Shown here one piece after another: positions 1-24,000 of a stretch of DNA of 24,000 nucleotides. The stretch is taken from positions 31,136 through 55,135 of the forward strand of contig WLOQ01000008.1 in the NCBI GenBank assembly GCA_009699245.1. Reading direction: 5' to 3'. The translations under genes were made by a program, and so were the position numbers. The stretch is from Actinomycetota bacterium. Lineage in GTDB: Bacteria > Actinomycetota > Thermoleophilia > Solirubrobacterales > Solirubrobacteraceae. Within the stretch, counting starts at the first letter, position 1; each line of letters begins with the position of its first letter. The notes under the pieces are model-generated. The model was not told the DNA's origin. It searched no databases and saw nothing but the letters and a program-made list of their open reading frames with translations.

Positions 1-12
1 CCCCGGAAAAGA

Positions 13-64
13 GTGACGCCCCGGAGTCCCGGCGGGGTCTGGTGCCGGGACTGCGGGGCGTCAC
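13..64. terminator. GC-rich imperfect hairpin, possibly the terminator of an off-window gene or a leader structure
   Basis: Arms 13-33 (GTGACGCCCCGGAGTCCCGGC) and 44-64 (GCCGGGACTGCGGGGCGTCAC) are complementary with one mismatch; the loop is 10 nt. On the minus strand the hairpin is followed by TCTTTTCC (positions 12-5). There is no T-tract on the plus strand. Confidence 0.3.
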
Positions 65-130
65 AGGGAGGAGGGTTAGAAAGATGACGCACCGTTCAGA
101 ATCACGCAAGTACATAGTTCCTCTGCCATC

Positions 131-147
131 TATAGTCAACGACTATG
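131..147 (+). promoter_or_regulatory. Putative LysR-type T-N11-A operator overlapping a -10-like hexamer and the lysR start codon
   Basis: ATAGTC-AAC-GACTAT dyad at 132-146, which fits T-N11-A. TATAGT (131-136) fits TAnnnT and lies 8 nt upstream of ATG 145. No Shine-Dalgarno is visible, which suggests a leaderless mRNA. A further ATAGT copy lies at 114-118. Confidence 0.35.
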
Positions 148-1041
148 GACCTTCGGCAGCTCGGATACCTCGTCGCCCTCGCTGAGGACGGGACGTTCAC
201 CGGGGCCGCCGCGCGCTCCCATGTATCGCAGCCGTCGCTCTCCCAGCAGATCCAGCGCCTGGAGGCCGAGCTGGGCATCGCGCTTGTCGATCGCACGACC
301 CGCCGCGCCTCGATGACGCAGGCCGGGACGGTGCTCGTCGAGCACGCCCGCCGCGCGATCGCGGAGATCGAGACGGCGCGCGCCGAGCTCGCCGACCTCG
401 TCGGCATCCAGTCGGGGCGCCTCACGATCGGCGCGACCCAGACGATCGGTTCCGTCGACCTCTCCGGGCTGCTCGCGCGCTTCCACCACCGGTATCCCGG
501 TGTCGAGCTGACCGTGCGCGAGGGCCTGAGCCTCGAGCTGCTCGACGCACTCAGCGCCGACGAGGTCGACCTCGCCTTCGTCACGACCGCCGGGGCGTTC
601 TTCACCCTCGCCGGGATCGACCCGCCGCCCGGGGTCGAGATGCAGGTCGTCGCCGAGGAGCCCCTCGTCGCGATCCTGCCGCCCGACCATCCGCTGGCGC
701 AGAGGCGCGAGCTCAAGGTCGCGGCGCTGCGCGACGAGCGCTTCGTCGGCTTCCGCATGGGAGCGACGATCCGCCGGCGCCTCAACCAGGTCGCCACGCA
801 GGCCGGCTTCACGCCGCGGCTGCTCTTCGAGACGAACGATGTGACGCGCATCCGCTCGCTCGTCGCCGAGGGCCTGGGGATCGCCATCCTCCCCCGCTCC
901 GACGCCGAGCGCCCCGGGCCGCTCGTCGCGATCGTGCCGCTGAACGAGAACCAGCTCGTCCATCAGGTGTCGCTCGCGCAGCGCAGCGACCGCCACCACT
1001 CACCGGCCGCGCGCGCGTTCCTCGAGATGACCCTCGCCTGA
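145..1041 (+). CDS. LysR-family transcriptional regulator
   Basis: 298-aa ORF. The N-terminal HTH MDLRQLGYLVALAEDGTFTGAAARSHVSQPSLSQQIQRLEAELG matches the LTTR consensus. The remainder has LysR substrate-binding-domain length and character. Confidence 0.9.
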   Translation: MDLRQLGYLVALAEDGTFTGAAARSHVSQPSLSQQIQRLEAELGIALVDRTTRRASMTQAGTVLVEHARRAIAEIETARAELADLVGIQSGRLTIGATQTIGSVDLSGLLARFHHRYPGVELTVREGLSLELLDALSADEVDLAFVTTAGAFFTLAGIDPPPGVEMQVVAEEPLVAILPPDHPLAQRRELKVAALRDERFVGFRMGATIRRRLNQVATQAGFTPRLLFETNDVTRIRSLVAEGLGIAILPRSDAERPGPLVAIVPLNENQLVHQVSLAQRSDRHHSPAARAFLEMTLA

Positions 1042-1095
1042 AGGCCGAGGGTCGCGCGGCGACGATGGTCCGGCCCGGCTAGACTGCGCCTCGCT

Positions 1096-1169
<74 letters not shown>

Positions 1170-1174
1170 CTCCC

Positions 1175-1210
1175 GAAAGCCCCTTGCCCAAGGGACTTTC
1201 GTCGTTTCTG
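1175..1210. terminator. Hairpin plus T-rich tail between tRNA-Arg and the convergent permease gene
   Basis: GAAAGCCCCTT (1175-1185), loop GCCC, AAGGGACTTTC (1190-1200); one mismatch. It is followed by GTCGTTTCTG. An A-rich 5' flank lets it act in both directions. Confidence 0.5.
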
Positions 1211-1220
1211 CGGCGGTGCG

Positions 1221-1931
1221 CTACTTCGCCGCCGGGGGAGCAGCGGGCGGCGGGATCACGACGCCGGTCGGCGTGTTCGAGCTGTGCGGGTCGAAGCACA
1301 CGTCGAACTCGAAGACCGGGTTGGGGACGTCGTTCCCCTTCGTGTCGGTGATCGTCATGAACCCGAGCATCGGGGCCAGCGCCGTTCCCCAGCTCGCGAT
1401 CACGAGCCGCAGTGCGGTCCCGGATGGGATGATCTGCCCTGAGAGGCCGCGAAGGTCCTGGCGGCCGACGAAGAGGACGCTCGCGCCGATCGTCACCGCG
1501 GCGATGAGGGCGGTCACGGTGACGGCGAAGAGCACCGCGGTCAGCGTCTTCGCCCAGAAGAGCTGCGCGCGGCTGACCGAGCGGGTGAGCACCGTCTTCC
1601 AGGTCCCGAGGTGGTCCTCGCTGGCGAAGATGTCGCCGGCGACCAGCGCCGTGAGCAGCGGGAACGCCCACTGCGCGGCAAAGCCGAGGATGAGGAGCGG
1701 GACCGCGTAGCCGCTGTCGTGGATGTGCCGGCCGAAGAGGCTGTCCTTCGGCGGCCGCTGCTGGCCCTTGACCGCGACGACGGCGATCACCGGAACGATG
1801 ACGCAGCAGGCGAGCGCCCAGCGGGTGCGAGACAGTGCGACGAGCTTGCGCAGCTCCCAGCCGAGAGCGTCGCGGAATGAGGCCGAGTGTCTCGCTGACG
1901 CCGCGCCAGTGCTCTGACGGCTGGCCGTCAT
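1221..1931 (-). CDS. ABC-2-type transporter permease-like membrane protein (orphan, probably C-terminally truncated)
   Basis: 236-aa ORF. It has the N-terminal WELRKLVALSRTRWAL motif typical of ABC-2 permeases and about 4 hydrophobic helices. It then ends in a non-hydrophobic, Pro-rich tail (TDTKGNDVPNPVFEFDVCFDPHSSNTPTGVVIPPPAAPPAAK). No ATPase gene is adjacent. Confidence 0.6.
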   Translation of the reverse strand: MTASRQSTGAASARHSASFRDALGWELRKLVALSRTRWALACCVIVPVIAVVAVKGQQRPPKDSLFGRHIHDSGYAVPLLILGFAAQWAFPLLTALVAGDIFASEDHLGTWKTVLTRSVSRAQLFWAKTLTAVLFAVTVTALIAAVTIGASVLFVGRQDLRGLSGQIIPSGTALRLVIASWGTALAPMLGFMTITDTKGNDVPNPVFEFDVCFDPHSSNTPTGVVIPPPAAPPAAK

Positions 1932-2064
1932 CGACGCGGCCGAACTCGAGCGCGATCAGCCAGTCGTAGTCGGCGATGTGATTGAGACACAAACGAGGAA
2001 CACTCACACCATGAGGTCGCTGGGCGGGCCCTGGATCTGACGCAGCGCGTAGATTCCCGCGCCC

Positions 2065-3477
2065 GTGACCAACCTCGCCGCCCAAGCTCCCGCAGGCCTC
2101 AACCGGCTGATGACGCCGCTCGTGATCCTCTGCATCGCGCAGTTCATGATCCAGCTCGACTTCACCATCGTGAACGTCGCACTCGAGCCGATCCAGTCGG
2201 ACCTCGGCTTCTCGGCCGGCGGCCTGCAATGGGTCGTGACGGGCTACGGGCTGACCTTCGGTTCGCTGCTCATCTTCGGCGGCCGCCTCGGCGACCACAT
2301 CGGCCGGCGACGGCTCTTCCTCATCGGCCTCGGCATCTTCGGCGTCGCGTCGGCCGTGTGTGCGCTCGCCGGGTCGCCCGCGCCGCTCGTCGCGGCGCGC
2401 ATCGTGCAGGGCGTCGGCGCGGCGCTGGTGGCGCCGATGGTGCTCGCGATCCTCACCGGCGTCTATACCGACGGCGCCGCGCAGGCCCGCGCGCTCGGCA
2501 TCTGGACCGCGTCGATGGCCGGCGGCGCGATGTCCGGAATCGTCCTCGGCGGGCTGCTGACCGACGCCTTCGGGTGGCGCGCCGCGTTCCTCGTCAACGT
2601 GCCGATCATCCTGCTGCTCCTCCCACTCGCGCGCCGCGTGCTGCCCGAGTCGCGCCCGGAGCACGCGCGCGGCCTCGACATCCCCGGAACCGCATGCATC
2701 ACGCTCGCGCTCGCGGCGCTCATCTTCGGGATGAGCAGCGGTGAGGAGCGCGGCTTCGGGTCGGCGATCACGATCGCCGCACTCGCGGCGGCGGTGCTCT
2801 TCGCGGCGGCGTTCTTCGCCGTCGAGCGCCGCGCGAGCGACCCAGCGGTGCCGCTCGCCTTCCTCGCCGCGCCGGTGCGCCGCACCTCGGCGCTCGTGTT
2901 GCTGCTCGTCAGCGGCGTGACGGTCGCCTACGTGTACTTCGTCGCGCTCTTCCTGCGCGGCGTGCTCGAGATGAGCGGCTCGACGACGTCGATCGCCTTC
3001 ATTCCCGGTCCGGTCGGCACGTTCATCTTCTCGCTCTTCATCACGCGCCACCTGATTGCGCGGTTCGGCCTGAAGACCGTCCTGCTCGCGGGGATCGTCA
3101 TGCTCGGCGTCGGCCAGCTCTGGCTCAGTGCGATTGCGAGCGACTCGTCGTACTGGACCGCCGTGCTCCCCGCGCTCATCCTCACCGGGTGCTCCTCGGG
3201 GCTCGTCGTCCCCGCGGTCGCCGCCGGGGTCGCGGCCGGAGCGACCCCGCGCGAGCGCGGTCTCGTCGGCGGCCTCGTTCCGACCTCCCAGCAGGTCGGC
3301 GGCGCGATCGGCGTCGCCGTGCTCGCGACGATCGCGGCGTCGGTCAGCGCGAGCCACGGCGGCGACCTCGCCACCGGGTACGGCCGCGGCTTCCTCGTGT
3401 CGGTGTTCGTCCTCGCGGCCCTGGCACTCCTCGTCGCGGTCACGTCGTTCCGCCCGCCCGAGTCCGCGCCGCACTAG
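2065..3477 (+). CDS. MFS transporter, DHA2 (EmrB/QacA-like, 14-TMS) drug/H+ antiporter family
   Basis: 470-aa highly hydrophobic ORF with a GTG start. MFS motif A is GGRLGDHIGRRRLFLIG. Length and helix count are typical of DHA2. Confidence 0.85.
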   Translation: MTNLAAQAPAGLNRLMTPLVILCIAQFMIQLDFTIVNVALEPIQSDLGFSAGGLQWVVTGYGLTFGSLLIFGGRLGDHIGRRRLFLIGLGIFGVASAVCALAGSPAPLVAARIVQGVGAALVAPMVLAILTGVYTDGAAQARALGIWTASMAGGAMSGIVLGGLLTDAFGWRAAFLVNVPIILLLLPLARRVLPESRPEHARGLDIPGTACITLALAALIFGMSSGEERGFGSAITIAALAAAVLFAAAFFAVERRASDPAVPLAFLAAPVRRTSALVLLLVSGVTVAYVYFVALFLRGVLEMSGSTTSIAFIPGPVGTFIFSLFITRHLIARFGLKTVLLAGIVMLGVGQLWLSAIASDSSYWTAVLPALILTGCSSGLVVPAVAAGVAAGATPRERGLVGGLVPTSQQVGGAIGVAVLATIAASVSASHGGDLATGYGRGFLVSVFVLAALALLVAVTSFRPPESAPH

Positions 3478-3487
3478 CTTGGAGGCC

Positions 3488-4906
3488 GTGACCGACACCG
3501 CCGCCCCGACCCTCCACGGCATCCGGCGGCTCGTGACCCCGCTCGCGGTCCTCTGCATCGCGCAGTTCATGCTCCAGCTCGACTACGCGATCGTGAACGT
3601 CGCGCTGAAGCCGATCCAGACGGACGTCGGCTTCTCGGATGTCGGCCTGCAGTGGGTCGTGACGGGCTACGCGCTGACGTTCGGCTCGCTGCTGCTGCTC
3701 GGTGGGCGCCTCGGCGACCGCACCGGGAGGCGACGCCTACTGCTCTTCGGGCTGCTCGTCTTCGGCGCCGCATCAGCCGTGTGCGCCGTCGCGCAGTCGC
3801 CGGCGATGCTCGTCGGCGGGCGCCTCGTCCAGGGCGTCGGCGCCGCACTCGTCGCGCCGATGGTGCTCGCGATGCTCACCGGCGTCTACTCCCAGGGCGC
3901 CGCGCAGGTGCGCGCCATCGGAATCTGGGCCGCCGCGACCGCCGGCGGCGCGATGTCGGGCGTCGTCCTCGGCGGACTCATGTCCGACTGGTTCGGCTGG
4001 CGCTCGATCTTCATCGTCAACATCCCGATCATCGCGGCGCTCGTGCCGCTCGCGCGGGCGGTCCTGCCGGAGATGCGTCCGGAGCAGGTGCGCAGCCTCG
4101 ACATCCCGGGCACGGCGAGCATCACGATCAGCCTCGCGGCGCTCATCTTCGCGATGAGCAGCGGCGAGGAGCGCGGCTTCGGCCACCCCGTCACCGTGGG
4201 GTCGCTCGCGATCTTCGCGGTGCTGCTCGCCGCCTTCATCGCGATCGAGCTGCGCGCCCGCGAGCCGGTGGTCCCCTTCCCGTTCCTCGTCGCGCCGATC
4301 CGCCGCACCTCGGTGCTCGCGATGCTCGTCGTCGGCGCCGTGACCGGCTCGTACATCTACACCGTGTCGCTCGCCCTGCGCAAGATCCTCGACTTCAGCG
4401 GGACGGAGACCTCGCTGAAGTTCATCCCCGGACCGGTCGCGATGGTCTTCTGCTCGCTCTTCCTCTCGCGGCGCCTGATCGCCCGCTTCGGGATGAAGCC
4501 CGTGCTGCTGCTCGGCCTCTTCATCCTCGGCGCCGGTCAGCTCTGGCTCGCCCAGCTCTCCGCGGACTCCGCCTATGCGAGCGGTGTCCTGCCCGCGCTC
4601 TTCCTGACGGGCGGCGGCGCCGGACTCATCGTGCCGACCCTCACCGCCGCCGTCACCGCCGGGGCCACGCCGCGCGAGCGGGGCCTCGTCGGCGGCCTCG
4701 TTCCGACCGCGCAGCAGATCGGCGCTGCGGTCGGGATCGCGGTGCTCGCGACGATCGCGGCGTCGGTGAGCGCGAACCAGGGCGGGGACCTCGCGGCAGG
4801 CTACGCGCGATCGTTCCTGATCTCGGTCGTGCTCGTCGCACTCGCCGCGATCCTCGTCGCGTTCACGTCCTTCCGCCCGCCCGAGCCTGAGCCCGAGCAG
4901 GCGTGA
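3488..4906 (+). CDS. MFS transporter, DHA2 family (tandem paralog of the preceding gene)
   Basis: The listed 592-aa ORF begins inside the previous gene. GTG 3488 (VTDTAAP...) is homologous to the paralog start (MTNLAAQ...). GGAGG lies at 3481-3485; TTG 3479 is an alternative start. Motif GGRLGDRTGRRRLLLFG. Roughly 70% aa identity to gene 2065-3477 by eye. Confidence 0.85.
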   Translation: MTDTAAPTLHGIRRLVTPLAVLCIAQFMLQLDYAIVNVALKPIQTDVGFSDVGLQWVVTGYALTFGSLLLLGGRLGDRTGRRRLLLFGLLVFGAASAVCAVAQSPAMLVGGRLVQGVGAALVAPMVLAMLTGVYSQGAAQVRAIGIWAAATAGGAMSGVVLGGLMSDWFGWRSIFIVNIPIIAALVPLARAVLPEMRPEQVRSLDIPGTASITISLAALIFAMSSGEERGFGHPVTVGSLAIFAVLLAAFIAIELRAREPVVPFPFLVAPIRRTSVLAMLVVGAVTGSYIYTVSLALRKILDFSGTETSLKFIPGPVAMVFCSLFLSRRLIARFGMKPVLLLGLFILGAGQLWLAQLSADSAYASGVLPALFLTGGGAGLIVPTLTAAVTAGATPRERGLVGGLVPTAQQIGAAVGIAVLATIAASVSANQGGDLAAGYARSFLISVVLVALAAILVAFTSFRPPEPEPEQA

Positions 4907-4916
4907 CGACTCGCCG

Positions 4917-5210
4917 CTAGGCGAGGTCCTCGAAGACGGTGAGCTTCGGCGTGGCGCCGGCCATGAGCTCGCCGAGACGGGCTGCGTCCTCGGGGCGCGC
5001 CATGCGCCACTGCATGTAGGCCTTGTGGGCCTCCGGCGAGGTCCAGCGCTCGAGCAGGAGCAGGACGCCGCGCTCGCGGTTCGCGTGCACACTGACGCTC
5101 TCGCAGCCCTCGAAGGCGCGGGTGTCGGGCAGGATCTCCTGGAACAGCTGCTGGGCCCCGTCGATCTTTGCGGCGTCGACGGGGATCTCGACGGTGATGA
5201 GAACGCTCAT
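4917..5210 (-). CDS. Antibiotic-biosynthesis-monooxygenase (ABM)-like dimeric alpha/beta-barrel protein
   Basis: 97 aa counted from ATG 5210 (MSVLITVEIPV...). It is preceded on the minus strand by AAGGAAG. Size and the pattern ...ERWTSPEAHKAYMQW... fit the ABM domain. The 28-codon upstream extension of the listed ORF has no support. Confidence 0.7.
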   Translation of the reverse strand: MSVLITVEIPVDAAKIDGAQQLFQEILPDTRAFEGCESVSVHANRERGVLLLLERWTSPEAHKAYMQWRMARPEDAARLGELMAGATPKLTVFEDLA

Positions 5211-5314
5211 GGCTTCCTTTGGTCGCTGGTGGGCCGGGGACCCTACCGGCGGCGCACACGGGGGCTGCGCCCGCCGCGATAGCCTCCCGCGCACCCCATG
5301 ACGGAGGACATGCC

Positions 5315-6295
5315 GTGAAGCAGGTCAGGCTGGGCAACACCGGGCTGCGCGTCTCGCGCCTGTGTCTCGGGATGATGAGTTACGGCAACGACTCCGACCG
5401 TCCGTGGGTGCTGGACGAGGAGGCCGCCGAGCCGATCATCAAGCGCGCCGTCGAAGCGGGCATCACGTTCTTCGACACCGCGAACGCCTACTCGCAGGGA
5501 ACGAGCGAGGTCGCCACGGGACGTCTGCTGCCGAAGTTCCTCAGCCGCGACGAGATGGTCGTCGCGACGAAGGTCTACATGCCGATGACGCCCGGCCCGA
5601 ATGGCGGGGGCCTGTCGCGCAAACACATCATGTCGGCGATCGACGCGTCGCTCACGCGCCTCGGCATGGACTACGTCGACCTCTACCAGATCCATCGCTG
5701 GAGCTACGGCACGCCGATCGAGGAGACAATGGAGGCGCTGAACGACATCGTCCGCGCCGGCAAGGCCCGCTACATCGGCGCGAGCAGCATGTTTGCCTGG
5801 CAGTTCATGAAGGCGCAGCAGGTCGCGAAGGAGCGCGGCTGGGCGCGGTTCATCTCGATGCAGAACCACTACAACCTCCTCTACCGCGAGGAGGAGCGCG
5901 AGATGCTCCCGATGTGCATCGACCAGGGCATCGGCGTGATCCCGTGGAGCCCGCTGGCGCGCGGCTGGCTCGCCGGGACGCGCACCCGCGAGGGCGAGCG
6001 CCGCACGACCCGCTCGGAGACCGACGCCTTCCAGGACGTCCTCTACGGCGCCGCGGAGGACTTCGACGTGATCGACCGGCTCGCCGAGGTCGCGGGCGCG
6101 CGTGGACTGCCGCAGGCGCAGGTCGGGCTCGCGTGGCTGCTCCACCGCCCCGCCGTCACGGCGCCGATCGTCGGCGCGACGAAGCTCTCTCACCTCGAGG
6201 ACGCGATCGCCGCCGAACAGACCGACCTCTCCGAGGAGGAGATGGCCCGCCTTGAGGAGCCGTACAAGCCGCATCCGGTGCTCGGGCACCAGTAG
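5315..6295 (+). CDS. Aldo/keto reductase family oxidoreductase
   Basis: GTG 5315 is preceded by GGAGGA (5303-5308). The N-terminus (M)KQVRLGNTGLRVSRLCLGMMSYG is the canonical AKR start. DTANAYS, YQIHRW and IPWSPLARGWL motifs are present. Confidence 0.9.
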   Translation: MKQVRLGNTGLRVSRLCLGMMSYGNDSDRPWVLDEEAAEPIIKRAVEAGITFFDTANAYSQGTSEVATGRLLPKFLSRDEMVVATKVYMPMTPGPNGGGLSRKHIMSAIDASLTRLGMDYVDLYQIHRWSYGTPIEETMEALNDIVRAGKARYIGASSMFAWQFMKAQQVAKERGWARFISMQNHYNLLYREEEREMLPMCIDQGIGVIPWSPLARGWLAGTRTREGERRTTRSETDAFQDVLYGAAEDFDVIDRLAEVAGARGLPQAQVGLAWLLHRPAVTAPIVGATKLSHLEDAIAAEQTDLSEEEMARLEEPYKPHPVLGHQ

Positions 6296-6316
6296 CCACC
6301 CGCCCGGTAGCGTGTC

Positions 6317-6341
6317 CGCGTCCCGCCGCCCGGCGGGCGCG
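6317..6341 (+). terminator. Short GC hairpin downstream of the AKR gene
   Basis: CGCG(T)CCCGCC / GGCGGGCGCG gives a 10-bp stem with one bulge and a 4-nt loop. There is no T-tract, so it may be only a weak or I-shaped terminator. Confidence 0.3.
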
Positions 6342-6364
6342 GGCCACACGCAAGGAGCTGCGAT

Positions 6365-7153
6365 ATGGGGATGACGGGACGCACGGCGATCGTGACGGGG
6401 GCGACCTCCGGTATCGGCGAGGCCACCGCGGAGCACTTCGCCGCACTCGGCGCCAAGGTCGTCGTCGCGGGCCGGGACGCTGAGCGCGGCCAGGCGGTCG
6501 TGGACCGCATCCGCGCGCACGGTGGCGAGGCGATCTTCGTCGCGCACGACCTCTCCGACCCTGAAGGCGCGAAGGCGCTCGTGGCGGCGGCCGAGGCGCA
6601 GTACGGCGTGATCGACATCGTCGTCGCCAACGCCGGGACCTTCTTCTTCGGTCCGCTGCCCGCCGTGACACTCGACGAGTTCGACACCGCGATGCGGATC
6701 AACGTGCGCGGCACCTACCTGCTCGCCCAGGCGGCACTGCCTGCGATGACGAAGAGCGACGCCGGGCGCTTCGTCCTCATGGGCACGTCGGGCGCCTCAC
6801 ACGGCGTCGCGATGGCCTCGCTCTACTGCATGAGCAAGGGCGCCCTGAAGGGCCTGATGGCGGCCCTCGTCCCCGAGTACGGGCCTGCGGGGATCACCGT
6901 GAACCTCATCGAGCCGGGCCTCGTCGAGACACCTCTCACCGCCCCGATGACCGGCACCGCGGAGGCGCGCGCGCCCTTCATCCCGCACCAGCCGACCGGC
7001 CGGATCGGCGTGCCGATGGACATCGCCCATACCGCCGCGATGCTCGCGGACGAGCTCGCCGGCCACATCAGCGGCCAGACGATCGTCGTCGATGGCGGCA
7101 ACACGCGCACCGCAAAGCACAGCGTGCTGCCACCGCCCCCGGACAAGCTCTAG
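6365..7153 (+). CDS. SDR-family oxidoreductase (short-chain dehydrogenase/reductase)
   Basis: AAGGAG lies 7 nt upstream of the ATG. TGATSGIG cofactor motif, ANAG, and a YCMSK catalytic Tyr-x3-Lys motif. Confidence 0.9.
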   Translation: MGMTGRTAIVTGATSGIGEATAEHFAALGAKVVVAGRDAERGQAVVDRIRAHGGEAIFVAHDLSDPEGAKALVAAAEAQYGVIDIVVANAGTFFFGPLPAVTLDEFDTAMRINVRGTYLLAQAALPAMTKSDAGRFVLMGTSGASHGVAMASLYCMSKGALKGLMAALVPEYGPAGITVNLIEPGLVETPLTAPMTGTAEARAPFIPHQPTGRIGVPMDIAHTAAMLADELAGHISGQTIVVDGGNTRTAKHSVLPPPPDKL

Positions 7154-7181
7154 GACGGTCCCCCGCCCTCGCGGCGCCGCG

Positions 7182-7940
7182 CTAGCCGAGCGGCGTCGCG
7201 TGGTGCTTCTTGCCGAGCCCGTCGTGGTAGAGGAGCACGTCGTCGGTGAGGACGACGAGCATGTGCTCCATGTCGAGGAACGACTCCTCGTCCGGTCGCA
7301 CGCGGCTCATGTACTCCGGCGATCCGAAGACCGTCGCGATGTCCTCGATGCGGGCGAAACCGATCTCCACTATCCCGTCCCACTGGGCGTCCATCTCGTT
7401 CTCGTACCCGTCGAGCGCGTGGTTCTGGACGTACTTCGTGACGAGACGGTCGGCCTCGGGGATGCCGAGGAAGATGTCCTTGTGGACGTGCTCCCAGTGG
7501 TGCCGGAAGTCGGCCCGCGTGGTGCCTTCCTTGTGACGGATGGCCGCCACGATCTTCACGGTCGTCGCGCCGGTGTCGCGCCCGACGAGCTCGCGGCAGA
7601 AGAGCGTGCGGTCGGCGATCGGCCCTTCGAACACGTCGAGCTCGTCGTCCATCAGCTCCTGGATGCGCGGATCCTCGAGCGCGGCAGGCAAGGCGTCCTC
7701 GCCGCGGAACCACACCATGCCCACGCCGTCGTACTCGTCCTGCTGGGCGACCTCGGCGAAGCCGGTCGGCTCGATGACCGAGCGCGGCAGCACGCGGCAC
7801 TGGCGGTAGTGCTCGATCTGGGCGAACAGCTCGAGATTGCGGGCGAAGCGCCCGTGCTGGCGCCAGCGCTCGGTCCACTCCTCACAGGAGTACGCCGCAC
7901 CGCGCTTCGTGATGTAGATCTGCTTCGGCTTCACGTCCAT
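7182..7940 (-). CDS. Tandem double-EthD-domain protein (dimeric alpha/beta-barrel superfamily), function unknown
   Basis: 252 aa from ATG 7940 (MDVKPKQIYITKRG...). It contains two repeats of the EthD-like pattern. The clearest is VKIVAAIRHKEGTTRADFRHHWEHVH...YVQNHAL...WDGIVEIGF...SPEY...DEESFLD. The upstream part of the listed 308-aa ORF is Arg/Cys-rich with no support. Confidence 0.7.
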   Translation of the reverse strand: MDVKPKQIYITKRGAAYSCEEWTERWRQHGRFARNLELFAQIEHYRQCRVLPRSVIEPTGFAEVAQQDEYDGVGMVWFRGEDALPAALEDPRIQELMDDELDVFEGPIADRTLFCRELVGRDTGATTVKIVAAIRHKEGTTRADFRHHWEHVHKDIFLGIPEADRLVTKYVQNHALDGYENEMDAQWDGIVEIGFARIEDIATVFGSPEYMSRVRPDEESFLDMEHMLVVLTDDVLLYHDGLGKKHHATPLG

Positions 7941-7989
7941 GCGGCGAACGCTATTGCATCCGCGGGGCCCTCGGGGATAGCGTCGCGGC
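7941..7989. promoter_or_regulatory. 49-bp divergent promoter region with mirror-image -10 hexamers
   Basis: Inverted repeat ACGCTAT (7948-7954) / ATAGCGT (7977-7983). Each arm reads TAGCGT (TAnnnT) on its own strand. The hexamers lie 6 nt upstream of ATG 7990 and 7 nt upstream of ATG 7940. Neither gene has a Shine-Dalgarno. Confidence 0.35.
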
Positions 7990-8709
7990 ATGGCCCAGAT
8001 CAAGCTCTTCGACCCGTTCACCCGCATCGACGGGACGACCCTCGAGCACTTCTCCACGCACTGGCACACGCGCCACGCGGAGATCGCCAAGGGCCTGCCG
8101 CAGATCAAGCACTACATCCAGAGCCACCGCCGCGAGGACGCGCCCGCGGCGCTCGGCGCCCCGCTCGGCGCGTGCTGGGCCGACGGCTCCTCGGAGACCT
8201 GGTACGACGGCCCGGAGGAGATCACGGCGATGTTCGAGCTCCCCGCGCTGACCGCGCTGATGGAGGACGAGCGCAACTTCATGGATACGCACCGCGAGCG
8301 CTACCACGTGATCACGCGCGAGCAGCACATCGACGGGCCGGAGCTCTCGCCCTGCACGGGCGTCAAGGCGCTCCTCTTCACGCGGCGTGACCCAGCACTC
8401 ACGCAAGAGGACTTCTTCGCCGCGTGGATCACCCCGGACGACGCCGAGCTCGGCAGGGCCGTCGGTGCCACGCGCCACGTCGTCTGCCCGCGCGTCGCCT
8501 CCCCGTTCGACCACCCGAACCCGGAGGTCGAGGAGTCCTCGCTGCCGCCGTTCGACGGTGTGCGCGAACTGTGGTGGGAGAGCACCGAGGCGCTTGCCGC
8601 CGGTGCCGCGGCCGACCCGGACGCCTGGGCCCGCCTCGTGCACCCGCCGACCGTCGATGCCGGCGGGTCGTTCGCGCTCTACGCCTCCGAGCGCCTGATC
8701 ATCCGCTGA
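7990..8709 (+). CDS. Tandem double-EthD-domain protein, function unknown
   Basis: 239 aa. Domain 1 is MAQIKLFDPFTRIDGTTLEHFSTHWHTRHAEI...HYIQSH...ETWYDGPEE...EDERNFMD. Domain 2 is VKALLFTRRDPALTQEDFFAAW...FDGVRELWWESTEA. Confidence 0.7.
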   Translation: MAQIKLFDPFTRIDGTTLEHFSTHWHTRHAEIAKGLPQIKHYIQSHRREDAPAALGAPLGACWADGSSETWYDGPEEITAMFELPALTALMEDERNFMDTHRERYHVITREQHIDGPELSPCTGVKALLFTRRDPALTQEDFFAAWITPDDAELGRAVGATRHVVCPRVASPFDHPNPEVEESSLPPFDGVRELWWESTEALAAGAAADPDAWARLVHPPTVDAGGSFALYASERLIIR

Positions 8710-8713
8710 GCGC

Positions 8714-10399
8714 TCAGGCGGCGGCGCCGCGGCGCTCGATGACGTCCTCGGCGGCGATGTAGCCGAACGTCATCGAGTGCGAGATCGAGGCACCCGGCGC
8801 CGGGTAGATGCGCCCGTGCACCGACGCGGCCGAACAGCCGCTCGCATAGAGCCCTTCGATGATCGAGCCGTCCTCGCGCAGGACGCGGGCCCGGGTATCG
8901 GTGACGAGGCCGCCGACGGTGCTCACGTCCGTGACGATCTGCCCGACGGCGTAGAACGGGCCCTTCTCGATCGTGCCGAGGTTGTTGCTGCCCTTGTTGT
9001 TCGGATCGCCGAAGTAGCGGTCGTACCGCGTCTCCCCGCGATGGAAGTCCTCGTCCTTGCCGTTGCGGGCGAAGCCGTTGAACCGCTCGACCGTGGCACG
9101 CAGGCCCGTGGCGTCGATCCCGCACATCGCGGCGAGCTCCTCAAGCGTGTCGGCCTTCTTGAGGAAGCCGCTCTCCAGCCACGCCTTCGGCGTCTGCGCC
9201 GGCGGCGCGGTGACGAACGGGTAGCGCTTGCGGTGGCGGCTGTCGAAGATGAGCCAGCTCGGCAGCGCCTTGCCGGTTTCCAGGTTGCGGCGGAGCATGT
9301 GCTGCCCGGCCTCCATGTAGGGGCCCGACTCGTTCATGTACCGCTGGCCGTCGCCGTCGACGATAATCGAGTGCGGGAGCGAGCGCTCCCAGATCCCGAG
9401 CATGGGGGTGCCGTCGAGCAGCGGGGCGGGGAGCCAGATCGCCTCGTCGAGGTTCGACGTCGCGGCCCCGATGCCGAGGCCGGCGCGCAGCGCGTCGCCC
9501 TCGTCGCCGGGGTTCGCGACGGTCCAGCCGCCGTCGATCGGATCGGGCTGGTACTCCTCGCGCAGCTCCTTGTTGCGAGCGAACCCGCCCGCTGCCAGGA
9601 GGACGCCGTGGCGCGTGCGGACCTCGATCCGGCGCCCGTCGCGCTCGACGACGGCACCGACGACGCGCCCATCCTCGATGAGCAGGTCGCGCATCGGCGT
9701 CTCGCGCCACACATCGATGCCGCGCTGCTGCATGACGATGAGGATCTGGCCGACGAGGGCCTGGCCGAGTGTGAGGAGCTTGCGCTTGCGCGCCTTGGCC
9801 TTCACGTCGCGGCCGATGAGCTTCACCATGCGGGCGAAGTTCTTCGGGTTGCGGAAGGCCAGCACAGCGGTCGCCGAGTCGTCCGTCTGCAGGGCGATCG
9901 GCATCGCGAGCGGCGACGGGCGCAGGTACGGCTCCCACGCGCCGATCTCGTCCTTGTGGATGATCGTCGCCTCGAGCGCGCGGCCCTGGACCATGCCGAA
10001 CGGTGCGTCCGGGTAGTCGTCAGGCGACGCCGAGTAGCGCAGCCGGACGCCCTGCGACTTGAGGAAGTCAAGCATCCGCAGGTTGCCCTCGAGGTACGCG
10101 ACCTTGCGCTCGCGCGTGGTCGCCGGGCCGGCATCGCCGACGACGGCGTCCAGGTAGGCGAGGCCACGCTCGAGCGTGTCGTGGTAGCCCTCGGCGAGCA
10201 GGTACTCGTTCGCCGGCGCCCAGACGACGCCGCCGGACATCGCGGTCGAGCCGCCGATGTACTCGGTCTTCTCGACGACGAGCGCATCGAGGCCCGCCTC
10301 CTTCGCCTTCATCGCGGCCAGCAGACCGCCGCCGCCGGTACCGACGATCAGGAAGTCCTTCTCGATGACCTCGGCGGCCACCCCGTGTGTCTCAGACAT
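8714..10399 (-). CDS. FAD-dependent oxidoreductase, FAD_binding_2 family (3-oxosteroid 1-dehydrogenase/KstD-like)
   Basis: 561 aa. GAGGAG lies 5 nt upstream of the ATG. The N-terminal Rossmann motif is DFLIVGTGGGGLLAAMKAKEAGLDALVVEKTEYIGGSTAMSGGVVW. The C-terminal GLYASGCSAAS... is typical of this flavoprotein family. Confidence 0.85.
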   Translation of the reverse strand: MSETHGVAAEVIEKDFLIVGTGGGGLLAAMKAKEAGLDALVVEKTEYIGGSTAMSGGVVWAPANEYLLAEGYHDTLERGLAYLDAVVGDAGPATTRERKVAYLEGNLRMLDFLKSQGVRLRYSASPDDYPDAPFGMVQGRALEATIIHKDEIGAWEPYLRPSPLAMPIALQTDDSATAVLAFRNPKNFARMVKLIGRDVKAKARKRKLLTLGQALVGQILIVMQQRGIDVWRETPMRDLLIEDGRVVGAVVERDGRRIEVRTRHGVLLAAGGFARNKELREEYQPDPIDGGWTVANPGDEGDALRAGLGIGAATSNLDEAIWLPAPLLDGTPMLGIWERSLPHSIIVDGDGQRYMNESGPYMEAGQHMLRRNLETGKALPSWLIFDSRHRKRYPFVTAPPAQTPKAWLESGFLKKADTLEELAAMCGIDATGLRATVERFNGFARNGKDEDFHRGETRYDRYFGDPNNKGSNNLGTIEKGPFYAVGQIVTDVSTVGGLVTDTRARVLREDGSIIEGLYASGCSAASVHGRIYPAPGASISHSMTFGYIAAEDVIERRGAAA

Positions 10400-10418
10400 G
10401 CGTTCTCCTCAGGAGTGA

Positions 10419-12173
10419 TCAGGCGGTTACGGGCTCGCGCGCCGGCTCCTTCGCGGCGTGCATACCCGCAAAGTGGCCGTTGACGATCGCCGGGCCGAGC
10501 GTGCTGCCGCCGCCCCAGTAGGCCGCGCCGGCCGGGGAGCCGATGCAGTTGCCCGCGCCGTAGAGGCGCGGGATGGGCCTGCCGTCCTTGCGCACGACCT
10601 GGCTGTCCGTGTTGATCCGCGGACCGCCCTTCGTGCCCAGGCACGATGCGCCGAGGATGACCGCGTAGTACGGACCCTCCTCGCGCAGCGGGTGCATCGT
10701 GACGTTCGGCATCGGGTTCTCACGCGTCGGCGGCGTCCAGTAGACGTCGGTGACCGTCGCGCCGCGGCCGAAGTCCTCGTCCTTGCCGGCACGGGCGAAC
10801 CCGCTGAAGCGCTCAACGGTCTTCGGGAGCTGGTCGGTGAAGCCGTCCTTCAGCTGGAACCCACCGGTGTGCGGGGCGAGCTTGTCGAGCCGTGCGCGGA
10901 TCGCGTCCCCGAGCTCCTCGAGCGTGTCGCCCTTGATGACCTCGGGCGCGTCGACGCCGGGCTCCGGAACGGGCCAGCGCGACGGCCAGAGGATGTCGTC
11001 CTGCGCGACGTCCTCATCCCAGATCATGAAGAGGAGGTAGTTCGGCAGGCTGCCGTCCGCATCGCGCACGAAGTGCGCCTTGCCGCGCTCGTTGTAGAAG
11101 AGCTTCTCGTTCGTGACGCGATTGCCCTCGGCGTTGACCATGAGCATCGAGTCGCCGTAGGCGAAGCCCATGAGCGTCCCCTGCTCAAAGCTCTCCAGGC
11201 ACGGCTCGAGCGGGAGCTCGGTCCACCAGGCCTCCTCCGTGTTGTGGAGGTCGGCGCCGAGCTTCTCGCCGATGGCGATGAAGTCGCCGCGGTTCGTCGC
11301 CACGCCGCACGTGCCGACGATCGGCCCGCGCAGAAAGCGCTCGCGCAGATCGGCGTTGTGCTCGAAGCCGCCGCTGGCGAAGATCACGCTGCGCTTGGCA
11401 TCGATCGTGATCTGGCCGTCGGGCGTGTCCACGATGACGCCGGAGATCTCGCCAGCGGCATCGGTCGTGATGTCGACGACGCGGTGCTCGGTGAGGAGCT
11501 CAGCGCCATGGCGTCGCGCGGATGCGAGCAGCATGCGCACGAGGTCGCCGCCGTCGCCGCTGATCTGGCCCTGGCCCTGCATCGCGGCGGAGTCGAGGTT
11601 CGGGCCGGCCTCGGCGACGTCGGACTCGAGGTCGGTGTCGACACCCTCACGCGAGGTGAAGGCGACGATGTGGTCGGAGGCCCCGGCGGCCGCAACATCC
11701 GTCGGGACGGGCGCGAGCAGGCGGCCGTAGACCTCGCCGTCCTCCTCGGTGACGAACCACGGCGGCAGCCCCTGATCGCCGCCCTGGAAGCACTCCATGA
11801 ACTGGCTGTGCAGGTCGCCGTTCTCGTGGAAGAGCTCGAGCACCTCGGCGGCGTTGTCGTAGAAGAACGTCATGAGATCCCACTCGGCCTGGCCGACGCC
11901 GTGGCGCTCGGCACCGCGGTCGTAGTGCTGCGGGTAGCTGAGCTTCGCCATGTGCGCGAGGGCGCGGTCGCGGTCGTCGATGAGCCCACGCTCGAGCATC
12001 ACCTTGTTGCGCGGCACCCAGTAGCCACCGGATGACTTGAGCGTCGTGCCGCCCGGGGCAGCTGCGGCCTCCAGGACGACGACGGACGCGCCGGCGCGCC
12101 CTGCGGTGATCGCGGCTGCGAGGCCGGAAGCACCGGCACCCACCACGACGATGTCATAGGACTTCGAGCTCAT
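10419..12173 (-). CDS. FAD-dependent oxidoreductase, FAD_binding_2 family (KstD-like), distant paralog of the downstream gene
   Basis: ATG 12173 is preceded by AAGGAGAGAGAG. MSSKSYDIVVVGAGASGLAAAITAGRAGASVVVLEAAAAPGGTTLKSSGGYW; C-terminal RLYGAGNCIGSP. ATG 12218 would add 15 aa but has no RBS. Confidence 0.85.
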   Translation of the reverse strand: MSSKSYDIVVVGAGASGLAAAITAGRAGASVVVLEAAAAPGGTTLKSSGGYWVPRNKVMLERGLIDDRDRALAHMAKLSYPQHYDRGAERHGVGQAEWDLMTFFYDNAAEVLELFHENGDLHSQFMECFQGGDQGLPPWFVTEEDGEVYGRLLAPVPTDVAAAGASDHIVAFTSREGVDTDLESDVAEAGPNLDSAAMQGQGQISGDGGDLVRMLLASARRHGAELLTEHRVVDITTDAAGEISGVIVDTPDGQITIDAKRSVIFASGGFEHNADLRERFLRGPIVGTCGVATNRGDFIAIGEKLGADLHNTEEAWWTELPLEPCLESFEQGTLMGFAYGDSMLMVNAEGNRVTNEKLFYNERGKAHFVRDADGSLPNYLLFMIWDEDVAQDDILWPSRWPVPEPGVDAPEVIKGDTLEELGDAIRARLDKLAPHTGGFQLKDGFTDQLPKTVERFSGFARAGKDEDFGRGATVTDVYWTPPTRENPMPNVTMHPLREEGPYYAVILGASCLGTKGGPRINTDSQVVRKDGRPIPRLYGAGNCIGSPAGAAYWGGGSTLGPAIVNGHFAGMHAAKEPAREPVTA

Positions 12174-12258
12174 CTCTCTCTCCTTCATGTGAGCCAACGG
12201 AATGTTGACGTTGACCATAAAGGAGATGCAGCGGCGGAGCCGCGGGCGCGGGGAGGCG

Positions 12259-13068
12259 CTACGCGTCGGCGAACTTCGGCGCGCGCTTCTCGAGTACAGC
12301 GGCGCGGCCCTCGAGTGAGTCCGGGTGCCCGGAGAGGCGCGCGGTCGCCCGCTGCTCGATCTCGTAGCCGGTCTTGACGTCGAGGAACTCCACCTGGTTG
12401 AGGACCTCCTTCGCCTGGCGCAGCGCGGCCCCGCTGTGCACGGCCATCCGCGCGGCGAGCGCGCGGGCGGTGTCGAGGAGCTCCGCGTCAGGGACGACCG
12501 AGTCGATCCCGCCGAACTGGACGAGGTCGGCGGCCGGCACCGGCTCGGCCGTGTAGTACATGCGGCGCATGATGTGCTCCGGCACGACGCGCGCGAGGTG
12601 GCGGGCGGCGCCCATCACGCCGATGCTCACCTCGGGCGTGACGAGCCGCGCGCTCTCGCCGCAGATGATCACGTCGCAGAGCGAGCAGAGTGAGACGCCG
12701 GTGCCGGCCGCGACGCCCTGGACCGCGGCGATCGTCGGGATCGGGCAGTCGTAGACCGAGGAGAACGCCTCACGCACGAGCTTCATGCGCGCCGGTGAGT
12801 TCTGCAGCGTCATCGTGCCGAACTCGTCGAGGTCGTTGCCCGCGCAGAAGTGCTTGCCCTCCCCGCGGAAGATGACCACGCGCGCGCCGGGCATGAGCTC
12901 GTCCGCCCAGGTGAAGCAGTCACGGATCTCGCCGTACATCTTCTGGTTGACGGCGTTCACCGGCGCACGCGTCATCGAGACCGTCGCGATCGGGCCGTCC
13001 TGCTCGATGCGCAGGAACTCGAAGCTGTTCTCGGCGCCCTTGGCGCTCGTGGCGGTGGTGAGGCTCAT
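12259..13068 (-). CDS. Enoyl-CoA hydratase/isomerase (crotonase) family protein
   Basis: 269 aa from ATG 13068 (MSLTTATSAKG...). VVIFRGEGKHFCAGNDL oxyanion-hole motif and a crotonase-fold-length body. The listed 396-aa ORF extends into the upstream SDR gene in a different frame and is not credible. Confidence 0.85.
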   Translation of the reverse strand: MSLTTATSAKGAENSFEFLRIEQDGPIATVSMTRAPVNAVNQKMYGEIRDCFTWADELMPGARVVIFRGEGKHFCAGNDLDEFGTMTLQNSPARMKLVREAFSSVYDCPIPTIAAVQGVAAGTGVSLCSLCDVIICGESARLVTPEVSIGVMGAARHLARVVPEHIMRRMYYTAEPVPAADLVQFGGIDSVVPDAELLDTARALAARMAVHSGAALRQAKEVLNQVEFLDVKTGYEIEQRATARLSGHPDSLEGRAAVLEKRAPKFADA

Positions 13069-13079
13069 GGCGGGAAACC

Positions 13080-13811
13080 CTACCGCGGTCCGAGCTCGTC
13101 CCCGGCGCGCATGAAGACGATCTCGGGGACGACGGTCCCCTGCGAAAGATGCAGCAGCCAGCGCACGGTCGCGGCCATGTCCTCGGGCCGCAGCATGTCC
13201 TCCTGGGCGACCGTGTCGCGCAGGAACTCCGTCATGTCGGTGTCGACCCAGAAGGGGCAGAGCGCATGCGAGATGACGCCCTGCGTACTGAACTCCTTGT
13301 TCATCGCCTCGGTGTACGCGACAAGCCCGGCCTTCGCCGCCGAGTACACGGAGATCCACGGCTGACCGGCCCGACCGGCGATCGACGACATGTTGATCAC
13401 ACGCGCACCGCGATGCTCGGCGCCGGCTTCGAGCAGGAGCGGGAGGCACTCGCGATAGAGGAGGATCGGCGCGCGCAGGTTCACCGCGAGCTGGAGGTCG
13501 AGCAGCTTCGTGCGGTGCTCGGTCGCGGGCGCTCCGGCACCGAGGCCCGCGTTGTTCACGAGCACATCGAGGCGGCCATAGCGCTCGCGGTGGCTGCTCA
13601 CGATCTCGACGATCGCGGCCTCCTCGACGAGGTCGCCGGTGACCGTGTGGACCTGAGCCCCGCCGGCGCGCAGCGCCGCCGCGGCCTCCTCGAGCGCCTC
13701 GGCGCGCCGCGCCGTGAGCGTCAGCGCGTACCCCTCGTCAGCGAGGACCCTCGCGATCTCAAGTCCGATCCCGCGGGACCCTCCGGTGATCAGTGCTACG
13801 CGCTGCGCCAT
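13080..13811 (-). CDS. SDR-family oxidoreductase
   Basis: 243 aa. ITGGSRGIG, NNAG and YSAAK motifs of classical SDRs. Confidence 0.9.
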   Translation of the reverse strand: MAQRVALITGGSRGIGLEIARVLADEGYALTLTARRAEALEEAAAALRAGGAQVHTVTGDLVEEAAIVEIVSSHRERYGRLDVLVNNAGLGAGAPATEHRTKLLDLQLAVNLRAPILLYRECLPLLLEAGAEHRGARVINMSSIAGRAGQPWISVYSAAKAGLVAYTEAMNKEFSTQGVISHALCPFWVDTDMTEFLRDTVAQEDMLRPEDMAATVRWLLHLSQGTVVPEIVFMRAGDELGPR

Positions 13812-13843
13812 GCGGGGAATGTACGCGGCGTAGGCTTCAGCAC
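13812..13843. promoter_or_regulatory. 32-bp divergent promoter region with back-to-back -10 hexamers for two leaderless-looking genes
   Basis: TAGGCT (13831-13836) lies 7 nt upstream of ATG 13844. On the minus strand TACATT (complement of 13818-13823) lies 6 nt upstream of ATG 13811. There is no Shine-Dalgarno on either side. Confidence 0.35.
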
Positions 13844-14629
13844 ATGGCCATGCGCGTCGGAGTCCAGATCCAGCCCCAGCACACGACGTTCGCGCAGATG
13901 CGCGACGCCTGGGTCGAAGCCGAGGAGCTCGGCGTCGACACGATCTTCACCTGGGACCACTTCTTCCCGCTGTACGGGCCGCCGGACGGCGAGCACTTCG
14001 AGTGCCTGACGACACTCACGGCGCTCGCCGCTGCGACGAGCCGCGCGCAGATCGGCGCGCTCGTCGTCTGCAACTCGTACCGCAACCCGGAGTTGCTCGC
14101 CGATGCGCACCGGACGATCGACCACGTCTCCAGCGGCCGCACGATCCTCGGGATCGGCGCGGGCTGGTTCGAGCGCGACTACGACGAGTACGGGTATGCG
14201 TTCGGCACGGCCCCGGACCGGCTGCGCGCGCTCGCGCGCGACCTGCCGCGGATCCGCACGCGCCTTGACCGCCTCAACCCGGGCCCGATCGGTCCGATGC
14301 CGATCCTCATCGGCGGCAGCGGCCCGAAGGTGACGCTGCGGCTCGTCGCCGAGCATGCGCAGATGTGGCACAGCTTCGGCGACGCGGACACCTACCGCGC
14401 GAAGGCGGCGCTGCTCGCTGAGCACTGCGAGCGGGTCGGGCGCGACCCGGCTGAGATCGAGCACACCTGGGGTGTCGCCTCAACGACCGACCGTCTGCTC
14501 GACCATGCCGATGGCCTCCATGCAGCCGGCGTCCACCAGCTGATCCTCGGCATCGGCGGTGGGCCTGACGGCTACGACCTCGCGGAGCTGCGCGAGCTCG
14601 TCGCCTGGCGCGACGCGCTGAGCGGCTGA
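13844..14629 (+). CDS. LLM-class (luciferase-like) F420-dependent oxidoreductase
   Basis: 261 aa from ATG 13844 (MAMRVGVQIQPQHTTF...). TIFTWDHFFP, RTILGIGAGWFERDYDEYGY and PILIGGSGPKVTLRLVAEHAQMW are typical of the actinobacterial F420-dependent LLM subfamily. Confidence 0.8.
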   Translation: MAMRVGVQIQPQHTTFAQMRDAWVEAEELGVDTIFTWDHFFPLYGPPDGEHFECLTTLTALAAATSRAQIGALVVCNSYRNPELLADAHRTIDHVSSGRTILGIGAGWFERDYDEYGYAFGTAPDRLRALARDLPRIRTRLDRLNPGPIGPMPILIGGSGPKVTLRLVAEHAQMWHSFGDADTYRAKAALLAEHCERVGRDPAEIEHTWGVASTTDRLLDHADGLHAAGVHQLILGIGGGPDGYDLAELRELVAWRDALSG

Positions 14630-14638
14630 GCACGGCGG

Positions 14639-14681
14639 CGCCGCCGCCCGCAAGGCCAAAGGGCCCAGCGGGACGGCGGCG
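14639..14681. terminator. GC-rich hairpin between convergent genes
   Basis: Positions 14639-14651 pair with 14668-14681 (13 bp, bulged A at 14673). An inner GGCC/GGCC extension is possible. There is no T-tract. Confidence 0.35.
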
Positions 14682-14704
14682 GTGCGCCATGCAGGAGCCG
14701 CGCC

Positions 14705-15844
14705 CTAGGGCGCCGTCGCGAAGACGAAGTTCCCGGCCGAGCTGACCTGCAGCACGCCGAGGAACGGGAGGGTCTTGCGGTAGCCGGTCTTCGGGCTGAT
14801 CGTGATCTTGCCCGTCTGGCCGGGGACGTTCTTCGTCCGGCGCAGCTGCCTGAGGACCTTCGTGTAGTTCGTGCTGTGCGCCCTGCGGATCGCGCGGAAG
14901 AGGACGTTCGCGGAGTCGTAGGTGAAGACGCCCCAGACGCCCGGCGCCGTCTTGAACGCCTTGCGGTAGGCCTTGACGAAGCGCCTCGCGCTCGGCAGGC
15001 GCGTCGCCTCCGGCACACCGGTGAACGTGCAGCGCTGGCTCGTCGAGATGCCCGCGCCGCTGATGAAGCCGGCGTCGATGTTGCCGAGGCTCATGTGGCA
15101 CGGCGTTGCAGAACCGCTGGCGACGATCGCCTTGGCGATCTCGACGCCCTCGGGGAAGTACGTGCTCGAGTAGATGACGTCCGCGGAGTTCGCGAGTGCC
15201 TCTGCGACCTTCGTCGCGTAGTAGCCGTCGGCGGCGTCGGCCATCTCGACGATCTGCACCCAGTTGACCGTCACACCCTTGGCCTCAAGGAGCGAGCGCA
15301 GTTGCTCGGCGATGCCCTTCGTGTAGGCGCCGTTGGCGCTCGTGTCGACGAGCATCGTCACCTTGTCGTAGCCCTTGCCGAGCAGGTACGAGGCCTCGAC
15401 GGGGGCGACCTGGCTGTTCATTGGCTGGAGCGTGATGCCGGCGCCCTGGGTGTCGTCGTTCGACGTCATCCACAGCGGGGTCACGCGGGCCTTGCGATAC
15501 AGCGGCAGGTTGAGCAGGCCGACCGAGGAGTTGTACGGCCCGATGATGGCGTCGGGGCCCTCGGCGACGACGTCGTCCGCCACGGAGACCGCGTTCGCGC
15601 TGTCGCCCTTGTCGTCACCCTTGATGAGCACGACCTTGCGCCCGAGCACGCCGCCCTTGGCGTTGACCTGGCGCACGGCGAGCTGGACGCCGCGGAGCAT
15701 GTCCACGCCGTTCGAGGACTGCGGGCCGGAGATCGGCGCCTCGACGGCGAGGCGGATCGGCGCCTTGCCACCGGCGTGCGCGGCGGGGGCTGCCACGAGC
15801 AGCGCGAGCGCCGCAACGGGGATGAGACGGGTCAGACGGGACAC
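14705..15844 (-). CDS. ABC-transporter periplasmic substrate-binding protein, Leu/Ile/Val-binding (Peripla_BP_6-like) family
   Basis: GTG 15844 lies 6 nt downstream of GAGGA; GTG 15850 is the longest alternative. Signal peptide RLIPVAALALLVAAPAAHA|GG. IRLAVEAPISGPQSSNGVDMLRGVQLAVRQVNAKGGVLGRKV matches the family consensus. No permease or ATPase genes are nearby. Confidence 0.85.
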   Translation of the reverse strand: MSRLTRLIPVAALALLVAAPAAHAGGKAPIRLAVEAPISGPQSSNGVDMLRGVQLAVRQVNAKGGVLGRKVVLIKGDDKGDSANAVSVADDVVAEGPDAIIGPYNSSVGLLNLPLYRKARVTPLWMTSNDDTQGAGITLQPMNSQVAPVEASYLLGKGYDKVTMLVDTSANGAYTKGIAEQLRSLLEAKGVTVNWVQIVEMADAADGYYATKVAEALANSADVIYSSTYFPEGVEIAKAIVASGSATPCHMSLGNIDAGFISGAGISTSQRCTFTGVPEATRLPSARRFVKAYRKAFKTAPGVWGVFTYDSANVLFRAIRRAHSTNYTKVLRQLRRTKNVPGQTGKITISPKTGYRKTLPFLGVLQVSSAGNFVFATAP

Positions 15845-15931
15845 GGACACTCCTCAGAAGGTGGGATTGCTCGCGGGAGCGTACAACCGCTGCCCGGGCG
15901 GTGCGCCGGGCCGTGCGCGAAGATCGCAGCC

Positions 15932-16705
15932 ATGCCCGCACTCGACCCTGCTGTCGCTCGCCGGCTGTGGCGCTGGAATGTCGGCGTCGGCGGCCTGCAC
16001 CTCGTCCAGGCGATCGTCCTACTCGTCATCGCGGGCGCCGCGACCCTCCCGGTGACGGCGAGCTACATGCTCGGCCCGCCCGGCGAGGGCAGCTACGGCG
16101 GACCGAAGGACCTCTTCGATCTGCGAATCGATCTCGCCATCGCTGCATTCCTGCTGCTCGCGGCGGTCGATCACCTCGGGACCGCGGTGCGGCCGCTGCG
16201 GCCGTGGTACGAGGCGAACGTCGCGCGTGGGATGAACCCCGCTCGGTGGTGGGAGTACTCGATCAGCGCCTCGCTGATGGTCGTGCTGATCGCGATGCTC
16301 TCGGGGATGACGGAGCTCGTTGCGCTCGTCGCCCTCTTCGGCGTCAACGCGTCGATGATCCTCTTCGGTCTCGTCATGGAGCGCGTGAACGTGGGGCGCG
16401 AGGCAGTGGACTGGCGGCCGTTCATCTTCGGCTGCATCGCCGGGGCCGTGCCGTGGATCGCGATCGGGATCCAGCTGATCGTCTCGACGACCGAGGGCGA
16501 CGGGGTCCCTGGGTTCGTCTTCGCCATCTTCGTCACGCTCTTCGTGCTCTTCAACACGTTCGCGATCAACATGTGGCTCCAGTACCGCGGGCGCGGCCGC
16601 TGGGCCGACCCCGTGTTCGCGGAGCGCGTCTATCTGATCTTGAGCCTCGTGGCGAAGAGCGCGCTCGCCTGGCAGGTCTACGGCGGCGCGCTCGCGGGGT
16701 CCTGA
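15932..16705 (+). CDS. Heliorhodopsin (retinal-binding seven-helix photoreceptor)
   Basis: 257 aa from ATG 15932; the upstream 352 codons of the listed ORF are antisense to the SBP gene. It is collinear with heliorhodopsin 48C12 as I remember it. Shared motifs are GLHLVQ (His23), RWWEYSISASLM (Glu108), FGVNASMILFG, FGCIAGAVPWI, VPGFV and LSLVAKSALAWQ (Lys242, codon 16655-16657). Confidence 0.9.
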   Translation: MPALDPAVARRLWRWNVGVGGLHLVQAIVLLVIAGAATLPVTASYMLGPPGEGSYGGPKDLFDLRIDLAIAAFLLLAAVDHLGTAVRPLRPWYEANVARGMNPARWWEYSISASLMVVLIAMLSGMTELVALVALFGVNASMILFGLVMERVNVGREAVDWRPFIFGCIAGAVPWIAIGIQLIVSTTEGDGVPGFVFAIFVTLFVLFNTFAINMWLQYRGRGRWADPVFAERVYLILSLVAKSALAWQVYGGALAGS

Positions 16706-16712
16706 CCGAGCG

Positions 16713-17534
16713 TCAGCCGGTGAAGCGGCCGTCGCGGATGCGCTCGGCCTCCATGATCGCCAGCTCGTGGCCGCCGGGGACGACGATCTCCGGGTCCGGC
16801 ACGAAGTTCACCGCGGGGTCGCGACCCACGTAGTCGACCGCGTTGAGGATGACCTTCATCGCCTCGAGGCGCGCGAGATGCTTGTCCTCGGAGCGCACAA
16901 TCGTCCACGGGGCGTCGTTCGTGCTCGTGCGCTTGAGCATCCGGTACTTCATCTCCGTGAACTCGTCCCAGTGCTCCTGCGCCTGGACGTCGATCTCGCT
17001 GAGCTTCCACTCGCGCAGCGGGTCGGAGCGGCGGCGGTCGAACCGGCGCGCCTGCTCCTCTTTGGTGACGGAGAAGTAGAGCTTCACGAGGATCGTGCCC
17101 TGGCGCACGAGGTCCTTCTCAAAGCCGGTCACACCGCGCATGAACGCCTGGTACTCGTCGTCGGTGCAGAACCCGAAGATCGGCTCGACGACGGCGCGGT
17201 TGTACCAGGAGCGGTCGAAGAGGACCATCTCGCCGCCGTGCGGGAACTGCTCGACGTAGCGCTGGAAGTACCACTGCGTGCGCTGCGTCTCGGACGGCTT
17301 GCCGAGCGCGACGACGCGGTAGTGCTTCTCGTTCATGTAGCGCGTGACGCGCCGGATCGTCCCGCCCTTGCCGGCCGCGTCGCGGCCCTCGAAGAGCACG
17401 ATCATGCGGCGGCCCTGCTGCTCGAGATGCCGCTGGAGCTTGAGCAGCTCCACCTGATACGGGCGCAGGGTGAGCTCCTGGCGGCGGCGCCGCACCGCCT
17501 TGCGCTCGTCCGGGGTGCCGCTCTCCGTATCCAT
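16713..17534 (-). CDS. ppk2: Polyphosphate kinase 2 (PPK2), single-domain
   Basis: 273 aa. IVLFEGRDAAGKGGTIRRV (Walker A), WYFQRY and LFDRSWYNRAVVE motifs are characteristic of PPK2. Confidence 0.9.
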   Translation of the reverse strand: MDTESGTPDERKAVRRRRQELTLRPYQVELLKLQRHLEQQGRRMIVLFEGRDAAGKGGTIRRVTRYMNEKHYRVVALGKPSETQRTQWYFQRYVEQFPHGGEMVLFDRSWYNRAVVEPIFGFCTDDEYQAFMRGVTGFEKDLVRQGTILVKLYFSVTKEEQARRFDRRRSDPLREWKLSEIDVQAQEHWDEFTEMKYRMLKRTSTNDAPWTIVRSEDKHLARLEAMKVILNAVDYVGRDPAVNFVPDPEIVVPGGHELAIMEAERIRDGRFTG

Positions 17535-17563
17535 GGTGCAGAGCCTACGCCCAGACGCTGCGC

Positions 17564-18409
17564 TCAGGAACCGAGGACGTCGCGCCGGATGGCCGCGATC
17601 TTCTCGGCCCGGGCGCGGGTCGCTGCGTCATCGACGGTGGGGAGATAGAAGAGCACCCGGTCGATCTCCGCCTGTGCGTAACGCTCCAGGCGCTCGGGCT
17701 GCGTGCCGACCGCGAGGATCGTGACGCTCGCGCGGCGCCCCTGCTCGGCGGCCCGCGCGCGCAGCTCCGCGACGCGCTCGAGCAGCGCGTCGTCGTCGTT
17801 CGTCGCGGTCGGAATCCAGCCGTCCGCGTACTCGAGCGTGCGGTCGATCACCGTCGGGCCGTGCCCGCCGAGCAGCAGCTCGGGGTAGGGCTGCTGGAGC
17901 GGCTTCGGCCAGGACCAGACGCGGTCGAACTCGACGTGATCTCCGTGGAAGGACGCCTCGTCCTGGGTCCAGAGCGCCTGCATCGCCTGGACGCGCTCGC
18001 GCATCACCGCGAAGCGCTCGCGCGGCTCGACCCCGTGGTTGGTGACCTCCTCACGATTCCACCCGGCGCCGACGCCGAAGATGAGACGCCCACCGCTGAT
18101 GTGGTCGAGCGTCGCGACAGTCTTGGCCGTGACGATCGGGTCGTGCTGCGGCACGAGGCAGATACCGGCGCCGACGCGCAGCGTCGTCGTCGCGCACGCC
18201 GCCGCCGTGAGGGCGACGAAGAGGTCGTGCGAGCGCGTGTACTCGCGCGGGAGCTCGGCGCCGCCCGGCCACGGCGACTCGCGGCTCGCCGGAATGTGCG
18301 TGTGCTCCGGGAAGAAGAGCGACTCGAACCCGTTGCCCTCCGCGATCCGCCCGAGCTCGGCGGGATCGGGGCATTCGTCGGTCGGAAAGAGGAAGAGGCC
18401 TGCGTGCAT
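17564..18409 (-). CDS. LLM-class F420-dependent oxidoreductase
   Basis: ATG 18409 (MHAGLFLFPTDE...) lies 9 nt downstream of GAGG. ATG 18418 is an alternative that adds 3 aa. FFPEHTHIP and RLIFGVGAGWNREE motifs. It ends 29 nt upstream of ppk2, so the two are probably an operon. Confidence 0.8.
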   Translation of the reverse strand: MHAGLFLFPTDECPDPAELGRIAEGNGFESLFFPEHTHIPASRESPWPGGAELPREYTRSHDLFVALTAAACATTTLRVGAGICLVPQHDPIVTAKTVATLDHISGGRLIFGVGAGWNREEVTNHGVEPRERFAVMRERVQAMQALWTQDEASFHGDHVEFDRVWSWPKPLQQPYPELLLGGHGPTVIDRTLEYADGWIPTATNDDDALLERVAELRARAAEQGRRASVTILAVGTQPERLERYAQAEIDRVLFYLPTVDDAATRARAEKIAAIRRDVLGS

Positions 18410-18522
18410 GGGCCCCATCCTCGCCGATCAGGGCACCCTCCCGCGCAGCGGTCGCCCCGCCGCTGCCCCGCTAGTACGTTCGGCTCGACCGCCGCTCGGC
18501 GGCCGTGATCAGGAGGAAGATC

Positions 18523-20796
18523 GTGCTTCGACGTGTCCTCGCGCTCAGCGCGCTCGTGCTCGGCGTGGCCGCCCCCACCGCGGGCGCCGCGACGACCCTG
18601 AACGTCATCCCGCACGGCAACAGGGCGCCGGGTGTCTCCTGGGGCGGCGTCCCGGGCATGCTCCCTGCGGACACCTAGGCGAAGATGTACGACCGCCTGA
18701 CCCCGCTCTTTCGCAGCGTCACGGACGCCGCGCTCGTGCCGAGCACCGACGGTACCGGCTACTTCAAGTCCGCCGCGATCCTGCAGGAGAACGACCCGTC
18801 GTTCATCGTCAGCCAGACGGTCAGCGGGCGCGTCGGCGGGAAGACGGTCAGCGCGCGGATCAAGCGCGACGCCTACGGCGTGCCGTTCGTCTTCAGCGGC
18901 AGCGACGCCGGCGCGATCTTCGCCGCGGGCTACGTCGTCGCGACCGACCAGGCGCTGCTGCTCACGCAGGCGCGCTTCAACGGCCGCGCCGCGCTGATCG
19001 ACATGCCCGGCGTCTCCGCGATCCGGCTCGTCCTCGGGCTCTACAGCTATACGCCGAACGCGCGCATCGTGGCCGCTGCCGCGAGGCTCCAGACGAAGAA
19101 CATCCTGGCCCAGGGGGCACGCGGCAAGCAGCTCCTGCGCGACATCGACACGTACATCGCCGGCATCAACAAGCGCCTGAAGGAGGCGTCGCCGAGCGTG
19201 GCGAAGTTCACGCGCACCGACATCTACGCCCTCAACGCGATCAAGGCGCAGTTCCTCGGTGAGGGCGGCGGGAACGAGACGCAGAACGCGCTCTTCCTCA
19301 GCCAGCTGCGCACCACGCTCGGCGCGACGCGCGGCGATGGCGCCTTCAAGGACCTCCAGGCACGGGACGACCCGGAGGCCTCCGTCACGACGACGAAGGC
19401 CTTCCCCGCGCAGACCGCCGTGAGCGTCACGAGCCCGAAGGGCATGGTCCGGCTGCGCGCCGGCAGCTTCCGCTCCGCGTCCGTGACGCTGCCCGGGTCA
19501 TCCGGTCTGCGGGCGCTCCAGGACCCGAATCCCACGGGTCCGCGCCAGCTCGCGAGCAACATCCTGATCGTCTCGGGGTCGCGCTCGGCGACCGGCACGC
19601 CCGTCTTCGTCGGCGGTCCGCAGATCGGCTACAACTACCCCGGCCTGACGCTCGAGATGTAGCTGAGCAGCCCGGGCATCTCGGTCCGCGGCGCGACGAC
19701 GGCGCCCTACCCCGGCTACATGCTCATCGGTCGCGGGAAGGCGTTCGCCTGGACGCTCACCTCGGCCGGCGCCGACATCATCGACACGTACGCCGAGACG
19801 CTCTGCGGCGGGTCGAAGACGAAGTACCTCTTCAAGGGCCGCTGCCGCAGCATGGAGAAGGTCGCTGCGGGGACGATCTCGTTCGGCGCCGCGAAGACGT
19901 CGGCCACCTTCCACCGCACGGTCCACGGGCCGGTGATCGGCTACGCGACCGATGCGACCACTGGCAAGACGGTCGCGCTCTCGCGCCGTCGCTCGACCTA
20001 CGGCCGTGAGACGGTCGACCTGCTGTTCAACCAGCAGCTCACCTACGGCCGCGTCCACAACGCCCGCGAGTTCGTCAAGGCGGCGCAGAAGCCGCCGCAG
20101 ACCTTCAACTCGTTCTACGTGAGCGCCACCGAGTCGGCGTTCACCACGACGGGCCTGATGCCGATGCGGCCCGCCGGGGTCAATCCGACCCTGCCCGTCG
20201 ACGGCCGCGGGACGTACGAGTGGCGCGGCTTCCTCTCGGCGGCGGCGCATCCGTCCGCGATCAACCCCGCGAGCGGCCTGATCGTCAACTGGAACAACAA
20301 GCCGGCGAAGGACTTCCCCGCCGGTGACGGCCGCTTCGGCAGCGAGGGCGGGCTCCAGCGCAACCTGCTCCTGACGACGGAGCTGGCGCGCTACCCGAAG
20401 GCGAAGCTCGCGGACGCGGCCATGTGCACGACGCTCGGGGAGCAGGCCTGCTCCGAGCTGCGCGGCATGATCGGCATCTTCGACGCGCCCCTGGGCGGCG
20501 GCTACGGCGGCTGGCACCAGTACATGTGGAAGGACCTGCGCAGCGTCCTCGGGCAGAGCGTGACGGCGCCCTACACGGTGCGCTACTGCGGCGCCGGGGT
20601 CCTCGCAACATGCGCCGGCGACCTCTGGGCGGCCATCGCCGCCGGCGCCGCGGAGGCGGTCCCGGCCCTCGGCGCCGACCCGGCGGCATGGCAGGAGGCC
20701 GTGACCACCGTCGGGTTCTCCCCGGTCTCGCGTTACACGATGCAGTGGACCAACCGGCCGAGCGGCATCCACCAGGTCATGTCCTTCGGGCAGTGA
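18523..20796 (+). pseudogene. Penicillin acylase/amidase (Ntn-hydrolase) family gene with two in-frame TAG codons
   Basis: A single frame runs from GTG 18523 (AGGAGGA 5 nt upstream) to TGA 20794-20796. Sec signal peptide VLRRVLALSALVLGVAAPTAGA. Family motifs include YGVPFVF, the nucleophile region LASNILIVSGSRSATG (Ser codon 19555-19557), GGPQIGYNYPG and GRGKAFAWTLT. TAG codons at 18676-18678 and 19660-19662 split it into the listed 325-aa and 358-aa ORFs plus a 51-codon signal-peptide piece. Confidence 0.75.
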
Positions 20797-20829
20797 GCCC
20801 GCGCGCGATCGGGGTATGACCGGGAGGTC

Positions 20830-22290
20830 ATGCCCCGCGCGCGGCCGCTCGAACACGTCCACGTCGGTCCGCTGCCACCCGAGCGGTTTCGCTCGGTGGT
20901 GGATGACGACCGCTGGCGACTGCTCGACGCGGCCAACCACCGCGCGCGCTCGATCTTCGGCGCGCGCGTCGTCTGGAACGTCAACTCGACGGCGACCGGC
21001 GGCGGCGTCGCCGAGATGCTCCACTCGCTTACGGCCTACGCGCGCGGCGCCGGCGTCGATGCGCGGTGGGGCGTCATGGAGGCGGACGAGGAGTTCTTCA
21101 CGCTCACCAAGCGTCTCCATCACCTGCTCCACGGAAGCGCCGGCGATGGGGCCGGCCTGAGCCTCGCCGACCATGCGCTGTACGAGCGCGTCACACGGGA
21201 GAACGCGCAGCGCCTGGCGGCCGAGCTCTCGCCCGGCGACGTCGTCGTGCTACACGATCCGCAGACGGCGGGCATGGCGCCGGCCCTGGCGGACTGCGGC
21301 GTCGCGCTCCTCTGGCGCTCCCACATCGGGGTGGACGAGCCGAACGACGCGGTCCGAACCGGCTGGGACTTCCTCACGCCGTTCCTCGACGACGTCGACG
21401 CCTTCATCTTCACCCGCCGCGCCTACGTGCCGCCGCAGCTCGAGGGTCGGGACGTGAGCATCATCTGCCCGTCGATCGACGTCTTCTCCGAGAAGAACCA
21501 CCCGATGACCGGCGGGCAGATCGCCTCGGTCCTCGTAACCGCCCAGGTGCTGCACGGTGAGGTGACCGTCGCGCCGACCTACGTCACGCGCTCCGGCGGC
21601 CTTGAGCACCTCACGTGCCGCGCACAGATGGACGAGGACGCACCGGCCGGGCTCAACGACCGGCTCGTCCTGCAGGTCGGACGATGGGATCCGCTGAAGG
21701 ACCCCATTGGCGTGATCGAGGGCTTCGCGGAGCACGTCGCGGCATACGTGCCCGACGCCCACCTGATGCTCGCCGGCCCGGCACCCGAGGACGTCGACGA
21801 TGACCCGGAAGCCCTCAGCGTGCTCCACCGGGCGCGCGCCGTCCGCGCCGCGCTGCCCGCTGATGTGCGCGCGCGTGTGCACCTCGCCTGCGTGCCGATC
21901 TGCGACCGCGGCGAGAACGCCGCCGTGATCAACGCGCTCCAGCGTCACGCGACGGTGGTCGTCCAGAAGAGCCTCGCCGAGGGCTTCGGGCTCACCGTCA
22001 CCGAGGCGATGTGGAAGTCGCGCCCGGTGGTCGCATCCGCGGTCGGCGGGATCTGCGACCAGATCGTCAGCGGCGTCCACGGGCTCCTGCTCGACGATCC
22101 GACCGACCTGCCCGCCTTCGGCGCCGCCATCACGGCACTCCTCACCGATGCTCGCCGATCGGCGACGCTCGGGCGCGCAGCGCACGACCGCGTCGGCGCG
22201 GAATTCCTCGGCTCCCGGCACCTCATCCAGCTGCTCGGGCTGTTCGGCCGGCTGATCGACGAGCACGAGCGCGCCGCGAGCGCTGTGTGA
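20830..22290 (+). CDS. treT: GT4 glycosyltransferase, TreT-like (trehalose glycosyltransferring synthase)
   Basis: 486 aa. [18 protein letters not shown]...ARWGVM...[47 protein letters not shown] and [25 protein letters not shown] are collinear with archaeal TreT as I remember it. Confidence 0.75.
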
Positions 22291-22341
22291 CGAGGACGCA
22301 GCGGGGGGGAAAGGCGCGGGGCGCGTCGAATCCGCCACGAG

Positions 22342-23481
22342 GTGAGCCAGCCGATCGAAGACCACATCCTCCCGCGCTCGGAGGAGAACCTCGGGCCGTC
22401 GACACGCACCGTGTTGCGGATCGTCTTCACCGTGCTGCTCGTCGTCGGGATCCTCGCGCTGATCCGGATCCTCTGGCAGCCGCTCGCCTGGATCTTCCTC
22501 GCGACCTTCCTCGCCATCGCGCTCTCCGGGCCCGTCAACATCCTGGCGCGCCGGATGCGCCGCGGCCTGGCGATCACGATCGTCTACATCACCGTGCTGC
22601 TCGTCCCCGCGGGGCTCGCCGTGCTCATCGTGCCGCCGCTCGTGCGTCAAGGCGTCGAGTTCGCGAACAAGCTCCCGCAGTACTCCCAGGACTTCCAGGA
22701 CCAGGTCGACAAGAACCCCAAGCTCGGCAAGATCAACGAAGACTTCGGCGTCACCGATCGGCTCGACAAGCTCGCCGCGGACCTCCCCAACCGCGTCGGC
22801 GAGTCGACGGGGACGCTGCGCGACCTCGGCACGGGACTTGTCAACTCGCTCTTCGCGGGGCTGACGATCTTCATCCTGTCGATCTTCATGGTGTCCCGCG
22901 GCAGACGCTGGATCGACATGGCGATCGACTTCCGCGGCGGCCCGCAGGCCGAGAACCTCAAACGCACAGCCGACCGCATCGCGAACGCCGTCGGCAACTA
23001 CGTCGGCGGGGCGCTGCTCCAGGCGGCCGTGGCGGGCATCACGTCGTTCATCGTCCTGTCGATCCTCGGCGTGCCCTTCGCCGGCGCGCTGGCGCTGATC
23101 GTCGCGGTCTTCGACCTCCTGCCGATGGTCGGAGCCCTGATCGCGGCGATCCTCGTCGGGATCCTCACGCTCTTCAGCGACTTCCCCACCGCGACGATCA
23201 TCTGGGCGATCTTCGCGATCGCCTACCAGCAGTTCGAGAACTACGTGATCCAGCCGCAGATCCAGAAGCGCGCGGTCGAGCTCGAGCCGTTCGTCGTGCT
23301 CGTCGCCGTCCTCTTCGGGGCTGCGATCTTCGGGATCATCGGCGCGCTCATCGCGATCCCGGTCGCGGCGACGATCCAGATCTCCGCGCAGGAGTGGTGG
23401 CGCTATCGCCTCGAGCAGCGCCTCGGGATCGTCGACCGGGGCGAGTCGCCCGCGACCGGGCCCGCCCAGCCCGACAGCTGA
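22342..23481 (+). CDS. AI-2E family transporter (PerM/UPF0118-type membrane protein)
   Basis: 379-aa polytopic membrane ORF with a GTG start whose exact position is uncertain. [29 protein letters not shown] is typical of the family. Confidence 0.8.
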
Positions 23482-23522
23482 TCGGTCACATCCGCACGCC
23501 CGCAGGCTGCGACGATGGATCC

Positions 23523-24000
23523 ATGCGCATCGGATTGCTCACCGGCGGCGGCGACTGCCCCGGCCTCAACGGCGTGCTGCGGGCGGTCGTGCGACGGGGC
23601 GTGCGCACCCATGGCCATGAGTTCGTCGGCTTCCGCCACGGCTGGGCCGGCTTCACCGACGACAACACCGTCGACCTGACGATCGACAGCACCTCCGGGA
23701 TCCTCCCGCGCGGCGGCACGATCCTCGGGACCTCACGAACCAACCCGTACAAGGACGGCGCCGACGGCACCGCCGTCATCCGGGCCGCGCTCGAGCGCAA
23801 CGGCGTCGACGCGCTGATCCCGATCGGCGGCGAGGACACGCTCGGCGTCGCCGCGCGCCTCGCAGCGGACGGCGTGCCGGTGGTCGGCGTCCCCAAGACG
23901 ATCGACAATGACCTCGACGGGACCGACTACACCTTCGGCTTCGACACGGCCGTCCAGATCGCGACCGACGCGATCGACCGCCTCCACACGACGGCCGAGT
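23523..24000 (+). CDS. pfkA: 6-phosphofructokinase (ATP- or PPi-dependent), 5' partial at the window edge
   Basis: Not in the ORF track because no stop lies within the window. My translation from ATG 23523 is [23 protein letters not shown]...ILGTSRTNP...[12 protein letters not shown]...[12 protein letters not shown]...TFGFDTA, which carries canonical PFK motifs. Confidence 0.9.

Follow-up and report, generated by a model that had tools for sequence, protein, structure and literature searches.

[quoted passage not shown] The window, as the whole stretch of 24,000 nucleotides is called here, derives from an Actinomycetota bacterium and has a GC content of 70%. The protein was previously unannotated and belongs to a well-known, very large family, of which it is a typical member with thousands of relatives, in a type of organism in which the family is common. 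It is very probably the functional heliorhodopsin of a freshwater actinobacterium and, by analogy with the members studied so far, would act as a slow-cycling light sensor that regulates a partner protein. An identical protein is publicly available as 'unannotated protein [freshwater metagenome]' on the 926,986-bp scaffold MEHR18-2_SAMN08331103 scaffold_6, and the assignment as heliorhodopsin corrects this database entry.

Family assignment and predicted fold

The assignment is carried by profile searches that were significant over the full length of the models, as the initial annotation had anticipated in calling the protein a heliorhodopsin. The Pfam family PF18761 was matched with an E-value of 1.2e-93 (313 bits, cut-off 26.7) over profile positions 1–242 of 242, and the NCBIfam heliorhodopsin equivalog NF038020 with 296.4 bits (cut-off 100) over positions 2–244 of 244. 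A phmmer search against the PDB retrieved heliorhodopsin 48C12 (6su3, 6uh3, 9ljj) with an E-value of ~6e-62, residues 11–254 being aligned to residues 11–253, and TaHeR (6is6) with 4e-54. The eukaryotic Cv06 (9vfc) was found with an E-value of 5e-42 in a PDB sequence search. Thus, the end-to-end alignment with 48C12 that had been put forward in the initial annotation was reproduced, and the four quoted motifs (RWWEYS, FGVNASMILFG, FGCIAGAVPWI, and LVAKSALAWQ) are all present in the protein. The type-1 microbial rhodopsin family PF01036 gave no match at E ≤0.01, and helix 7 carries the pattern SxxxK, not DxxxK.

An AlphaFold2 model generated from 38 sequences (mean pLDDT 89.9) has seven helices and an AB-loop hairpin of two long strands (residues 38–47 and 54–65). 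Structural comparison of this predicted model by Foldseek, which the initial annotation had recommended for the same two references, resulted in a TM score of 0.91 and an rmsd of 2.0 Å to 48C12 (6su3), and TM scores of 0.87–0.92 to TaHeR (7u55/6is6). For type-1 rhodopsins the best TM score was ≤0.67, at 10–17% sequence identity.

The family surrounding this protein is densely populated. The next relative is 89% identical, followed by hundreds of proteins at 70–80% identity. At an E-value of 1e-10 or better, 5032 of 8000 scored candidates were retained, and a library clustered at 50% identity contained 3019 representatives at E 0.001 or better.

Reading frame and coding evidence

The frame from ATG 15932 to TGA 16703–16705 comprises 257 codons. 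Since GTG 14876 lies in the same frame as ATG 15932, a mechanical ORF listing yields one ORF of 609 amino acids (14876–16705), whose upstream part had been regarded as a shadow in the initial annotation. Codon-position GC, the Pfam result for the upstream part and the gene on the opposite strand all agree with that explanation. GC content by codon position switches at ATG 15932: it is 0.67/0.47/0.92 at positions 1/2/3 within 15932–16705, which is the coding pattern of the real genes of the window (~0.65/0.48/0.93), and 0.93/0.51/0.64 within 14876–15931, which is the mirror pattern of an antisense shadow. No Pfam family was matched by the upstream 352 amino acids, and the strand opposite these 352 codons carries a Peripla_BP_6 gene with a GC3 of 0.96. 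The first 352 codons of the long ORF (plus strand, 14876–15931) are therefore non-coding and consist of the antisense shadow of this substrate-binding-protein gene and the intergenic spacer. The case shows that the true start of a short gene can be masked by shadow ORFs in high-GC DNA. Two further overlapping ORFs, 15901–16833 on the plus and 16171–16572 on the minus strand, were rejected as genes, as they lacked Pfam matches and had the wrong codon-position GC.

Comparison of the heliorhodopsin gene with its 89%-identical orthologue at a related genome locus (L002) gave a dN/dS ratio of 0.15, and the position of the start codon is identical in both. Judged from this comparison, the gene is maintained under purifying selection.

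Upstream region

The divergent intergenic spacer (15845–15931) is 87 bp long, or 81 bp if the neighboring binding protein starts at GTG 15850. Its alignment with the spacer of L002 revealed one conserved block, TGCGCGA(A/G)GAT at ~15914–15924, which ends 7 nt 5' of the ATG. In L002 this block holds GAGGA at good Shine-Dalgarno spacing; the present copy has the weaker GAAGA. The conserved block may be a weak or degenerate ribosome-binding site, and the earlier remark that no Shine-Dalgarno sequence is visible is thus roughly right for this copy. An alternative interpretation of the block (GAAGAT in the window, GAGGAT in L002) is a –10 box of the form nAnnnT that would give rise to a leaderless transcript. 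However, a weak Shine-Dalgarno sequence is the simpler reading, since in L002 a good GAGGA core precedes the ATG by 7 nt.

A GC hairpin at 15892–15911, which had been pointed out in the initial annotation, did not hold up as a feature. The surrounding 90 nt (15851–15940) fold with –40.9 kcal/mol versus –40.5 ± 3.6 kcal/mol for shuffled sequences (z = –0.11), and 84 of 200 shuffled sequences reach at least this stability. The hairpin is absent from the minimum-energy fold and from the eight pairs of inverted repeats of at least 8 nt that were detected in 1.2 kb, and the L002 locus does not preserve its arms. Being no better than chance, it was rejected as a regulatory element. Rfam yielded no match in the spacer, and a consensus-based scan of 15600–17000 returned neither a sigma-70-like promoter nor an intrinsic terminator.

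Residues of the retinal-binding site

Every residue position was mapped to 48C12 via the HMMER alignment. Lys242 (AAG, 16655–16657, plus strand), the retinal Schiff-base lysine, aligns with Lys241 of 48C12 and is invariant in 120 of 120 close proteins and 77 of 77 genome loci; the helix 7 motif S238xxxK242 corresponds to S237/K241. Glu108 (GAG, 16253–16255, plus strand), the single Schiff-base counterion, aligns with Glu107 and is invariant in the family alignment, and the helix 3 motif E108/S112/L119 corresponds to E107/S111/L118 of 48C12. The counterion is held by Ser112 and Ser238. His23 (CAC, 15998–16000, plus strand) aligns with His23 of 48C12 and pairs with His81 in the Schiff-base cavity. 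His81, the equivalent of His80, is preceded by a clade-specific carboxylate, Asp80 (Asp80-His81, GAT-CAC, 16169–16174, plus strand). The four residues on which the initial annotation had relied (His23, His81, Glu108, and Lys242) consequently fall on their counterparts in 48C12, with the lysine and the glutamate in the Schiff-base and counterion columns.

Among 17 polar residues that are conserved family-wide (Kovalev et al., 2020), 14 are identical in the alignment to 48C12, namely Asn16, His23, His81, Tyr93, Asn102, Arg105, Trp106, Glu108, Tyr109, Ser112, Glu150, Gln217, Glu231, and Ser238. The remaining three differ: Ser76 of 48C12 is replaced by Ala77, Tyr226 by Pro227, and Gln213 by Met214, the last of which is a common variant in the family (Kovalev et al., 2020). 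The residues lining the Schiff-base cavity (His23, His80, Asn16, Tyr92, Asn101, Tyr108, Glu230, and Arg104 in 48C12 numbering) and the Glu149 region are identical. In 48C12, the counterion is stabilized by two serines, of which Ser76 is one, and Arg104 by Tyr226, so that the exchanges to alanine and proline may cause the photochemistry to differ from that of the studied models.

Membrane orientation and ion transport

Approximately 17 lysine and arginine residues lie on predicted cytoplasmic segments versus two in extracellular loops. Arginines on the predicted cytoplasmic side are found at positions 87, 90, 99, 105, 151, 156, 162, 219, 221, 223, and 232. By the positive-inside rule, this count fits an inverted topology with a cytoplasmic N-terminus, in computational agreement with the orientation given in the initial annotation. 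The interiors of the helices on the extracellular side are free of charged residues, Asp67 and Glu128 at helix ends being the only ones.

The statement that heliorhodopsins have no demonstrated pumping activity is outdated for the family as a whole, since viral members of the V2HeR3 group transport protons (PMC9448325). A light-driven or light-gated proton transporter like V2HeR3 might be suspected here as well, given this precedent and the extra carboxylate Asp80 in the Schiff-base cavity of the clade. Yet the viral hallmark residues are absent (Glu191 is replaced by Leu203 and Trp195 by Phe207), the extracellular helix interiors lack charge as described above, and bacterial and archaeal members of like make-up showed no transport (PMC9448325). 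We consider transport highly improbable, and the replacement of both hallmarks was counted in favor of the role as sensor and regulator.

A clade defined by Ala77 and Asp80

For a survey of the clade, 77 genome loci were aligned together with 120 closely related proteins from databases. Ala77, Asp80, Ala104, Trp107, Ala113, and Pro227 occur in essentially all of the 120 closest proteins (Asp80 in 119). In the loci L002–L032, which belong to Solirubrobacterales-type and Gaiellales-type MAGs, Ala77, Asp80, Ala104, and Ala113 are present in 30 of 30 sequences, Trp107 in 26, and Pro227 in 25. More distant loci mostly combine Ser, Ala or Phe, and His at the corresponding positions, and one Thermoleophilia branch is devoid of both histidines. 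Ala77 and Asp80 are coupled: the clade has A-x-x-D-H throughout, as opposed to the canonical S-x-x-(A/F)-H. Beyond the clade, the column of position 80 holds Asp in 36 of the 150 best representatives at 50% identity, and the combined A-D-H reading is found in 11 of 88 full-length sequences among the best of these representatives.

Position 79 of 48C12, to which Asp80 corresponds, has been listed as one that helps to form the hydrophilic cavity next to the Schiff base. With Ser76 lost and Asp gained, the clade lacks one counterion-stabilizing hydroxyl group and has a carboxylate beside His81. The Ala77/Asp80 variant is absent from 48C12, TaHeR, and Cv06, whose structures have been solved, and no tested heliorhodopsin with it was found in the literature. 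The 13 spectrally characterized natural variants come from other taxa (a distinction made by taxon, not by sequence), and no relevant study of heliorhodopsins from Thermoleophilia taxa was retrieved in a literature search. We tentatively raise the possibility, which we consider rather doubtful, that these proteins form a large, apparently uncharacterized subfamily of Thermoleophilia type with the signature His23-Ala77-Asp80-His81-Ala104-Trp107, in which a counterion-steadying serine has been traded for a cavity aspartate one turn away, with a distinct photocycle or output. Asp80 could then act as a discrete proton acceptor, which was not identified in studies of 48C12 (Kovalev et al., 2020), or shift the pKa of the counterion. 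In 48C12 and TaHeR, the M state is devoid of a new protonated-carboxyl C=O band (about 1700–1760 cm-1) (PMC9448325). If true, the role of Asp80 would give the subfamily a photocycle or output of its own. The Ala77/Asp80 signature is the sole point that a specialist might follow up, with the present protein as a representative of the subfamily.

The same cavity bears on the suggestion, made for the 48C12 subfamily, that heliorhodopsins are light-dependent enzymes with the active site in the water-filled Schiff-base cavity or in the region of Glu150 (Kovalev et al., 2020). The cavity residues are conserved, and Asp80, Ala104 (in place of Phe103), and Ala77 would presumably enlarge and acidify the cavity. 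Nonetheless, enzymatic catalysis seems very unlikely here, as the heliorhodopsin studies consulted show no enzymatic activity for any member and the gene neighborhood suggests no substrate.

Host and gene neighborhood

With one genome considered per species, the best loci belong to an Actinomycetota MAG (89% identity), followed by MAGs of Solirubrobacterales, Paraconexibacter, Thermoleophilaceae, and Gaiellaceae. We infer that the host is a monoderm freshwater actinobacterium of high GC content that belongs to the Solirubrobacterales/Thermoleophilia type. Heliorhodopsins are reported to be restricted to monoderms (PMC8612252), and the nearest loci (Actinomycetota/Solirubrobacterales), the GC content of 70%, and the actinobacterial F420-type enzymes encoded in the window agree with this rule.

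The divergent neighbor on the minus strand (14705–15844, or to 15850) encodes a secreted solute-binding protein of the branched-chain amino-acid/urea type (Peripla_BP_6; PF13458, E 7e-41). Its NCBIfam matches remained below the cut-off, and the public gene call has 379 amino acids. No transporter permease or ATPase genes are located beside it or elsewhere in the window, which makes the binding protein an orphan ABC-type component. On the other flank, a convergent minus-strand gene (16713–17534) encodes polyphosphate kinase 2 (PPK2; PF03976, E 3e-86; TIGR03707, 326 bits versus 302), with its stop codon 7 nt from that of the heliorhodopsin. Flanked by a divergent gene on one side and a convergent one on the other, the heliorhodopsin gene forms a single-gene unit. 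The window further encodes a LysR regulator, a tRNA, two MFS transporters, an aldo-keto reductase, two SDR proteins, two EthD proteins, two FAD-binding dehydrogenases, an enoyl-CoA hydratase, two F420-dependent LLM oxidoreductases (one of them on the side of the binding protein), a penicillin amidase in two pieces, a TreT-type glycosyltransferase, and an AI-2E transporter.

Among the annotated genes of the window and the 2.7 kb past its end (26.7 kb in total), there were none of the crt, blh, or type-1 rhodopsin kind, which bears out the earlier observation that genes for retinal synthesis are missing. Genes for blh are rare next to heliorhodopsin genes, and co-occurrence of the two in a genome is seen mostly when other rhodopsins are present (Chazan et al., preprint). 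In view of such published surveys, the absence of chromophore genes is expected rather than peculiar. Likewise, the window contains no genes for glutamine synthetase (glnA), photolyase (phr), or an ABC exporter.

Synteny was assessed in 80 related genome loci, which were searched by tblastn with 20 proteins of the window, and by all-versus-all clustering of neighboring ORFs within 4 kb. The order MFS transporter–LLM oxidoreductase–binding protein–heliorhodopsin is common to the 89%-identical L002 locus only, and among the 80 related loci the binding protein adjoins the heliorhodopsin only here and in L002. PPK2 adjoins it in no related locus; the gene is 4.4 kb distant in L005 and missing from the neighborhood of L002. 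No neighboring family recurs with this locus in the all-versus-all clustering. Pentapeptide-repeat, RDD, DUF1330, MarR, DAO, and fasciclin proteins are recurring neighbors in other subclades, and none of these is encoded in the window.

Light control of the adjacent binding protein or of PPK2 was weighed against this background. The pair of binding protein and heliorhodopsin, including the short spacer, is kept in L002, and there are precedents for the regulation of enzymes and of an ABC transporter by heliorhodopsins. On the other hand, neither neighbor is co-oriented, which leaves no operon, PPK2 is not retained near L002, and in the other 79 related loci the heliorhodopsin adjoins neither of the two. 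Moreover, the binding protein is extracellular whereas the known interactions occur through cytoplasmic loops, and shared descent alone predicts synteny with a single close relative. Joint action with either gene is accordingly a poor candidate, with a very small probability. As gene order is kept in one 89%-identical orthologue only, the binding protein, PPK2, and the F420 oxidoreductases provide no functional lead, and synteny was discarded as a route to function. Neither does the locus stand out as the notable case that it had been taken for, given its thousands of close relatives and a neighborhood that is not conserved. The cellular role of heliorhodopsins is partly known and well-placed loci could help to clarify it; this lone, non-conserved locus does not.

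Proposed mode of action

The regulatory photoreceptor acting on a partner protein is the mechanism that we favor, with somewhat better than even confidence. It is favored because three studies have identified partner proteins that interact with positively charged cytoplasmic loops and the loops of the present protein are rich in arginine. AbHeR with glutamine synthetase, TfHeR with photolyase, and OcHeR with the ABC exporter OmrDE (PMC11109279) each bind and up-regulate their partner in this way. The reports on glutamine synthetase and photolyase that were mentioned in the initial annotation stand in the literature; its list was incomplete in that regulation of an ABC exporter has now been described as well.

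By analogy with 48C12, TaHeR, AbHeR, TfHeR, and OcHeR, the protein would bind all-trans-retinal that is supplied either by a pathway encoded elsewhere in the genome or from outside. Absorption of green light would isomerize the retinal, and the Schiff-base proton would move to the internal water-filled cavity, which in this clade also holds Asp80, and would not be released. A long-lived intermediate would then alter the arginine-rich cytoplasmic loops, and the altered cytoplasmic surface could modulate the partner protein. As the gene stands alone in a neighborhood that is not conserved, the partner cannot be named from the locus. Several points speak against this explanation: the heliorhodopsin has no partner gene in a common operon, the 26.7 kb contain no recognizable retinal pathway, the exchanges of Ser76 and Tyr226 may alter the photochemistry, and a light-harvesting function has been proposed for the family.

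A recent preprint proposed light harvesting by means of bound xanthophylls, in place of light sensing, as the function of the family, with a lateral fenestration beside the retinal ring as the binding site for an exogenous xanthophyll antenna (Kornilov et al., 2025). The carotenoid-site residues F162, C166, G169, F206, N207, and A210 of 48C12 correspond to F164, C168, G171, F207, N208, and A211 of the present protein and are all identical. Within the clade, the fenestration residues hardly vary, and according to the preprint 91% of the family possess the site. An antenna would explain why nearby carotenoid genes are not needed. For heliorhodopsins, however, the proposal was derived from structure comparison and docking rather than from binding measurements, and it leaves unsaid how the absorbed energy would be used, with no evident path for transport through the hydrophobic extracellular half. 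Light harvesting as the principal function therefore appears improbable, less so than transport or catalysis; an antenna would be compatible with the role as a sensor and would not replace it.

Comparison with known heliorhodopsins

The viral V2HeR3 shares the counterion glutamate, and its E215 corresponds to Glu231 of the present protein. It differs in the Glu191/Trp195 gate, which is absent here, where the extracellular half is devoid of polar residues. AbHeR and OcHeR originate from Actinobacteria, like the present host, and TfHeR from Trichococcus. Positive cytoplasmic loops are common to these three and the present protein. In each of these three systems the partner gene is located in the same operon, whereas the heliorhodopsin described here stands alone.

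TaHeR from the Thermoplasmatales archaeon SG8-52-1 (PDB 6is6, 7u55, 7clj) has the RSB network and the hydrophobic extracellular half in common with the present protein. Apart from its archaeal origin, it differs by an alanine at the position of Asp80 and by having kept the equivalent of Ser76.

Heliorhodopsin 48C12, from an actinobacterial fosmid of Lake Kinneret (PDB 6su3, 6su4, 6uh3, 9ljj), is 45% identical over 242 aligned residues. In addition to the three exchanges of conserved polar residues (Ser76 to Ala77, Tyr226 to Pro227, and Gln213 to Met214), Phe79 is replaced by Asp80, Phe103 by Ala104, and Val106 by Trp107, and Tyr179 of the dimer interface by Gln181. The Schiff-base lysine, the counterion glutamate, the histidine pair, the β-hairpin of the AB loop, and the fenestration residues are shared by both proteins.

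Variation at the histidine positions

A branch of Thermoleophilia heliorhodopsins carries leucine where the window protein has His23 and His81 (positions 23 and 80 in the numbering of heliorhodopsin 48C12) and glycine where it has Ala104 (position 103). Members of this branch (the related loci L044, L054, L057, L060, L063, L065–L067, L069–L071, L074, and L076–L080) share 43–46% identity with the window heliorhodopsin and retain the counterion Glu and the Schiff-base Lys. Within the Ala77/Asp80 clade, which comprises the window protein and its close relatives, His23 was lost in several freshwater lineages, being replaced by alanine in L014, L015, L019–L021, and L023–L026, and by phenylalanine in L016, L018, and L022. 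As Asp80-His81 was kept in these sequences while His23 was lost, Asp80 might stand in for part of the histidine pair in the lineages lacking His23.

Taxonomic placement of heliorhodopsin loci

Two lake-water MAG contigs (L025 and L026) are titled 'Bifidobacterium breve' and carry a Solirubrobacterales-type heliorhodopsin (67–68% identity); the public taxonomic label is almost certainly wrong. A tandem pair of heliorhodopsin genes (6001–6741 and 6947–7687) was found in L055, from a MAG labelled Trueperaceae (Deinococcota). This label is odd, given that the family was reported to be confined to monoderms (PMC8612252), and the assignment may be a binning error.

Gene context in the window

The stop codons of heliorhodopsin (16703–16705) and of the convergent polyphosphate kinase 2 gene, PPK2 (16713–16715), lie 7 nt apart, and no terminator-like site was found there. 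The heliorhodopsin gene itself contains, at its 3' end, a perfect 8-nt inverted repeat (16657–16664/16686–16693).

Further along the window, a penicillin amidase (PF01804) is distributed over two ORFs in a shared reading frame (18685–19662 and 19720–20796, + strand), which span profile positions 2–204 and 225–421 and are separated by an in-frame stop at 19660–19662. The split, which public gene calls share, may reflect a pseudogene, an error of assembly, or an enzyme that is naturally in two pieces. Genes at 7182–13811 form a cluster resembling a catabolic module of lipid or steroid type: it encodes an enoyl-CoA hydratase, an SDR, a pair of EthD-domain proteins, and two large dehydrogenases of the FAD_binding_2 family (KstD/fumarate-reductase-like). 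No link between this cluster and heliorhodopsin was seen. A tRNA gene (1096–1169, + strand; Rfam RF00005, 70.7 bits) separates the LysR regulator gene from that of the first MFS transporter.

Fasciclin genes adjacent to heliorhodopsin genes

In at least seven related loci, a co-oriented fasciclin-domain gene (PF02469) immediately precedes the heliorhodopsin gene on its 5' side: L040 (5234–5878), L045 (5146–5874), L051 (3595–4212), L062 (113–673), L064 (4809–5483), L039 (1–327), and L012 (5246–6019 and 3316–3849). To these come L008 (8691–9209) and L017 (9092–9658). The hosts of the pairs are mostly Chloroflexota MAGs, with one actinomycete; the pair is absent from the window. In the literature library searched, no publication named both fasciclin and heliorhodopsin. 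AstaP, a water-soluble carotenoid carrier, is itself a fasciclin-domain protein, and the pairing would therefore agree with the idea that heliorhodopsin binds an exogenous xanthophyll as antenna.

Follow-up and report, generated by a model that had tools for sequence, protein, structure and literature searches.

The window analysed here, a stretch of 24,000 nucleotides corresponding to G000:C18:31136–55135, belongs to a draft genome (G000) of 1.95 Mb in 19 contigs, with 71% GC and rated 99.4% complete; the closest relatives that bear a name are Baekduia and Conexibacter. On its forward strand lies a gene of the penicillin acylase family which extends over 757 codons without any frameshift, is interrupted by two in-frame TAG codons and lacks a segment found in its homologues (Table 1).

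The start region and catalytic residues are in agreement with the original prediction, which described a strong ribosome-binding site, a GTG start, a signal peptide, an N-terminal nucleophile (Ntn) serine and 755 sense codons. The Shine-Dalgarno sequence is followed by an N-terminus which, in translation, resembles a Sec signal peptide, and the nucleophile could be placed by alignment with penicillin G acylase (PGA). Ser345, within the motif ASNILIV, is invariant across 23 orthologues, as are both N589 and N591 of the NWNN motif, the asparagine of which we take to form the oxyanion hole, as in PGA. With the TAGs read through, the protein matched the penicillin amidase family PF01804 with an E-value of 2.2e-72 (245.5 bits, cut-off 21.3), although this match spans only profile positions 2–421 of 675.

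Table 1 Features of the acylase locus and nearby genes, in window positions.
Feature	Position	Strand	Basis or remark
Heliorhodopsin gene, intact	15932–16705	+	PF18761, E = 1e-93; tail to tail with PPK2
Shine-Dalgarno sequence AGGAGG	18511–18516	+	6 nt upstream of GTG start; read from sequence
Acylase frame	18523–20796	+	Single-frame translation: 755 sense codons, ends in TGA
Piece 1: GTG start, signal peptide, first 51 codons	18523–18675	+	Translation
First TAG, codon 52 (PADT*AKMYD)	18676–18678	+	
Piece 2: alpha subunit, linker, beta-subunit residues 1–35	18679–19659	+	PF01804 match
Phe122 (TTC) in GVPH motif	18886–18888	+	His (CAC or CAT) in 23 of 23 orthologues
Nucleophile Ser345 codon	19555–19557	+	Aligns with PGA beta-chain residue 1
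Second TAG, codon 380 (LTLEM*LSSPG)	19660–19662	+	35 codons after Ser345
Piece 3: rest of beta subunit, including NWNN motif	19663–20793	+	Translation; TGA follows
N589 codon of NWNN motif	20287–20289	+	NWNNKP aligns with NWNNKP of solved PGA
Deletion junction 20409/20410 (KAKL/ADAAMC)	20404–20415	+	79 codons, in frame
Terminal TGA of acylase frame	20794–20796	+	
TreT-type trehalose synthase, intact	20830–22290	+	PF21269, E = 8e-45; 33 nt after acylase stop; outside lesion

Downstream of the acylase follow treT, an AI-2E transporter and pfk, identities which had been predicted beforehand and which Pfam bore out, and no terminator-like site was found on the forward strand between the acylase and treT. 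The TreT, AI-2E, LLM and PPK2 proteins of the window had no match in the short flanks (ca. 0.8–1.5 kb) of 14 orthologous acylase loci. As these flanks contain neither treT nor the upstream genes, the acylase-treT-AI-2E-pfk string appears to be particular to this lineage, at least over the 0.8–1.5 kb that the orthologue flanks cover. One orthologous locus, L010 (G024:C1:16769–21391), from a genome of the same genus (64% complete, ca. 10 contigs), matches the acylase in three pieces lying in separate open frames, which suggests that the gene there either has two frameshifts or was misassembled.

Lesions in the acylase gene

The protein was compared with its relatives in alignments of 9, 120 (database) and 23 (orthologue) sequences. 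The database homologues are 809–855 aa long, at most 70% identical to the window protein, and mostly named Baekduia or Conexibacter. At codon 52, glutamine is present in all 120 database homologues, encoded by CAG in each of the 12 orthologous loci for which DNA was available. Codon 380 is more variable: 87 of the 120 homologues have glutamine and the remaining ones glutamate or aspartate, whilst in the 23-relative alignment each of the 13 sister-clade rows has glutamine at this position (encoded by CAG in L002 and L004, the two rows with DNA) and more distant orthologues have glycine, aspartate or serine. With CAG at codon 52 throughout and at codon 380 across the sister clade, each TAG appears to be a single C-to-T transition away from an ancestral CAG. 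Looking up the residue at the two positions in homologues had been proposed with the original prediction, and it returned glutamine at both, in the case of codon 380 in the sister clade.

The public gene calls divide the locus into proteins of 51, 325 and 358 aa, the two larger of which match PF01804, and it is conceivable that the pieces function as genes of their own, the open-reading frames at 18685–19662 and 19720–20796 encoding the two parts of an active split acylase. We consider this extremely unlikely. As had been predicted, the second TAG falls 35 codons beyond the nucleophile and away from the alpha/beta processing site, given that Ser345 corresponds to the first residue of the PGA beta chain, and the first break does not coincide with this site either. 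The nucleophile would be carried by the alpha-side piece and separated from the core of the beta subunit; neither piece 2 nor piece 3 has a signal peptide, the ca. 20 residues encoded between 19663 and 19719 would be missing, and no homologue is split in such a manner.

The alignments revealed a further lesion, the absence of 79 consecutive beta-subunit codons which none of the 23 orthologues or the 120 database homologues lacks. The lost segment corresponds to residues 633–711 of the intact Baekduia alba homologue (P0020), and 17 of its 79 columns are invariant across orthologues spanning several families of the order. In a sequence search against solved structures, P0020 aligned without a break to PGA beta chains (beta residues 1–369), the lost segment equating to approximately beta 283–358 of 6nvw_B as counted on the printed alignment. 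This continuous alignment argues against a lineage-specific insertion as the origin of the segment. Its loss is also reflected in the end of the PF01804 match, at profile position 421 in the window protein versus 588 in P0020. In the orthologue L004 a 9-nt direct repeat, TCGCCAACG, is found at both borders of the segment, so that the deletion may plausibly have arisen by slippage, or by recombination, between short direct repeats. Additionally, the histidine of the GVPH motif is replaced by phenylalanine at residue 122 (H122F), a change that requires two nucleotide substitutions.

The gene had originally been described as intact except for its two ambers; the TAGs at 18676 and 19660 and the unbroken frame are confirmed, whereas the 79-codon deletion and H122F show that the remainder of the gene is not intact. 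The profile match, the Ntn serine and the NWNN motif place the protein in PF01804, but the two TAGs and the 79-residue deletion leave neither an uninterrupted precursor open-reading frame nor a complete beta subunit, as a functional member would have. The window acylase thus appears to belong to the family by descent and not as a functional member.

The same allele in other metagenome assemblies

That the allele might be an artefact was one of the options raised by the original prediction, and one or both TAGs, or the deletion, could stem from faulty sequencing or assembly of this genome bin, which is a draft in 19 contigs. Exact look-ups of the two larger open-reading-frame products found them in five assemblies in ENA (ERZ28612979, where the copy is located on a 927-kb scaffold, ERZ28612946, ERZ28612958, ERZ27263765 and ERZ27280162), each with identical gene calls at the locus (51, 325 and 358 aa). 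These five assemblies represent at least three BioSamples and two contig-naming styles, though they may share raw data with G000. Contigs L047–L050, from ERZ28612979, ERZ28612946 and ERZ27263765, share 100% nucleotide identity with the window across 3.1–7.1 kb and cover both TAGs as well as the deletion junction, whilst the contigs from ERZ28612958 and ERZ27280162 are 99.9% identical and cover both TAGs, the few differences being situated at contig ends. With the same allele in several other, independently assembled metagenomes, at least five in all, and the deletion junction spanned in three of them, an error is in our view exceedingly improbable, and the allele evidently exists as DNA in the natural population.

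Single-nucleotide differences at 20180–20304 in contigs L051 and L052 were not used: they are confined to contig ends, and L051 has a chimeric tail. The last 204 nt of L051 (L051:3808–4011, ERZ28612958 scaffold_72913) are unrelated, lower-GC sequence joined at window position 20241, an assembly chimera.

TAG as a terminator in this genome

We examined whether TAG is decoded or terminates translation in G000 using its tRNAs, release factor and gene ends. No tRNA with a CUA anticodon was present among 49 tRNAs detected with Aragorn, and PylS and PylD were not found (PylS_Cterm 26 bits, cut-off 178; PylD 21 bits, cut-off 150), so that none of the components of a pyrrolysine decoding system that were searched for (PylS, PylD, tRNA-Pyl(CUA)) was detected; this search had likewise been proposed beforehand. 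The release factor RF1 (prfA) is present, with 440.8 bits and above its cut-off. In the window, TAG is the stop of 9 of the 20 other complete genes obtained with codon-score gene calls, including those ending at 3475, 6293, 7151 and 14705, which bears out the original count of nine.

A genome-wide screen for stops with coding signal on both flanks (GC3, codon score) returned dozens of candidates, and 18 of these were translated across the stop and searched for Pfam domains. Thirteen proved to be pairs of adjacent genes that share a frame, the first of which terminates at the stop in question (TAG without exception), as between Obg-type GTPase and ProB, M23 and Lgt, adenylate kinase (Adk) and Map, PPIase and Aldh, dGTPase and DnaG, PdxS and PdxT, ribosomal protein S9 and GlmM, GrpE and DnaJ, and PntA and PntB, among others. 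Ending housekeeping genes directly ahead of a same-frame neighbour, TAG is to all appearances a working terminator in this genome. By a count based on coding signature, the stops following coding-like open-reading frames genome-wide are approximately 66% TGA, 31% TAG and 3% TAA.

Reassignment of TAG to glutamine or pyrrolysine, globally or in part, would be consistent with the fact that every confirmed in-frame stop within a gene is a TAG (the acylase has two and a P-type ATPase has one). This pattern is, however, the one that mutation would be expected to generate at the codon usage of G000 (CAG 4540, TGG 1919, CGA 292 and CAA 111 in a training set of 162,000 codons). With TAG terminating many housekeeping genes besides those of the window, RF1 retained, and neither tRNA(CUA) nor PylS or PylD found, we regard the probability of reassignment as close to negligible; global reassignment had already been dismissed in the original prediction, and the genome-wide data concur.

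Among the scanned candidates, a domain spanning the stop was found in only one further gene, a P-type cation ATPase of 947 codons (G000:C17:7324–10164, minus strand; L034:825–3665, outside the window) with a single in-frame TAG at codon 280, a position occupied by leucine, glutamine, tryptophan or arginine in relatives. Its DKTGT and TGDGVNDAPAL motifs are intact, and the gene is probably another nonsense pseudogene of G000. Another candidate, L021, with two TAGs, was taken to be an antisense shadow of a gene family; its matches in relatives all contain many internal TAGs. A third stretch, L023 (G000:C18:3311–5113, minus strand, outside the window), yielded no Pfam match; there, matches of relatives to the upstream gene extend ca. 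30–55 residues past an in-frame TAG at residue 301 of the stretch, which may mean that a nonsense mutation has shortened the C-terminus, or else that the alignments overrun.

Termination could also be incomplete at the acylase TAGs in particular. Low-level readthrough, by a near-cognate tRNA-Gln or through a context effect, would yield some full-length secreted acylase and leave the gene functional or regulated; both TAGs do occupy positions where glutamine is expected, a tRNA-Gln(CUG) that could misread UAG is present, and the frame is otherwise open with its codon bias intact. Two successive stops would nevertheless multiply the penalty, RF1 is present, and any product would still carry H122F and be without the 79 conserved residues. 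Furthermore, CAG to TAG is the commonest nonsense route at the above codon frequencies, and the ATPase is the only other TAG-interrupted gene among the scanned candidates. With no suppressor tRNA or pyl genes found either, site-specific readthrough, which the original prediction had allowed for, is very unlikely. The stronger version, in which near-cognate readthrough of both UAGs supplies a trickle of secreted acylase that tolerates the loss of the 79-residue helical segment, we hold to be less likely still. Were it true, a genome-streamlined freshwater actinobacterium would be keeping a ‘leaky’ gene under weak selection, and this could account for the intact codon bias and the lack of frameshifts.

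Age of the inactivation and dispensability of the gene

The codon composition of the interrupted gene is like that of its neighbours, with a GC3 of 0.96 and a codon score of 0.49–0.58 per codon in the three large segments, whilst the 51-codon piece 1 is lower in both (GC3 0.90, codon score 0.27). A maximum-likelihood tree of 24 sequences groups the window protein with the 13-row clade as its sister (support 100/99); its terminal branch is 0.37, compared with sister paths of 0.25–0.41, and is at most ca. 1.2–1.5 times longer than these. The window protein has three unique changes at otherwise invariant sites, a rate which, for this branch length, does not stand out from the other rows of the balanced set of 24. 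An apparent excess of changes at conserved sites (15 versus at most 7 in other rows) in a leave-one-out comparison with the 120 homologues was rejected; it is confounded, as the window protein is sister to the whole homologue set, and disappears in the balanced set.

The intact codon bias, the ordinary branch length, the ordinary rate of change at invariant columns and the absence of frameshifts suggest that purifying selection maintained the gene through almost all of its past and that its inactivation is recent. An unbroken frame over 757 codons and an intact codon bias are equally what a functional gene would exhibit, hence if the gene is inactive its inactivation must be recent. The original prediction had held that further inactivating changes in homologue alignments would point to an old, decaying pseudogene; such changes were indeed found, in the deletion and H122F, but the decay they belong to appears young.

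The penicillin acylase family is represented by a single copy in G000 and by one to several copies in its relatives. An acylase match is absent from 5 of 24 genomes of the same genus (50–92% complete), which argues that the acylase is dispensable in this group. The near-complete relatives compared (at least 90% complete) are mostly 1.7–4.0 Mb and G000 is smaller than most of them; loss of the acylase fits this small genome size.

A probable young pseudogene of a secreted acylase

Taken together, the locus is very probably a unitary pseudogene, and a young one, derived from a secreted Ntn-hydrolase in the penicillin/AHL-acylase family, a reading drawn from comparative sequence analysis. It is homologous to intact genes, carries three lesions and has no intact paralogue in G000. 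The recent double-nonsense pseudogene that the original prediction had listed among its options is thereby favoured, with homologue alignments consistent with a change of CAG to TAG at both sites. As a pseudogene, it is an ordinary case.

In the mechanism we propose, C-to-T transitions would have converted glutamine codons to TAG at codons 52 and 380, and a 237-bp in-frame deletion would have removed 79 residues of the beta subunit that are conserved family-wide, probably via slippage or recombination at short direct repeats coding for Leu/Ile-Ala-Asn/Asp. The two TAGs and the deletion would be three independent lesions, accompanied by the replacement of an invariant histidine with phenylalanine. 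Translation most likely halts at codon 52, which would release a 51-residue peptide and presumably no active enzyme.

The locus would be better labelled as a pseudogene than as the three small open-reading frames of the public gene calls, and it captures an early stage of gene loss in a small genome of high GC content. In-frame TAG at glutamine positions is what mutation alone yields at the codon usage of this genome, and should therefore not be read as evidence of recoding, which nothing here supports. Beyond annotation, the reach of this finding is small.

Comparison with known acylases

The closest known relatives are the penicillin acylase family proteins of Baekduia and Conexibacter, such as Baekduia alba DSM104299_05437 (P0020), with which the window protein shares 63–70% identity over the shared length. 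It has their signal peptide, SNILIV and NWNNKP motifs and domain order, and also their GVPH motif, save that the histidine, invariant in these proteins, is phenylalanine in the window copy. The Baekduia and Conexibacter homologues are uninterrupted over their full 809–855 aa, unlike the window copy, with its two TAGs and its loss of residues 633–711 (P0020 numbering).

Penicillin G acylase (PDB 6nvw chain B and 1gk9 chain B) is a distant relative only. The intact homologue aligns with it at E = 3e-51, over a range including the NWNN motif and the segment lost in the window copy. In contrast to the solved PGA, the window copy could not make a beta chain. The acyl-homoserine-lactone acylases of the PvdQ type belong to the same Ntn-hydrolase family, and many of the homologues bear this name in the JGI annotation; the window protein is not a PvdQ orthologue, however, scoring 35.6 bits against a cut-off of 950 for the NCBIfam PvdQ equivalog.
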